From the NCBI GenBank assembly GCA_965218095.1, contig OZ244587.1, forward strand, positions 1,440,001-1,504,000: a DNA stretch of 64,000 bases, read 5' to 3'. Below are positions 1-64,000 of this stretch, in pieces (within the stretch, counting starts at the first letter, position 1; every line of letters starts with the position of its first letter). The stretch is from Candidatus Poribacteria bacterium. Lineage in GTDB: Bacteria > Poribacteria > WGA-4E > PCPOR2b. The translations under genes and the position numbers were made by a program. Under the pieces are notes generated by a model that was given only the letters and a program-made list of their open reading frames with translations, had not been told where the DNA came from and searched no databases.

Positions 1-261
1 CGCTTAGGAATGCCCCGGTTTCAAGGTGAGGAATTTCGACGCAATCTAGCGAAGGCAGGAAAGTTGAAAGCCATCGCGCAACGATGGAATCTCACGCTGG
101 TTCAATTGGCGATTGGCTGGCAATTACGACTGTCGGGAATCACCTGTGTCCTCGTCGGCGCGAAAAATCCTGAGCAGGTCACGGAGCATGTCGGTGGGCA
201 AGGGTGGATGTTGACTGATGCGGAGTTGCAGGAGGTAGAAAACGTGCTGGCGGCAGCGTAA
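1..261 (+). CDS. aldo/keto reductase, C-terminal part (5'-truncated by window edge)
   Basis: QLAIGWQL...VLVGAKNPEQV motif typical of the AKR C-terminus; frame is open from base 1. Confidence 0.8.
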   Translation, partial: RLGMPRFQGEEFRRNLAKAGKLKAIAQRWNLTLVQLAIGWQLRLSGITCVLVGAKNPEQVTEHVGGQGWMLTDAELQEVENVLAAA

Positions 262-303
262 GAAACAAAGACAAAGAGAAATAGGGTAGCAAGGAGTCAT
301 CCC

Positions 304-666
304 ATGACAAAGAAAGTCTTAATTCTATCCTTGGCGTTGCCGGTAGTTGTTATTGCTCTCGTGATTCTTCCATACGGACTATCTGTGTGGCGCCAAAGCA
401 TCTCCGGGCAACAGCGACTCATGGAGATAGAAGTTGTCCCCAATGTGATTAAGATGGCGAATCGATATACCGGATTCAACGAACTTAAAAACGTGCGAAT
501 CACGGCAGATCCGGTTAATAAAGAATGGGAACCTTTTTTGAGGAGAAATGATGGACATTTCAGACATCAAACAGATCGGTGTCGTTGGTGCAGGCACAAT
601 GGGCGCGGGCATCGCAGAGGTCTTCGCGGAATTCGGCTACGACGTCATCTGGTACAACAAATCTAA
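304..666 (+). CDS. small hypothetical membrane-anchored protein, possibly a truncated remnant (3' part overlaps the next gene)
   Basis: AAGGAG RBS before ATG; hydrophobic N-terminal helix; tail beyond ~547 is off-frame read-through of the next gene. Confidence 0.3.
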   Translation: MTKKVLILSLALPVVVIALVILPYGLSVWRQSISGQQRLMEIEVVPNVIKMANRYTGFNELKNVRITADPVNKEWEPFLRRNDGHFRHQTDRCRWCRHNGRGHRRGLRGIRLRRHLVQQI

Positions 667-1504
667 GGAAGGGACGCAACGCGGGCTTAATCACATCCGA
701 TTTAACCAGGCAACGCTCATCCAGAACGGCACCCTCACACAAACAGAGGCAGATGCTGCATGGGCGAAGATTCACACAACCCACGATCTGGGGACTCTCG
801 CAGCAGTTGACGTGATCTCGGAATCCATTGCTGAGAATCTCGAAGTGAAAGCGGAGATCTTCAGAAAGCTCGATCAGATCTGTAGCTCAAAGGCAATCTT
901 CACAACCAATACTTCGGGTTTAAGCATCTCGCAGATTGCAACGGTAGTTTCATATCCCGAGCGGTTTGCGGGGATGCATTACATCAATCCACCTCACATC
1001 GTTCCGGCTGTGGAAATCATCAAGGGCGACGAGACCTCGGATGCTGCCTGTGATCTTTTGATCGACCTAGCGAAGCAGATTGGGAAGCAACCCGTTCTTG
1101 TACAGAAAGATGTTCCTGGATTTGTCGCCAACCGTATTCAGTTTGCGGTGATTCGTGAGGCGTTACATCTTGTTGAAGAAGGCGTCGCATCACCTGCTGA
1201 CATTGACACGGTGATGAAGCATGGATTGGGGTTGCGTTGGGCATTGCTTGGTCCGCTAGAGATTGCAGATTTGGGTGGGCTTGATGTTTTCAACACAATT
1301 GGCGCCTATCTGTTGAAGGCATTAAGCGATGCAAAAGGTTCTCCGAAAGTATTGCGAGATTTGGTGGCGGAAGGAAAGCTGGGCGCAAAGAGTGGATCTG
1401 GCTTTTACGATTATTCATCAGGGAAGACACAGGGGCTCATTACCGATCGGGATAAAAAGTTGTTGCAGATACTACGGATTAAGTCTCGCGACACGGCAGC
1501 GTAG
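548..1504 (+). CDS. 3-hydroxyacyl-CoA dehydrogenase family protein
   Basis: GAGTMG Rossmann motif, TNTSGL, GMHYINPP, GFVANR, GKLGAKSGSGFY; AGGAG RBS. Confidence 0.92.
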   Translation: MMDISDIKQIGVVGAGTMGAGIAEVFAEFGYDVIWYNKSKEGTQRGLNHIRFNQATLIQNGTLTQTEADAAWAKIHTTHDLGTLAAVDVISESIAENLEVKAEIFRKLDQICSSKAIFTTNTSGLSISQIATVVSYPERFAGMHYINPPHIVPAVEIIKGDETSDAACDLLIDLAKQIGKQPVLVQKDVPGFVANRIQFAVIREALHLVEEGVASPADIDTVMKHGLGLRWALLGPLEIADLGGLDVFNTIGAYLLKALSDAKGSPKVLRDLVAEGKLGAKSGSGFYDYSSGKTQGLITDRDKKLLQILRIKSRDTAA

Positions 1505-1568
1505 TATCCCCCAGCGGATCGCGGAGGGTAATCTGAAACCCGAAAGCGGCTGCCTATTTTTGGATCAG

Positions 1569-2447
1569 CTACCGGGGCGCGCCCTCAACCGTCGGATAAC
1601 GGAAAGCGTATTCCGTCGATAAGAGTCGGGTTGGCTCCACACGGGTACTGGCAGGCAACAATTCTTCCCCATCTCTCCGAAGGCAAGATGTACGGCAGAG
1701 GCGGGCAAGGGAAACAGTGTTGGACGTCTGAGGACTCGACCGAGGGTCCTTGTGAATTCACGATTGGTGACGGGTTGGGGAGCGACCGCATTGACCGGGC
1801 CGTTGAGCGAGTCGGTGGTGAGGACGTGGTGAATCGCGCCAATGACGTCATCCAATGCAATCCAACTCATGTATTGCCGACCGCTTCCTATCCGCCCACC
1901 GACACCTTTGCGGAACGGTGGGAGCACCTTCGCCAGCGCCCCGCCGGCTGTACTGAGCACAACCCCGATACGGAGATTCACCACGCGAATGCTGCCGTAA
2001 ATCACCGCCGCATCCACTGCCTTCTCCCATTCCCAGCAGACCTGAGCGAGAAAACCTCCTCCCCATGCCCGATCTTCGTTGAGGATGTCTTCGCCGCGAT
2101 TGCCATAGTAGCCGACGCACACTCTAAAACTCGGGGGGACTGCGTAAGCCCTGCGAGGGATTCACATAGCAGCCGAGTTCCCTTAACCCGGCTGTCGCGG
2201 ATGCGCGCCTTTCTCTCAGGCGTCCACTTGCCGGCGCCGATATTCTCTCCAGCGAGATGTACCACAGCGTCCAGTCCTTCGAGGCTTTCAGTATCTATCT
2301 CCCCTGCTTCCACATCCCAACGGACTGCTGTCTCTCCAGAAGTCGGTTTCGACCGGACAAGCCGGGTTATGTGGTGTCCATCGGCGGCAAGAGAGGACAC
2401 CAGGGCTGACCCAATAAGTCCGGTTGATCCAGTGCAAGAATATTCAT
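1569..2447 (-). pseudogene. TIGR01777/YfcH-like NAD-dependent epimerase, three frameshifts
   Basis: Pieces MNIL-TGSTGLIG, AVVHLAGENIG, GYYGNRG...LRIGVVLS...GSGRQYMSWI...GPVNAVAP and ASTRVEP lie in different frames (shifts near 2434, 2112, 1664). Confidence 0.8.
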
Positions 2448-2462
2448 CAGTAAACTTCCTTG

Positions 2463-3320
2463 TTACAACGAAGCTTTCAATTGCCCGCGATCAATCCACT
2501 TGTATGCTGCCATTGCATTCTTCCAGAAGTACTTCTCGGCGGCGACCTCTCCTTTAGCATTGAAGTATTCTGTCACGATGCGTTGCACGGTTGCATAGTC
2601 TGCAAAGCGTTCGGATACGGGCCAATTGCTTCCGTAGACCAACCGATCCTCCCCGAATGCGTTCCACAGCACATCCACCGTCGGTGTGTAGTACACCACA
2701 TCGGTAGGGGCGGGGTTGTCCTGTGTGTTTTCCACCAATCCTGACACCTTCATGTAGACATTGGGATGCGCTGCGGCTTTTTGTATGCCCTTGACCCAGG
2801 CCGCATCCGGCACCTTGCCGTTGATGCGGACGTGAGCAACATGGTTGATGACGATACGCAACTCAGGAATACGTTCTGCTATCGACGCTACATCGGGCAG
2901 CCCTTCCATCCCCAACAGGAGATCTAACGCCAGGTCCTTCCCGGCCAACTTTTCAATCTGAGAGAAATCGCCATTTTTGATCGCTTGACTGATATTTCCC
3001 CTGAGTCGTATGCCACAAAAGAGTGGATTCGCGGCAAAGCGATTCAGACGCGCCTCGAAATCCTCCCATTCAATTTTCAGATGTCCGACGAAGCCTACGA
3101 TAAACGGTTCGCTTGCTGCGAGGTCGAGTATCCACTGGTTATCTTCAACCCATTCGCTTGCCTCAACGATGACGGTCCCAGTCACGCCTTCGGGGATGGC
3201 AAGCGCTTTGTGGTGTTCCGGGAGCACACATCGGTAGAGCAGTTCGTCGTCGGGGCTTGGCCAGGGTACGCCCTCGGGCCGATCCGGGGCGTAAAAATGT
3301 GTATGTGTATCGATAATCAT
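2463..3320 (-). CDS. amidohydrolase family protein (L-fuconolactonase-like)
   Basis: IDTHTH metal motif, VINHVA, YMKVSGL, LVYGSNWPV. Confidence 0.88.
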   Translation of the reverse strand: MIIDTHTHFYAPDRPEGVPWPSPDDELLYRCVLPEHHKALAIPEGVTGTVIVEASEWVEDNQWILDLAASEPFIVGFVGHLKIEWEDFEARLNRFAANPLFCGIRLRGNISQAIKNGDFSQIEKLAGKDLALDLLLGMEGLPDVASIAERIPELRIVINHVAHVRINGKVPDAAWVKGIQKAAAHPNVYMKVSGLVENTQDNPAPTDVVYYTPTVDVLWNAFGEDRLVYGSNWPVSERFADYATVQRIVTEYFNAKGEVAAEKYFWKNAMAAYKWIDRGQLKASL

Positions 3321-3493
3321 TCTATGCCTCCGTTCATCGTAATATGTTTAGTGTGGGGTGATTCAGTGTTTCAACTCGTCTATATTGAACGTATCGCTGT
3401 AACCGTTAGGTGGTCTCCTTCTGTATTCTTCCTACCTGAGCGGTTACCTTTTCACTTCTGAATCCGCTTTGGAGAAGAACGAATTTCCGGCTT

Positions 3494-4420
3494 TCAAGCC
3501 TTCGGAAGCGCCTCAAGCACCTGTGCCGCGATGTTCAATCCCACCTGTTCGCTCCAGGCTTTAGTTAGGCGTTTCCACAGCGGGCCCGGCTCGCCATTCC
3601 CGATGGGCAGTCCGTTGACGCGCGTCGCGGGACAGATGCCGAATGGGGTGCTGGAAAGGAAAGCTTCGTCCGCGTTGATGACGTCGTAAACCTGCAGCTC
3701 TTGCTCTCGAAATGGCATCCCAAGCTGTTTGGCGAGTTCAATAACCACCTTTCGACTGACGCCGGGAAGAATATTGCGGAGCGTCGGCGAGTAAATCGCC
3801 CCTTCTTTGCAGATCAGGATGTTCGCGCCCGAGCACTCGGTGATGTTTCCCTCAAGGTCCAGAAGAAGTGAAGTGGCTTTGGGGTCCACCAAGTGGGTTT
3901 CGCGGTCTGCCAGGTGCCAATGCAGGCGGCTTCGATACTTAATCTTCGGGTCGAGACACTGCGGAGGAATATGCCGAATGCTTGGCGTGATCAGATGGTA
4001 GCCATCTCGCATCGGTTCAGTATAGTATGAAAAATCCAGCGGAAACGTGTGGATGCACACCGTCGGGCGGTTTTCGGCTTCAGTGAGTGGCCGTCCAGCA
4101 TAGAGGGGGACTTTCCCTGCCGTGACAAAGTGGATGAGACCCAGCTCTCCATCGGGAGCTACCCCCTGTCTGTTTTCCGCTGCAAGTCTCCTGGAAATCT
4201 GAGCCATCTCCAGCTTTTCCAGCCCTGGATCGATGCCTGTATAAGCTAACGACGCATAGAGCCGATCTAGATGATCGTCCAACCGGAACAGTTCCTGGCG
4301 GTAGGTCCGCGTCATTTCAGTGACAGTCGCGCCTATGACGATTCCCTTGTCGTAGATAGGAATAGCGGCTTGCGACACGGGGGGCCACTCTCCGTTAAGG
4401 TAAACACGCGGTTCGTTCAT
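3494..4420 (-). CDS. class IV PLP-dependent aminotransferase (branched-chain/D-amino acid type)
   Basis: FRLDDHLDRL, KIKYRSR, ITECSGANI, ILPGVSR, ADEAFLSST; ATG at 4420. Confidence 0.88.
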   Translation of the reverse strand: MNEPRVYLNGEWPPVSQAAIPIYDKGIVIGATVTEMTRTYRQELFRLDDHLDRLYASLAYTGIDPGLEKLEMAQISRRLAAENRQGVAPDGELGLIHFVTAGKVPLYAGRPLTEAENRPTVCIHTFPLDFSYYTEPMRDGYHLITPSIRHIPPQCLDPKIKYRSRLHWHLADRETHLVDPKATSLLLDLEGNITECSGANILICKEGAIYSPTLRNILPGVSRKVVIELAKQLGMPFREQELQVYDVINADEAFLSSTPFGICPATRVNGLPIGNGEPGPLWKRLTKAWSEQVGLNIAAQVLEALPKA

Positions 4421-4467
4421 AATAATCCTTTGCAAGTTTTGCCTACAGATTGATTGGCAGGCAAAAT

Positions 4468-5613
4468 TTACCAGTTGGTGTAAGAACCATCTCGTCTATG
4501 TAGGTGAGGGGCTTCCCAGAACCGGAATTCCTGACTTGCCATTTCCTCGTTGAACTCCACACCCAGCCCCGGCTCTTGAGGCAGAGGGAAACTCGTCCCT
4601 TCAAGCTCATGCTGCACCGGGAACAGGTCCGCATTAAAAGCGAACTCTCGGGCGCGCACTTCCAGCCAAGCAAAATTCGGCACGGCTGCGCCAAAATGGA
4701 CGTGAGCCGCCGTGCTGATTGGCCCCAACGGGTTATGCGGCATCAGGTCAATGTAGTGTGCTTCACACCAGCCAGCCACTTTCATGGCTTCGGTCAAGCC
4801 ACCCACATTACAGACATCGATTCGGGCAAAATTGGTCAACCCACGTTCAATATACGGCATAAATGTCCATTTGTTTGAAAACTCCTCGCCAATTGCCAGA
4901 GGCACTGGGGTCATCTGTCGTAGCACGGCGTAGGCTTCGGGGCATTCATTGCGAATCGGCTCTTCCAGAAAATCGAGGGTGCCGGACGGCAGCCTCTGGC
5001 AGAAGGAAGCCGCTTCCGCCACACTCAGGCGGTGGTGATAATCAATTCCAAGCGCCGGGGCTAGCCCGACAGCTTCCCGAACCTTGTTCATCCATTCCGC
5101 TGTAAGGGCAATGGACGCACGTGGTTCAAACAGATTCTCATCGCCGCCTGTATCCGGATGCCCAGGCACAAACCGTATGACATCCCAGCCTTCCTCGACC
5201 AGGACTTTAGCATCCTCCACTACCTCCGGTCCGGCCAGGGAACCTGAAGTTACAAAACAAGGCACCGTCTCCCGATGCGCCCCACCCAGAAGTTGGTAGA
5301 CCGGCACGTCCAGTTTCCTGGCAACCAGGTCGTGTAGGGCAGTATCAATGGCGGAGATTGCCCCGGTAAGAATCCGTCCCCCTTCAAAGTACTGGCTGCG
5401 GTACATCTCCTGCCAAAGTGCCCCGATACGCATGGGCTCTTTGCCAATCAAAAATTCACGGAAATGCCGCACTGTTCCCTGCACCGCAAGTTCTCGTCCG
5501 GAAACTCCGGACTCACCCCAGCCGTAATATCCCTCATCGGTTTCAATCTTGAGGACGAAGAGATTTCTCAATCCTGCCCAGACCGGATAGGCCTTCACAT
5601 CTGTAATTCTCAT
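4468..5613 (-). CDS. mandelate racemase/muconate lactonizing enzyme family (galactonate dehydratase-like)
   Basis: ETDEGYYGWGE, DYHHR, FLEEP, AIGEE, GGLTEAMKVA, MPHNPLGP, PGLGVE. Confidence 0.9.
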   Translation of the reverse strand: MRITDVKAYPVWAGLRNLFVLKIETDEGYYGWGESGVSGRELAVQGTVRHFREFLIGKEPMRIGALWQEMYRSQYFEGGRILTGAISAIDTALHDLVARKLDVPVYQLLGGAHRETVPCFVTSGSLAGPEVVEDAKVLVEEGWDVIRFVPGHPDTGGDENLFEPRASIALTAEWMNKVREAVGLAPALGIDYHHRLSVAEAASFCQRLPSGTLDFLEEPIRNECPEAYAVLRQMTPVPLAIGEEFSNKWTFMPYIERGLTNFARIDVCNVGGLTEAMKVAGWCEAHYIDLMPHNPLGPISTAAHVHFGAAVPNFAWLEVRAREFAFNADLFPVQHELEGTSFPLPQEPGLGVEFNEEMASQEFRFWEAPHLHRRDGSYTNW

Positions 5614-5809
5614 GTGCTTCTCCTTGTGTATACTATTCAGGTGGTAAAACGAAGAAGAATTGGAAATCAGCGCGATCTAACAGATGCTCGCATCCGATTT
5701 ATCAGGGTCACATTACAAGGGGGCAAATCACGCCCCGATAGATCGGGATTTCGCTTCGCTCAACTTGTAATGCAAACTGTCAGTTTGTGCGACTACCTGA
5801 ACGGTTACG

Positions 5810-5891
5810 ATAGAGTGTTTGCTACCTTCACGTAACAGATAAAACCGTTTCCCTCAAGATATTTGATGAGATCGCGCCGTTTGACTGACAT
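5810..5891 (-). pseudogene. hicA: HicA-family toxin remnant (frameshifted, truncated)
   Basis: MSVKRRDLIKYLEGNGF then, after a 1-nt shift, LLREGSKHSI; sequence then runs into a repeat element. Confidence 0.6.
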
Positions 5892-5892
5892 T

Positions 5893-6111
5893 TCCTATCT
5901 CAACAGGTATCTGCTCAAGTAGTGCTCCCCCAATAGGGATGTCTTAATTCTGCTGATGATAAGCAATTATTATTTCATGTAGTGCATCTTGAAGCATTTC
6001 CCGGCACCCTTCTAATGTGTTCCCTTCCGTGATTACCTCTGGCCATTCTACTAATTGTCCCATATAGCCGGAATCTATTTTTGAATATTTTGCGGTATAG
6101 GTCATTAACAT
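5893..6111 (-). pseudogene. hicB: HicB-family antitoxin with a premature in-frame stop
   Basis: YMGQLVEWPEVITEGNTLEGCREMLQDAL; after TAA at 5944-5946 the frame continues DIPIGGALLEQIPVEI. Confidence 0.7.
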
Positions 6112-6156
6112 ATTATCAAATCCTTCGTGTTGTAGATTGATGATGCGTCGATCCAA

Positions 6157-8805
6157 TCACCCAATCGACGCTATTTCCAGATGCTCCTTCCACTGCGTCT
6201 GTAATATCTCTTTCAATACTTGATGCATTGACTGACGCAGGCCTGGGTCCGCCTTAGCGAGCTGGTTTGCTTCAGATTTAGCAACCTCAAGCAGCAAGGC
6301 ATCTTTGATAATATTGGCGATTTTGAAGTCCGGAAGCCCCGCTTGCCGGGTCCCAAAGAATTCGCCAGGACCCCGAATTTCTAAATCTGCCTCTGCAAGC
6401 TCGAAGCCGTCATTGGTTCGCGTCATCACTTTGATTCGGCGTATCCCATCGTCGGTCGTTGGGTTGCCGATGAGATGGCAGGAAGATTTGTGTCTGCCGC
6501 GCCCCACACGTCCACGTAACTGATGCAGTTGCGACAGTCCAAACCGCTCGGCGTTTTCAATCACCATGATCGAGGCGTTCGGCACGTCGATTCCCACTTC
6601 AATCACTGTGGTTGAAACCAGAACATCAATTTCTCGATTTTTGAGGCGGGACATCACGTCCTGTTTTTCCACGGATCGCATCCGTCCGTGCAGCAATCCA
6701 ACCCGCAAGTGTGGAAATACATCGCTCTGAAAGTGGTCTGCCATCTCCGTTGCAGCTTTAATCTCTTCCAACTTCTCGGATTCTTCAACGAGTGGGTAGA
6801 CGATGTAAGCCTGTCGCCCACGTTGGATCTGTCCTTCAATCTGCGCGTACAGTTTGCCGCGATCTGCCTCTTTCACCCATTTGGTCGTGATCTTCCGCCG
6901 TCCCGGTGGGAGTTCATCAATCACGGACACATTCAGGTCGCCGTAAACCGTCAAGGCGAGTGTCCGCGGGATAGGAGTCGCTGTCATGACGAGGACATCT
7001 GGTGTGTTCCCTTTGTCTCTGAGGGTTGCCCGCTGCATTACGCCGAACCGGTGTTGTTCGTCAATAATCACCAGTCCAAGCTGGTGAAATTCTACCCCCT
7101 CTTGGATCAGGGCGTGTGTCCCAACAATGACATGCGCCGCCCCGTCGGCGATAGCAGCGAGCACCTCATTACGTTCCTTCTTGGGGAGATCGCTCTTGAG
7201 TAAGACAACGTTCAAGTTCAACGGGGCGACCAGTTCTGACAGATTATAGGTATGTTGCTCGGCGAGAATCTCTGTGGGAACCATCAGTGCCCCTTGATAC
7301 CCGCTTTGGATGGCACACAGCAATGCCATCGCCCCAACGATTGTCTTGCCGGATCCGACATCACCTTGGAGCAGTCGATTCATTGCCTGTACGCTCGCCA
7401 TGTCCGCCTTAATCTCCTCGAAGACCCGTTCTTGCGCATTTGTCAGTCGAAATGGCAGCGCGCTGATAAACCGATCTAGCAGTTCTCCCTCGACTTGAAA
7501 GGCGAGCCCTTTCTCCTCTGTTTTCCACCGCTGCTTTTTGAGTTCAAGTCCCAACTCTAGCAGGAAAAATTCATCAAACGCAAGCCGCCTCCGCGCCGCT
7601 TCAAGGTACGCTTCCGATCTTGGAAAGTGAATCTCACCTATCGCGGTGCGCCGATCTATCAACTGATGTTTCTGTCGGATGTCTAGCGGCAAGATTTCGG
7701 GGTACTGCTCGGCGTACTCATCGAGCACCACTTTGACCCACTGACGGAGCATCCGTTGGGTAAGCTTCGCTGTCAACGGATACTTGGGTACAATCCGACC
7801 TGTGTGGATGAGATCGGCGTCCTCCTCTTCAAGGATCTCGAATTCAAAGTCGGTCGTTTGAATCTCGTTGTTGTGACGGGTGAACTTCCCGCTCACGACA
7901 ACCTGGGCACCGATCTTCAGCAGGCTTTTGAGATAGCCGACACGACGCCCAAAGCTGACAAGCTGCGCAACGCCAGTTTCATCGTAGACCGCAATCTTGC
8001 CGACGGGTTTCGCCCCCCGGCGACGCGGCGTAAATTGGGTTTGATTGACAACCTTGCCCTGAATCGTTTCATACTCACCGCTACGTCCGACTTCATAAAT
8101 CGACCGAAAATGCCCGCGATCAAGGTAGTCACGCGGGTAGTATTCCAGCAAATCGCCAACTGTGTGGATATTGAGTTCTACCGTGAGCTTCACCGCGCGG
8201 CGTGGTCCAATTCCATTTGCATACTGAATCTGCGTCTCTAGAAACTTCAGCGACGCCGGGTTGGTTGAAGCGGGGATATCCTCGATTGGTACTTCTTGTT
8301 CGATTTCGGACTCTTGATTGCGGATTTCGGATGTGCCGGTTGGGGCAATTGTGTCACATTGTCTATCAAAACCATTAGGGCTGGGCTGATTCACTAATTC
8401 CTGACTTTCTCCGCCACTTCCTTCCGAGGGGGAAGAAACTTTCGCTGGTCCGCTGGACAGCGATTGAAACAAGGGCAGGTCGTTAACAGCCTCGCGCGGC
8501 ACAGATTTTTTAGTAGGTGGTGTTTTCAGGCTTTCCGGTGTCATCTCGTCGATCTGCTTCACAGCGGCTTGTACTACATTCAGCCGTTCCATCGGTGACA
8601 ACGCCTCATAATCTGTGAACAGATCTGCCAGCGTACTGAGCGACTGTTTTTCTGAGAGACTCAGCGTCAACCGTCGGGCGTTCTTAATCCAGAGTTGGAC
8701 ATAGACGCCTAAGCCGTTAATCACCACGCTGTCTCGGCAACCGCTCCGGATTTCCTGCTGAAACGGGCGTCGGATTGTCGTTAGAATTTCTGTGAGCTCA
8801 TTCAT
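6157..8805 (-). CDS. recG: ATP-dependent DNA helicase RecG with N-terminal extension
   Basis: RLLQGDVGSGKT, IIDEQHRFG, MTATPIPRTL, QLHQLRGRVGRG, DLEIRGPGE. Confidence 0.97.
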   Translation of the reverse strand: MNELTEILTTIRRPFQQEIRSGCRDSVVINGLGVYVQLWIKNARRLTLSLSEKQSLSTLADLFTDYEALSPMERLNVVQAAVKQIDEMTPESLKTPPTKKSVPREAVNDLPLFQSLSSGPAKVSSPSEGSGGESQELVNQPSPNGFDRQCDTIAPTGTSEIRNQESEIEQEVPIEDIPASTNPASLKFLETQIQYANGIGPRRAVKLTVELNIHTVGDLLEYYPRDYLDRGHFRSIYEVGRSGEYETIQGKVVNQTQFTPRRRGAKPVGKIAVYDETGVAQLVSFGRRVGYLKSLLKIGAQVVVSGKFTRHNNEIQTTDFEFEILEEEDADLIHTGRIVPKYPLTAKLTQRMLRQWVKVVLDEYAEQYPEILPLDIRQKHQLIDRRTAIGEIHFPRSEAYLEAARRRLAFDEFFLLELGLELKKQRWKTEEKGLAFQVEGELLDRFISALPFRLTNAQERVFEEIKADMASVQAMNRLLQGDVGSGKTIVGAMALLCAIQSGYQGALMVPTEILAEQHTYNLSELVAPLNLNVVLLKSDLPKKERNEVLAAIADGAAHVIVGTHALIQEGVEFHQLGLVIIDEQHRFGVMQRATLRDKGNTPDVLVMTATPIPRTLALTVYGDLNVSVIDELPPGRRKITTKWVKEADRGKLYAQIEGQIQRGRQAYIVYPLVEESEKLEEIKAATEMADHFQSDVFPHLRVGLLHGRMRSVEKQDVMSRLKNREIDVLVSTTVIEVGIDVPNASIMVIENAERFGLSQLHQLRGRVGRGRHKSSCHLIGNPTTDDGIRRIKVMTRTNDGFELAEADLEIRGPGEFFGTRQAGLPDFKIANIIKDALLLEVAKSEANQLAKADPGLRQSMHQVLKEILQTQWKEHLEIASIG

Positions 8806-8869
8806 TGTTTCCCCACTAGCTTTCTTTCAAAGTTTGCGTGTTGTTGTCAGGCAATTGCATCACATATTA

Positions 8870-9718
8870 GGTTCTGTTGACATTTGAGTATAAGGTTGTG
8901 GCATAATAGAAGAATGACGCCAATAACCTTACCTGATGAACAATGGAATAAGATATACCGGTTTCTTCTTAGCTGTCCCACCATCTATGTTGGCGACGAA
9001 GCTGCTACACGCCGCTTCGTCGAAGCCGTCCTGTGGGTGACTCGTAGTGGCGCTCAATGGAGACTTCTACCAGACACCTATGGCAAATGGAACACCCGCT
9101 ACAAGCGGTTTGCTCGATGGTGCGACAAAGGTATCTTCACACAGATGCACCACCACTTCGCCTCTGACCCCGATATTAAGTCGCTTATTGTGGACAGTAC
9201 CATCTGCCGCGCTCACCCGTCTGCGGCGGGCACCTTAAAAAGCTGGCGCCTTAAAAAACCGGTGGCACTGAAAACCAAGCATTAGGTCGCTCTCGGGGCG
9301 GTTTCAGTACAAAAATTCACATCACCGTTGACGGACTAGGCAATCCCCTAAGAATTCATCTGACACCCGGTCAGAGACATGACATAACTGAGGCGGAAGG
9401 GTTGATAATCGGATATAACAGTGAATATGTGATTGGAGACTAAGGGGTACGATTCGGACGCTTTTATCGCGGTTATTGAGGCGAATGGAGCGATTGCGGT
9501 GATACCGCCAAAAAGTCATCGTGTTGACCAAAGAACGTATGACAAACACTTACTACAAAGAGAGACATCGGGTTGAATGTTTCATCAACAAGATAAAATG
9601 GTATCGTCGTATCTTCTCTCGGTTTGTCTCTCGGTTTGAGAAGCTAGCTGTCCGTTATTTTGGATTTCTCAGCTTTGTCGCCACTCTTATATGGCTCCCT
9701 TGAAATGTCAACAGAACC
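8870..9718 (+). mobile_element. IS5-family (IS427-like) insertion sequence, decayed transposase
   Basis: Terminal inverted repeats GGTTCTGTTGACATTT / AAATGTCAACAGAACC flanked by TA; orf[17 protein letters not shown], orfB GRSRGGFSTKIH and ERHRVECFINKIK, with frameshifts. Confidence 0.92.
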
Positions 9719-9767
9719 TAGTGTCCTTCTTGTGTGCGCATCGCAAAAAGATAAAAGAGATTGCTAA

Positions 9768-11342
9768 TTAGTCCGCAAATCCCCCAGTCATCAATAGCCC
9801 GATTTTGGACAGGTCATCCCGAAACTGCGTTGCCTCCGTCAGCACCCCCTTGTACATGACAAAGATTCGGTCGCTCAACGCCAGTACCTCATCAAGTTCT
9901 GTGGAGATTAGCAGCACGGCGCGTTGCCCCTGACGCTGTTCGAGAAGCTGTTGATGCACATAGTCGGTCGCCCCGATATCCAATCCGCGGGTTGGATTGA
10001 CAGCCAGCAGCAGTTGTGGCTCTTGTGAAAGCTCCCGCGCAACAACAACCTTCTGCTGATTTCCCCCGGATAACGACTTCGCCGGTGCATGCGGATGGGT
10101 CGTCCGCACGTCATAGCGTTGGATTAGTGCCTCGGCATCGGCGTCAATCCGTTTGAGATCTAAGAACGCCTTCCAACCTTTGAAAGGTTTGAAACCTTTC
10201 AAAGGTTTTGACTGATATCCCTTGAGTCGATGAACGTTGAGAATCAGATTCTCCGCGATTGTGAAACTCAGAATGAGTCCAGCTATCTGTCGGTCTTCGG
10301 GAATATAGCCATATCCCAATTGGCGACTCTTGCTCGTTGGGAGATTGGTGATTGACTGTCCGTTAAAACGGATGGTACCGCTCTGAGACCTGCGCAGCCC
10401 AACAATTGCTTCCATCAGTTCGATTTGTCCATTACCATCAATGCCAGCGATGCCCACGATTTCGCCGGCGCAGACATCAAATGGGCAGCTATCAACCGCA
10501 ACCTGATCACGGTGTCCGACAACGGTTAAATCGCGGATTTCAAGGATTGGCGGGCCGGGGGCTTGGGCGCTTCGCTGAATCTGTAGTAACTCGTGTCCGA
10601 TCATCTGTTTCGCTAAATGGGCGGGAGAGGTGTCAGCGACTTTCGTAGTCGCAACACGCTTACCGCGACGCAACACGGTAATCCGATCGCTGATTTTCAT
10701 CACCTCTTTCAGCTTATGGCTGATGAAGATAATGGAATGCCCATCGGATTTGAGACGACGAAGGATGGCGAACAGTTCCGTAATCTCTTGTGGAGACAGA
10801 ACCGCGGTCGGCTCATCGAGGATAAGGATTCGTGCATCCGCTGAAAGCGCTTTGAGGATCTCAACCCGTTGCTGAAGCCCGACCGAAAGCTGCCAGACCT
10901 TCATGTGCGGTGAGATGGACAGACTGTAACGGGTGGAAAGCTGCTGGACATTTTCCTCGGCTTCGTTCCGCCGAAACCGAAATTTGCCACATCCAGAACT
11001 GAGGGCAATATTTTCAGCCACGCTCAGCGAAGGCACAAGCGTAAAGTGCTGATGCACCATGCCAATCCCGTGAGCAATCGCGGTCTTCGGTGAATCAATA
11101 ACGATCGGCTTCCCGTCGATCAGAATCTCCCCGGCATCGGGTTGATACAAGCCGTAGATCAGGTTCATCAGTGTGGACTTACCCGCCCCGTTTTCACCGA
11201 GTAGCGTGTGAATCTCCCCCTGCCGCAACGCGAAATCCACGCCATCCACGGCGAGGTTGTTCCCGAATGCTTTGGTGATGCCGTGCAGTTCAAGTGCGAA
11301 AGACGATTTGATAGAGTTCATTAGCCGGTTAAGAACCCTCAC
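9768..11342 (-). CDS. ABC transporter ATP-binding protein, CUT2/nucleoside type (two ABC domains)
   Basis: GENGAGKST, LILDEPT, YIPEDR, LSGGNQQK, NPTRGLD; start may be 11321. Confidence 0.93.
   Translation of the reverse strand: MRVLNRLMNSIKSSFALELHGITKAFGNNLAVDGVDFALRQGEIHTLLGENGAGKSTLMNLIYGLYQPDAGEILIDGKPIVIDSPKTAIAHGIGMVHQHFTLVPSLSVAENIALSSGCGKFRFRRNEAEENVQQLSTRYSLSISPHMKVWQLSVGLQQRVEILKALSADARILILDEPTAVLSPQEITELFAILRRLKSDGHSIIFISHKLKEVMKISDRITVLRRGKRVATTKVADTSPAHLAKQMIGHELLQIQRSAQAPGPPILEIRDLTVVGHRDQVAVDSCPFDVCAGEIVGIAGIDGNGQIELMEAIVGLRRSQSGTIRFNGQSITNLPTSKSRQLGYGYIPEDRQIAGLILSFTIAENLILNVHRLKGYQSKPLKGFKPFKGWKAFLDLKRIDADAEALIQRYDVRTTHPHAPAKSLSGGNQQKVVVARELSQEPQLLLAVNPTRGLDIGATDYVHQQLLEQRQGQRAVLLISTELDEVLALSDRIFVMYKGVLTEATQFRDDLSKIGLLMTGGFAD
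10175..10207. repeat. perfect 16-1-16 palindrome inside the ABC ATPase coding sequence
   Basis: AACCTTTGAAAGGTTT-G-AAACCTTTCAAAGGTT; similar copies near 15384 and 26144. Confidence 0.85.
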
Positions 11343-12458
11343 GAACGGGAACGAAAAGAACGCTCATCCGTCTCCCCAAAAAACAACTCTTCACTTTGAG
11401 TTACCATTTGAATAGCAATTCGATCTTTTAAGATTCGTGGACTGAAATTTGTGCGAACTTCTTCATCAACTCGGTCCAGTAAATATGGGATCTCGTGGCC
11501 GGGATTGTTCATTTGACAATCAGCTACCATGATGCGTAGCATATCCTCCAAATGATCTTTGTGTACCTCAAAACCGAATGCTTTTTGCCGAGGCTTAAAA
11601 ACACCTCTGAATATATCACGGGCAATACCATTTTTAAAATCATCTAATACATAGCGGTTCCGAGTTTCGCCGGGATTTCTGTTTGGCGCGTTGCTCTGAT
11701 TTAAGTGGTTTTCTAAAGTTTCAATCACATAAATTTCACCGGATTTAAGGGCGCGAGCGAATTTGGTAAATACAGGATTCGCTATATTTTTGATGACACC
11801 CAGAACTTGCTTTTTTTTACTTGCAAACAACCTGTTATACAATTGCACCCCTTCTTGACTTGATACAAGGTATTCATCGACCAAAGGACCATCCAAGAAC
11901 AGATATGGCTCATTAATTTCAAGGCAGTGCTCAACCTCATAGTATCGTAAGTATGCTGTCGGATATATGCCGAAAAGACCTCGTTTTTCGCGTGCAATGA
12001 AATCATCCGTATCGGCTGCATCAGAGAGCAAAACCTTGCTTGACCACATAGTGTAACGAGTCTTGCATCGGCCGACAATGTGAGAGGCTACCAATGCCAA
12101 CGCAAATCGCTTGCCCTGCTGAATATTTCTGCATCGGAAGGGCGAAGGTTCCGTCTATAGCGGCGACCTCCCCTTTCTCTAATTCTCTCGCTTCACTGAA
12201 TAAACCAAACTCCACCTTACGCAACGGGGGTAAACGGGGATTAGCTGGATCATCTTCCATAGTCTCGCGCGCTTCCTGTATTGCCCGATTTACCTGATCG
12301 CTGTTGAGCATTTCTACAACATCGTCGGCGATCCCACCGAAATTAGAGGCGAACTCATTTCTCAATACACGTCTCGATCCACGGAGGAGTTCGTGAAACA
12401 TTTCAACCTGTCGCTTGCGTTTCGATGGGTTGAAGAGTTCCCAAATCCTTCTGAACAT
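11339..12458 (-). pseudogene. nurA: NurA-like nuclease, split by a single extra base near 12047
   Basis: VAAIDGT, LFLDGPL, GVIKN and EIPYLL match NurA motifs; CAC TAT g TGG TCA joins the two ORFs. Confidence 0.72.
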
Positions 12459-12478
12459 TTGAAATTTCTCACTTCTTA

Positions 12479-14026
12479 TTAGCTGCTATTCGGGACCGTG
12501 TTATCGCTACGCATGAGTTCAAATGGAGATGGCGCCATCTGTACCAGAACAACAGCGAACGATTCAAACATCTTAACAAGGGCATGACCCGTACCAAGTC
12601 CTAACGCCTCTACAGAAAACCCTCTTCCCATTGTCTGCGTTGCAGAGTCCGCTTCATCCTTGCTGTTCTGATGCATCACTATATGCGTGTTGAGATTATT
12701 CATCACAAGCTGAGGGATTTGTGAAGCGTTTTGAAGACTAAGAATAATTGAGTGATCAAGAGTTCGCCCTTCACGCATAATGCGGTTGAATGAACCAGCG
12801 AGTGTATCGCTGTAACGTGACTCATTATCAAAAATGCGATGTGCTTCATCTACCATGTGAACAATGCCCATTCCTTCTCCCTTACTGCGATGCGATTGGC
12901 AACCATCCAAGACGTAAGACAAGAGTAAGGCATAGGATGAATCGTCCATCTGTGAATAATCAATGACCAAAATCCGCCCTTTACTTACATCAAAATCAAA
13001 TTGGCGTATTGTCTCGCCGTCAACAGCATCAAGCCATGGCATTTCCTCCCTGCGGGCTCGGACTTTTCGCAATATGGTGTTCCCCGTTCCACCATGAATC
13101 CGTTCTCCCGGATCTACGGACTCCATGCGATTTTGGACAACTTTCAAGATGTCATCAAGTGAATATGACTTCGTCTCAATAGAATCGGCGGCACTCGCAA
13201 ATCCTTCAAATTGTAGTTCTTCCTCTGTTCTAGGAAAGAAGAAACCCGCCAACATAGGTGGTGATAAATCTGATGCCCTGCACCCAGCGACAATATCTAC
13301 ACGGTTTGGATCGCACTTGCCGTGGAATCCAACACGAGTTACGCGATTAGCTGAACGAGGTTTCAATTCATATTTTTCAAAGCGTTTCCAGATGGTTCCT
13401 ACATTTGGGTCGCTATTTTGAGACTTAATCAACTCATAGTCAGGCTTTGCGTCATGAACCAAAACGCATTTGTTAAATTTCATTGCCTGATTGATTAAAT
13501 TCCCGGCAATGTTTGATTTTCCCGAACCTGTCCCACCTGCAATCATGATGTGGTGGTTAAACGTTCGCGCATCAATGCAGAGCGGCACACCGTTTGCATT
13601 GAGAAGTTCACCGATGACATTAAAACTTCCATCTGTATGCGTTGCTTTCTGAGGGATTCCAATAACTCGGTTTATCGTTTCTATATCCAGCTCAGTCACG
13701 GGAGCACCCGGCAAGGGACGTATCCGGGGTGTGAGCATCTGATGCCCGTCATATTCTCCTAATATCAATATATCAAATACCTGTACTGACTCTACGGATT
13801 GCACATCGTCGCAGGACTCCATAAGTTTGAGTCCATGAAGAATCGTTGGATCAAGGGGATTACCCACAATCGAGATATTTCGGTTAGGTTGGACAACCTG
13901 TCCAATCCAAGATTTATCACCTTGATCCATACGGACATAATCAAACAAAGCAAACTCTTCCTCCATTCGTCCCATTGCCTGAATATGCGTTAAGTCGCTG
14001 TTTGGATTGTCATGTAATATGATCAT
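12479..14026 (-). CDS. herA: HerA/FtsK-family ATPase (DUF87), HerA-like
   Basis: N-terminal HAS-barrel-like region, HIMIAGGTGSGKS Walker A, VDEAHR Walker B, REGR arginine finger, LSLQ sensor. Confidence 0.85.
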   Translation of the reverse strand: MIILHDNPNSDLTHIQAMGRMEEEFALFDYVRMDQGDKSWIGQVVQPNRNISIVGNPLDPTILHGLKLMESCDDVQSVESVQVFDILILGEYDGHQMLTPRIRPLPGAPVTELDIETINRVIGIPQKATHTDGSFNVIGELLNANGVPLCIDARTFNHHIMIAGGTGSGKSNIAGNLINQAMKFNKCVLVHDAKPDYELIKSQNSDPNVGTIWKRFEKYELKPRSANRVTRVGFHGKCDPNRVDIVAGCRASDLSPPMLAGFFFPRTEEELQFEGFASAADSIETKSYSLDDILKVVQNRMESVDPGERIHGGTGNTILRKVRARREEMPWLDAVDGETIRQFDFDVSKGRILVIDYSQMDDSSYALLLSYVLDGCQSHRSKGEGMGIVHMVDEAHRIFDNESRYSDTLAGSFNRIMREGRTLDHSIILSLQNASQIPQLVMNNLNTHIVMHQNSKDEADSATQTMGRGFSVEALGLGTGHALVKMFESFAVVLVQMAPSPFELMRSDNTVPNSS

Positions 14027-14053
14027 CCTTTACCTCCAAATCCCCGTCTACTA

Positions 14054-15043
14054 CTAAAATTTCACTCGAGGTGCCTTGAATTCACCCACGAGAATCTTTT
14101 GATGGATTTCCTTGACCTTTGCTTGTACATCTGCCGGGATACGATCTTTAAGTTCCGGATTGTAAATTAGCTTCACGGTCTCATTAAGCGACATCCCCAT
14201 CCACATAATCTTGGGTTCAAACTTGCCCGCTTTCACCAGATTTGCTATGTAAACAAAGGCTTTCGTATCAATAGCAGCGCTCGCAAGAATCGCATCGGGA
14301 GCGATGTCGTTCTGATCGCGGTTAGAACCGAAAGCATAGACATCTACCCCGGCTTTACGGCTATCTTCGACGGCATGGAAAACCCCGCGCCCCGCCGCAT
14401 CGGCGTTATGGAAGATGAAATCCGCACCCTCCGTAATTTGAGACAACGTCAATTCCTTCGCTTTTCCGATATTCTCCCAGTCCCCGACATAGGAGCGGGA
14501 AACGTTGATATTTGGATTGACGGATTTTGCACCTTCTTCAAAGGCAAAGAAGGTGCTGTTGATCGGTGGGATGTTCATGCCCCCTACAAGCCCGATCTTT
14601 CCGGTCCTGGTCATCATGCCGGAAATGACCCCCAGCAGATAGGTTACCTCCTCAAGTTCAAAAACGATTGGGGATACATTATCCAGAACCGTATTCCCAG
14701 AAGTAGTGATAAACACCGTATCCGGGAAATCTGGTGCAACGGCTTTTGCGGGTTCCTGATACTCAAATCCGTGTCCAAAGATTAGATCATATCCCCGAGT
14801 TGCGTAGAATCGAAAATGTTCTTCCCACTGCGATGGGGTTTTGCTTTCGACATGGCTGACCTCCGCCCCAAGTTCCTTTTCGATTCGCTTGAGTCCGTCG
14901 TATGCCAGCGCATTCCAGCCCGCGTCACTAATCGAGCCGGGTGTCAGCAGCGCAACCTTGAATTTAGCCGCGTCGGCTATCCCGCTGCTAAATCCAAACA
15001 GTAGGATGAGTAAACCATAAATGATCCAGTTCTGATTCCGCAT
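14054..15043 (-). CDS. BMP/PnrA family ABC transporter substrate-binding protein (nucleoside)
   Basis: Signal peptide; SDAGWNALAYDGL, GYDLIFGHGFEY, YVGDWEN. Confidence 0.9.
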   Translation of the reverse strand: MRNQNWIIYGLLILLFGFSSGIADAAKFKVALLTPGSISDAGWNALAYDGLKRIEKELGAEVSHVESKTPSQWEEHFRFYATRGYDLIFGHGFEYQEPAKAVAPDFPDTVFITTSGNTVLDNVSPIVFELEEVTYLLGVISGMMTRTGKIGLVGGMNIPPINSTFFAFEEGAKSVNPNINVSRSYVGDWENIGKAKELTLSQITEGADFIFHNADAAGRGVFHAVEDSRKAGVDVYAFGSNRDQNDIAPDAILASAAIDTKAFVYIANLVKAGKFEPKIMWMGMSLNETVKLIYNPELKDRIPADVQAKVKEIHQKILVGEFKAPRVKF

Positions 15044-15260
15044 AGAAACACCTCAACTGTACTATTACTAAATCCGTGAGAAAATCTGTTTCAGTTGGCA
15101 CATTGAGGAGACGACCAGGGATTTGAGTACAAGGATTCAGAGGTTCAATGAACCCTTGTACTCATGAACCTCTGCACTTTTGCGACGTGAGTGTTGCAGT
15201 TTCGATACGAGTTCTCAAGGGTTTAGTGATAGCACACCATCGCAGCACACCACCCCGCTA

Positions 15261-15383
15261 TTATCTAAAAATAACCCACGCTATCCCAAGCGCCAACAGT
15301 GTATTGAAGATCGTTGCCGCCAGATATACCGCTACAGGTCTTCCTCTCATATTCCGAAACTCCCCAAAAGCAGAATCCCCCTA
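15261..15383 (-). pseudogene. C-terminal remnant of a membrane protein (YeiH/putative sulfate exporter-like)
   Basis: FGEFRNMRGRPVAVYLAATIFNTLLALGIAWVIFR-stop with no start, cut at a palindromic repeat. Confidence 0.35.
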
Positions 15384-15752
15384 AACCTCGCGAAAGTTTC
15401 AAACCTTCGCAGAGTTAGTTTCTGACTAAAATTTCACGTACTGATTATATGACACACCCAACAGGCTGTCAAGCTTATTCCCCACGGACCGCACTAATCG
15501 TGGCGCCAAAACTTATCCCATACCGTCCCAAAGTCCGCATCGCGTGCGACGATTTCGCGGCTGCCCACAAATTCCACTATGCCCATTCGCCCCCTTTGTG
15601 TCAACGAAAAAGTGTTGACGAATGCGGTGAAATCTGCTAAACTCTCGCATAATGTGTAATGTTCAAGATCGTGGAAAACGAACAACATAAAACATTGATG
15701 ATGTGGATTTAATGGATTCTCACAGATTAAAAATCAACGACGATAGGGTTTC

Positions 15753-17084
15753 TTGTTGAAGAATTGGTTATCTAATATACTTTGCGGCTATCTGGTGTTT
15801 TCAAATCAAAGACCTGCCAGCATCGTTCTGGTGCTGATCCTGTATTTCGCTTTGGCGGTCGGCTGTACCATGCTACAGGTTCAGGGTGAAGAGTGGCCCA
15901 CCTGGCGAGGCCCACGCGGCGATGGTAGTTGGAATGGGCCGCCGTTGCCAAGCGAATGGCCTAACGATGGGTTGCCCGTCATCTGGCGTCGGCAAATCGG
16001 GGGCGGGTATTCGGGTGTCGTGGTGGCTGATGGGCGCGTGTATACAATGGATCGACAGACCGAGCCGGGGGAGGTTGAGGGTGTCCTCTGTTTCGATTCA
16101 GGAACTGGGGAGCGGCTGTGGAGGCATTCTTATGAGGCGCCGTACGGAGACCTCGATTACGGTAGTGGGCCCCGTGCGACGCCCACAGTTTTTAAGGGAC
16201 GTGTTTATACACTTGGTGCGGTTGGACACCTGCACTGCTTGGATGCCGAATCAGGCCAGGTCATCTGGGTGAAGGACACGGAAGCCGAGCTCGATGCCGA
16301 GCGTCCGCAATGGGGCTTCGCCGCCTCGCCGGCGATCTGGAAGCACCTTGTAATTGTGCACATCGCCGCCAAGCCTAGGGGCTGTCTGGTCGCGTTTAAT
16401 CGCATCAGCGGAGAGGAGGTTTGGCGTAGCTCGGACGCCCCGGCGGGCTATTGCACGCCGATTATCATCAACCACGGGGAACACGAACAACTCATCTGCT
16501 GGACGCCGGAGAACGTCCTTGGCGTCTCACCGAGCACAGGCGAGGTCTACTGGTCAGTTCCGTATCAGGTGACCAACGGTGTCTCGATTGCCACGCCGAT
16601 TTTCCACGAAGGTCTCGTGTTCGTCAGCGGTTACTGGGAAGGCTCGAAGGCCATCCGCCTCGGGGAACATCCGCATGATGCGAAGCTGATTTGGGCCGAG
16701 ACTCGATACCTTCGCGCCTTGATGTCACAGCCACTTTACCGGAACGGGTATGTTTACCTACTGGACAAGTTCCATGGTCTGATCTGCTTCAAGTTGCAGA
16801 CGGGTGAGAAGGTCTGGGACGACAATAACCGGATGACCCCCAAGGGGCGTAATCCACAGGCAACCATGGTGTGGGTAGGTAATACGGATCGGGTGCTGGT
16901 TCTGAATTCCGATGGCGAATTGATTCTGGCGCGGTTCACGCCCGAAGGTTACCGTGAGCAGTCTCGCACCCGGATTATCGGTCACACATGGGCGCACCCG
17001 GCGTACGCCGGTGACCGAATCTACGCACGGAGCGACGAAGAACTGGTTTGTGTGAGGCTGACCAATACAGGTGCCAGAAGGTGA
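15753..17084 (+). CDS. PQQ-binding-like beta-propeller repeat protein, secreted
   Basis: EWPTWRGPRGDG, GGGYSGVVV, GPRATP, repeated xGxxxW propeller ends, TWAHPA; start uncertain. Confidence 0.85.
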   Translation: MLKNWLSNILCGYLVFSNQRPASIVLVLILYFALAVGCTMLQVQGEEWPTWRGPRGDGSWNGPPLPSEWPNDGLPVIWRRQIGGGYSGVVVADGRVYTMDRQTEPGEVEGVLCFDSGTGERLWRHSYEAPYGDLDYGSGPRATPTVFKGRVYTLGAVGHLHCLDAESGQVIWVKDTEAELDAERPQWGFAASPAIWKHLVIVHIAAKPRGCLVAFNRISGEEVWRSSDAPAGYCTPIIINHGEHEQLICWTPENVLGVSPSTGEVYWSVPYQVTNGVSIATPIFHEGLVFVSGYWEGSKAIRLGEHPHDAKLIWAETRYLRALMSQPLYRNGYVYLLDKFHGLICFKLQTGEKVWDDNNRMTPKGRNPQATMVWVGNTDRVLVLNSDGELILARFTPEGYREQSRTRIIGHTWAHPAYAGDRIYARSDEELVCVRLTNTGARR

Positions 17085-17095
17085 AAGGTACAGAT

Positions 17096-18712
17096 ATGAA
17101 AATAAGGAGCGAATTTCCGCCGGTGATTTTCACCGACGATGCGTGGATTCTCAGCGCGACCGAGCCTCCGGTGACGGTCGAGGATTTGCGAGAGAAGGTG
17201 GTGGGAAGCTATACCGGGACGGGGGGCGCCCTATGGTGGAGCGTTGGGGACCATGAAGTATACCATTATGAAACGCAGGTGGGGGAGATGTTCGGCAAGG
17301 GATACGAGCATCTAGACGAGACAGCCTCCTCCTTCGTACATTCAGGGACGCCCGGCGTCGTGCCACGGATCGCTGAGAACTTGAGGGGCCTGGTGAAATC
17401 CAGCGGGGGACCGCTGTCAGCGCTGGCAAGTCTCTGCCGTGATGCGGGTGTGGTGTTCTTTCCACGGGTGCGGATGAACAGCCACTACGTCCTCGATCCG
17501 CAGCATCCGGGTTACGGAAGGTTCCGACGGGAACATCCCGAACTGCTCATCGGCAGGCCCGGCGAGACGGCGCCTGAAGGCTCGATCGAGTGGGCGATCA
17601 GGACGGGTCTCAACTACGCCTTTCCCGAGGTTCGGGCACACATGACTCGGATTATTTTCGAGGTGTTCGAGCGTTTCGATGTGGACGGGGTGGAGTTGGA
17701 CTTCATGCGTCACCCGGCCTTCTTCCGGATGGAGGAAGCCTACGCCAATCGCTACCTCATAACCGACATGGTGCGGTGTTTGCGAGAGCGGTTGAGAGTA
17801 GTAAGCGCGGAAAGAGACAAAGATCTGCTACTAGCAGTGCGGGTACCGCCCACGCTGGCAGACTCGGTCCGGATTGGTCTCGACGTACCGCGGTGGATAG
17901 CGCAGGAATTGGTGGATATCGTCGTGGTCGGCGGGGGCTTCATTCCCTTCGAGACGCCGGTCGGCGAGTTCGTCGAAGCGGCACGAAGGACAGACTGCCG
18001 GGTGTACGGATGCATCGAGGCAACGCGCTATATCGACGAGAAGAATCTTAGAGCGTTGGCCAGCCGCTGGTGGGAAGACGGAGCGTCGGGGATTTACCTT
18101 TACAATTTCTACACTATGTCAGCCAAGTGGAATCAGCGCATTTACCAGCAACTTTCCGACCCCGCTGCGTTGAGATGTCTCGACAAACGCTACGAACTAG
18201 ACCGTACCGGTCCTTTCAGCCCCACTGAAGGCCACAGCGCCGCATTTCGTTATGCGAGTCCGTGCGCTCAGTTACCGGTAGTGCTTCACCCGGGTTATAC
18301 AGGAACAGGTCCCTTGCTTCAGTTCCGAATTGCCGATGACCTTGGGTGTGCCCAAGCCGAGGGTACACTTGGCGACTGCGGTCTGGCGTTGCGGCTCCAA
18401 AACTTCACCCCCGAAGACGCACTTGAGGTGCGGCTCAATGGGGCGCTTATCCCGTGGGGTTCGGGCAGGGTTTCCTTTGACGGATGGAGTCGGTTGCAGT
18501 TGGAGCCGCAGTTCTGGATGCACTACCCGACGCAGCCTGTGGCTGTGAGGCAGTCTGGGGTCAGCGTCGAGTTTGACTTGCTTGCTCCGCCGTTGCGGCA
18601 GGGGGAAAACGAACTGGAAATCCATCTGGCGTCACAAAACCGCCAGGGGCGCGAGCCAGTGGTGCTGGAGGGTGTGGAAGTTACGGTGGCGTATCAGTGT
18701 ACGAGGGCTTAA
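17096..18712 (+). CDS. glycoside hydrolase-like (GHL10/DUF187-type TIM barrel) protein
   Basis: VRMNSHY, LNYAFPEVR, DVDGVELDFMR, GIYLYNFY, C-terminal LRQGENELEI sandwich. Confidence 0.65.
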   Translation: MKIRSEFPPVIFTDDAWILSATEPPVTVEDLREKVVGSYTGTGGALWWSVGDHEVYHYETQVGEMFGKGYEHLDETASSFVHSGTPGVVPRIAENLRGLVKSSGGPLSALASLCRDAGVVFFPRVRMNSHYVLDPQHPGYGRFRREHPELLIGRPGETAPEGSIEWAIRTGLNYAFPEVRAHMTRIIFEVFERFDVDGVELDFMRHPAFFRMEEAYANRYLITDMVRCLRERLRVVSAERDKDLLLAVRVPPTLADSVRIGLDVPRWIAQELVDIVVVGGGFIPFETPVGEFVEAARRTDCRVYGCIEATRYIDEKNLRALASRWWEDGASGIYLYNFYTMSAKWNQRIYQQLSDPAALRCLDKRYELDRTGPFSPTEGHSAAFRYASPCAQLPVVLHPGYTGTGPLLQFRIADDLGCAQAEGTLGDCGLALRLQNFTPEDALEVRLNGALIPWGSGRVSFDGWSRLQLEPQFWMHYPTQPVAVRQSGVSVEFDLLAPPLRQGENELEIHLASQNRQGREPVVLEGVEVTVAYQCTRA

Positions 18713-18795
18713 GATGTAAGTGTAATCACCACATGTTACATTCTGACACATTCCCACGCAAATACTTAACCCCTGACCAAGACAAGGAGAAGGGA

Positions 18796-19905
18796 ATGGC
18801 GAAATACCGCGGCGCGATCATCGGATTGGGGTGGATGGGGATGCTCTACGATCTGGCCCAACGCATGGGGGTATGGCACGTCGACGATATCGACCGTCCC
18901 ACACCCGAACTGGACATCCACCGCAAATTCCACTACCACGAGCAGCACTTGACCAGAAAAGCGATGCCGAGCAGCTACGCGGAGGCGCTGTGGGACCGAC
19001 CGGAAATCGAATTGGTCGCCGGCGCCGAGCGGGATCGCAAGCGGCTCGCAGCTTTCGGAGAGCGATACGGCGTCCAGGCGCTGTACACTAATGCGAGGGA
19101 AATGCTGCGCCAGGAAAAGCCTGACATCGTAGCAATTTCCACTAACACCAAGGGGCGGGCGGACCTGACCTGCTGCGCCGTCGAGTGCGGCGCCAAAGGC
19201 ATTGTGACGGAGAAGCCAATGGCCTACACCCTCGAAGAGGCAGATCACATGGTCAAAGCGTGCGCCGATGCGGCCGTACCGCTTTGCTGTGGTGCTATCT
19301 CGACAAGCCATCCCGCCTTTGGCACGGCCAAAGATTTGATAATGAGCGGGGCCATCGGCGAGGTGCTCTCTATTGAGGCCGAGTCGGACAAGAATCTATC
19401 TCAGCACCAGAACTGGTCGTATTTTGTCGACAGCCATCCGGCCTGGGTCATCGGCTCGGGAGACCTGCCCAGGCGCGAGTCGGGTAGCAACGAGTTTCGC
19501 GGTCAGGGCATGATGGTGACTAACACGAGCCTTGTCGTGCACTTCAGGAAGGGGGCGCCGGCGGTGCGCATTACTGGCGTGGATGGTGAGCTTCTCCACC
19601 CAGAGCATTACAGCGAATGGCTGCTGTTTCAGGATATGGACACCCCCGCCGGTCAGTGTCGGGTGGAAATGCCTTGGCCGGGCCCGCAGGTGCAGCGGCC
19701 CGGCGGTGGGTCGATTTACGGACTGGCGGATGTCATGGACTGCTTGGCGGGCACGCTCGACGAACCGAAGAATTCGGGACGTAGCGTCGCCGTCGCACTC
19801 GAAGTCGAGATCGCTATAAAGTTGTCTTCAGCTCAAGGCGGCAAGCGGATCGACCTGCCGTTAGAAGACCGTTCCCTGGGCCTTGAGTACGACTGGCATA
19901 GATAA
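18796..19905 (+). CDS. Gfo/Idh/MocA family oxidoreductase
   Basis: IIGLGWMG, EKPDIVAI, IVTEKPMA, GAIGEV. Confidence 0.88.
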   Translation: MAKYRGAIIGLGWMGMLYDLAQRMGVWHVDDIDRPTPELDIHRKFHYHEQHLTRKAMPSSYAEALWDRPEIELVAGAERDRKRLAAFGERYGVQALYTNAREMLRQEKPDIVAISTNTKGRADLTCCAVECGAKGIVTEKPMAYTLEEADHMVKACADAAVPLCCGAISTSHPAFGTAKDLIMSGAIGEVLSIEAESDKNLSQHQNWSYFVDSHPAWVIGSGDLPRRESGSNEFRGQGMMVTNTSLVVHFRKGAPAVRITGVDGELLHPEHYSEWLLFQDMDTPAGQCRVEMPWPGPQVQRPGGGSIYGLADVMDCLAGTLDEPKNSGRSVAVALEVEIAIKLSSAQGGKRIDLPLEDRSLGLEYDWHR

Positions 19906-20108
19906 CGAGAAGAACTGCAACTCGGGAAGGTCATTGAAATCCCAATGTTCCACTGTAAGAGGGCGTTGGAGCAGCAGAGTGTTGAGACGTTGAAGGACAT
20001 ATCCCCCAACACCCCATTGCCCCATTACCAGTTCTCCAATCCCCTAATACCACCGTTAGACTACAGACTAGCATACCTTTCCCAACCACAGACAGGAGGA
20101 ATTATCCC

Positions 20109-21680
20109 ATGCCAGAACCACGCATCATGTTCTACCACGACGGACGCCACCCGCACATCTACCGCTACGAGCCGCCCATGCAGAAGGAAGAGTACCAGGC
20201 TTGCATTGACGAGTTGGTGGGCACACCGATTGAAGCTGTGATGTTCTGCCTGGGAGAAGGACGTACGGTTCTGCACGACACGAAGGTGGGCGAGTTGCTG
20301 GGCCACAATGTGGACCAGTGGGACCACCTCGTCTTCCGACGCGCCCACCAGAACGCTAGATGCCTAATCGAGGAGGGGAACGACCCCCTGCGGATCGTGT
20401 GCGAGCGGGCGCACAAAAAGGGCATTCTGCTCTACCCCACTTTGCTTGTGCAGAATTTTGGACCGGAGACCGCGTCGGTGCGCTGTTCGAATTTTCGTCT
20501 GGAGAACCCACAGATGGAAATCCGCGTCCACGGGGATCTCGACCCCGAAATGCCGTGGATCGACGGACTCGACTTCAAGCACCGGGAAGTCCAAGACGAG
20601 CGTTTTGCCCTGATCGAAGAAACGCTGAACGAGTATCCGGTTGACGGATTTGAATTGCAGATGAATAACTATCCACGTTTCTTCCACCCCGACGAGGTAG
20701 AGGCGGGAATCGGCGTGATGACCGACTGGATTGGGCGGGTGTACGAGGCGGTCAAAAAGAGCGGCGCGGAACGGGAATTGGCTATCCGCGTCCCGTGCAG
20801 CCTGGAGGATGCGTTGTCTGTCGGACTAGATCTGCAAGAGTGGATACGGCGGGAAATTGTGGACGTCCTCATCGGCGAACCGTTCTCGGGCCCGCACCGG
20901 ATAGATCCGAATACCGATTTTCGTCCGCTGGCAGCGGCGATAAAGGGCTCGGCGTGTCGCTTTCTCGCCGCCATTCACAGCCATGTAGACTCCGACCGGC
21001 TGGCTGAAGCGCCTATTTCTATGGTCCGGGCGGCCGTCTGCAATTACTGGGATCAGGATATCGATGGGCTCTATCTAGCACAGTGGTTTCCCCACTGGCC
21101 CTATCAGGCGGACTTCTATGAAAGGCTACGCGAGATACCGCATCCCGACATCATGGCGGCAAAGGACAAGTACTACTATATCCCTACCGAGAACGCCCGT
21201 TCCCTCGAGCCCTGGGCACCCACGCAACTGCCGGTCAAGATAGCAGTGGATGAGCCAGTCACGGTAGAGTTTGCCATCAGCGACAATCTGCCGCGCTGGG
21301 ACCGGGTAGGCCGGGTGCACGAAGTATTACTGAGGGTAGGAATCGCCGGCACCACGGAGTTAGATCGCATCGGCTTCAAGCTCAACGGGAAGGTTTTGCC
21401 AGAGAATATTCTGCGCAAGATTAATCAGATGTACCGGATGAGCGGACCGCGCAACCGCTCGGGGCCAACCTACTGGTTCGTCTTTCGACTTGATCGAGAG
21501 CGCTGGCCCCGGCAAGGGGAAAACGTGCTGGAAGTTTCGCTGCTTGAGCGCGATCCGGATGTGCTTCCCGGCGTGTCCCTCCGCGATGTCGAACTGGAAG
21601 TCAAATACTTGATGGGCAAGAACTTCCACCGCGGGTATGTGGATGCAGACCTGGGCCCTTGTGAGCATGCAGCGTCGTAG
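20109..21680 (+). CDS. glycoside hydrolase-like (GHL10/DUF187-type TIM barrel) protein, paralog of 17096-18712
   Basis: LDFKHREVQ, YPVDGFEL, LAIRVP, DGLYL, RQGENVLEV; AGGAGG RBS. Confidence 0.65.
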   Translation: MPEPRIMFYHDGRHPHIYRYEPPMQKEEYQACIDELVGTPIEAVMFCLGEGRTVLHDTKVGELLGHNVDQWDHLVFRRAHQNARCLIEEGNDPLRIVCERAHKKGILLYPTLLVQNFGPETASVRCSNFRLENPQMEIRVHGDLDPEMPWIDGLDFKHREVQDERFALIEETLNEYPVDGFELQMNNYPRFFHPDEVEAGIGVMTDWIGRVYEAVKKSGAERELAIRVPCSLEDALSVGLDLQEWIRREIVDVLIGEPFSGPHRIDPNTDFRPLAAAIKGSACRFLAAIHSHVDSDRLAEAPISMVRAAVCNYWDQDIDGLYLAQWFPHWPYQADFYERLREIPHPDIMAAKDKYYYIPTENARSLEPWAPTQLPVKIAVDEPVTVEFAISDNLPRWDRVGRVHEVLLRVGIAGTTELDRIGFKLNGKVLPENILRKINQMYRMSGPRNRSGPTYWFVFRLDRERWPRQGENVLEVSLLERDPDVLPGVSLRDVELEVKYLMGKNFHRGYVDADLGPCEHAAS

Positions 21681-22201
21681 GTCTTGTATCTCTTTGTGAG
21701 AATCCGGATGACTGTTTATCGAAAGTAATTGCTGTCCGATTTCACCCCTGTGAATCAACATTCATGAAGGTTCACAGTTTTCAGTAACCCGACATCTTAT
21801 GAACGTTTTTGAGATGGTTGAAACCCCCGCAGAGAGTGGGGGTATACGCAATCTTGCAACGGGTGTCATGTAGTTCTTGGCTTTTCAACCGGCCCAATAT
21901 CTTATACCGCGTCCATATCTACACGCTTTAATCTCAGTATTGGAATTGTTCACAGCTACAAACAGAAGTGGCAGCGGCAGAAGCAGTGGCAGCTATCCTT
22001 TGACTGCGACTGCCAATTGGGTTAGTAGTCGGTTGATCGAAAATTGATATTACAAATTGAAACACCCGTTAAGAGCGTGTGTGAACCTTCCGACGGAACC
22101 CGTCGGAAGGTTCATTTTGAGGTGAGTTCGTCGAGCGGTTGAGAGGACTAACTCCTTTTTTCGCGCAATCGTTATCCAATCATTTCAAGTCTCGAAACCC
22201 C

Positions 22202-23011
22202 TTAAACATCGTCAGGCGGAGAAGGTACATTATCTTGACAGTAGACTGGGCGGAAAAGGGTTTGGCGTTTGAACGGCATCTCGGCGAGATGTTTCGGATG
22301 AGGTTCCCACTTGTGCCACTTGGCGCCGACACCGTTGTAGCAATTGAAGATGGCGACCCGATCAAGCGCATCGTCCTCCCACCGTGCGCCGGTGTGGGTG
22401 ATCGCTTCCGTGAAAAACAGCACCGAGCCCGCTGGGCAGGAATAATCTTCCCAGAGCAGACAATCCCGATTTTGCGTCGACTTTGGCGGTGGGAAAGCGC
22501 CTTTGTGGCTGCCGGTCAGAAATAGCGTTCCACCGCCGCCTTTTTTGACTGGATTCAGTTCCCACACAACCCGCGTCAATCCACTGTGAGCCTTATCGTA
22601 ACGCAGATGATAGGTGTGTGAATTGCCGGGAAAATTCAACATTCCACGTCCACCGTGGGGGTTGAAATTGTCATGCCCTTTTGATCTGATCGTCAGGAAA
22701 GTGCCCTCAAAGCGGAAACCGTAGCAGTCCTCGCTCGCGTAACCAGACGCAACAAACTCGTTCATGAAGCCGAGGACAATCGGGTGATCGGTCAACTTTT
22801 CGAGTGGACCACCGATTGATGATCGCTGATGCTCCGGGATCGAATCTTGATCTTGTTGCAAGCGGTAACAAAAGTCACGCATCTCGCTGATCTCGTCATC
22901 AGTCAACACGCCGGGGATCGCGATCCAACCTCGCGTATCGAAAATGAACTTCTGATCCTCGGTAAATTCGATTGACAGTTTGTTATCGGCATTAGTTTTG
23001 GGTAAAGCCAT
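22202..23011 (-). CDS. phytanoyl-CoA dioxygenase (PhyH) family protein
   Basis: FDTRGWIAIPGVL, GGTLFLTGSHK, AGSVLFFTEAITH; GGAGG RBS before ATG 23011. Confidence 0.85.
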   Translation of the reverse strand: MALPKTNADNKLSIEFTEDQKFIFDTRGWIAIPGVLTDDEISEMRDFCYRLQQDQDSIPEHQRSSIGGPLEKLTDHPIVLGFMNEFVASGYASEDCYGFRFEGTFLTIRSKGHDNFNPHGGRGMLNFPGNSHTYHLRYDKAHSGLTRVVWELNPVKKGGGGTLFLTGSHKGAFPPPKSTQNRDCLLWEDYSCPAGSVLFFTEAITHTGARWEDDALDRVAIFNCYNGVGAKWHKWEPHPKHLAEMPFKRQTLFRPVYCQDNVPSPPDDV

Positions 23012-23293
23012 AAAAATACCTCCTTCATTCCGAGTTTCGTAATTCACCGCAATCCCAAATTTGTGATGGCCTAGAGCATGGTGGCGTAAGTTCTTGACCC
23101 CCTCTAACTCTCCCTGGAAGGGGGAGAACCGATTTCTCATCCCTTCGTAGGGGAGGCTGGGAGGGATCACTTCTCGTGTACTAGCTGCATGTGCGCCTTT
23201 AACCCTGCCCATCCGTCCACTTCCGGCGAGCGGCGGTCACGAACCGCATACAAAAAGTCGCAACACTCCATCTCTAGCGCTTGGTCATCTCTT

Positions 23294-24109
23294 TCAGGCA
23301 TGTGGCCAGAACTGATTCCACGCGGTCATCCAATTCTTTGCCTTGCTTTCAACAGTCAGTGGGCCCGTAATCTCGACACCGGGGCGTCCCTTAAACTCGG
23401 CGAGCTTATCGACGCTTACCACTTCAATCTTGATCGTCGTTGGCCAGTCCGGCACATAAGGCCCAGTTACGGTAAGATCCTTCAGGGCGTTCTGGGCAGC
23501 GTTTTCAATCATCTGCCGAGCGCGAACCGGCGCAATTTGCCGGGCGCTGAATCGGCTGAGGCCTTTCTTCACCGCCACAGTGGGAAGGTCCTCGCCGAGG
23601 AGTTCCTTCGCCTCCCGACAAACCGCCTCATCGCCCGTCACCAACACCACGGGGACACCGTAGTGGCCATTAAGCGCGGCATTGACGCCGGTCTCACCGA
23701 CCAGATCGTCGTTGAACCAGAGGTTCCTGTATTGAACGCCCGAGATGGTATGACACAGAACCCCATCCGGCGTGCCGCTGCGGGCATGCATCCCAATGAG
23801 CAAACAAGCGTCGCATCCGTTCTCCCACATCTCAGTATAGCGACCCCATTCATGATGGGCGACCCATTCGCAATCGGGGTCGAGCATATCGGGAATCAAT
23901 GAGTTAAACGTCCATCCCTTCCCGGCGCCATGGCAATCAACCACAACGATCTGCGTGGCGCCTGCGGCCTTCGCGCCTCGAACAGCGGCGTTGATCTCCT
24001 CAGTATAGAGTTTGCGTCCTTCTTCAAACATGTCCGCCCCGCCGCCGACCTGCTCCCACACAACGATACCACTCACACCTTCCATGTCGCACATGATAAG
24101 CACTCGCAT
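23294..24109 (-). CDS. dppA: M55 family D-aminopeptidase (DppA-like)
   Basis: CDMEGVSG, VDCHG, GMHARSG, HT, GETGVNA, VTGD. Confidence 0.9.
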   Translation of the reverse strand: MRVLIMCDMEGVSGIVVWEQVGGGADMFEEGRKLYTEEINAAVRGAKAAGATQIVVVDCHGAGKGWTFNSLIPDMLDPDCEWVAHHEWGRYTEMWENGCDACLLIGMHARSGTPDGVLCHTISGVQYRNLWFNDDLVGETGVNAALNGHYGVPVVLVTGDEAVCREAKELLGEDLPTVAVKKGLSRFSARQIAPVRARQMIENAAQNALKDLTVTGPYVPDWPTTIKIEVVSVDKLAEFKGRPGVEITGPLTVESKAKNWMTAWNQFWPHA

Positions 24110-24332
24110 TGTTACCCTCCTTCAACAAATAGTGATGCATGTTGTGTAATGCATAGCATGTAATGCGTGATGCATATCGCATAAAATTTCCCACGTTTCA
24201 CGATTATATCTTAGCATAAATGTATCTGTTTTTCACCAGAAATGTGCGGTGACAGCTTGATGCTGCGAATTTTTGGACCTGATGGGGCTTTACGGAAGCG
24301 ATATATCAAGTTTCTACGCTTTACGTTTCACT

Positions 24333-24361
24333 TTGCCATAAAGCTCAATGTTTGGTATACT
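24333..24361 (+). promoter_or_regulatory. sigma70-like promoter for the TPR-ltaE genes
   Basis: TTGCCA-17 bp-TATACT with extended -10 TG. Confidence 0.5.
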
Positions 24362-24516
24362 ATAATCTGTTGCTGGTGGTTTGCTAATTAAGCATCTCGT
24401 TTGAGCGTATGTTTCCGCAAATGTGCTCACGCCGGAACCAAAGAATTTCTCTAGACCTTCAAGCATCGAAACATGGGTAAATCAACAAATCGCTCACGGT
24501 TCTTGGTTCATCGACC

Positions 24517-25095
24517 ATGAGCGAATCAACTATATCCGAAGGAGGTTTGTTTGAAATGGCTGATATTACGGATGATGAAGTAACAATGGACGAATCGGAA
24601 GAAACAATAGAAGAAACAATAGAGGAAACAATAGAGGAAATGGACGAATCGGAAGAAACGACAGAAGAAGCGGAGAGTTCTTCCTTAGAAGCCCTTGGCG
24701 ATGATTTACTGTTCCTACGTGGCGACAACATGAGTTTTTATCTGGCTTCCAAAGCATACTATGAAGATCAAAACTACGAGGAAGCAATCGAGAAATATCA
24801 AGCCGCCATCGAATATGAAAAATCACAGTCCCAGGATTCCCTGAAGCTGGCAGACTCGTCGGAGGATTCAGAAGAGAAAACACAGGAAAAAGAACCAAAC
24901 GACGTGATCGCCAAATCCATGTACTGGCTAGGGGAGTCTTATGTAAAAACAAACCAAACTAACCCGGCACTTAAGACGTTTGAGCAGTTAGCAAGTAACT
25001 TGAGTGAACACTATCTTGGGATAGCGGCTCAACGACGAGTCGCCACACTCAACGCAGATAATCCGACTTTTCGTGAAGGAAGTGAGTCTGTGTGA
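24517..25095 (+). CDS. tetratricopeptide repeat protein with acidic repetitive N-terminus
   Basis: YYEDQNYEEAIEKYQ and SMYWLGESY TPR helices; EETI repeats. Confidence 0.75.
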   Translation: MSESTISEGGLFEMADITDDEVTMDESEETIEETIEETIEEMDESEETTEEAESSSLEALGDDLLFLRGDNMSFYLASKAYYEDQNYEEAIEKYQAAIEYEKSQSQDSLKLADSSEDSEEKTQEKEPNDVIAKSMYWLGESYVKTNQTNPALKTFEQLASNLSEHYLGIAAQRRVATLNADNPTFREGSESV

Positions 25096-26150
25096 TGGAC
25101 AGGATAATTGACCTGCGAAGTGATACGGTTACCAAACCCACCCGAAAGATGCGCGAAGCCATGCTGAATTCAGAGGTCGGCGATGATTGCTATGGAGAAG
25201 ATCCGACCGTTCAGCGTCTCGAAGCACTGGTGGCTGAGAAGGTCGGCAAAGAAGCTGCGATGTATGTCCCTACCGGCACAATGGGAAATACCGCCGCCAT
25301 TCTCGCGCACACTCATGCCGGTGATTATGCCATTGTGGATGCAGAATGCCATATCTACTACTACGAACATGGCAGTTTGTCGTCGTTGGCAGGGGTCATG
25401 CCGATTGTGCTCGACAGCGTGGATGGCGTTCCTGAACCTGATGAAGTTGAACCCTATCTGCAGCGCGATCCTGCCAAATTTCCTAAAACGAGGCTGATCT
25501 GTTTGGAAAACACGCATAACCGTCGCGGCGGTCGAGCTGTCACATTGGATCGGATGGGGGCGATGCATCAATTGGCGCAAAGATATGATGTCCCGGTTCA
25601 CTTAGATGGCGCCCGGATTTTCAATGCTGCACACGCACTGGGCGTCGAAGCCCGGGAGATTGCAAGCCACGTCGATTCAGTGATGTTCTGCCTATCAAAA
25701 GGGTTGTGCGCTCCGGTTGGATCCATGCTCGCTGGAGAGGCGGATTTTATCCAGAAGGCGCGACATGCTCGGAAACGGCTCGGCGGTGGCATGCGACAGT
25801 CGGGCGTGCTTGCCGCCGCCGGTATTGTTGCGCTAACGGAGATGACCAATCGACTCGGCGAAGATCACGCCAACGCAAAACTCTTGGCGAAAGCGTTATC
25901 CCAATTTGACGAACTGGATTTGGGCCCAGCGGACGTTCATACCAACATGGTTTTTGTCAAAACAAAACCACTGGGCATCTCCGCCGCGGATTTTGCTGAT
26001 CGCGTCCTCCAACACGGACTTAAAGTCTCTGTTTATGGACCAACGACCGTCCGAATGGTGGCAAACCACGATGTGAGTCGTGAGGACGTGCTGTACGCCG
26101 CGGAGGTGTTGGTGGATTTGGTCAAATCCCTTCTGCTTCGGAGACCTTGA
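25095..26150 (+). CDS. ltaE: low-specificity L-threonine aldolase
   Basis: DLRSDTVT, TGTMGN, ENTHN, HLDGARIFNA, CLSKGL, GGGMRQ. Confidence 0.95.
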   Translation: MDRIIDLRSDTVTKPTRKMREAMLNSEVGDDCYGEDPTVQRLEALVAEKVGKEAAMYVPTGTMGNTAAILAHTHAGDYAIVDAECHIYYYEHGSLSSLAGVMPIVLDSVDGVPEPDEVEPYLQRDPAKFPKTRLICLENTHNRRGGRAVTLDRMGAMHQLAQRYDVPVHLDGARIFNAAHALGVEAREIASHVDSVMFCLSKGLCAPVGSMLAGEADFIQKARHARKRLGGGMRQSGVLAAAGIVALTEMTNRLGEDHANAKLLAKALSQFDELDLGPADVHTNMVFVKTKPLGISAADFADRVLQHGLKVSVYGPTTVRMVANHDVSREDVLYAAEVLVDLVKSLLLRRP

Positions 26151-26516
26151 AAAGGTTCAAAACCTTTTCAAGGTTTGATGACGCTCAGATTGAAAAGGAA
26201 AATGGCAGCACAAATCATTGAAGAAAATGATGGTATGAAAAAGAAATAACGAATACAATAGTACTTACCTTTCGCATTATTTCCTTTTACGTTTTCACCC
26301 TCCCCCCCGGCCCCTCTCCCGTCAAGTTGCTTTGAATCCCGATCCCATCGGGGCAGGAACTTGGGAACGAGGGCAAACCTGCGAAATCAAATGAGATGAC
26401 CTACCGCCGCCTCTCAACTATGCACCCAAAGGGAACTAACAGTGGCGCCTCTGCCGGATGTGCTGGCGCCGACATGGGGGAGATTCAACAACCCACGGAT
26501 TGACTCCATAAGTCGT

Positions 26517-28463
26517 ATGAGCAGCGCATTTCAATCCCCTCAGAATCCATTCACCCTTCGTGCAATCACCATCGGTGTGATTGGGTCGTTGATCATCAGC
26601 ATCGGAACCACCTATAACCTGATGGTGATTCACGGCTCCTACATGGCAATCGACTTCAGCGCGGCGGCGGCAATTTTCCTGTTCTTTGTCCTGACGTTTA
26701 TCGTCAATCCGACGCTTAATCGTGTGAAAGCTACGTCGGCGCTCAGAACCGGAGAACTCAAAACGATCTACGTCATGCTGCTGGTTGCCTGTGCGATTCC
26801 AACGATGGGGCTCAGCGCCCAACTCCTCCCAATCGTAACGGCGCCGTTCTACTTTGCCACGCCGGAAAATAGTTGGGCGGAAATGATCCAACCGCACATC
26901 AAGCCGTGGCTCATTCCACATGGCGAGTCAGGGATCAAATACTTCTACGAAGGGCTACCGCGTTGGGAAAGTCGCATTCCCTGGGGGCTCTGGATCAGGC
27001 CGCTGCTGATCTGGGGCAGTTTCCTGACCGTGCTCTACTTCGTGATGATCTGTATGATGGTCATCTTGCGGCGGCAGTGGCTGGAGCGAGAAAGGCTTGT
27101 CTACCCACTTGCGCAGCTCCCGCTGGAGATGGCATATCGAGAAAATGGGTTGCTGCTCAACCCCTTCTTCAGAAGCCGTCTGATGTGGCTGGGGTTCGGC
27201 ATTGCTTTTGGCGTGAGCAGCCTGAAAGGGCTTCACTTTTACAATCCCCTTATCCCGTCCTTCAACATGGTACAGAGCCATCTCATCTTCCGAGATACAA
27301 CCCATCTCATCTTCCGCCTGAGTTTCCCAATGCTCGGCTTCTTCTATCTCGTGAATCTTGATGTCGCATTTAGTATGTGGTTTTTCAGTTGGTTGAGCTT
27401 GATGGTACGCGGATTTATGGTCTATTTCGGTTATCGGATGACCGAAAATCTGGGCATTTATGGCTCGCCTTCGCCGCTCTTTGCGCATCTGGGAATGGGA
27501 GCAATCACCGTACTGGTCGTGGCTGGATTTTGGACGGGACAGGAACATATCAAAGCGGTGCTTCGCAAAGTATTTCTCAACGATTCGTCCATTGACGATT
27601 CCGATGAAATGCTTTCTTACCGCGCCGCCGCCTGGGGCATGATCTGTGGGCTAATTTACATGGGATTGTGGTTGAACGCAACCGGAATTCCGCCGGTGAT
27701 GGTTGTTGTTTTCCTGCTTGCCACATTTGTGATTTTCATTGGGCTGACGCGGATGGTCGCCGAAAGCGGTATGGCAGAAGCGGTGGCTTCAACAATCGGA
27801 TCTTCTTTTGTGGTTTCAAGTTTTGGTGTGAATCGGCTGGGAGCAGAAGGCTTGACGGGGTTGGGGCTGACTTACGTCTGGTCGGCGGACGTCCGCACAT
27901 TCGTGATGGCATCCGCAGCAAACGGGCTGAAAGTCATCAACGATGAGGGGGGACACAAACGCCCGTTGTTCTGGGCGATGATGTTAGCCGTGCTCGTCTG
28001 CATGATTTCATCGATCTGGATGCTGCTTCGGCTATCTTACGTTCATGGTGGGCTGAATGGGAATCGCTGGTTTTATGGCGGCGGTGCGAGAGCGCCTTAT
28101 AACTATATTATCACACTACTGATGCAGCCGACGGACGTGAATTGGCTCGGCTGGTGGATCAAAGGGATCGGCGCAGGGATTATGGGTTTGCTCATGTTTT
28201 TGCGATCCCGTCTGTTATGGTGGCCGATGCACCCAATCGGATTTGCCATTGGACCGATTTGGATGATGGATCAGATCTGGTTCACTGTTTTTCTGGCGTG
28301 GCTTCTCAAGCTTTGTATTCTCAAGTATGGCGGCTTTAAACACTACCGTCAGGCACGTCCAATGTTTCTTGGATTGATCTTGGGGCAGTTCACTTGCAAC
28401 GGTTTTTGGATTTTCGTAGACTTACTAACAGGGCAGAAAGGCAATCAGATCTTTTGGATCTAG
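26517..28463 (+). CDS. multi-pass membrane protein, DUF6785/DUF6784-like (putative transporter)
   Basis: Many TM helices; LRRQWLERERLVYPL, RMVAESG, WWPMHPIGF, KYGG...FLGLILG. Confidence 0.75.
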   Translation: MSSAFQSPQNPFTLRAITIGVIGSLIISIGTTYNLMVIHGSYMAIDFSAAAAIFLFFVLTFIVNPTLNRVKATSALRTGELKTIYVMLLVACAIPTMGLSAQLLPIVTAPFYFATPENSWAEMIQPHIKPWLIPHGESGIKYFYEGLPRWESRIPWGLWIRPLLIWGSFLTVLYFVMICMMVILRRQWLERERLVYPLAQLPLEMAYRENGLLLNPFFRSRLMWLGFGIAFGVSSLKGLHFYNPLIPSFNMVQSHLIFRDTTHLIFRLSFPMLGFFYLVNLDVAFSMWFFSWLSLMVRGFMVYFGYRMTENLGIYGSPSPLFAHLGMGAITVLVVAGFWTGQEHIKAVLRKVFLNDSSIDDSDEMLSYRAAAWGMICGLIYMGLWLNATGIPPVMVVVFLLATFVIFIGLTRMVAESGMAEAVASTIGSSFVVSSFGVNRLGAEGLTGLGLTYVWSADVRTFVMASAANGLKVINDEGGHKRPLFWAMMLAVLVCMISSIWMLLRLSYVHGGLNGNRWFYGGGARAPYNYIITLLMQPTDVNWLGWWIKGIGAGIMGLLMFLRSRLLWWPMHPIGFAIGPIWMMDQIWFTVFLAWLLKLCILKYGGFKHYRQARPMFLGLILGQFTCNGFWIFVDLLTGQKGNQIFWI

Positions 28464-28473
28464 GTATTGAATG

Positions 28474-29268
28474 TCAAATGCCTTCATTTCCCATTTCCTC
28501 ACGCTTCCGATTCAGAAACGCCTCCAGCCCCTGTTGAACCTCCGGTGTCGTGAAACAGGTCGATAACGCCAACGCTTCGTAGGAGATCTCGAATCCGTTC
28601 TCCGGCACCGGATTTCGGGTCAGCGCGGCTTTGGCGGCTCTCACAGCGACAGAGCTTTTCTTCGCCAGCGACTCGGCAATCTTCCTCACTTCATCTATCA
28701 AGGCTTCCTTCGGGACAACGCGATTCACCAATCCCACGTTGAGGGCAGTTCGCGCATCAATCCGTTCACCCAGAAAAACCATCTCCTTCGCCTTTGCTTC
28801 GCCGATGAGGTGCAGCAGGCGATGCGTGCCGCCCCACCCGGGAAACCAGCCGTGCGTAATCTCTGGGACGCCGAAGCTCGACCCCTCCGACGTGATCCGC
28901 AAATCACACGCCAGTGCAAACTCAAGTCCGCCGCCAACTGCGTAACCATTGATCGCGGCAATCACGGGGACCGGCAGACTCGCCAGCCGACTGAGGACAC
29001 GATTTCCATCGATAACCCAGGTGCGGATATCTGCGGGGCCAAAGGTCGCAATTTGGTTGAGATCAGCCCCCACGCAGAAGGCGCGGTCTCCACTTCCTGT
29101 GAGGACAACCACACGCCCCGACGCATCACGGTGAAGGCGAGCGACTTCTGCGTCGAGTGCATCCAGCATTTCGCGGTCGACAGCGTTGAGTTTTTCTGGA
29201 CGGTTTAATTGGATTGTGGCTATTCCATCCGTTTGATGCACAAAGATCTTGGCACCTGTTTCGGTCAT
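28474..29268 (-). CDS. enoyl-CoA hydratase/isomerase family protein
   Basis: LNRPEKLNA, AFCVGADL, AINGYAVGGGLEFALACD, PE, GGTHRL. Confidence 0.92.
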   Translation of the reverse strand: MTETGAKIFVHQTDGIATIQLNRPEKLNAVDREMLDALDAEVARLHRDASGRVVVLTGSGDRAFCVGADLNQIATFGPADIRTWVIDGNRVLSRLASLPVPVIAAINGYAVGGGLEFALACDLRITSEGSSFGVPEITHGWFPGWGGTHRLLHLIGEAKAKEMVFLGERIDARTALNVGLVNRVVPKEALIDEVRKIAESLAKKSSVAVRAAKAALTRNPVPENGFEISYEALALSTCFTTPEVQQGLEAFLNRKREEMGNEGI

Positions 29269-30393
29269 CTATTCAGTCCTCGCTTGCTTTTGTACCTGTT
29301 GTGCGGCTTCCAACAGCGCGGTTGCCAGAAACTGTGGATTGACCTCGTCTTTTCCACGAAACGTCCGGACCCGCTCGCCACCGATCTTCAGCACTGCCAA
29401 CTCCTTGCCGCCTAAATGGATGCCGACCTCTGCATTACGGGTTTCGCCCGGACCATTCACCTCGCAGCCCATGACGGCAACGGGAATCTTGATGCCATGC
29501 TTTTCCAACAATTCTTCAGCGGCGGCAACGATGCCTTCGTAATCGGCCGCAGGATCTCCTCGTCCACAAAACGGACAGGAGACGACATCCAGGATATTAT
29601 CCGCCAAGCTCAACGTCCGAAGCAACTCCTTCGCTGTCAAGACCTCCTCGACCGGATTGCCGGTGATCGAGATTCGGATTGTGTCACCAATGCCTTCCAT
29701 CAACAGTGTGCCGATGCCGATTGTGGATTTGACATGCGCCCGGCGGGGCGTCCCTGCCTCCGTCACGCCGAGGTGGAGCGGATAGCGCACTTTTGCGGAG
29801 AGCAGTCGATTCGCCTTGATCATCCGCAGTGGATCACTGGATTTGACCGAGATTGCAATGTCTGTAAACTCGTGGTCCTCGCAGATTTTGACGTGGCGCA
29901 TCGCACTTTCAACGAGGGCTTCCGCTGTCGGCGAAGGGTATTTTTCTAACAGATCTTTCTCCAAAGACCCTTCGTTGACGCCGATACGAATTGGGATGTT
30001 CGCGGCTTTCGCTGCGGAGAGGACTTCGGTGATTCGCTTTTCATGGCCGATGTTGCCGGGATTGATTCGCACTTTCGCAACGCAGGCGTCAACAGCGGCA
30101 AGGGCATACCGATAGTTAAAGTGAATGTCCGCGACAATCGGCACAGATGCACGTTTGACAAGTTCCGACAATGCACTCGCGTCCTTTTCTTCCGGCACGG
30201 CGACGCGCACAATTTGGGCGCCGGCTTCTACACACTTTTCGGTTTGGCGCAGTGTGGCGTCAACATCATGGGTCAGGGTGGTCGTCATTGTTTGGATCGA
30301 GATCGGGTTTCCATCGCCGATTGGTACGTTTCCGACGTTGATTTGTCGCGTGGGTTTTCGATTGCTGATTTGTAGTAAATTTTCCATGTTCAT
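29269..30393 (-). CDS. ispG: 4-hydroxy-3-methylbut-2-en-1-yl diphosphate synthase
   Basis: VADIHF, RINPGNIG, RIGVN, LHLGVTEAG, GIGDTIRIS, SCPFCGR, MGCEVNGPGE. Confidence 0.96.
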   Translation of the reverse strand: MNMENLLQISNRKPTRQINVGNVPIGDGNPISIQTMTTTLTHDVDATLRQTEKCVEAGAQIVRVAVPEEKDASALSELVKRASVPIVADIHFNYRYALAAVDACVAKVRINPGNIGHEKRITEVLSAAKAANIPIRIGVNEGSLEKDLLEKYPSPTAEALVESAMRHVKICEDHEFTDIAISVKSSDPLRMIKANRLLSAKVRYPLHLGVTEAGTPRRAHVKSTIGIGTLLMEGIGDTIRISITGNPVEEVLTAKELLRTLSLADNILDVVSCPFCGRGDPAADYEGIVAAAEELLEKHGIKIPVAVMGCEVNGPGETRNAEVGIHLGGKELAVLKIGGERVRTFRGKDEVNPQFLATALLEAAQQVQKQARTE

Positions 30394-30448
30394 AAAAGAC
30401 TTCCCCCCTTTCTATTGCCTGTCGTGCTAAGTCTCAAAGAGACAAGAA

Positions 30449-30496
30449 GGGCAGGCACAAGACCTGCTCCTACAAGCCCCGTCCTTTAGGGCGGGG
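30449..30496. repeat. GTAG-type REP hairpin plus an IS200/IS605-end-like hairpin between hisC and ispG
   Basis: GGGCAGGCACAAGACCTGCTCCTACA followed by GCCCCGTCCTTTAGGGCGGGG. Confidence 0.5.
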
Positions 30497-30505
30497 TCGT
30501 TAATT

Positions 30506-31594
30506 CTATGTGATCCCTAGCACCTCTTTCAATCCCCTTACAAACCGCTCATTATCTTCAGGTTTACCAATCGTCACCCGGATTGAATTGGGGAAACCGT
30601 ATCCAGCCACAGGACGAACAATCACGCCTTTTCGCATGAGGGCGTCGGAGACTTCCTGTCCAGATTGGTCAAAATGGACCAGAATGAAATTCCCTTCGGA
30701 TTCGACATACGCCAGCCCCATCTGATCCAAGGCTTCGTAGAGAGCGGCTTTGCCGGCGGCGTTGACCTCTTGGCTACGACGGACGTGCTCGACATCTTTC
30801 AGCACTGCCCGCGCCGCCGCCTGCGCAACTAAGTTGCAGTTGAATGGCTGACGCACGCGATTCATCGTTTCAATAATATCGGGCTTGGCGAGCCCGTATC
30901 CGATTCGCATCCCTGCAAGCCCGTAAATCTTGGAGAACGTCCGCGTGATGATGACGTTGCGCCCCTCGTAGATGTAAGCGAGGGTCTGCGGATAGTCGGG
31001 TCGATCGACATATTCATAGTACGCTTCGTCAAAGACAACGAGGACATCATCCGGCACACGCGCCATCAATTTTTCGGTCTCCGTTTTCGTAACCATTGTC
31101 CCGGTCGGGTTGTTCGGATTGGCGATGAAGATGACGCGGGTCTGATCGGTGATTGCATCCGCCATCGCTTCCAAGTCCTGCGTGTAACCGCACATCGGCG
31201 TGATGATTGATTTCGCACTGAAAATTTTGGCAACCAGCATGTAAACGACGAAAGCGCTTTCCGAATAGATGACCTCGTCGTCCGGCGATATGTAGGTCTC
31301 CCCGACCAGTTGCAGCACTTCGTTGGAGCCGTTCCCTAAGATCAGATTTTCGGGCGTAACGCCGAGGTGCGCCGCCAGATCTTGTTTCAGGTAGTACGCA
31401 TTCCCGTCGGGGTAAAGGTTCACCTCCGTTGCTGCACCCTGGATGGCACCCATCGCCATGGGCGAAGGGCCCAGCAGGTTCTCATTCGATGCCAGCTTGA
31501 TAATATCCGTGATTCCCAACTCACGCTGGACCTCTTCAATCGGTTTCCCCCCTTGATAGGGCTGGATGGTTTCAATTCCGGGTTTCGGTCTCAT
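30506..31594 (-). CDS. hisC: histidinol-phosphate aminotransferase
   Basis: KLASNEN, GNGSNE, NPNNPTG, DEAYYEY, RTFSKIYGLAGMRIGY. Confidence 0.94.
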   Translation of the reverse strand: MRPKPGIETIQPYQGGKPIEEVQRELGITDIIKLASNENLLGPSPMAMGAIQGAATEVNLYPDGNAYYLKQDLAAHLGVTPENLILGNGSNEVLQLVGETYISPDDEVIYSESAFVVYMLVAKIFSAKSIITPMCGYTQDLEAMADAITDQTRVIFIANPNNPTGTMVTKTETEKLMARVPDDVLVVFDEAYYEYVDRPDYPQTLAYIYEGRNVIITRTFSKIYGLAGMRIGYGLAKPDIIETMNRVRQPFNCNLVAQAAARAVLKDVEHVRRSQEVNAAGKAALYEALDQMGLAYVESEGNFILVHFDQSGQEVSDALMRKGVIVRPVAGYGFPNSIRVTIGKPEDNERFVRGLKEVLGIT

Positions 31595-32034
31595 AGCTCC
31601 CCTCGTTGATGAGTTCGTCGATTTCCTCCAATAATGGCTCTTTCGCTATTTCATCTTTCATTATTATTAACCTAAGTTGCTATCTATTCCAGAATGTCGA
31701 TTTTGGAAAATCGACCTACTCGAAATAACTATCTAAAAAAGAGCGGGCGGCAGTGGTAAATTCTATTGAGAGATGTTCGGAAGTTTCATAGTTTTCATAG
31801 TTTTCCGAGGAAATGCGAGAATTGGATAGAGACAAAAACAGGTTCAGAACTCACGCTAGGACTGAGTTCTGGGTGGTTCGCACGGGAAGGTTCTCGGAAA
31901 GTTACTCGGAAACCCACGTTGCCACCTAAAGAATTGGAAGACTGGAAGATTGGAAGACTAGAAGAGTTTATCCCTTCCAGCCTTCTAGCCTTTTTCCCTT
32001 CGACGCCTCCCTTAAAATGTAAAGTTTATTTTTT

Positions 32035-32244
32035 AGGACTTACGCAGTTGAACGCTCAAAGCCAACCCCCCTGTCCCCCTTATCAGGGGGGTAGTTCGGC
32101 GGTTCATCCCCGGGCAGTATAACGCCTGGTGCCCGATGAATCGGGCAACTACAATTTGGGGTGAGCGCATGTTTCTTAATCCCGATCTTGCATCGGGGTA
32201 AATTTTTGATTTACCTAGCGAACCCCCTGAAGTGCGTAAGTCCT
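32035..32244. mobile_element. MITE-like element with 12-bp terminal inverted repeats
   Basis: AGGACTTACGCA ... TGCGTAAGTCCT enclosing several small hairpins; TIR nearly identical to the IS701 end at 62657. Confidence 0.65.
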
Positions 32245-32488
32245 GTTCTTGAAACTTGCTTACCGATGCGTGGACAAAGCGTCGAGGCAAGAATGCCTCT
32301 CTCACAGCCGACCTAACCCCCACTAGACGGTTATGATAATCACGATGTCACAAATTGTCACATATTTTATCGGATGCGGTCGTTGAGGCAAGGATGCCTT
32401 TTCCACAACCTACGGGGAGAAGCTAACCCCGGTCAAACTTTCCGCTTGCTGCAACTGTGCCTCTAGCAGACAGTTTTGATAATTACGA

Positions 32489-32536
32489 TGTCACAATATA
32501 TCACAAATCGTCACATCAATGTGATATATTGTGACA
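32489..32536. repeat. perfect 17-bp inverted repeat with TCACA at 10-bp periodicity
   Basis: TGTCACAATATATCACA-14 nt-TGTGATATATTGTGACA. Confidence 0.7.
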
Positions 32537-32590
32537 CCGGCAGGCTTTGAGTTAAAAGTGCGGCTTTTTATCCTTGCTGTCTCCATCAAG

Positions 32591-32785
32591 TTATTTCCTT
32601 TCTAAGGTGGCAACTTGGGTTAATCTACCATTTCTCAAATCCGTCATTTTGGATCGAGTCATTCCCCGATTTTCAATCAGGCGATTGATCTTTGATGCTA
32701 GTTTGACTTTAGCCAATTCTTCATCAGGATTGGGGAAACCTAAGTCCTTAAAGATGTTTCCTGAACTGATTGTATAGTCTGCCAT
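32591..32785 (-). CDS. XRE-family HTH/antitoxin-like protein, probably internally deleted or truncated
   Basis: SSGNIFKDLGFPNPDEELAKVKLA motif of HigA-like HTH proteins; short. Confidence 0.6.
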   Translation of the reverse strand: MADYTISSGNIFKDLGFPNPDEELAKVKLASKINRLIENRGMTRSKMTDLRNGRLTQVATLERK

Positions 32786-32845
32786 TTTTTGCTTTCGGTT
32801 TCCCCCTCTTGATAGAACTGGATGATTTCAATTCTAGGTTTCTTC

Positions 32846-33631
32846 TCATAGCTCCCCCTCACCATTTGCCTGTGAGTTAAGGAAGTTGTCAATTTCTTTC
32901 AATAACGTCGTCTTCTCCGTTTCATAATTGGCGATGATGTCCTCCGGGATTGATCTGTTATGTGCCACGCAATTTCTCAACTGCTCAATCCACTCGACTT
33001 GATTCTCTAAACTTGCCAAAAAATCAATGTATTGCTTTCCTATGATCGGATTGCAATCGTTGAGCTTTTTATACTGCCTGAACACTAAATGAAAGAACTC
33101 ATTTTCATAAGACTCATTCATCAGTTTTGCAGTACGTCGTGGAGGGGGGGTAACAGGATCAATATTGGTCTCGTTTAAGAAGTCGTAAAAATCTTTGCCA
33201 TAGGTATCAATGAAAATCAGGGAAAGGGCTTCTCGTAGTTTCATTTCGATTTCAAAGATTTCTTTTCCGTAATCACGAAGCGTGCGCTGCAATTGTGGAT
33301 CATTCAGTTTCAGCAGATGCTTGATCCTTTCGTCAGTGCAATCCGCAGTGCAATCTGCTACGAATTCGCTGAAGTTGTTGATTAAATCTTCCATTTGTTC
33401 CTCTGCGCTATCAAATGTTATCGAAAATCCGCAGGTCCAGCGACCATCTTCTCGTGTCGTGGTGTGGCGGATAGTAATATGCTGCTCTAGTTCCTCGACT
33501 CCCGGCGGTTCATCGTCGATAGCTGCCAACGCACTCTTTAACATTTCCGTTAAAAGTTCTATCAACCCCATCTCACCAGATAGACCGATCTCGCTAGAAC
33601 ATACAACAAGGTAATCTACCGTCACGGACAT
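32846..33631 (-). CDS. hypothetical protein with HEPN (Swt1-like) RNase motif
   Basis: EIEMKLREAL helix and LRNCVAHNR (RxxxxH) motif. Confidence 0.65.
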   Translation of the reverse strand: MSVTVDYLVVCSSEIGLSGEMGLIELLTEMLKSALAAIDDEPPGVEELEQHITIRHTTTREDGRWTCGFSITFDSAEEQMEDLINNFSEFVADCTADCTDERIKHLLKLNDPQLQRTLRDYGKEIFEIEMKLREALSLIFIDTYGKDFYDFLNETNIDPVTPPPRRTAKLMNESYENEFFHLVFRQYKKLNDCNPIIGKQYIDFLASLENQVEWIEQLRNCVAHNRSIPEDIIANYETEKTTLLKEIDNFLNSQANGEGEL

Positions 33632-33632
33632 C

Positions 33633-34970
33633 TCAGGATACCTCCCTGCTCAAAAGCTGTGCTTCAAATTGTGCCTTCGCGGCTTCCCATTCCTCCGTGG
33701 CTTCTTGTTTGAGTTTTTCCGCTTTCGTGAGGCGTTGTTTGACGTCTGCAACGATTTCGTTTTGAACCTCAATCGGTGGAAGAATAACCTTTAGGGATTT
33801 CAAGGCTTTATAGTCCAGAGCGGGGCGAGTTCCACCCGTCACTTCCCTAATTGCCAGAGATCTACCAAGTTCAGAGTTAAGAAAAGCCGCAACATAATGC
33901 GGGTTGATATTGACGTTTGCAATTTGTTCTTTAAGATGGAATCGAACAGAGTGCTGATTTATATTCCCTTCAAAGTTATCCGGTACAACCGAGACGCTCC
34001 CGATTCGCCCTGTTATCGTAAACACCAGATCATCTTTTTTAAGTTGCGAACGACAAAGCATTCCCTCATGAACTTCTCTCTTGATGAACTTTGCATCACT
34101 CAAATCAATTCCCTGACTTGTAACATTTTGGACTCTCAAAAACGGGATACCAGATGAATCTGTGTAATAATCTTCGTCCACCTTTGGAGTGACTCCAGTA
34201 GAGATGTCTCTTATCAACATGCCCAAATTGAAAACATCAGACCGTGCACTTTCAACGATTTGGTCAATGGTTCTAAATTTGGATTGGTAGTAATACGAAT
34301 CAACCCGCCTCCCCACCGTTTCATTGGCGCGAACCGCAAAGCACTTCTTTTCCTCAACAACCGGCATCTCAATCCCCAATTCCGCCAGCACATAACCATC
34401 AATTGAATTCAAAAGCGTGTCCGCCTCTTTTAGTTTCTGCTCTCGTGCTTTTCGTGCCTCTTGCATCTGTGAAACAAGAGCGTGCTCAAATTCTACCTTG
34501 GGGATTTGAACCGAAGCAACATCTTCAGTTATAATTTTACCCTGGACCTGTCCGCTTTGGTTTCTCTCAAGTTGAAGTGCTCCTAGAGTACTGGACAGGA
34601 AGAACTGGATATAGGTTGGATCAAGATCAGCAACCCGTCGAATCGCAATCAGATTCGCTGATATGTTCCAAACTGGATAGGTTGAAGGAATAACAGCAGA
34701 GATTCCAAGTGTACCCCGCTGGGATATTACGAGATCACCTGGTTTGACCTGCGTTGAATTTAGTGAATTCGCTTTTTTCTCCGAAAGAAAAATGAGTGCT
34801 TTTTCATCGATCGTGCCTTCCATTGTGATGTTTGAAATACGGACAAGAGGAATGCCAGTCTCCTGATATTCGGCGGAAGTGATAGCTGACCCAAATGGAC
34901 CGCATATAACTTCCGAATAAAAATCAAGGCGTTGGATGTCTGGAAAGCGTCTCCGAATCTTGTTTATCAA
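33633..34970 (-). CDS. restriction-modification specificity (HsdS-like) subunit with two TRDs; reading frame extends to 35075 and is probably reached by -1 frameshift
   Basis: GPFGS..GIPLVRISNI and GVTP..GIPFLRVQNV TRD starts, LPPIEVQNEIV, coiled-coil spacers; TTG start lacks an RBS. Confidence 0.85.
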   Translation of the reverse strand: MINKIRRRFPDIQRLDFYSEVICGPFGSAITSAEYQETGIPLVRISNITMEGTIDEKALIFLSEKKANSLNSTQVKPGDLVISQRGTLGISAVIPSTYPVWNISANLIAIRRVADLDPTYIQFFLSSTLGALQLERNQSGQVQGKIITEDVASVQIPKVEFEHALVSQMQEARKAREQKLKEADTLLNSIDGYVLAELGIEMPVVEEKKCFAVRANETVGRRVDSYYYQSKFRTIDQIVESARSDVFNLGMLIRDISTGVTPKVDEDYYTDSSGIPFLRVQNVTSQGIDLSDAKFIKREVHEGMLCRSQLKKDDLVFTITGRIGSVSVVPDNFEGNINQHSVRFHLKEQIANVNINPHYVAAFLNSELGRSLAIREVTGGTRPALDYKALKSLKVILPPIEVQNEIVADVKQRLTKAEKLKQEATEEWEAAKAQFEAQLLSREVS

Positions 34971-35021
34971 GATCTGATATTTTGGAAGATGGTAATGGTA
35001 ATCTGCCCGTTTTGTTACTTC

Positions 35022-35081
35022 GCCCCGCCGAACCGCAAAGTGCTGTAGCTCTCCCTCAGCGGCGGGGCTTAGACGAAAAAA
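35022..35081 (-). other. candidate programmed -1 ribosomal frameshift signal
   Basis: mRNA T_TTT_TTC (35081-35075), spacer GTCTAA, stem GCCCCGCCG/CGGCGGGGC (35068-35060 with 35030-35022). Confidence 0.75.
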
Positions 35082-36874
35082 GGTTCGGGATTCTTTTCAA
35101 ATACCCGGTACTGCCTCACCACCTCCGGGAGTTGATTCTCAGTTTCACGTCCGGTGGCGTTATAGCCAATCAACTCCGGTGCTGCCATGAAAATGGCTTC
35201 GTCGTCGCTCAGCTTCTCACCGTCGTCGCGTCTGCGGAGAAAAACGATGCTCGCTTTTACGCCCGCCCCGAAATGGGCAAAGGTCATTTGTGGTAGGCTT
35301 ACGATGGCGTTAATCTGGAAACGTTCCAACAGAAAGTCGCGTACCTCTTGCAGCGAGGAGTTAGTTAAAATTCCGTCGGGTATGATGACGGCTGCACGTC
35401 CGGTGCCGGGTTTGAGAAAATCCCAGATACGTTCAATAAAGAGGATCTCGGTCCGCTGGTTTTTGCGAGGTCTCTTGTGCCCGGCTTTATTCATCTGATT
35501 CCCCAACTCATAGTCCTCAAGATAGGGGTGTTCAGACAGTGACACCTTTGCCCCGAAAGGTGGGTTTGTCAAAATCAGGTCAAAGTACCCTTCTTTGAAC
35601 TCGTTGTTACCTGTTCTCTCACGGATGCGGTCGAACTCTTGCAGTGCGTCTGCGCTGATGACGTTGGTGTGACCGTCGTCGTGGAGAATCATGTTCATTT
35701 TAGCAACGCGTGCAATCTCTTCGTTGACCTCAATCCCGAAAAGCTGATCTTTAGCGAAATCATGCCAATGCTTAGAACGTTTTCCTTGATCGTCGTGATA
35801 ATCCTTTGCTCCTTTGCGAACATCGTTGAGTGCATGGAGTAGGAATCCACCCGAACCGCAAGCTGGATCCAATACGCGTTCATAGTGTTGGGGCTGCATC
35901 ATCTGGACCGCAAAATCAATGATTTCCCGCGGGGTGAAATACTGACCGAAATGGCCCTTGAAAAAGCCGTCCATAAACGTTTCAAATGCCAACCCTTTTG
36001 TATCAAGATCTGTGTCGGAGAGGTTAATCCCCTCAATGTGGGAGACAATGGTGCGGAGTGTTGGGGCGTCGATCTTGATGGTATCGGTGAAAACATCAGG
36101 TTCCCTCCGCTGCTGCACCTCATAGATTGACCGGATGCGCTCGTAGAGTTTGCTACTCGGCTCATGTGTCTTAATCTGAAATTCGTAAGGTTCGCCCTTT
36201 TTCTTATTTACTTCGTCATTGATTTTGACGAAGATAATTTTACACAGCTCGCCGAAAGCCTCGGGAGGCGAGAGTCTACCGCCTCCCCAAAGGGTCTGAT
36301 GGCATTTCTTGATCGTAGCAATGAGCACCTCTTTGGTGACATCGGAAATATCGTTTTGGGTTCCTTTCCAAAAACGGAATTTCTCCGGTTTACCATACTG
36401 TTGGGGAAGGTCTGCGACGATATTCGCCTCGCGTTCAAGAATCCCATATTTCGGAGAGAAATCGAGGAATCGCCGTGTCTGACCGGCGACCACCCCAACA
36501 AAGTTTGCACGAAACTTGGCCCATGCGCCGTTGCCACAAGCCTGCTCAACCGCTTGATCGAATTCCGAATCGGTGATGTCATCGCGCTTGCACTCAATCA
36601 CGGCATAGGGACGCTTCCGTTCGTCATCGCGAAAAACGACCAGATCAGCGATGTCCCTCGGGGTCCGGTCAGGCACCGTTACTTCAACCCGGATACGGTT
36701 CGGTTCATAGCCGTAGCGGTAGATTAGTTCCGCCCAATATTCCGCTCTAACTTTCTCTTCGGGGTCAGCGTATTTTTCTGTGCGGTTAATCGCAACATAG
36801 GTAATCTTTTCAGCGTTCCCCTTGCCCGAAAGATGTGCATCTCCATTTTTAAGTGCTTTCTCCAAGTAGGTCAT
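35069..36874 (-). CDS. fused restriction endonuclease (HsdR_N-like) and N6-adenine DNA methyltransferase, type IIB/IIG-like
   Basis: EEKVR...ADLVVF...VIECK PD-(D/E)xK core; GQYFTPR, LDPACGSGGFL (motif I), TNPPFG (motif IV). Confidence 0.92.
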   Translation of the reverse strand: MTYLEKALKNGDAHLSGKGNAEKITYVAINRTEKYADPEEKVRAEYWAELIYRYGYEPNRIRVEVTVPDRTPRDIADLVVFRDDERKRPYAVIECKRDDITDSEFDQAVEQACGNGAWAKFRANFVGVVAGQTRRFLDFSPKYGILEREANIVADLPQQYGKPEKFRFWKGTQNDISDVTKEVLIATIKKCHQTLWGGGRLSPPEAFGELCKIIFVKINDEVNKKKGEPYEFQIKTHEPSSKLYERIRSIYEVQQRREPDVFTDTIKIDAPTLRTIVSHIEGINLSDTDLDTKGLAFETFMDGFFKGHFGQYFTPREIIDFAVQMMQPQHYERVLDPACGSGGFLLHALNDVRKGAKDYHDDQGKRSKHWHDFAKDQLFGIEVNEEIARVAKMNMILHDDGHTNVISADALQEFDRIRERTGNNEFKEGYFDLILTNPPFGAKVSLSEHPYLEDYELGNQMNKAGHKRPRKNQRTEILFIERIWDFLKPGTGRAAVIIPDGILTNSSLQEVRDFLLERFQINAIVSLPQMTFAHFGAGVKASIVFLRRRDDGEKLSDDEAIFMAAPELIGYNATGRETENQLPEVVRQYRVFEKNPEPFFV

Positions 36875-36923
36875 GTTTTTCTCCTGTAGGTGTGGGATAG
36901 GTACATTGCAGTCATGCAGTTAA

Positions 36924-36952
36924 AAAATATCACGAACTTCAATTTGTGTCAA
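36924..36952 (-). promoter_or_regulatory. sigma70-like promoter of the RM operon
   Basis: Minus strand TTGACA-17 bp-TATTTT with extended -10 TG. Confidence 0.5.
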
Positions 36953-36982
36953 GGGCAAACAGAGAAGTACGCATCTTTAGGT

Positions 36983-37011
36983 TTGCAAGATTCAGTCGGG
37001 CTTGCTATAAT
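36983..37011 (+). promoter_or_regulatory. sigma70-like promoter of pduO
   Basis: TTGCAA-17 bp-TATAAT with extended -10 TG. Confidence 0.55.
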
Positions 37012-37039
37012 GAAATACCAAGGAGGTGGAAGCTGCAGA

Positions 37040-37606
37040 ATGAAAATCTATACCAAAACCGGCGATGGCGGCGAAACAGGACTTTATGGCGGAACACGGA
37101 TTCCCAAGGATTCTATGCGTGTTGAGGCTTACGGAACGATTGATGAGCTCAACGCCTGCATTGGATTGGCGCAATCACAGATCCAAGATGCGGAGCTCTG
37201 CGCAATTCTCCACCGTATTCAGAATGAACTCTTTGATCTCGGGGCAGACCTCGCGACACTGGATGCGCATCCGAAAGCGGATAATCTGAGACTCACATCC
37301 GATTCGACCGCTTCACTCGAAAGAGAGATTGATCAGTTTCAAGCAGAACTCCCGGCGATGACCCATTTCATTTTGCCCAGTGGTTCGCCGGGGGCGGCGG
37401 CACTGCACCTCACCCGAGCTGTCTGTCGTCGTGGTGAGCGGTGTGTTGTCCGTCTTGCCAAAACAGAGACGGTTAATCCAGAGATCTTGCGCTACCTGAA
37501 TCGGCTTTCCGATCTGCTGTTTGTCCTTGCCCGCCTGGTTAACCGTCGTTCAGACGCCTATGAACCGTTTTGGAGTTCACCTTTGGAGCGCGCGAAATCC
37601 AAATAG
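37040..37606 (+). CDS. pduO: ATP:cob(I)alamin adenosyltransferase, PduO type
   Basis: MKIYTKTGDGGET, AYGTIDELN, IQNELFDLGADL, RRGER, YLNRLSDLLF. Confidence 0.93.
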   Translation: MKIYTKTGDGGETGLYGGTRIPKDSMRVEAYGTIDELNACIGLAQSQIQDAELCAILHRIQNELFDLGADLATLDAHPKADNLRLTSDSTASLEREIDQFQAELPAMTHFILPSGSPGAAALHLTRAVCRRGERCVVRLAKTETVNPEILRYLNRLSDLLFVLARLVNRRSDAYEPFWSSPLERAKSK

Positions 37607-37665
37607 GTAAATCGGCGAATAAGCAAAATTAGCAAAGCTTCAATTCGCAAGGAAGGAGTGATTTT

Positions 37666-38423
37666 ATGCGGCTGAAAGATAAGGCAGCCATTATCACCGG
37701 TGCAGGTAGAGGCATCGGTAAAACAACCGCAATTCGCTTTGCGGAGGAAGGGGCGAAGGTTGTCGTTGATGACGTGAACCCAGAGATTGGAAACGCAACT
37801 GTCGAGCAAATCATTCCACAGGTGGAGAGGCGATTTTTGTTCGTGCAGATGTCTCGTCTCAGGAGGAAGTGGCGGCGCTTGTTTCGGGGACAATCGAAAC
37901 CTTTGGGCAGGTGAATGTTCTAGTCAACAACGCGCTCTGCTCGACGGAGGATGTTGTCAACAACAATTGGGACGCTAACTTGAACGTTGCGCTTCGCGGC
38001 ACAGATTTATGCTCGCAGGCCGTGATTCTAGAGATGCAAAAGATTGGTGGCGGAAGCATCATCAATATCGCGTCGGTCAATGGGTTAATCGGCTTGCAAG
38101 GCATCCACGCCTACGCCGCCGCCAAAGGTGGGGTCATTTCGCTGACCCGATCACTGGCGGTGTGGCATGGCAGAGACAATATCCGTGTCAACTGTATCTG
38201 CCCCGGCACCATTCAAACGGAAGTGTGGGAGCCAATCATCGCAAAGAATCCGCAGATCTTCGACGAAATCACGCCCTGGTATCCACTTGGTCGGATCGGG
38301 AAGCCGATTGACATTGCGAATGCCGCGCTGTTCCTTGCGTCTGACGAATCTTCGTTTGCAACCGGGGCAACATTCGTGATTGACGGTGGACTCACGGCGG
38401 GATTACATCGGTTTCCGTTGTAG
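37666..38423 (+). pseudogene. SDR family oxidoreductase, one frameshift near 37815
   Basis: TGAGRGIG in the first ORF; LVNNA, YAAAK and VNCICPG in the second; junction restores [12 protein letters not shown]. Confidence 0.82.
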
Positions 38424-38505
38424 CCCAGAGAAAGGAGGGACTTGCTACGGCATCAAACACATCTCATTAATCCCAAACAAACTGGACTAACAGGAAGGAG
38501 CAAGT

Positions 38506-39642
38506 ATGAAAAACTCAAAAATAGATTGCATTGAATGGGCACAGCTTACCGGTCAACGTCCGCGGGAAGCTGGGTGCAACTCACGTCTTAAGGTACACGG
38601 ACTGCATGTCAGGCCCCCCATTGCCCGTGTCACCACCGACGACGGTGCGATGGGCTTTGGTTGGTCACGCATCACCGAGGCTCAAGCCAAAGCGCTTGTC
38701 GGCTTGAACTTGAGCGAGGCTTTCGATTCGGCGGATGGCGTCAGTGAACAATTCCGCGTGCTTGAATACCCGATTTGGGACCTCGCAGGGCAACTCGCCG
38801 GAAAGCCGGTATATGCGCTGCTCGGTGGTCAGGTAGGCGATGATGGTGTTTTTCGCGCCCGCTGTTACGACACCTCGCTGTACATTGATGACCTGCATCT
38901 CGAAGATGACGGTGAGGCAGCCGCACTCATTGCCTCCGAAGCGCTGGAAGGTGCGGCGCGGGGTCATACGGCATTCAAAATTAAGGTAGGACGCGGGGCG
39001 ATGCACGTGCCACTCGAAAAAGGAACGCATCGAGATGTTCTCGTGATTCGTGCCGTCCGGGAAGCTGTTGGCCCCGATGCAACGATTCTAATCGATGCCA
39101 ATAACGGCTACAACTTGAACCTTACAAAGCGAGTGTTGAGCGAAACCGCCGATGTGGGCGTCTACTGGATGGAGGAGGCATTCCACGAGGATGCGAGCTT
39201 CTACGCCAATCTGAAAGAATGGCTCAATTCGGAGGGGTTAAAGACCCGGATCGCCGATGGGGAAGGCGGCGCCTCACTCCGGCTGCTCGATTGGGCAGAG
39301 GAGGGGTTGATCGATATTGTGCAATATGACATCTTCCACCCCGGCTTCTCCCGCTGGCTTGAGCTTGGGCCGCAGCTCGACGAGTGGAACGTCGGTTCAG
39401 CGCCACACCATTATGGCGGGCATTACGGCAATTATGCGGCATGCCATCTTGCTGCGGCAATCCAAGGCTTTGAGTTTGTCGAATGGGACGAAGCCGAAAC
39501 GCCCGGTTTGGACGCCTCTGGGTATTCGATTTCCGATGGTTATGTCAAGGTCTCCAAGCTGCCCGGCTTTGGTCTCAGCCTTGATGAGGCGATCTACGCT
39601 CGCGCCGTCAAAGAGAATGGATTTGTTGTGCGCGGAACGTGA
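38506..39642 (+). CDS. mandelate racemase/muconate lactonizing enzyme family protein
   Basis: FKIKVG, IDANNG, WMEE, IADGEG, PGFGL. Confidence 0.88.
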   Translation: MKNSKIDCIEWAQLTGQRPREAGCNSRLKVHGLHVRPPIARVTTDDGAMGFGWSRITEAQAKALVGLNLSEAFDSADGVSEQFRVLEYPIWDLAGQLAGKPVYALLGGQVGDDGVFRARCYDTSLYIDDLHLEDDGEAAALIASEALEGAARGHTAFKIKVGRGAMHVPLEKGTHRDVLVIRAVREAVGPDATILIDANNGYNLNLTKRVLSETADVGVYWMEEAFHEDASFYANLKEWLNSEGLKTRIADGEGGASLRLLDWAEEGLIDIVQYDIFHPGFSRWLELGPQLDEWNVGSAPHHYGGHYGNYAACHLAAAIQGFEFVEWDEAETPGLDASGYSISDGYVKVSKLPGFGLSLDEAIYARAVKENGFVVRGT

Positions 39643-39920
39643 TGCGTGAGATGAAAAATGTGCACTATTTTGAAAGGCATGTTATAATTTGACTTTGTAT
39701 GAGATAATCGGCAGATCCACTGCTGGCTCCGGTGCTGGCGCTTCGCACCGAGCATCCTCGACCTTCGGGCTGCAGGTCCCCCAACCAAAGACCGCAGTAG
39801 TCAATGGTTAGCCCCTTCTATTTGAATTAGTTTCTTGACTTAAGCCTTGTTCCTGCTCATACCAGTGATTCAACCCACACTTGCTTCCTTTCGTATCTTT
39901 GCCCTTCCTTAAAAATGAAG

Positions 39921-39985
39921 TTGACAAACTGCAAAAAATAGATTACCATATACTAATTATAAATTTAGGAGTGACTAAATATAAA
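39921..39985 (+). promoter_or_regulatory. sigma70 promoter and DtxR/MntR-type operator palindrome
   Basis: TTGACA-17 bp-TACCAT followed by ATTTAG-GAGTGA-CTAAAT (39963-39980). Confidence 0.65.
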
Positions 39986-40001
39986 TTTTGGATAGCCAAG
40001 A

Positions 40002-40670
40002 ATGATAACCTATGCGATGGAAGATTATCTAAAGACGATCTATCTTCTGCAAAAAGATCAGGAGAAAGTTTCTACCACTGCGATTGCCCAACAAATGAAC
40101 GTCTCAGCCGCATCTGTCACGGGCATGATCAGAAAGCTGGGATCGATGGGACTGCTCAATTACACATCTTATCAAGGCGTTGAATTGACAAAAGGTGGGA
40201 AAAAAATCGCTCAAGAGATTATTCGCCATCACCGGTTACTGGAACTTTATCTCGTTGAAATCATGGGATTTACCTGGGACAAAGTGCACGATGAGGCAGA
40301 TAAACTGGAACATGTTATTTCCGAGGAGTTTGAGGAAAAGATGAGCGAGGCGTTGGGGCATCCGACAACCGACCCACATGGACACGCCATCCCAGCAAAG
40401 GATGGAGCGCTCCAAGAAGTCGCTCATGAAACGCTAGTGGAAGTCGATGCAGGGAGTTCTGCCACCGTTCAGCATGTCAATGATAGTAATCCCGATATGC
40501 TGCGTTATCTCGATCAGTTGGGCATCCTGCCGGGCACCGTTGTTCAAGTTGTGGCGAAAGAACCTTTTAACGGTCCGTTGCGTTTGAGGATTGACCAAAC
40601 CGAACACTTTGTTGGCCGTGAAGTCGCAGGAAACGTGTTCGTAGAAGTGTCTCGAAAGAAGGCACATTGA
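40002..40670 (+). CDS. mntR: DtxR/MntR family metal-dependent repressor with FeoA domain
   Basis: EDYLKTIY, RHHRLLELYL, EADKLEHVIS, DPHGHAIP, C-terminal SH3/FeoA. Confidence 0.92.
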   Translation: MITYAMEDYLKTIYLLQKDQEKVSTTAIAQQMNVSAASVTGMIRKLGSMGLLNYTSYQGVELTKGGKKIAQEIIRHHRLLELYLVEIMGFTWDKVHDEADKLEHVISEEFEEKMSEALGHPTTDPHGHAIPAKDGALQEVAHETLVEVDAGSSATVQHVNDSNPDMLRYLDQLGILPGTVVQVVAKEPFNGPLRLRIDQTEHFVGREVAGNVFVEVSRKKAH

Positions 40671-40852
40671 CGGAAAACACAGAACTTATAGCGAGTAAAA
40701 CGCGCGCTTCTCCCGTCAGCCTCAACGAAGGGATCTCTTGCACCTTAATGAGGGGATTCTTCACTGCGCTCTATTAGACTTCCAAGAAACTACCTGCAAT
40801 GAGTTCACAGAAAAGGTAAATTCTAAATTTTACTTTTATGGGGGAGTTGAAT

Positions 40853-41920
40853 ATGGGAATAGTAAAGAGAACTAAGGAGTTTTTATCAAGACGGGATTTT
40901 CTACGGGTAAGCGCGGCAGGGGCGGCCGGGCTTACCGCCACTGGAGCGATTCTGACGTCAAGTCGCGCTCAAGATGCCGCAAAACCTTCGTATGATTCGT
41001 CAGATTCAGCGGATATGAGTATGGGAGGTCCAGGGCATGGTCAAACTGGCATGTTCGGCTCTATCGGGAAAACAACATCTGACGGATTTAACCCGAACAA
41101 ATATCTCACTCACTTCGACTATGGCAAAGTGAGCACACTTCCAGATGGCAGAACCCTGAGAGAATATAGTATAACCGCGATAGAAAAGGAGATAGAAATT
41201 GCACCCGGGGTGATGTTTCCGGCGTGGACATATAATGGCACCGTGCCTGGCCCTACGTTGCGTTGTACAGAGGGCGATCGTGTTCGCGTCTATTTTAAGA
41301 ACAACGCAACTCATCCGCACACCATCCATTTTCACGGCTTCCACCCTGCGAATATGGACGGCGTTTTTGAGCAGATTCCACCTGGAGCCAGCTACACCTA
41401 TGAGTTTGACGCGGAGCCTTTTGGGTTGCACCTTTATCATTGTCACACAATACCTTTGAAGCGTCACCTCCATAAAGGACTTTATGGGGCATTTATTATC
41501 GACCCCAAGCAGCGCCGCCCGGAGGCCAAAGAGTTGGTCATGGTGATGAACGGCTTTGATACGAATTTCGATGCCGAGAATGAATTTTATGCGGTAAATA
41601 CGGTCGGGTTCTATTATCAAGATCACCCTATTCCGCTTAAAGTCGGGGAGTTAGTCCGGATATATCTCGTCAACGTGTTAGAATTTGACCTGATCAATTC
41701 GCTTCACATTCATGCCGGTTTCTTCAAGCTTTTCCGCACAGGCACGAACCTTGATTTTTATGAGTTTACGGACACCGTCATGCTCTGTCAGGGTGAGCGG
41801 TGCGTCGTGGAGTTTACCTATAATTATCCTGGTATGTTCATGTTTCACGCACATCAAGCCGAGTTTGCCGAATTGGGCTGGATGGGCTTCTTCGACGTAA
41901 AGGAGGAAACCCATGTCTGA
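40853..41920 (+). CDS. Tat-exported two-domain multicopper oxidase (T1 site in domain 1)
   Basis: SRRDFL Tat motif; HTIHFH, YHCH...HLHKGL, LHIH, FHAH. Confidence 0.88.
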   Translation: MGIVKRTKEFLSRRDFLRVSAAGAAGLTATGAILTSSRAQDAAKPSYDSSDSADMSMGGPGHGQTGMFGSIGKTTSDGFNPNKYLTHFDYGKVSTLPDGRTLREYSITAIEKEIEIAPGVMFPAWTYNGTVPGPTLRCTEGDRVRVYFKNNATHPHTIHFHGFHPANMDGVFEQIPPGASYTYEFDAEPFGLHLYHCHTIPLKRHLHKGLYGAFIIDPKQRRPEAKELVMVMNGFDTNFDAENEFYAVNTVGFYYQDHPIPLKVGELVRIYLVNVLEFDLINSLHIHAGFFKLFRTGTNLDFYEFTDTVMLCQGERCVVEFTYNYPGMFMFHAHQAEFAELGWMGFFDVKEETHV

Positions 41921-43148
41921 TCTTGATAAAAACAGTTCACATCCTGAACAGCCCGATTCCGATTCAAGCGATAGGTTTCGGATGCCAATTTGGCTCAACG
42001 CGATTCTGCCGATTATCTTGCTTGGCATTTTGCTATACCTTATCGTCAACGGGACTTTAGGGACCTTCCGAGACGTTTTTCCGCCCGTTGAGGAGTTGAG
42101 TATTCAGCGCATCGTCTTGCCAGAGCCCGGTAAGATCGTCGTCCATGTGATCAACGACGGTCCCAGTCCCGTCACGATAGCTCAAGCCACGGTTGACGAG
42201 GCAATCTGGAGGGATATTACTATCGAGCCGAGCAGTACGCTCAAACATCTTGAAAAGGCGACCATCACGTTTTCCTACCCCTGGGTCAAAAATGAAACGC
42301 ATGAAGTGACCTTGATAACGAGCACCGGTTTAACTTTCAGTGGTGAGATTCCAGTTGCAGTGGTGTCTCCTCGGCCGTCGCTAAGGCTCCTTGCGACTTT
42401 TGCGATGCTTGGCATTTATGTAGGGGTTATACCGGTTTGCCTCGGGCTTTTATGGTTTCCTTTTTTGAGGCAACTGTCTGGCGGATGGTTTGACTTTTTG
42501 ATCAGCTTAACTGTGGGCTTGCTGGTCTTTTTAGGTATAGACGCATTTGCGGAGTCCATTGAATTGAGTGAAAGGGTGCCCAGTTCCTACCAGGGGGTGG
42601 CAATTATCACCATCGGTCTGCTTTTGACTATCCTCATACTCACTGCCATCAGCCGGTACGCTAGAGCTGCCTCCGCACAAAGAGGCGAATCATACGGCGC
42701 GTTGGTCTTAGCTTATCTGGTTGCATTTGGCATCGGCGTCCATAACCTCGGCGAAGGGCTTGCTATCGGTGCCGCATACGCCGTGGGCGAGATAGCGGTG
42801 GGAACATTGTTAGTTCTGGGGTTTACCATTCATAATACCACAGAAGGTATCGCCATTGTCGCTCCCATAACCCGCTCGAAGTTCAAATGGATCCATTTGG
42901 TCTGGATGGGACTCCTGGCAGGGGGGCCCACCATCATCGGCACATGGGTGGGCGGGTTTACATATTCTGACGTCTGGTCGGTACTGTTTTTGGCGATCGG
43001 TGCCGGCGCCGTCTTCCAAGTCGGCTATCAGATTGTTAAAGGAATGGCGGCTCAATCCGTTCAATCATTAGTTTCTTTTTCAAACGTAGCTGGATTTTTA
43101 GCCGGATTATTAATCATGTATGTGACAGGCTTATTTGTAGCGGCCTGA
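41913..43148 (+). CDS. ZIP family metal transporter with N-terminal extracytoplasmic domain
   Basis: HNLGEG and HNTTEG ZIP signatures; soluble Ig-like stretch after the first TM helix. Confidence 0.85.
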   Translation: MSDLDKNSSHPEQPDSDSSDRFRMPIWLNAILPIILLGILLYLIVNGTLGTFRDVFPPVEELSIQRIVLPEPGKIVVHVINDGPSPVTIAQATVDEAIWRDITIEPSSTLKHLEKATITFSYPWVKNETHEVTLITSTGLTFSGEIPVAVVSPRPSLRLLATFAMLGIYVGVIPVCLGLLWFPFLRQLSGGWFDFLISLTVGLLVFLGIDAFAESIELSERVPSSYQGVAIITIGLLLTILILTAISRYARAASAQRGESYGALVLAYLVAFGIGVHNLGEGLAIGAAYAVGEIAVGTLLVLGFTIHNTTEGIAIVAPITRSKFKWIHLVWMGLLAGGPTIIGTWVGGFTYSDVWSVLFLAIGAGAVFQVGYQIVKGMAAQSVQSLVSFSNVAGFLAGLLIMYVTGLFVAA

Positions 43149-43169
43149 AATTGCACAGGAGCATATCAG

Positions 43170-43550
43170 ATGAGAAGAATTATCTACCCATTGGCTTTTG
43201 TAGTGATCGTAGCAGTGGTAGGGGGATCCTTATGGGGATTCAACTTCAGTAGGGCGTCCAATAGCCTGCCCCCCGTTAATATTGAGGTCATCGCTAGGGA
43301 AATGAGCTTCAACGAAAATAACCCGCCTATTGTTATTAAAAAAGGTCAAACGATTCATCTCACTGTGAAGAATGAGGAAGAGTCGGGCGTGTATCACGAT
43401 TTCGAGATCTCGGCATTGAGAGTGAAAACACAGCTCCTGGAACCCGGTGAGGCTGAAACGCTTAACTTCACCGCAAATCGTGAGGGGATATTTACCTATA
43501 CATGCCCGTTCCATCCACGAATGATGGTGGGCAAAGTGATAGTCGAATAA
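43170..43550 (+). CDS. cupredoxin domain protein
   Basis: Signal anchor; HDF...YTCPFHPRMMVG. Confidence 0.82.
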   Translation: MRRIIYPLAFVVIVAVVGGSLWGFNFSRASNSLPPVNIEVIAREMSFNENNPPIVIKKGQTIHLTVKNEEESGVYHDFEISALRVKTQLLEPGEAETLNFTANREGIFTYTCPFHPRMMVGKVIVE

Positions 43551-43670
43551 CCCAAAAGCTGGATTGACCGTCACTGGATTTCCGAAAATCTCAGCCTACC
43601 AACCATTTCAGGCTGTACAGTGCCTTCCTACCAATTACTCACCGTCTCAGCGCGAATGAGAGAGGGGATT

Positions 43671-44126
43671 ATGCGTATTAGAATTTATGTTGCCATGGGC
43701 ACCATTGTGATTTTGGGTTGGGTCGGCTGTGCGGGTGTAGACTACATTCGAGATGCACCTGAGCGAGTGAAGGCGGCGGATTGGGCCAAAATGGAAACCG
43801 TTCAGGCCTCTCTCACCGAGTATACTTTTTCGCCGTCAACGTTAGTGTTTCAGGAAGGTGTTCCGTACAAGTTAGAGATAATGAACAAAGGGACGATGAA
43901 GCACTACTTCACGGCTGAGGGGTTCTTCAAGGCAATTGCCACGCGAAAACTTCAATCGAACACCGATGGTGAGATTAAAGCGCCCTATTTTACGGCGATT
44001 GAGATTTTTCCCGGCCGTTCCTTGGACCTGTACTTCATACCTATCAGACAAGGTAGCTATGAGCTTCTATGCACCATCGAAGGGCACGCTGGAAAAGGGA
44101 TGGTCGGGCAGATACGGATCGAGTAA
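43671..44126 (+). CDS. cupredoxin domain lipoprotein
   Basis: Lipobox-like VGC; HYF...CTIEGHAGKGM. Confidence 0.8.
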   Translation: MRIRIYVAMGTIVILGWVGCAGVDYIRDAPERVKAADWAKMETVQASLTEYTFSPSTLVFQEGVPYKLEIMNKGTMKHYFTAEGFFKAIATRKLQSNTDGEIKAPYFTAIEIFPGRSLDLYFIPIRQGSYELLCTIEGHAGKGMVGQIRIE

Positions 44127-44159
44127 TGAAAACAGCCAGCGACTTCAGATAATAGTGTG

Positions 44160-44500
44160 TGAAGCCCTATCGCTCCTTTGGTCATTCCCGCAGTACTGAG
44201 ACATCGTTTGACCTACCAACCATATCGATTTGGTCCCCACGGTTTTCCCCACGGTTTCTTGCTCCTGGTTTGCCATCAGCACCGTTTTGCTTGGTACGTC
44301 CTCATACAAGATGCCCCTTAGCCCACCGACGCTGTAAGATCCAATCTTCTTTCCCGGCATGATAATCGGGTTGACGCCCGTCCGGCAGTAGTTCCCCATG
44401 TATGTTGCATTCGCCCCGATAGGCGGCACTTCGCAGCATCCATTGATTTGGCGCCGATCTGTCAACTTTTGATCACGACCATCATTCCAATCGTCATCAC
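44160..44500 (-). pseudogene. remnant of a GlmU-like hexapeptide acyltransferase C-terminus
   Basis: GANATYMGNYCRTGVNPIIMPGKKIGSYSVG...LYEDVP; no N-terminus; boundaries approximate. Confidence 0.45.
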
Positions 44501-44713
44501 CATTGAAGGACGACGATTTGACGATTTGACGATTTATGTCTCGGCATTATGAAGCGGAAGCACAACGGCGTGCGGCGGATAGGACTGCTTATCTGTTAAA
44601 CAGCTTGGCAAGTCAAAATCCGACGGAATAGCAAAGCGTGGGCAGTATTTTGGCTGAACCTCCAACTTTTCGGGAGTGATACAGCGGAGTGCAAGAAGTC
44701 CGTGTCATCGATA

Positions 44714-45217
44714 TTAAATTCCCATCCGCATGGCAACCGCGGCAAGCAGGATGAGCAGGGCAAACACACCCATGAGGCTGGATACGACTGTCATCTGACC
44801 GCGCATTTTGTCAATATGTCCGGGGAGTTCTTGAGCATCCGGTTCAAGCTCCTCGACGGCTTTCGCCAACCGCGGGGCCATGATGAAGCCGTGAATTGCG
44901 GTTAAGACAATCAGGATGAGGACGAGAATCACTTTGATGCCAAGCATCCGCATGAAGGGAACGATCAAATCCGAATTTTCTAACACGCCAGCGGTAAAGA
45001 TGTTAAATAGCCCGGAGAAGATGAGAATGAGCACGCATGCCCACCCAATCGGTTCAAAGCCTTTGCCGATCTGTGTCAGGATCTTGATCCGTTCCACAGG
45101 GGAAACAGATCGTTTGAAGTGAGGCACAATCACCATTGCCATCATCAGATTGCCGCCGACCCAAATTGCAGCAGCGGTGACATGTAACCATAAAACCAAT
45201 ACACCGAGTATTTCCAT
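44714..45217 (-). CDS. CopD/DUF4149-like four-helix membrane protein
   Basis: WLHVTAAAIWVGG, SGLFN, KVILV...HGF. Confidence 0.75.
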   Translation of the reverse strand: MEILGVLVLWLHVTAAAIWVGGNLMMAMVIVPHFKRSVSPVERIKILTQIGKGFEPIGWACVLILIFSGLFNIFTAGVLENSDLIVPFMRMLGIKVILVLILIVLTAIHGFIMAPRLAKAVEELEPDAQELPGHIDKMRGQMTVVSSLMGVFALLILLAAVAMRMGI

Positions 45218-45587
45218 AAGATCTCCTTTATTTCAGAACATGGATTCGGTAAGATTTATACGCCAACGACTTTCTATTTGATCACAGGTATACTTTTTCA
45301 GTCGTTGGCGTCCATAGTTATCGGACACGAATTGTCTTTTGTCTAAATTAGATATTCGTGCTATGACTGGATTTCTTTTTTCGAGATTCCCGAAAAGTGG
45401 CGAAATGATGAGTGATCGGGTGCGTTTATTGGTCACTTCCTATTTTCGTATCTTTTCACCGCTTCCATCGCTTCGGGTGTTTGTATCTTTCTCAGGACCT
45501 CAGCCGCACCAGAAAAAACCTGACTCTTACTGACAGGTAAAACGTCTCAGATCGTTGTGAAGTTACCACAGACTCTGCTTGGAAGTG

Positions 45588-46427
45588 CTAAATTTTTTCA
45601 ATCGCCTCCGCGGTTAGCCAGCCCGAATTTTCATCGGGTAGATAGATTTTTACCCAATCACTGCGTTCCTCCTGAAGTTGGACCTTGGTTCCCTCATGTA
45701 AGGGAAGAGCGATTGTCTCTGCCCCCGAATCGGGTTCACTCTGCACCATGACTTCGTTTGCGATGACAATTGCATACGGAACGTTGAGATCTCGAATTTT
45801 CAAGCCCAAGAGCAACAGGGAAAACAGCCATGCAAAGCACCCGATCAGGGCGACATAGCGCAGTGCCTGTTGGAGACGAAGATTCTGAATGAATTGGATT
45901 GCGACGATACTTACGGCTGCGATCCAATAAGGAACAAGCCCTGACCACGCGATCTGGTTTGGGTGTAAAGCGCCATACAGGAGCGAAAAGCCGGATGGTA
46001 GTTTAACGAGATCAAATTGATCGATATTCCGTGCCCCGGCGACTTTGAGATTGAAGCTAGTATCTTTGTCCCTTGGCATCAATTGCTTCGCACGCTCGTA
46101 GTTCAAGATTGCCTTTCCCCTATTTCCAAGACGAAAATAGGTGTTGCCGAGATTATAATAAATAACGCCATTTTGAATCGAAGCTGCAATCTGTTCGTAC
46201 TTGTCAACCGCCTGTTGGTACTGCCCACCGGCATATAAAGCGTTTGCACGCCGATAGTTAGCTTCCAAACTTGATTGGGATTGGGAATAGGCGTACCCCT
46301 CCCAGAAGGTGAAAAAAAGAAAAGAGACGAAAAACGTAAAACGTGAGACGAATCCTTCCTTATCTCCTATCCTTCTATTCTTCCATCCTTCCAATCTCCT
46401 TACCTCATCATACATAATGCACATCAT
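45588..46427 (-). CDS. BatE-like TPR and SH3 domain protein
   Basis: YYNLGNTYFRLG...AILNYERA, two TM helices, LHEGTKV...GWL. Confidence 0.8.
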   Translation of the reverse strand: MMCIMYDEVRRLEGWKNRRIGDKEGFVSRFTFFVSFLFFTFWEGYAYSQSQSSLEANYRRANALYAGGQYQQAVDKYEQIAASIQNGVIYYNLGNTYFRLGNRGKAILNYERAKQLMPRDKDTSFNLKVAGARNIDQFDLVKLPSGFSLLYGALHPNQIAWSGLVPYWIAAVSIVAIQFIQNLRLQQALRYVALIGCFAWLFSLLLLGLKIRDLNVPYAIVIANEVMVQSEPDSGAETIALPLHEGTKVQLQEERSDWVKIYLPDENSGWLTAEAIEKI

Positions 46428-48250
46428 GTCTTCAACTGCCGTTCCTTCTCAATTTCGTGAATCGCTCCCCTGGCATGATTGAGGGCATTCTCCATATCTT
46501 TTGGATTCGCAGCAACTGGGGCAAAGCGCACATAGTCGCACCGCGTCAGCATATCAACGAACCGCGTCGTCGAAGATTCAGGGATGTCCCCTGCCTCACA
46601 TCGCTGACGTGCAAGTTCGGGATTGAGTCCACCTGGCGAAATATCAAAGATGTCTCCAACATACTGGTACAATCCGGTGGCGAGGGCAGCGAAAAACGCC
46701 GCCGGTCCATTCTCGATCTGCTTCTCAGCTTCTTCAAGGGTTTTGAGAGCTCGTTTTGCAGCGTTCTGCTGTCGAAGCTGTTTGGGGTCGCGCCTGGCTT
46801 GCTGCTGCTGATAGAACCATACAAACAAAACAACGATGACTGGCAAGATCTGGGCAATCCAGAACGATGCACGTCTATAGGGATAAGCACTTCTATCCGT
46901 CAATTTCAGCGAATCCGGCTTGATATATCGAATATCCTGTTTGAGGAGGTGCATCTCGGAATGCGTCACTTGTGTGGTTGTTGTTCTGGTTGCTCCATCC
47001 GGGTTAGGACGCACAGTGATAGTAATTGGAACCGTACGTGCAATATGGTAACTCTCCTTTTGTGGATGGAAATAAGAGTACTCAATTGCAGGAATCGTCC
47101 AATTCCCTTCTTCTGATGGAATGATGACATATTCATACGTGCGATTCCCCTGAATTTTTGAGTCCACTTCGCCAATGGCATCCGTAATCTTGGGGTCATA
47201 TATCGTCATATTGGGGATGGTGGGAATAACCGGCGGTGTCAACGTCTCGATATTCCCTTGTCCTGAGACTTGTAACCGCAGGGTAAATCCATCTCCCGCT
47301 TTGATCGTCTGCGGATGTGCTTGCGTATGAATCTGATATTGACCGACGGTGCCCGTGAAGTTCGCGGGTTTCCCCGCTTGAGGAAGTGGGCGAACATCGA
47401 CTTCGATTGCATCCGCGACCAATACACTGGGCGAATTGATGCGACCAAAACCCCTGGAAATGGGAAGAGAAAGTTTCGCCGGTTCGATTGTCACCTTGCC
47501 GGCGGTAATTGGAAACAGCGCAACCTGAATCTCCTCAACCCAATAGGGCGTTCCGTCAATCACCTGTCTTTGACGCCGTTTTCTTTCCAAATCCTTTTCC
47601 CAAAAGCGCGTCAAAGGCGGTGGGGCATATTTGGGCGAGTTGAAACCTGGAATCCGGGCGTTATAGAGATACCGAAAGGCATATGTGATCTGTTCATTGA
47701 CATAGGGACGTGAATTATCGACAGAGGCTTCAACTTTATGGGCGCCACCGGAAAATGTATCCGTGAAAGCATTCGGACTCGATTCCCTTCGGGAGGGCTT
47801 CTGCGATTTTGGTAATACTTTGATGGTGATCGGATCAGTTGTGTAGGTTTTGCGGCCATAGGTAATATGAATTTCCGGCACTGTAAATCGGCCTACTTTC
47901 TCAGGTCTCAACAGATAAGACCAGGTCATTGAGACAGAAATCTGATTGCCGATGAGATTATATTGACTGGATGAGCCGCTATAAGAGACCTCGAACGCTG
48001 GCAACGATTTCAGCCTTGGTGGCGCAATCTGGCTGAATTGTGTGTTGCCAGAAAGCGTCACGCGCAGAGTTGCCATCTCGTTGAGATTGATAATTTTCGG
48101 GGTGACACCTGCTGATACCGTAATGTCCTGGCTGTAAGCAACCCCGGCAAAGAGAGCGTAAACAAAGAGCCCAGGAAGCGTGAAACGTGAAACGTGATGC
48201 GTGATGCGTGATGCGTATTGCGTAAGAATATGATTCATTGATTTGCCCAT
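46424..48250 (-). CDS. batD: BatD family protein
   Basis: Repeated Ig-like modules, YVNEQITY, VRPLP..GKPANFTGTVG, GNIETL, DIRYIK, CDYVRFAP. Confidence 0.85.
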   Translation of the reverse strand: MGKSMNHILTQYASRITHHVSRFTLPGLFVYALFAGVAYSQDITVSAGVTPKIINLNEMATLRVTLSGNTQFSQIAPPRLKSLPAFEVSYSGSSSQYNLIGNQISVSMTWSYLLRPEKVGRFTVPEIHITYGRKTYTTDPITIKVLPKSQKPSRRESSPNAFTDTFSGGAHKVEASVDNSRPYVNEQITYAFRYLYNARIPGFNSPKYAPPPLTRFWEKDLERKRRQRQVIDGTPYWVEEIQVALFPITAGKVTIEPAKLSLPISRGFGRINSPSVLVADAIEVDVRPLPQAGKPANFTGTVGQYQIHTQAHPQTIKAGDGFTLRLQVSGQGNIETLTPPVIPTIPNMTIYDPKITDAIGEVDSKIQGNRTYEYVIIPSEEGNWTIPAIEYSYFHPQKESYHIARTVPITITVRPNPDGATRTTTTQVTHSEMHLLKQDIRYIKPDSLKLTDRSAYPYRRASFWIAQILPVIVVLFVWFYQQQQARRDPKQLRQQNAAKRALKTLEEAEKQIENGPAAFFAALATGLYQYVGDIFDISPGGLNPELARQRCEAGDIPESSTTRFVDMLTRCDYVRFAPVAANPKDMENALNHARGAIHEIEKERQLKT

Positions 48251-48262
48251 TCGCGCATCCCC

Positions 48263-49081
48263 CTACCAATCCTTCTCAGGTCTCTGGCGCCTCGAAAATC
48301 GCTTTCGTAATATCTTCTTCTGAATTTCCTTTTCGTCATCTTTGACGGCCTCCAGGAGTCGAATTGCATCTTCCCTGGATATTCCATCTGGCTGTTGGGC
48401 TGAGTCTTGTTCAGGTTGTGAAGGGGATTCTTCGGATTCGGCTACCTGTTCAGATGATTTCTGGTTCTGTTGATTTTGCTGCTGTGGCTCTGATTTTTCC
48501 GCATTCTGCTGATTTTGCGCTTGTTCTCTCTCATTTTGTTGATTTTCTTCGGCGTTCTGTTGGCTCTGTTTTTGTTGATCGCTCTCCCCATCCTCGGAAT
48601 CTGATTGGTTCTGGTGCCGTGATTGTTGTTGCGTCAACTTCTCAAACGCGAGCTCAAGGTTATGCTTGGCATCTAGATCGGTCGGGTTCAGGCGTAGTGC
48701 GCTTTTGTAGGATCGGATTGCCCCCTCCAAATCACCTGATTGGACTTGAGCATTCCCCAGGTTGTAATATCCTTTTGACCGACGAATCGGATCTTTTGCG
48801 TCGAGTGATTGTCTGAATTCATCTGCGGCTTTTTCAAACCGTTTGTTTTGGTAAAGGACTGTGCCCAGGTTATAGTGGGAAATCGTATCTTCAGGTCGAT
48901 CTACCACTGCCGATTGGTACGCTTCGAGGGCGGCATTGTACTCTCCCGCTTCATAATGTTTGTTCCCATCCTTGATGAGGCGGGACCAACTTCCTATCCA
49001 CCCGATCAGAAAAAGGGATAAAAGGATGAGCGTGTAGCGCGAATTGTGGATTGTAGATTGTGGCGAATAACGGGTTCTCAT
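48263..49081 (-). CDS. BatC-like TPR protein with Gln-rich linker
   Basis: YNLGN TPRs, AKHNLELA, Q-rich tail, C-terminal EKDW. Confidence 0.85.
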   Translation of the reverse strand: MRTRYSPQSTIHNSRYTLILLSLFLIGWIGSWSRLIKDGNKHYEAGEYNAALEAYQSAVVDRPEDTISHYNLGTVLYQNKRFEKAADEFRQSLDAKDPIRRSKGYYNLGNAQVQSGDLEGAIRSYKSALRLNPTDLDAKHNLELAFEKLTQQQSRHQNQSDSEDGESDQQKQSQQNAEENQQNEREQAQNQQNAEKSEPQQQNQQNQKSSEQVAESEESPSQPEQDSAQQPDGISREDAIRLLEAVKDDEKEIQKKILRKRFSRRQRPEKDW

Positions 49082-49490
49082 CTGCCTGTTTCCCTGAATT
49101 ACCTGTCTTTAGGCGAATTGAGAAGCATGTTCCGCTATTATAGCCTACATTGAATCCATTTTTCAATTGGTGTTTTATACAACCTGAAAGGTTGTGGACG
49201 CTAGCGTAGGCAATAGCGCTATTAACTAATTGAGCACGATTCCGTTATAAATTCTATCAGGAAATCTCCTACATGCGTTTAATAGACAAATAAAAAGGCT
49301 GGAGAGGGGAAATCTACCGTCTTAATTTCTCCTTCCAGCCTTTCAATCAAAGTAATTTTCAAAAAGAAAGTAATGGTTTGTAGTGAAGTCTCTAGCGTAG
49401 CGAGATCCCGATCTATCTACTGGTGTGTCTGCTTGCAAAATGTTGGCAATTTCAGTCATCGTTTGTTGGTTCACGGATTCGCGGATTCCC

Positions 49491-50936
49491 TCATCCATCG
49501 AGTTTCTGCTGCAGAAGTTGATTGACCATTTGTGGATTGGCTTTGCCTTTGGTGGCTTTCATCACCTGACCAACCAGGAAACCGATTGCTTTCTTTTTCC
49601 CATCTCGGTAATCTTGCGCGGGTCCCGGATTTTCTGTGATAACCTGATCAATGACTACCTCGATCGCCGACGCATCGGAAATTTGTGAAAGCCCTTTTTC
49701 CTCGACGATCTGGCTTGGCGTTTTGCCGGTTTCAAAGACATCGGGGAGTACGGATTTCGCGATTTTGCCGCTGATTGTCCCATCCTTGATCAGCTTAATC
49801 AATTCGCTAAGATGGGCGGGCGTCACTTTGGAATCCTGAATCTCCATTCCTTCACTGTTTAACAGGCCCGAAAGATCCCCCATGATCCAGTTACTGCTCG
49901 CCTTGGGATCGCTACTCAGACGCGCGGTTTGGTCGAAAAAATCCGCCATCTGCCGCGTAGTCGTGAGGAAGCCCGCATTGTAGGTGGGAATGTCGTACTC
50001 TTCCACGAAACGCTCGCGCCGATCAGCGGGCAGCTTCGGCAAGGACGATCGGATGCGCTCAACCTTTTCCGGCTCGACCTCAAAAGGAACAAGATCTGGT
50101 TCCGGGAAGTAGCGGTAGTCGTGGGCTTCCTCCTTACTCCGCATGGGCGAAGTCCTACCGGTGTCGAGGTCAAACAGCAGGGTGACCTGCTCGACTTCCC
50201 GACCTTCATCGAGCATTCTCGCTTGACGTTTTTCTTCGTATTCCAGGGCAGTCAGAACATGTTGAAATGAATTCTTATTTTTTAACTCTGTCCGAGTCCC
50301 AAATGCCTCGCTGCCAACGAGGCGCAGAGAGATGTTTGCATCACATCGAAAACTGCCCTCTTCCATGTTGCAATCGCTGACGTCCACATATTCCATGATC
50401 TCTTTGACGGCGCGCCAGTAGACGATCGCTTCGGCCGGTGATCGCAGATCGGGCTCACTCACAATCTCAAGCAGCGGTACACATGAACGGTTGAAATCCA
50501 CATAACTCCGATTCGGGTTTCCGGTCACGTCCACATGGACGAGTTTGCCAGCATCCTCCTCCAGGTGAATGCGATGGATGCGGACACGCTTTATCTCGCC
50601 TTCAAATTCAAAATCGACGTAGCCATCGTAGCTCAAAGGCAGATCGTATTGTGAGATCTGGTAGCCCTTCGGCAGATCTGGATAGAAGTAGTTTTTCCGA
50701 TCGAACTTGCTATAAGACGCGATCTTACAATTCATTGCTAAGGCGGCGCGGATCGCAAACTCTATCGCGCGCTCATTCATTACGGGCAGCACACCCGGCA
50801 TGCCTAAACAGATGGGGCATGTTTGCGTATTCGCCTCTGATCCAAACTTAACTTCGCAATTACAAAAGAGTTTACTGTTTGTCGATAATTCGGCGTGGAT
50901 CTCCAGGCCAATTACGGTTTCGTATTTATTTGCCAT
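49491..50936 (-). CDS. gatB: Asp-tRNA(Asn)/Glu-tRNA(Gln) amidotransferase subunit B
   Basis: IGLEIHAEL, RKNYFYPDLPKGYQISQ, HLEEDAGK, DYRYFPEPDL. Confidence 0.97.
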   Translation of the reverse strand: MANKYETVIGLEIHAELSTNSKLFCNCEVKFGSEANTQTCPICLGMPGVLPVMNERAIEFAIRAALAMNCKIASYSKFDRKNYFYPDLPKGYQISQYDLPLSYDGYVDFEFEGEIKRVRIHRIHLEEDAGKLVHVDVTGNPNRSYVDFNRSCVPLLEIVSEPDLRSPAEAIVYWRAVKEIMEYVDVSDCNMEEGSFRCDANISLRLVGSEAFGTRTELKNKNSFQHVLTALEYEEKRQARMLDEGREVEQVTLLFDLDTGRTSPMRSKEEAHDYRYFPEPDLVPFEVEPEKVERIRSSLPKLPADRRERFVEEYDIPTYNAGFLTTTRQMADFFDQTARLSSDPKASSNWIMGDLSGLLNSEGMEIQDSKVTPAHLSELIKLIKDGTISGKIAKSVLPDVFETGKTPSQIVEEKGLSQISDASAIEVVIDQVITENPGPAQDYRDGKKKAIGFLVGQVMKATKGKANPQMVNQLLQQKLDG

Positions 50937-50986
50937 ATTTGACTCTCCAAAACGTGAAGCATGAAACGTAATGCGTGAAACGTCCC

Positions 50987-52159
50987 TCAAGGGCGTCGCG
51001 TCAGCCATCTTTGCGTATTCAAACGGTTATAATTGTGCCAAAGCTCAAAGTAGAGAACCTCACCAATTAGCGATCCGGTTTCGCCGACCGTCCCAATTAT
51101 CTTTTTCGCTCGGACAGCGTCTCCCTTTTTAACGAGCATATCTGAAAGATGCGCGTAAACAGAGATGTATCCGTTACCGTGTATAATGAGGATCGTGTTG
51201 CCGTAGCCGACAATCGATTCGACTGTTCTGGCAACAACGCCATCTGCAACGCAGCGTACGGGACTTCCTTTTTGGGCTTGAATTGTGATACCGCGATCAA
51301 TGGCTGTTTGGTTCGACACAACTTTGCCGACAACGGGCCAGGGGAGTTTACCCAACAGATCCGGACGAATGCCTCCAATTGCCTTCGCTTTCTCTTCGAT
51401 ACCTTCCTCGCTAACGATTCCGAGTAGATTCTCGAACTGTACAACGGCGGCTCTCAATTCTTCTAACGTCTGATTATAAATCTCTTTCCGCGTTTGGTAC
51501 CGATGCAGGAGTTGTTCACGCTGCTCTTTCTGACTAAGGATGCGCGCATGTTTCGCTTGAGCCGCTTTCGAGATAGCCTCTATCGTTTTAATCCGCTGAA
51601 CAAGCTCAAGGTGCATTTGTAAGATCTCGTCCTGCTGGCTCTGTAGTTGACCTAACACGGCTTGATCGGCCCCGGCAATAACGCTCATGTACTTATATTT
51701 TTGCAGCAGATCTATCATATTCTGAGCACCCAGCAATATCTCCAGCGTATGCAGATGATGCCCGTTATAGCCAATCTTATAGATTGCGCGAACCCGCTTT
51801 GCAACCAGCTTCTTGTATCGCTTGTCTTGAGAAATCAATCTCCGCAATTCAATCTGAAGTTCCCCTGCTTTTAATTGGTGGCGTTCAATCTCTTTGCGGT
51901 ACCGATCGAGTTCTTTTTCGTTGGCAGCTAAGTCGGATTCGATCTGCTGTAGTTTTTGTAAGACTCCTCGTTCTTTCTTGACGATCAAGTTTCTCTGTTT
52001 TTCAACAGTGTGCTTTTCCGTCAGTTTCTTTTGACGTTCCTGCTGCCACTGTTCCACCTGTTCAGAGGCCTGCGAAGGAAGTTGTGATTGCGCCTGGAGG
52101 GAAACCACGGCAATGATGCAAAATAGTAAGACAACGATTTTCAATCCGAACAGTTTCAA
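50987..52159 (-). CDS. murein hydrolase activator EnvC-like (coiled coil plus degenerate M23)
   Basis: Signal peptide, long coiled coil, KLPWPV, GYGNTILIIH, YAHL, LYFEL. Confidence 0.85.
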   Translation of the reverse strand: MKLFGLKIVVLLFCIIAVVSLQAQSQLPSQASEQVEQWQQERQKKLTEKHTVEKQRNLIVKKERGVLQKLQQIESDLAANEKELDRYRKEIERHQLKAGELQIELRRLISQDKRYKKLVAKRVRAIYKIGYNGHHLHTLEILLGAQNMIDLLQKYKYMSVIAGADQAVLGQLQSQQDEILQMHLELVQRIKTIEAISKAAQAKHARILSQKEQREQLLHRYQTRKEIYNQTLEELRAAVVQFENLLGIVSEEGIEEKAKAIGGIRPDLLGKLPWPVVGKVVSNQTAIDRGITIQAQKGSPVRCVADGVVARTVESIVGYGNTILIIHGNGYISVYAHLSDMLVKKGDAVRAKKIIGTVGETGSLIGEVLYFELWHNYNRLNTQRWLTRRP

Positions 52160-52169
52160 AAATTCTGTC

Positions 52170-53000
52170 CTCTCTACTTGAGTATGACTGTTTTCTTAAT
52201 TGCCCTGAATGAGGCGGCTTGCATCTCGTAGAAATAGATGCCGCTTCAACCTTATCACCATAGGCGTTTCTGACATCCCAGTAGGCTGCCCGGCTTCGAG
52301 AAACGTAAACACCGGGAGGCGTGTAACCTAAATTTAAAGTCCGCACCAATCGGCCTGTGGCATTGTATACCCTGATTGTCACATCACCGGCTTTACTTAG
52401 TCTAAACGGTATCCATGTCCCAGGGTTTCCTGGATTAGGGAAGGACTGCAAGAGAACGGAAACCGCCGGGGCAGTCGGCTCTAAATTAACTTGTGCCAGC
52501 GGAGCTGCGTTAATTGGACTATCGAAGACGATGTAGGCGACGTGCTCGGTGATGTGGTTGCGCTCGGTGTCTCCCTGCTGGTCTTCGTCGATTGCCAGTT
52601 GAAGCCAACCGAAACCGAGTTCGAGCCGTAAAGCACAACCCAGCCCCCCCCCATTGTTGCCATCCATCGCCGATTGGCTGACGATTACCACAGACGCATC
52701 GGAAAGTCCATTCAGGAAGTAGCTGTAGCAGAGAATCGCTCACCCCGCGAATCATGTCCGAACCGAGCCCCATGACGCAGTTTATCGTGTCTATCGTGCT
52801 AACACCTGCCTCAATGACGATATACTCAATCGTTTCGTCCGCCTGCGTCTGATTGGGGTATTCACTCACATGCTTGCCAACCTTCAGGCTGGCATTCGGT
52901 GGCGTGACTGCAGATGATTCGCTCCGGCTCCAAAGACCGACCAGTTGGGGTCGTTGTAGGTCATGACCTGGCTAACCACCACTGGATTGGTGTAGGAGTT
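52170..53000 (-). pseudogene. decayed secreted protein with FlgD/T9SS-like C-terminal domain
   Basis: LLQSFPNPGNPGTWIPFRL...YNATGRLVRTL...AAYWD; upstream fragments in several frames; boundaries approximate. Confidence 0.6.
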
Positions 53001-53070
53001 GAGGTCTTATTAAATGTAGAACGTTGCATCTTCGACCCTGCCTTTGTCTGGATCCAAACTCGACTGATGT

Positions 53071-53847
53071 TTAATGCTTAATCTGTTGCCGCGTCAGTTC
53101 ATTGACAATTGAAACATTCTCTTTGACTTCTCGCCGGCTCGTCATACCAATTGTCATTGCGTGAACACAAGGCAATTCTATGACGAATTCGATGGCTTTC
53201 CTCGGACCATCCTCTTTGGCTAACTTCCCCTGTCCAAGCACTTTCATACCGTAGATACCCTTGCCAAATGCTGCCATCTGCTCCATCGTTCGGATCACAT
53301 CTGCGGGGGACGCATCCATGTTGACCCCTGCATAGTTAATCCGGGCTAATACGACTTCGACCCATTTGGTCATGGCCGCGGTCTGAAACGCGCCATAGTC
53401 GTGACACGAAACACCATGGGCACGCAGGAGTCCCTGTTCTTTGCATCGCGTCAGGGCTTCCATCGCATCAGGATAGCGTGTTGTCCAATCGGGATTTGTG
53501 AGGCAGTGCAACAGCACAATATCCACATAGTCCGATCCAATCTCCCTCAAGAATCGCTTGACATCGTTTTCAACCGATTCCCTTGTGCGTGAAACGGTCT
53601 TGGTCGTGATAACGACTGAAGACCGATCTAATCCCTGGAGGGCTTCTTTGACGTGGGGATGGCTTCCATATTGATCCGCTACGTCCCAAAATGTCACGCC
53701 TTGATCATGGGCAAACCGAAGCAGATCTGCCAATCCTTTCAATCCCAACGCTGTCTGATCTGATTTGCCGCCCCAGCCCTGTGTGCCTGTACCAATCGAA
53801 AGCCGCGCAACGCGCAGTCCTGTCCTGCCAAAATCAACAACTTGCAT
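53071..53847 (-). CDS. aldo/keto reductase
   Basis: GRTGLRV, FWDVADQYGS, DYVDIVLLH, GVSCH, YGMKVLG. Confidence 0.88.
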   Translation of the reverse strand: MQVVDFGRTGLRVARLSIGTGTQGWGGKSDQTALGLKGLADLLRFAHDQGVTFWDVADQYGSHPHVKEALQGLDRSSVVITTKTVSRTRESVENDVKRFLREIGSDYVDIVLLHCLTNPDWTTRYPDAMEALTRCKEQGLLRAHGVSCHDYGAFQTAAMTKWVEVVLARINYAGVNMDASPADVIRTMEQMAAFGKGIYGMKVLGQGKLAKEDGPRKAIEFVIELPCVHAMTIGMTSRREVKENVSIVNELTRQQIKH

Positions 53848-54017
53848 TGGATGACTCCTTTACTTCATCGATTTCATTAATGTAGACAGTATAATATCAT
53901 AACGTACTCATGTGGTCAACCCAATTCATTTATCAGATCTTGAGTCGTTGGACAACAGATTTTCAGAATAAAATGTAAGGTGCATGACACGATTTCTAAT
54001 TTTCTGCGAAAAACCTC

Positions 54018-54046
54018 TTGACAAATGTCTTCCGCTGGATTATACT
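54018..54046 (+). promoter_or_regulatory. near-consensus sigma70 promoter of the iron operon
   Basis: TTGACA-17 bp-TATACT. Confidence 0.7.
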
Positions 54047-54063
54047 TTTTTCAAATCAGCAAT

Positions 54064-54160
54064 TGAAGCTGAGTCTCAATATCATCTGGCAAGCAAGAAA
54101 GCTGAAAAAGCAACTTGCTTATTTTTTTAGAATCATAAATGATACTGAGTCTCAATTTCA
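54064..54160. promoter_or_regulatory. two Fur-box-like 21-bp palindromic operators
   Basis: TGAAGCTGAGTCTCAATATCA (54064-54084) and TGATACTGAGTCTCAATTTCA (54140-54160). Confidence 0.65.
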
Positions 54161-54186
54161 ACACAATTAATGTATGAGGAGTTTTT

Positions 54187-56487
54187 ATGAATTTTAACAC
54201 TTTAATCGCTGTAATGGCGATTTTAATCGGTTTTACTGCCAGTCAATTTGTAATGGCAGATCAGTCATCCGTTGAGACTGAAGATACAAATGCTCAAACG
54301 GACACAGATCAAACCATCCAGCTCAAGGAAATTACTGTCGTTGGTTCCAAAGAAAATACAAGAAACCTTCCGGGCTCCGGGGCTTACCTTGATGCCCGCG
54401 ATATTCGCACCCATAGCTATGGTGATATTAACAGAGTTCTTCGCAAAGTCCCCGGCGTCTATCTCCGTGAAGAAGATGGTTATGGACTCTTCCCAAACAT
54501 TAGCCTGCGTGGCGTCGATCCTGGACGTAGTGGGAAAGTCTCAATGATGGAAGATGGCATCCTGACGGCTCCCGCGCCGTACTCGGCTCCCGCCGCCTAC
54601 TATTCGCCGACGACCGGTCGCATGCGTGGCATTGAACTTCTCAAAGGCTCCAGCCAGATTAAATACGGTCCCCATACCACAGGGGGTGTTATCAACTATC
54701 TCTCCACCCAGATTCCGAAAAAAGCCGCGTTCTATACGAAAAACCTCATTGGGACGGATAACGAAATCCGTTCTCATACCCATTACGGTAACAAGATTCA
54801 GACCGATGCCGGCCGATTCGGCTTCTTGGTCGAAAATTACTATCGGGAAACGGGTGGTTTTAAGACGATTGATTTTGAGGATGACTTTCAGGATGTCGAC
54901 CGCACCGGCTTCCGGAAGCATGACATGATGCTCAAGCTCTCTTTCGAGCCGAACACGTCTGTCGCCCAACGGATTGAAGCGAAGGTCGGTTATCTGAATA
55001 AAAACGCGGACGAGACCTACTTGGGGCTTACCGACAAAGATTTCGAGAAAGACCCGTATCGGCGCTATGCCGCTTCTCGATTCGATAATATCGAAACCAA
55101 CCAACTGCGAAGTTACCTGCGCTATACCGCTGCTTTTACCCGAAGCCTGAACCTCTCAGTGACCGGATATTACAACGATTTCCACCGAAACTGGTTTAAA
55201 CTTCGCGGCAGTGGCGCAGATCTGCTGGATCCTGAAGCGCTTGCTGTGTTTAAAGGCAACGCGGCTGGCACACTGAAATATCGAAACAATAACCGTGATT
55301 ATTACCTTGGCGGCGTCCAGTCCAATCTCAACTTCAACCTAAATACCGGCGATATTTCCCACGCTTTTGACCTCGGCACCCGCTTCCATCTCGACCAAAT
55401 TCGTCGATTCCAGAGCGATGTGGAGTTTGAGCAGGACGACAGCGGCAACATCATCAACCGGACGGATAAGGGCCCGGGATCTGGCGGGAATCGTCTCCAA
55501 GAGACCACCGCGATTGCCCTCTCCTTACAGGATAACATTGGCGTCGGCGACTTGCAGATCACGCCGGGGGTTCGCTTCGAGCATGCAGCCTACGATTTCA
55601 CGGAGTTCGACACAGGAGACGCCCCGGATAAAGTCGTCCTTGAAGGAGAGCCTTCATCAATCGATGTCCTCACGCCGGGGATTGGAGTCAACTACAACGT
55701 TTCAGATCAACTGTCAGCTTTTGCGAGCGTCCACAGTGGTTTTTCCCTCCCCGGTCCCCGCGCCAACGCCAAAGATGGATTGACCGAGGAGACCAGCCTC
55801 GGCAGTGAACTGGGTATCCGCTACAACGGCAAGGGCTTGCGCGCTGAAACCATTTTCTTCTACACAGACTTCAATGACCTGCTTGTTACTGATAATATTG
55901 GTGGTGGGGGCGTCGAAGGGGTAACCGAAAACGTTGGAAATGTCATTAGCTCCGGCGTCGAACTTTCAGTTGGATATAATGCCGGGATTGCAAATAACTG
56001 GGGATTCCTCAATCCCTACCACATTGCATTCACTTACAGCGACGCAACGTTGGATGGCGATGCAAACTCCCTTGACGAGGAATCGATCTTCGCCGGTGGT
56101 AAAGATGGCGCCAGGGTTCCCTACGTCCCTGAAATCCAACTCTCGGTTGGTACAGGGATTGAGTTTGACAAGTGGGGGCTCTTTGTCGACACGACCTATG
56201 TGGATGAAACCTTCACCACAGCCAGCAATACCGCCGATCAAATCCAGGTCATACCGAACGAAGAAAACCCAGAGCAAACTAAACGTGTACCCAATGCCAA
56301 TTTTGGCAAAACGGATGCTTACCTGGTGATCGATGTCTCAGGGAAGTACAAAATTACTGATGGCCTCAATGCAGTCATCAACCTCCACAACATTACGGAT
56401 GAGGCGTACATTGTCTCACGTCATCCCATCGGCCCCCGTCCTGGGAAACCCTTCAGCGCCACCCTTGGCATTGAAACAAGATTCTAA
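54187..56487 (+). CDS. TonB-dependent receptor, FecA-like
   Basis: EITVVG TonB box, EEDGYGLFPNISLRG, APYSAPAAYY, C-terminal F. Confidence 0.92.
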   Translation: MNFNTLIAVMAILIGFTASQFVMADQSSVETEDTNAQTDTDQTIQLKEITVVGSKENTRNLPGSGAYLDARDIRTHSYGDINRVLRKVPGVYLREEDGYGLFPNISLRGVDPGRSGKVSMMEDGILTAPAPYSAPAAYYSPTTGRMRGIELLKGSSQIKYGPHTTGGVINYLSTQIPKKAAFYTKNLIGTDNEIRSHTHYGNKIQTDAGRFGFLVENYYRETGGFKTIDFEDDFQDVDRTGFRKHDMMLKLSFEPNTSVAQRIEAKVGYLNKNADETYLGLTDKDFEKDPYRRYAASRFDNIETNQLRSYLRYTAAFTRSLNLSVTGYYNDFHRNWFKLRGSGADLLDPEALAVFKGNAAGTLKYRNNNRDYYLGGVQSNLNFNLNTGDISHAFDLGTRFHLDQIRRFQSDVEFEQDDSGNIINRTDKGPGSGGNRLQETTAIALSLQDNIGVGDLQITPGVRFEHAAYDFTEFDTGDAPDKVVLEGEPSSIDVLTPGIGVNYNVSDQLSAFASVHSGFSLPGPRANAKDGLTEETSLGSELGIRYNGKGLRAETIFFYTDFNDLLVTDNIGGGGVEGVTENVGNVISSGVELSVGYNAGIANNWGFLNPYHIAFTYSDATLDGDANSLDEESIFAGGKDGARVPYVPEIQLSVGTGIEFDKWGLFVDTTYVDETFTTASNTADQIQVIPNEENPEQTKRVPNANFGKTDAYLVIDVSGKYKITDGLNAVINLHNITDEAYIVSRHPIGPRPGKPFSATLGIETRF

Positions 56488-56562
56488 AATTTCCTTTCAG
56501 GTCAGGAGATAACTCCCCACACCAACTTCTTCGTTTGAATCGAGGTTCTAAGGTGGCAGAAG

Positions 56563-57585
56563 ATGAAATCTAGCAGCTTTTGGAAATGTGTACCGTCGTT
56601 TGCAATGATGATCTTTCTGGTAGGGACGGAGGCCCATGCCGCCGTCCGCGAATATTGGATCGCCGCTGAGAAGATCCATTGGAATTACGCCCCTAGCGGT
56701 GAAAATCTGATCCGTCCTGAGATGGGAATGGACGTTTGGGGAAAAGATCTCGTCTATCGAAAATATCGCTACATCCAGTATGCCGATGGGAGTTATACGC
56801 AACGGGTTGAACAGCCCGAGTGGATGGGCATCCTCGGTCCCCAACTCCGAGCGGTGGAGGGGGACACCCTCAAGGTGCATTTCCTCAATCGCGCTGACAA
56901 GCCACTCAGTATGCCCCCGCACGGCGTTCAGTATGATGAGGCAAACGAAGGCGCCGACATGAAGGATTCTGGGGCTTTCGTGATACCGGGTGGTTCATTT
57001 ACCTATATCTGGGAAGTCAATAGTGGTGCCGGCCCCGGCCCAAATGATCCATCTTCCATCGTCTGGCTCTATCACTCCCACGTCGATCCAGTGACGGAAG
57101 TGTATGATGGCTTAATTGGGACAATTGTAATCACTAAAAAAGCAATGGAGCTCTCCGCGGATGACCTTCGCCCAAAGGATGTGGACAAAGCGTTTACCAC
57201 GCTGTTCATGGTCTTTGACGAAAACGGCCGAGAAAAAGTAGAGGATGCTAAATATGAGTCTCCTGAAGAGGAGGAGGAAGCGCATCTGAAACACGCGATT
57301 AACGGATTCATTTTCGGTAATCTACAGGGGCTGGAAGTTAAGAAGGGAGATCGAGTGCGTTGGCATCTGATTGGCATGGGAACGGAAGTTGACCTGCATT
57401 CCGCTCACTGGCACGGTCAAACCGTATTAGATCATGGTAGATCGACCGATGTCGTCGAATTGCTTCCCGGTAGCATGGTGACTGTCGATATGAAAGCGGA
57501 AACGCTTGGAAATTGGTTGTATCATTGCCATGTCACCGATCACATTACCGCAGGGATGGTGACGCGATGGAAGATTATACCATAA
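56563..57585 (+). CDS. secreted two-domain multicopper oxidase, ceruloplasmin/hephaestin-like (T1 site in domain 2)
   Basis: REYWIAAE...WNYAP, MGILGP, WLYHSH, HSAHWHG, YHCHVTDHITAGM. Confidence 0.88.
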   Translation: MKSSSFWKCVPSFAMMIFLVGTEAHAAVREYWIAAEKIHWNYAPSGENLIRPEMGMDVWGKDLVYRKYRYIQYADGSYTQRVEQPEWMGILGPQLRAVEGDTLKVHFLNRADKPLSMPPHGVQYDEANEGADMKDSGAFVIPGGSFTYIWEVNSGAGPGPNDPSSIVWLYHSHVDPVTEVYDGLIGTIVITKKAMELSADDLRPKDVDKAFTTLFMVFDENGREKVEDAKYESPEEEEEAHLKHAINGFIFGNLQGLEVKKGDRVRWHLIGMGTEVDLHSAHWHGQTVLDHGRSTDVVELLPGSMVTVDMKAETLGNWLYHCHVTDHITAGMVTRWKIIP

Positions 57586-57605
57586 TTTTCAAGAGAAGAA
57601 GGGAG

Positions 57606-57960
57606 ATGATCACTGTTGCAAATCGTATATTTGCCGCACCGAAGTATGCCGAAGCCTTTGAAGAACGATTTCGCAAACGCGCCAGACTTGTGGGTGGCAC
57701 GCCCGGCTTTATCTCAAACCAGGTACTGCGACCTGTCAATGAAAGGGGATTCTTATGTTGTGTTCACTCTGTGGGAATCGCGGAAGCACTTTGAGGCGTG
57801 GATCAAGTCGGAGGAATTCAGGAGGCACGCCCAATCCGGGACGCTGCCGAAGGACGCCTTCACCGGCTCGAACAAACTCGAACTTCATGAAGTCTTTCTC
57901 GATTCGAGCCGTCCCGATCCTGAGGAGGAGCCACATGGCGGCCCATTCAATATCCACTAA
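57606..57960 (+). pseudogene. ABM/IsdG-like heme-degrading monooxygenase, one frameshift near 57744
   Basis: VANRI...FEERF...PGF then YVVFTLWES..HFEAWIKSEEF..H in the next frame. Confidence 0.75.
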
Positions 57961-57972
57961 TTGGAGGTTACC

Positions 57973-59007
57973 ATGTTAAAAGGTTTTGCCAAAATTCTAA
58001 GTTTATTCTTAAGTAAGTTTTTCAGATTTACGCTGTTGCTACTCACCCTTGCTACACTATTCGCCGCGTGTGGTGAAGATGACAAAGAATTGGCGATCTA
58101 TTCAGGACGAAGCAAAGGCTTGGTGCAGCCAATTATCAAACAGTTTGAAAGGGAGACCGGCATCAAAGTTAAGGTGCGTTACGGAGATACTGCCCAACTT
58201 GCGGTTGCCTTATTGGAAGAAGGGGCAAAAAGTTCTGCGGACCTTTTCTGGGCGCAAGATGCCGGGGCGCTTGGTGCAGTCAGCAAGCAGGGGCTGTTTA
58301 AACCGCTGCCCGAATCCATGCTGTCAAAGGTGCCTGAGAGTTTCCGTACGGGAACATGGATCGCCATCAGCGGTCGTGCGCGTGTCCTCGCATACTCGCC
58401 TAAACGTGTCAAAGCGGAGGCATTGCCCGATAGTATCTTCGATCTGACCGATCCGAAATGGAAAGGGCGAGTCGGTTGGGCGCCCCAGAATGCCTCATTC
58501 CAGGCCTTTGTGACGGCGATGCGGGTAATCGAAGGAGAAGACAAAGCGGAAGAGTGGCTGCGTGGTATGAAGGCAAATCGCGCGAAAAGCTACCCCAAAA
58601 ACACGCCTATCATTCAGGCGCTCGCCGCCGGGGAGATCGACCTCGGCTTGCCGAATCACTATTACCTGTTGCGCTTCAAAAAGAGCAACTCCAAGTTTCC
58701 AGTTGAGCAGACCTTCTTTACGTCCGGTGACCCGGGGAATCTCGTGAATGTGGCTGGAATCGGTATCCTGAAAAGCAGCCAACACGCTGATGAGGTGACA
58801 ACCTTCATCCAATTCCTGCTCTCCCCCAAAGCCCAGCAGTTCTTCGTCAGCGAGGTCTTCGAGTATCCTGTCACTGATGAGGTCATTCCCAGTGAGAAGT
58901 TGCTGGCGCTGGATGAGCTCTTGAAGCTCACGCCCCGGTTCGACCTGGAAGATCTGGACGACTTAGAAGACACATTGAAACTGCTGCGGAAGGCAGGTAT
59001 CCTGTGA
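57973..59007 (+). CDS. iron(III) ABC transporter substrate-binding lipoprotein (FbpA/FutA-like)
   Basis: Lipobox FAAC, IYSGR, ADLFWAQD, NHYY, FEYP. Confidence 0.9.
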   Translation: MLKGFAKILSLFLSKFFRFTLLLLTLATLFAACGEDDKELAIYSGRSKGLVQPIIKQFERETGIKVKVRYGDTAQLAVALLEEGAKSSADLFWAQDAGALGAVSKQGLFKPLPESMLSKVPESFRTGTWIAISGRARVLAYSPKRVKAEALPDSIFDLTDPKWKGRVGWAPQNASFQAFVTAMRVIEGEDKAEEWLRGMKANRAKSYPKNTPIIQALAAGEIDLGLPNHYYLLRFKKSNSKFPVEQTFFTSGDPGNLVNVAGIGILKSSQHADEVTTFIQFLLSPKAQQFFVSEVFEYPVTDEVIPSEKLLALDELLKLTPRFDLEDLDDLEDTLKLLRKAGIL

Positions 59008-60587
59008 TCTATTCGGAGACACGACCACTCCCGCCATGGTATTTCTTTGTCCCGGCGGTTGTCGTTGGGACTGGAGTACTTTTACCGTTGATTTACCTCC
59101 TCGTCCGAGCATTCAAGGCGGTAACCCCAGAACTAATCCAAATCGTCTTTCGCGCCAGAACCCTGCACCTCCTCGGCACCACCCTTCTTCTCACCGCCGG
59201 GGTTATGGCTACCGGTGTGCTTTTGGCGGCACCCCTCGCATGGCTTACAACACGCACTGATCTCAATGGCAGACGATTTTTCACGCTGCTGGGCGTATTG
59301 CCACTGGCGATCCCCGGCTACGTAATGGCTTACGCCTTGTTGGGTTTAGGTGGTTCCAACGGAACTTTCGCGAGTCTGTTCGGTCCAAGTTTACCGCGTC
59401 TTAGCGGATACTGGGGGGCCCTCATCGCCCTTAGTTTCTACACCTTTCCTTACCTCTTTCTCAACCTGCGTGCGGCGCTATTGGGGTTAGATCCTGCCAT
59501 TGAGGAATCCGCACGTAGCCTCGGCAGTCAATCCCCAGAGGTTTTCCTGCGCGTGATTTTGCCGCAACTTCGTCCAGCCTTCTATGCTGGCGGGCTTCTC
59601 GTCGGACTGCATGTGCTGGGCGACTTCGGTGTGGTATCCCTAATGCGCTACGAGACCTTTAGTTATGCCCTCTACACGCAGTACATCGCCTCCTATGACC
59701 GCATCTACGCCGCGTGGCTTGCCCTGATGCTTCTCGCCCTCACGGGAAGCCTGCTCTATCTCGAAGCAAGACTGCTGCGTGGAAGCAAGTTTCACCGTGC
59801 TGGCAGCGGGACCACCCGTCAAGCCAACCCAATCGCCTTGGGGGTTTGGAGTATCCCTGCCTATTTTTACATCGGGGTTCTGGGGCTCGCTAGCGTGGTC
59901 GCCCCAACCGTGACCGTTGGCTTCTGGATGCTCAAAGGATTTAAGGTGTCACATCTGCAAGATTTTCTTGGTGCCCTTTCCGGCTCTCTCTTGGCATCGA
60001 TACCGGCCGCTTTTCTCACCGCTGGTTTAGCTATCCCCCTGGCGTACTTGGGGGTACGGTATTCATCTCCGATCTGCCGGGTGCTGGAACGTGGCGCGTA
60101 TATCGGCTACGCCACGCCGCCCTTGGCATTTGCGCTTGCCCTGATCTTCTTCACGCGCCGGGCGGCGTCGGGAGTCTATCAGACCCTTTGGATCTTGATC
60201 TACGCCTATACCTTGCACTTCCTCGCCGAGGCAATCGGCCCCGTCCGCAGTGCGCTTTATCAGGTGTCGCCTCGCTTAGAGGAAGCTGCCCGGTCTCTCG
60301 GCTATCCGCCCCTCAAGACGTTTCTCAAAGCCACTTTTCCACTGTTGCACGGCGGGCTTACCGTCAGCATCGCTTTCGTTTTTCTGTCGGCGATGAAAGA
60401 ACTTCCGCTCACCTTTCTACTTTCGCCTATGGGATATGAGACATTAGCGATGAACGTCTGGAGCTACACAACAGAAGCAATGTTCGCGAAGGCGGCGCCG
60501 TATGCACTTGCCATTGTGCTCTTTTCTGCTCTATTCGTGGGCTTGTTGCTGATCCAGGAAAGGAACCGTTATGAATCCCCTGCTTAG
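59004..60587 (+). CDS. iron(III) ABC transporter permease (FbpB-like)
   Basis: Two EAA loops (IEESARSLG, LEEAARSLG), DFG, MKELP. Confidence 0.92.
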   Translation: MIYSETRPLPPWYFFVPAVVVGTGVLLPLIYLLVRAFKAVTPELIQIVFRARTLHLLGTTLLLTAGVMATGVLLAAPLAWLTTRTDLNGRRFFTLLGVLPLAIPGYVMAYALLGLGGSNGTFASLFGPSLPRLSGYWGALIALSFYTFPYLFLNLRAALLGLDPAIEESARSLGSQSPEVFLRVILPQLRPAFYAGGLLVGLHVLGDFGVVSLMRYETFSYALYTQYIASYDRIYAAWLALMLLALTGSLLYLEARLLRGSKFHRAGSGTTRQANPIALGVWSIPAYFYIGVLGLASVVAPTVTVGFWMLKGFKVSHLQDFLGALSGSLLASIPAAFLTAGLAIPLAYLGVRYSSPICRVLERGAYIGYATPPLAFALALIFFTRRAASGVYQTLWILIYAYTLHFLAEAIGPVRSALYQVSPRLEEAARSLGYPPLKTFLKATFPLLHGGLTVSIAFVFLSAMKELPLTFLLSPMGYETLAMNVWSYTTEAMFAKAAPYALAIVLFSALFVGLLLIQERNRYESPA

Positions 60588-61629
60588 TCTCCGCAACATC
60601 ACCAAGCGATTCGGTCGCCACCTCCCGCCGGTCGTCGATAGCGTGAGTTTCGAGGTCTACCCCGGCGAAATCTTTGCGCTCTTGGGCCCGAGCGGCTGTG
60701 GGAAGACAACGACTCTGCGCCTGATCGCTGGATTCGAGCGTGCTGATGCAGGAGAGATTTGCCTGGATGGACAATGCTTTGCAGGACAAAAAGTTCACCA
60801 ACCGCCTGAAGTACGAGACGTTGGAATTGTATTCCAGGAGTACGCTCTTTTTCCGCACCTCAACGTGCTGGGGAATGTCGCCTTCGGACTCAAAAAACTG
60901 TCCGCGAAATCACGCCATGAGCGTGCCATGGAGGTTCTGGAAATGGTGGGACTGACCGCCTTCAAAGATCGGAAGCCACACGAGCTCTCCGGCGGACAGC
61001 AGCAGCGGGTGGCGCTGGCTCGCTCGATTGCCCCAGGTCCCAAGCTCATCCTGTTGGACGAACCATTTTCCAACCTCGATGCCGGTTTGCACCATTCTAC
61101 GCGAGAAGAGGTTCGGACGCTGTTGAAGGATACAGGGATGAGCGCGGTGCTGGTCACGCATGATCAGGAAGGAGCCCTCTGCTTCGCAGACCAGCTAGCG
61201 GTGATGCAGAACGGACACATTGAACAGATCGACACGCCCGAAGCGGTCTACCACCGTCCGCAGACCTCATTCGCAGCGGACTTTCTAGGCAGGACTAACC
61301 TGATTCCTAGTCACGCCAGTGAAGGCTACGCTGACACGCCCTTGGGAAGGTTTGAGATTGATCAAGCCGCCCAGGGCAAGGTGCTCCTCTCGATCCGTCC
61401 AGAGCATCTACTGATGGTTCAGCCTGAAACGGCAGATCGAAGTGGTAGTGTTGGCGAAATCATCATGCGTGAGTTTAAGGGACACGATCTGACCTATCGA
61501 GTGAAGGTTGGAACGGAGAACTATGTTGTGCAGACCGACTACCGTTGTCCACTTCAAGTTGGTGATCGAGTGACGCTCCGAGCCGTTGAGCCTGCGGTGG
61601 TCGTGAAAGAAGATAAAGAGATGTCGTGA
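60571..61629 (+). CDS. iron(III) ABC transporter ATP-binding protein (FbpC-like)
   Basis: GPSGCGKTT, FQEYALFPH, LSGGQQQRVALAR, TOBE tail. Confidence 0.92.
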   Translation: MNPLLSLRNITKRFGRHLPPVVDSVSFEVYPGEIFALLGPSGCGKTTTLRLIAGFERADAGEICLDGQCFAGQKVHQPPEVRDVGIVFQEYALFPHLNVLGNVAFGLKKLSAKSRHERAMEVLEMVGLTAFKDRKPHELSGGQQQRVALARSIAPGPKLILLDEPFSNLDAGLHHSTREEVRTLLKDTGMSAVLVTHDQEGALCFADQLAVMQNGHIEQIDTPEAVYHRPQTSFAADFLGRTNLIPSHASEGYADTPLGRFEIDQAAQGKVLLSIRPEHLLMVQPETADRSGSVGEIIMREFKGHDLTYRVKVGTENYVVQTDYRCPLQVGDRVTLRAVEPAVVVKEDKEMS

Positions 61630-61789
61630 GTGATGAAGCGTAAAATTTCCGGAGCGATAGGGAAGGGTTTGGAGCGATTACTCAACTCGTGCGATTTATC
61701 CCCGACCAACTAGATTACCAACCAAGCGGTTTTCTGAAAAATTCATGAATTCCAACTTCGAGCGTAGCATTTCACGGAGTTCCCCGTTT

Positions 61790-62498
61790 GCATCGACTCA
61801 GATCCGCCGACCACCACTTCTGGCGGCGGCAAGCCCTCCGATAAGGCGGTAAATCCCTTGAGATCGGATTCCATGATGGTCACTTTGCGTGTGTCCCTAC
61901 CGACCTTTAAGCCTTGTGGGGATTGCAGCAGGTTCTCGACCACTTAATCGGTGAGATAATGACCGAAGACCTTACGGATAAATTCATTTCGTTTCTACAA
62001 TTCTATCGCTTACCGCTTGACCTGTTTTTAGGAATTTTCGAGTTCAGCGTTTTTCTCTTGAAATTTTTTGTTTGCTGCTCTCAATCCATCCTGAAGCTGT
62101 TTGATGGTCAAATGGGTCTGTACCCTAATACGAACCTCCTCATGTTGGAACGGCTTGGTGATGTAATCGATGCCGCCTACACCAAAGCCTTCAACGACAC
62201 TCTTTGTCTCGTCTTGAGCGGTGATGAAGATGGCGGGAATATCTGCGGTGGTTTCATCTAACTTGAGTCTTCGGCAGGTCTCAAAACCGTCTATCCCCGG
62301 CATCAGGATGTCCAGAAGGATCAGGTCCGGCTGGGCGCGCGCCGCAATCTGGAGCGCAACCGTCCCGCTGGGAGCCGCAATGACACTATAGCCTTTCCGA
62401 TTCCAGGGCTTACCGCAAAACGTTGAGATTGGCTGGAATATTATCAACGATGAGAATTTCCGTTCGCTTCTCATCTATTATTGGGGGTTCACTCATGA
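61790..62498 (-). pseudogene. decayed response regulator-adenylate/guanylate cyclase gene
   Basis: PDLILLDILMPGIDGFE...DYITKPF receiver; TRKVTIM.SDLKGFTALSE cyclase start; multiple stops and shifts. Confidence 0.7.
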
Positions 62499-62656
62499 TG
62501 GGAGCCTCCTCAAGCAGGCATATATACTGGTAACGATCACAAATGACGCTTTCGGCGCCTGAATCATGAATCTTGTATCTGGCGTTGATACAGAGCCTGC
62601 ACCGATTATCGGGGATTCAAGATGCAAAACGGTAGTGGTGTAAGTTATACAGGGTT

Positions 62657-63269
62657 AGGAGTTACGCACTTGGACAGAAAATAGATTATAATAAAGGCTA
62701 TGAATCGACCCCAATGCAATGAATATGACTATATCAACTTTCTAATTGCGACTCCCAGATACTACAGTTGTACCGAGGCTGCCAGAGTCCAACCTCAACA
62801 GAACACCCCGGCAGCGCATGACTCGCTGAATCGATTCCTCTATCGGCTTACACCCAATCCACAACAATTGTGGCAAGAGTCACAGGCTTATGTCACCCAA
62901 GACCGGGGGATTTTGGTCATAGACGACTCAACCCTTGACAAACCCTATGCACAAAAAATAGAGCGGGTGACCCGCCATTGGTCAGGCAAACACAAAAAAG
63001 TGGTCTCAGGGATTAACCTCATTACTCTGATGTGGACTGATGGCGACAGTCACATTCCCTGCGATTACCGCCTCTATAATAAACGCAATGATAGCTTGAC
63101 CAAAAATAATCACTTTCAAGCTCTAATCTCCAATGCTCATGCGAGAGGCTTTTCTCCGGAGTGTGTGGTCTTTGACAGTTGGTACAGCAGTTTGAAGAAT
63201 CTTTTGACGATTCGGAACTATCGATGGCATTGGCTCACCCAATTGAAGTCCAATCGACGGGTCAAACTA
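62657..63269 (+). mobile_element. IS701-family element, transposase (from 62700) interrupted by IS5
   Basis: End AGGAGTTACGCA; YDYINFLIA, HDSLNRFL, IDDSTLDKPY, VFDSWY; reading frame runs into the IS5 TIR. Confidence 0.85.
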
Positions 63270-64000
63270 GGTTCTGTTGACATTTCAAGGGAGCCATATA
63301 AGAGTGGAGACAAAGCTGAGAAATCCAAAATAACGGACAGCTAGCTTCTCAAACCGAGAGACAAACCAAGAGAAGACACGACGATACCATTTTATCTTGT
63401 TGATGAAACATTCAACCCGATGTCTCTCTTTGTATAAGTGTTTGTCATACGTTCTTTGGTCAACACGATGACTTTTGGGCGGTATCACCGCAATCGCTCC
63501 ATTCGCCTCAATAACCGCGATAAAAGCGTCTGAATCGTACCCCTTGTCTCCAATCACATATTCACTGTTATATCCGATTATCAACCCTTCCGCCTCAGTT
63601 ATGTCATGTCTCTGACCAGGGGTCAGATGAATTCTTAGGGGATTGCCTAGTCCGTTAACTGTGATGTGATTTTTTGTACTGAAACCGCCCCGAGACCGAC
63701 CTAATGCTTGGTTTTCAGTGCCACCCTTTTTTTTAAGGCGCCAGCTTTTTAAGGCGCCCGCCGCACACGGGAGATGGTACTGTCCACAATAAGCGACTTA
63801 ATACCGGGGTCAGAGGCGAAGTGGTGGTGCATCTGTGTGAAGATACCTTTGTCGCACCATCAAGCAAACCGCTTATAGAGGTTTGCCATAGGTGTCTGGT
63901 AGAAGTCTCCATTGAGCCCCGCTACGAGTCACCCACAGGACGGCTTCGACGAAGCGGCGTGTAGCAGCTTCGTCGCCAACATAGATAGATGGTGGGACAG
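63270..64000 (-). mobile_element. second copy of the IS5-family element (partial at window edge, decayed)
   Basis: TIR GGTTCTGTTGACATTT after CTA; near-identical to 8870-9718 in reverse; GDKGYDSD, ERHRVECFINKIK. Confidence 0.92.

Follow-up and report, generated by a model that had tools for sequence, protein, structure and literature searches.

How the specificity component of a Type IIB-like restriction-modification operon comes to be translated is the question raised by a locus of Candidatus Poribacteria, whose genome is represented by a single 6.35-Mb contig. In the window, meaning the whole 64,000-nucleotide stretch analysed, the gene for a nuclease-methyltransferase (RM) ends in one frame, and the specificity (S) part lies in the -1 frame, apparently without an initiation codon of its own. 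The answer proposed from the sequence, and considered very probable, is that a programmed -1 ribosomal frameshift site joins the two frames. The signal, its conservation, the covariation of its stem, the coding constraint in the -1 frame and the natural hard-fused relatives are direct observations; the features are collected in Table 1.

Table 1. Features of the restriction-modification operon, in window coordinates
Feature	Position	Strand	Basis or remark
RM gene (601 aa)	35069..36874	(-)	ORF; Pfam domains; corresponds to the 0-frame product
Slippery heptamer T_TTT_TTC, X_XXY_YYZ phase	35075..35081	(-)	letters and conservation
6-nt spacer GTC TAA with 0-frame stop codon	35069..35074	(-)	letters and conservation
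Candidate stimulatory hairpin, 47 nt, GC-rich	35022..35068	(-)	fold, conservation, covariation
-1 frame ORF (482 codons): linker FFRLSPAAEGELQ, then HsdS-like part with two TRDs	33633..35081	(-)	translation, Pfam, PADLOC
TTG, likely gene-caller start of S	34968..34970	(-)	27 residues inside the TRD1 repeat unit
Third gene (261 aa)	32846..33631	(-)	starts 1 nt past the S stop (TGAgATG)

The RM protein carries the Pfam domains HSDR_N_2 (residues 38-108, E 2.5e-12) and N6_Mtase (residues 291-572, E 7.9e-40), and is thus predicted to combine an N-terminal PD-(D/E)xK nuclease domain with an N6-adenine DNA methyltransferase. Of 119 homologues, 118-119 conserve its nuclease residues D77, E94 and K96, all have the DPxCGSGGF motif (with Ala as third residue in 105 and Ser in 14), and 116 retain the Asn of the NPPF motif. 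RM.BsaXI is both the closest solved structure and the best PDB match (E 4.6e-39), with an identity that is low and limited to the central part of the chain (residues 154-551). The roughly 5 kb that flank the operon on each side contain no helicase-like HsdR reading frame; its neighbours code for a cobalamin adenosyltransferase, an SDR protein, an HTH protein, an aminotransferase and GcpE. A classical Type I system (HsdR, HsdM, HsdS) was rejected, there being no separate HsdR motor-nuclease alongside and the nuclease motif residing on the M chain; the MADS defence system was rejected as well, with 292 bits for MAD2 against an NCBIfam cut-off of 720 and 105 for MAD5 against 400. The operon is best described as Type IIB-like, and its enzyme would thus be predicted to cut at both flanks of a bipartite site with no ATP-driven motor. 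Gene callers name such gene pairs "type I M protein" plus S. The third gene shows a weak match to Abi_2, under Pfam's cut-off, and no match in PADLOC or NCBIfam; among loci L009-L087, its homologues occur 3' of S only in L044, L045, L063 and L064. It would be an accessory gene, with no role assigned by Pfam, PADLOC or NCBIfam matches.

An earlier sequence-only reading had drawn attention to the end of the RM gene, CCT TTT TTC GTC TAA, and had described a slippery heptamer, a 6-nt spacer and a 9-bp stem; all three are found on the minus strand, where the frame closes gaa cct ttt ttc gtc TAA and the 9-bp stem forms part of the longer hairpin. That reading had also proposed collecting homologues with the same ending, and 111 of the 119 listed end FFx-stop. 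The complete arrangement of heptamer, 6-nt spacer with stop, hairpin and -1 phase of S, hereafter the cassette, terminates RM at 45 of the 49 homologous genome_contigs loci, and the heptamer is in the 0-frame phase in all 45 loci of that set where RM ends separately. Across 46 cassettes (the window and these 45 loci) the heptamer reads TTTTTTC in 43 and TTTTTTT in three. The codon preceding TTT ends in T in every one of the 46, against 17% T at third positions of the same genes, even though seven different codons are used (CCT 37, TCT 3, GAT 2, plus CAT, CGT, AGT and CTT). The first Phe codon is likewise TTT in 46/46, compared with a background of 39%. GTC serves as spacer codon in 37 of the 46, and the 0-frame stop is TAA in 34, TGA in eight and TAG in four. 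Among 74 cassettes, 72 have their hairpin 6 nt from the heptamer and two have it at 7 nt. The 6.35-Mb genome has a single occurrence of the pattern and none of its reversed control, while a search upstream of the heptamer found no conserved element resembling a Shine-Dalgarno (SD) sequence. Heptamers of the type H_HH.U_UU.Y belong to the -1 motifs of highest efficiency in E. coli, according to the accessible portion of PMC4066793.

The hairpin of the window begins 6 nt 3' of the heptamer, and its outer stem pairs the 5' arm GCCCCGCCG (35068-35060) with the 3' arm CGGCGGGGC (35030-35022). It folds with -27.2 kcal/mol, a value that is unexceptional given the base composition (z -1.53) and is reached by 17 of 200 shuffles. 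Folding of the single sequence, not significant against shuffles, was dropped as evidence, and the argument for a more-than-chance structure thus rests on conservation. A hairpin of 10-27 bp (dG -15 to -48, median -24) is located 6-7 nt downstream in 74/74 cassettes. The covariation that had been called for is present: seven of 11 pairs have changed on both sides, and 90 compensatory cells are counted in the stem against 36.5 +/- 8.9 in shuffles, none of 500 shuffles reaching 90. Paired cells amount to 84.5%, and sliding the 3' partner lowers this to at most 55%. RNAalifold, applied to the first MAFFT alignment, retained only five pairs because bulges shift the register between lineages; the hairpin evidence therefore consists of per-sequence folds and counts over named structures, in place of that alignment.

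The frame entered by a -1 shift behaves as coding sequence from the heptamer onward. A TGA closes it five codons before the heptamer, from which it runs without a stop through 482 codons and ends at the TGA at 33635-33633; the sequence-only reading had noted both a TGA a few codons upstream and the opening at the heptamer. The post-shift reading would start at CGT (35075-35073). The S part matches Pfam Methylase_S and the PADLOC Specificity_I models. Its two halves are internal repeats (BLASTP E 1e-15), and their alignment begins at ELQHFAVRRGE, 27 residues upstream of TTG 34970, in agreement with the earlier remark that the codons before this TTG resemble the segment that precedes the second TRD. 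The TTG is the first ATG, GTG or TTG in the frame, 35 codons past the two Phe codons, and direct reading finds no GGAG-like or SD motif before it, again as first described; it is probably an internal Leu codon and not the start of S. Third-position variability, the mark of codon periodicity in the -1 frame, extends across FAVRRGE, upstream of any start codon. The predicted trans-frame peptide FFRL(S/T)P...CFAV(R/K)RG(E/D) is conserved across loci, and the predicted junction peptide of the window's RM-S product is ..NPEPFFRLSPAAEGELQHFAVR.

These observations bear on the alternative by which S would be translated separately, either by ribosomes that terminate at the RM stop and reinitiate there or from a start close to the hairpin that is weak or non-canonical, the T-run reflecting a conserved Phe-Phe C-terminus and the hairpin acting in mRNA stability, processing or coupling. 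An in-frame ATG, GTG or TTG does precede the conserved RG motif in 20 of 74 cassettes, and L015 has an ATGA-type overlap, its ATG overlapping the 0-frame stop (GTATGA), so that independent or coupled initiation is possible in those lineages. Yet 54 of the 74 have no such codon before the motif, and in 15 of the other 20 the early start is the GTG codon for the conserved Val of CFAV, a residue coded elsewhere by GTT, GTC or GTA. The first possible start falls anywhere from codon 3 to codon 78, hence no S start position is conserved; the homologues are neither all fused nor provided with a conserved start or RBS for S, either of which the sequence-only reading would have counted against frameshifting. 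The loop of the window hairpin holds a purine-rich GAGGGAGAG, but no start codon follows it in frame. A precedent exists in EcoKI, whose hsdM and hsdS are translationally coupled (PMC3510504, in its accessible part). Against separate translation, a need for Phe-Phe leaves unexplained both the T that precedes TTT in seven different codons and the use of TTT first, and the -1-frame constraint, together with the conserved RL(S/T)P, begins directly at the heptamer. Separate translation of S is accordingly regarded as quite unlikely.

Ribosomal frameshifting, the preferred reading, shares its predicted product with transcriptional slippage, whereby RNA polymerase would add one U on the U6 run and a share of the mRNAs would be in frame. 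The heptamer is indeed a homopolymer run, and one extra T is exactly what sets RM and S in frame: in the phylum scan L063 and L064 have T7 and L074 has T8, which may be real variants or homopolymer errors. The fixed 6-nt distance to a covarying hairpin and the X_XXY_YYZ phase are, however, marks of ribosomal frameshifting, and a run that ends at six T (TTTTTTC) is preferred over TTTTTTT by 43 to 3. Efficient bacterial transcriptional slippage needs runs of about 8-9 or more, and U6 falls below this length. This alternative is considered very unlikely.

Fused relatives occur naturally in two forms: one-TRD proteins of 831-839 aa (72-74% identity), and more distant two-TRD proteins of 1054-1225 aa (42-54% identity) that have no free RM. 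Some have the sequence ..DFFVKAPLCFAVGRGE, the translation that the cassette gives in the 0 frame when Lys replaces the stop. NPxP and CFAV are 13 residues apart in P0085 and P0107, exactly as in the predicted trans-frame product. L045, the sole hard-fused locus in the genome_contigs set, reads CTC TTT TTC A GT GTA AGC; compared with the cassette, one base is inserted, and the first T and the stop are both missing. A strict rule that couples frameshifting to a two-TRD S and hard fusion to a one-TRD S was rejected, since exceptions run in both directions.

The fused relatives also lend some weight to the notion that the split is damage or error, either a frameshifted pseudogene of a once-fused RMS protein or a long-read homopolymer miscall, as does the fact that the genome is a single contig. 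The SDR gene at 37666-38423 in the same window is itself split by a frameshift, a further point on that side. Support for the T6 run comes from assembled contigs of three public runs (X1, X2 and X4): a contig of X1 identical to the window crosses it without gaps, and contigs about 90% identical in all three bridge it with no indel listed, so the run stands in independent contigs. The same T6-plus-stop arrangement recurs in 45/49, 25/28 and 79/80 loci from unrelated assemblies, the 19-mer itself being the search key for the last set. An artefact or pseudogene is extremely unlikely. The sole RNA run found covers 34400-34547, outside the junction.

The cassette is widely distributed. Judged by record title, the 45 genome_contigs loci come from many phyla, with cultured isolates among them (Tepidimonas sp. 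HKU77, Caldimonas caldifontis BCRC 80649 and Ruminococcaceae bacterium HV4-5-B5C). In the window's own phylum, a scan of 176 genomes places the cassette at 28 of 29 loci; 40 of these genomes contain the pattern and eight its reversed control. The exact 19-mer is present in at least 120 metagenome contigs. Of 80 metagenome stretches fetched, 72 have an RM frame of at least 500 aa or one open to the contig edge, and 57 of 64 complete -1 reading frames reach at least 440 aa. A -1 frame of one-TRD size (190-320 aa) is found at eight of 70 complete cassette loci and in two of the 64 metagenome frames. The clade with the cassette spans soil, groundwater, sponge and gut metagenomes; its loci are not independent, because much of the conservation is by descent. 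The 19-mer has no match among viral contigs, and a protein search of the plasmid collection gave no close relative, all 3317 records being under 60% identity and the best full-length match about 30%.

From these features we infer the occurrence, efficiency and purpose of the shift. Most ribosomes would read CCU UUU UUC GUC and stop at UAA, yielding the 601-aa RM. A fraction would be delayed by the GC-rich hairpin 6 nt past the heptamer, the two tRNA-Phe would slip back one base on U_UUU_UUC, and reading would go on in the -1 frame, across a short linker and then the specificity part with its two TRDs, to produce an RM-S fusion with a predicted length of 600 + 480 = 1080 aa. S would be made solely as this fusion, without a start of its own. 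Binding of RM and S is a textbook pairing. Together, one RM-S fusion and one free RM would correspond to an (RM)2S unit as in BcgI or BsaXI, and the subunit ratio would hence depend on how often ribosomes shift. The 2:1 composition on which the sequence-only reading relied is borne out by the accessible parts of PMC4027205 for BcgI (A2B) and of PMC11997821 for BsaXI ((RM)2S). That this stoichiometry is the purpose of the shift may be suggested by analogy; the one-TRD S at some cassette loci weakens this idea, and two-TRD hard fusions without free RM run counter to it. A clade-wide version is held to be somewhat likely: S would be obtained only through -1 frameshifting, at a rate tuned to the ratio of free RM to RM-S for an (RM)2S-type enzyme, one-base changes (T6 to T7, or a base inserted after the heptamer) would switch lineages to and from hard-fused single-chain forms, and this would be, as far as our searches reach, the first recoding known to build a defence enzyme.

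Known systems offer partial parallels. In dnaX, -1 slippage within a cellular gene sets the ratio of two protein forms, tau and gamma, in one complex; there the shift yields the shorter of the two proteins and is aided by an SD-like element upstream. The present proposal likewise concerns a cellular gene with two forms of one protein in one complex, but the predicted shifted product is longer (1080 versus 601 aa) and no conserved upstream SD-like element is present. Transposases of the IS3/IS911 type (OrfA, OrfAB) resemble the locus in their heptamer with downstream structure, in a 0 frame that stops just past the site, and in a shifted product that fuses the upstream protein to a frame without its own start. 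They differ in that the gene here is a chromosomal restriction-modification enzyme with a simple long hairpin as stimulator, and in that the two products are proposed to assemble together. The available part of PMC4066793 lists U_UU.U_UU.C among the heptamers of IS elements, mentions dnaX frameshifting, and records a handful of cases of programmed -1 frameshifting in bacterial chromosomal genes, most cases being in insertion sequences and phages.

Among restriction enzymes, BcgI and BsaXI share with this system an RM chain that joins an N-terminal nuclease to an N6-adenine methyltransferase, and an HsdS-like S with two TRDs; they differ in being described as separate RM and S polypeptides, whereas S here apparently has no independent start. 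In its R-M-S order the predicted 1080-aa product matches the single-chain Type IIB enzymes TstI, AloI and HaeIV, which have one catalytic unit per recognition unit, TstI being a homotetramer (accessible text of PMC4027205); unlike them, the present system would also supply free RM. The TstI and BcgI studies, in the same portion of that paper, contrast both forms and note "difficulties inherent in" the 1:1:1 single-chain stoichiometry. An engineered EcoKI M-S fusion ('Type IMS') is active in vivo and needs added free M in vitro (PMC3510504, available part); such a mixture of M-S and free M is what this site would make naturally, the frame offset in EcoKI having been removed by mutagenesis. Native EcoKI differs in its 1-nt overlap of M and S, its translational coupling and its separate HsdR motor subunit.

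The literature searches returned no report of frameshifting in restriction-modification systems; such a family might be listed in the supplementary cluster tables of PMC3711429 and PMC4066793. Term searches found no mention in PMC3711429, PMC5009743 (within its first 300,000 characters), PMC4066793, 10.1101/2025.10.02.679949 or PMC11997821, the last with respect to BsaXI, and frameshifting is not mentioned for BcgI in the accessible part of PMC4027205. Gene callers probably assign wrong, truncated starts to these S genes, the TTG here being an example, so that separately cloned RM and S would express an S that nature may never make. With cultured carriers at hand, the proposed frameshift site lends itself readily to testing. 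If the proposal is true, a widespread defence enzyme contains a frameshift site of textbook quality, and the link between the two-chain and one-chain architectures of Type IIB enzymes would be explained.

The gene for the 601-aa nuclease-methyltransferase (RM) ends in a cassette of slippery heptamer, spacer and hairpin, beyond which an HsdS-like specificity part (S) is encoded in the -1 frame. This arrangement is best explained, and very probably correctly, by programmed -1 ribosomal frameshifting with two products: ribosomes that slip back one base on the heptamer would carry on from RM into S and make an RM-S fusion, and those that do not would stop with the free RM. The -1 frame is closed by a TGA five codons ahead of the heptamer and is then open for 482 codons; the product computed from the sequence comprises RM residues 1-600 and 480 further residues, 1080 aa in total. 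The sequence-only reading had proposed this mechanism from the window, and its heptamer, spacer, hairpin and -1 phase all proved correct on re-reading, as did its TTG, for which no Shine-Dalgarno motif was seen in the window sequence.

Coordinates of the RM-S cassette and the adjoining genes in the window
Feature	Position	Strand	Remarks
RM ORF	36874..35069	minus	601 aa; 3' end gaa cct ttt ttc gtc TAA
Slippery heptamer T_TTT_TTC	35081-35075	minus	read in sequence
Spacer GTCTAA	35074-35069	minus	6 nt, contains 0-frame stop; read in sequence
Hairpin	35068 to 35022	minus	47 nt; outer arms GCCCCGCCG / CGGCGGGGC; fold -27.2 kcal/mol
TTG, first ATG/GTG/TTG of the -1 frame	34970	minus	35 codons past the two Phe codons
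TGA closing the -1 frame (S stop)	33635-33633	minus	translation
Third gene	32846-33631	minus	261 aa; 1 base after S stop (TGAgATG)
HTH_37-domain ORF	32591-32785	minus	64 aa; just downstream of the three-gene operon

The recurrence in homologues to which the sequence-only reading had looked is borne out at several levels. Among the 119 RM homologues listed (70-94% identity), 111 end in Phe-Phe-x-stop, with V in 93, G in 10, A in 6, and F and L in 1 each; of the other eight, six are longer ORFs continuing into an S-like part, one is truncated and one ends PYFL. A scan of species-representative genomes gave 49 loci, cultured isolates included, which their record titles place in Planctomycetota, Opitutales, Chloroflexota, Nitrospira, Oscillospiraceae, Ruminococcaceae, Synergistales, Abditibacteriaceae, Hydrogenedentota, Lentisphaerae, Pelobacter, alpha-, beta- and gamma-proteobacteria, cyanobacteria, Nitrospinota and Zixibacteria. 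An RM end of the form NNT TTT TTY NNN stop, followed by a long S frame in -1 phase, is present in 45 of them, the remaining four being L031 (contig ends before the site), L047 and L052 (truncated RM) and L045 (hard fusion). When 176 genomes of the phylum to which the window belongs were scanned by pattern, 40 contained the cassette and 8 the reversed control pattern; 28 of the 29 loci inspected have an RM ending ..ENPDFF(G/A/S/P)-stop and then a -1 S frame, and their hairpin differs in sequence (GCCCTGATAGG/CCTATCGGGGC).

At least 120 metagenome stretches contain the exact 19-mer of the cassette, some of them on contigs from human gut, soil and groundwater; viral contigs gave no match. Of 80 stretches examined, 72 have an RM frame of at least 500 aa or open to the contig edge, and 57 of the 64 complete -1 ORFs reach at least 440 aa. 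Among the matches listed there is also a distant RM subfamily (metagenome loci L105, L138, L142, L152 and L156; 736-761 aa where complete) with the same cassette, identical in heptamer, spacer and stem start, behind quite different C-terminal residues (..G(K/Q/R/E)xSFFV or ..QQPFFV); its S starts FFRLSPD(L/Y)(N/D)E.... Here the cassette signal has been retained despite differences in the flanking protein sequence. In two loci, L014 and L117, the -1 ORF behind the cassette has 738 aa, compared to the usual 470 or so, so that the S of this lineage appears to be extended at its C-terminus.

Of 46 cassettes (the window and 45 species-representative loci), 43 have TTTTTTC as their heptamer and 3 have TTTTTTT. 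The base ahead of TTT is T in all 46, in seven different codons, compared to 17% third-position T in the same genes, and the first Phe codon is always TTT, against a background of 39%; as the heptamer bases were required by the site-finding regular expression, the real test is that every separately terminating RM matched, the hard-fused L045 having CTC instead. PMC4066793 ranks heptamers of the type H_HH.U_UU.Y with the most efficient ones in E. coli. No SD-like element upstream of the heptamer is conserved across the cassettes. In the pooled set of 74 cassettes the hairpin starts 6 nt past the heptamer in 72 and 7 nt past it in two, forming 10-27 pairs at -15 to -48 kcal/mol (median -24). Its covariation, the further point raised by the sequence-only reading, was assessed on an alignment of 51 of these 74, near-duplicates and extreme-loop rows being left out. 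Stem cells are paired in 84.5%, compared to at most 55% with the partner slid, and 7 of 11 stem pairs show changes on both sides, as in the closing pair (GC:40/CG:11) and in pairs 7-9, which have CG, UA and AU alternatives. Compensatory cells number 90, compared to 36.5 +/- 8.9 after shuffling, a count reached in 0 of 500 shuffles, although the sequences are related by descent and the shuffle figures are not probabilities. An earlier alignment pointed in the same direction with weaker numbers. Transcriptional slippage on the U6 run, from which the same protein would result, is very unlikely, set beside a stem that covaries at a near-constant distance from that run.

The start codons of S bear on whether it might be initiated on its own or by coupling. 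The first in-frame ATG, GTG or TTG of S ranges from codon 3 to codon 78, and none is conserved among the 74 cassettes. No such codon precedes the conserved (R/K)RG motif in 54 cassettes. Of the 20 that do have one there, 15 have a GTG coinciding with the codon for the conserved Val of CFAV, a codon that elsewhere reads GTT, GTC or GTA. The trans-frame peptide FFRL(S/T)P..CFAV(R/K)RG(E/D) is conserved, and column variability over FAVRRGE is highest at third positions of the -1 frame. The -1 ORF of the window is HsdS-like, with two target-recognition halves (TRDs) that align with each other (E 1e-15). The aligned stretch opens with ELQHFAVRRGE, 27 residues before the TTG at 34970, so that a start there would cut the first repeat unit. 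These patterns indicate that S is coding from the heptamer onward, and initiation of S independently or by coupling is very unlikely. One Oscillospiraceae locus (L015:4339-4351) has the spacer GTA TGA, with an S-frame ATG overlapping the RM stop (ATGA) and with heptamer and hairpin kept; coupled reinitiation and frameshifting could exist there side by side.

Damage or assembly error is a further explanation, and an extremely improbable one. The T6 run is genuine as far as assembled contigs, not raw reads, can tell: a contig of the public run X1, possibly the source sample, is identical to the window over 34921-35256 and crosses the run without a gap, and contigs of about 90% identity in X1, X2 and X4 span it ungapped, with no indel listed at the site. 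The conservation of the cassette outweighs this bridging as evidence that the split between RM and S is, on comparative grounds, neither an error nor a one-off mutation. Elsewhere in the window, a short-chain dehydrogenase (SDR) gene (37666-38423, plus strand) is split into two overlapping ORFs of 82 aa (N-terminal family part) and 184 aa (the rest); its frame changes near 37810-37825, where there is no long homopolymer. Either the gene has really been frameshifted by mutation or the assembly is off by one base here, a point that matters for how far indels in this one-contig genome can be trusted.

Natural in-frame fusions exist, so a joined RM-S protein is viable. One-TRD fusions, 831-839 aa long, are 72-74% identical to the window's RM, and in two of them (P0085, P0107) the NPxP-to-CFAV distance is 13 residues, that of the predicted trans-frame product. 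A contig in X1/X2 shares the RM end as far as the heptamer (window 35073) and then diverges, the divergent part reading in translation like the in-frame one-TRD fusion P0106 (FFVQLGITPPQK). It seems that the same RM can be followed by different S modules from precisely the cassette onward, which suggests module exchange at a conserved junction. In the hard fusion L045 a single extra base has entered the cassette after the heptamer, while in the phylum-scan loci L063 and L064 (T7) and L074 (T8; fused product on record as P0123, 1210 aa) one extra T fuses the RM and S frames. The extra T could reflect natural switching between frameshift-dependent and hard-fused states, or long-read homopolymer error. 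Relatives further away (42-54% identity) have both TRDs in one chain of 1054-1225 aa with the RM; some read ..DFFVKAPLCFAVGRGE, which is what the cassette gives in the 0 frame if the stop is replaced by Lys.

In the RM itself, an HSDR_N_2 domain with the PD-(D/E)xK nuclease fold at the N-terminus is combined with an N6_Mtase domain. All 119 homologues listed retain D77 and E94, and 118 retain K96; the methyltransferase motif DPxCGSGGF varies only between Ala and Ser at its third position, and 116 homologues retain the Asn of NPPF. Of solved structures, the one nearest to this RM in sequence is that of the Type IIB enzyme RM.BsaXI (E 4.6e-39). NCBIfam MADS models gave matches to window proteins only far under cut-offs. 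The operon is flanked by housekeeping genes, and no HsdR-like motor gene was found among the neighbouring ORFs. The third gene has only a sub-threshold Abi_2 match; homologues lie behind S in L044, L045, L063 and L064 and nowhere else among L009-L087, and in some of these systems the gene may have an accessory role. The HTH_37 ORF might be a controller-like regulator or an unrelated antitoxin-type gene.

Free RM and RM-S fusion would assemble as the equivalent of (RM)2S. This rationale is an inference from other enzymes: BcgI is described as A2B and single-chain TstI as having just one catalytic unit per recognition unit (both PMC4027205), BsaXI as (RM)2S (PMC11997821), and an engineered EcoKI M-S fusion as needing added free M in vitro (PMC3510504). 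It is weakened because hard-fused two-TRD relatives exist, as do -1 ORFs of 190-320 aa, a size that would suit an S with one TRD (8 of 70 complete cassette loci; 2 of 64 complete metagenome ORFs examined).

The RM-S site would share its mechanism with the OrfAB of the IS3 family and resemble dnaX in the ratio-setting role of frameshifting, and its enzyme is Type IIB-like. Full-text literature searches, covering journals outside subscription, found no report of frameshifting in restriction-modification systems. Term searches found no mention in the main text of two genome-wide frameshift surveys (PMC3711429, PMC4066793), a 2025 preprint (10.1101/2025.10.02.679949) or the BsaXI structure paper (PMC11997821), nor is there one in the first 300,000 characters of a large review (PMC5009743). 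The frameshift mechanism and the Type IIB-like enzyme are each known; their joining is apparently unreported within the literature searched, and prior notice is possible. The site is clear, conserved across phyla and directly testable in cultured carriers.
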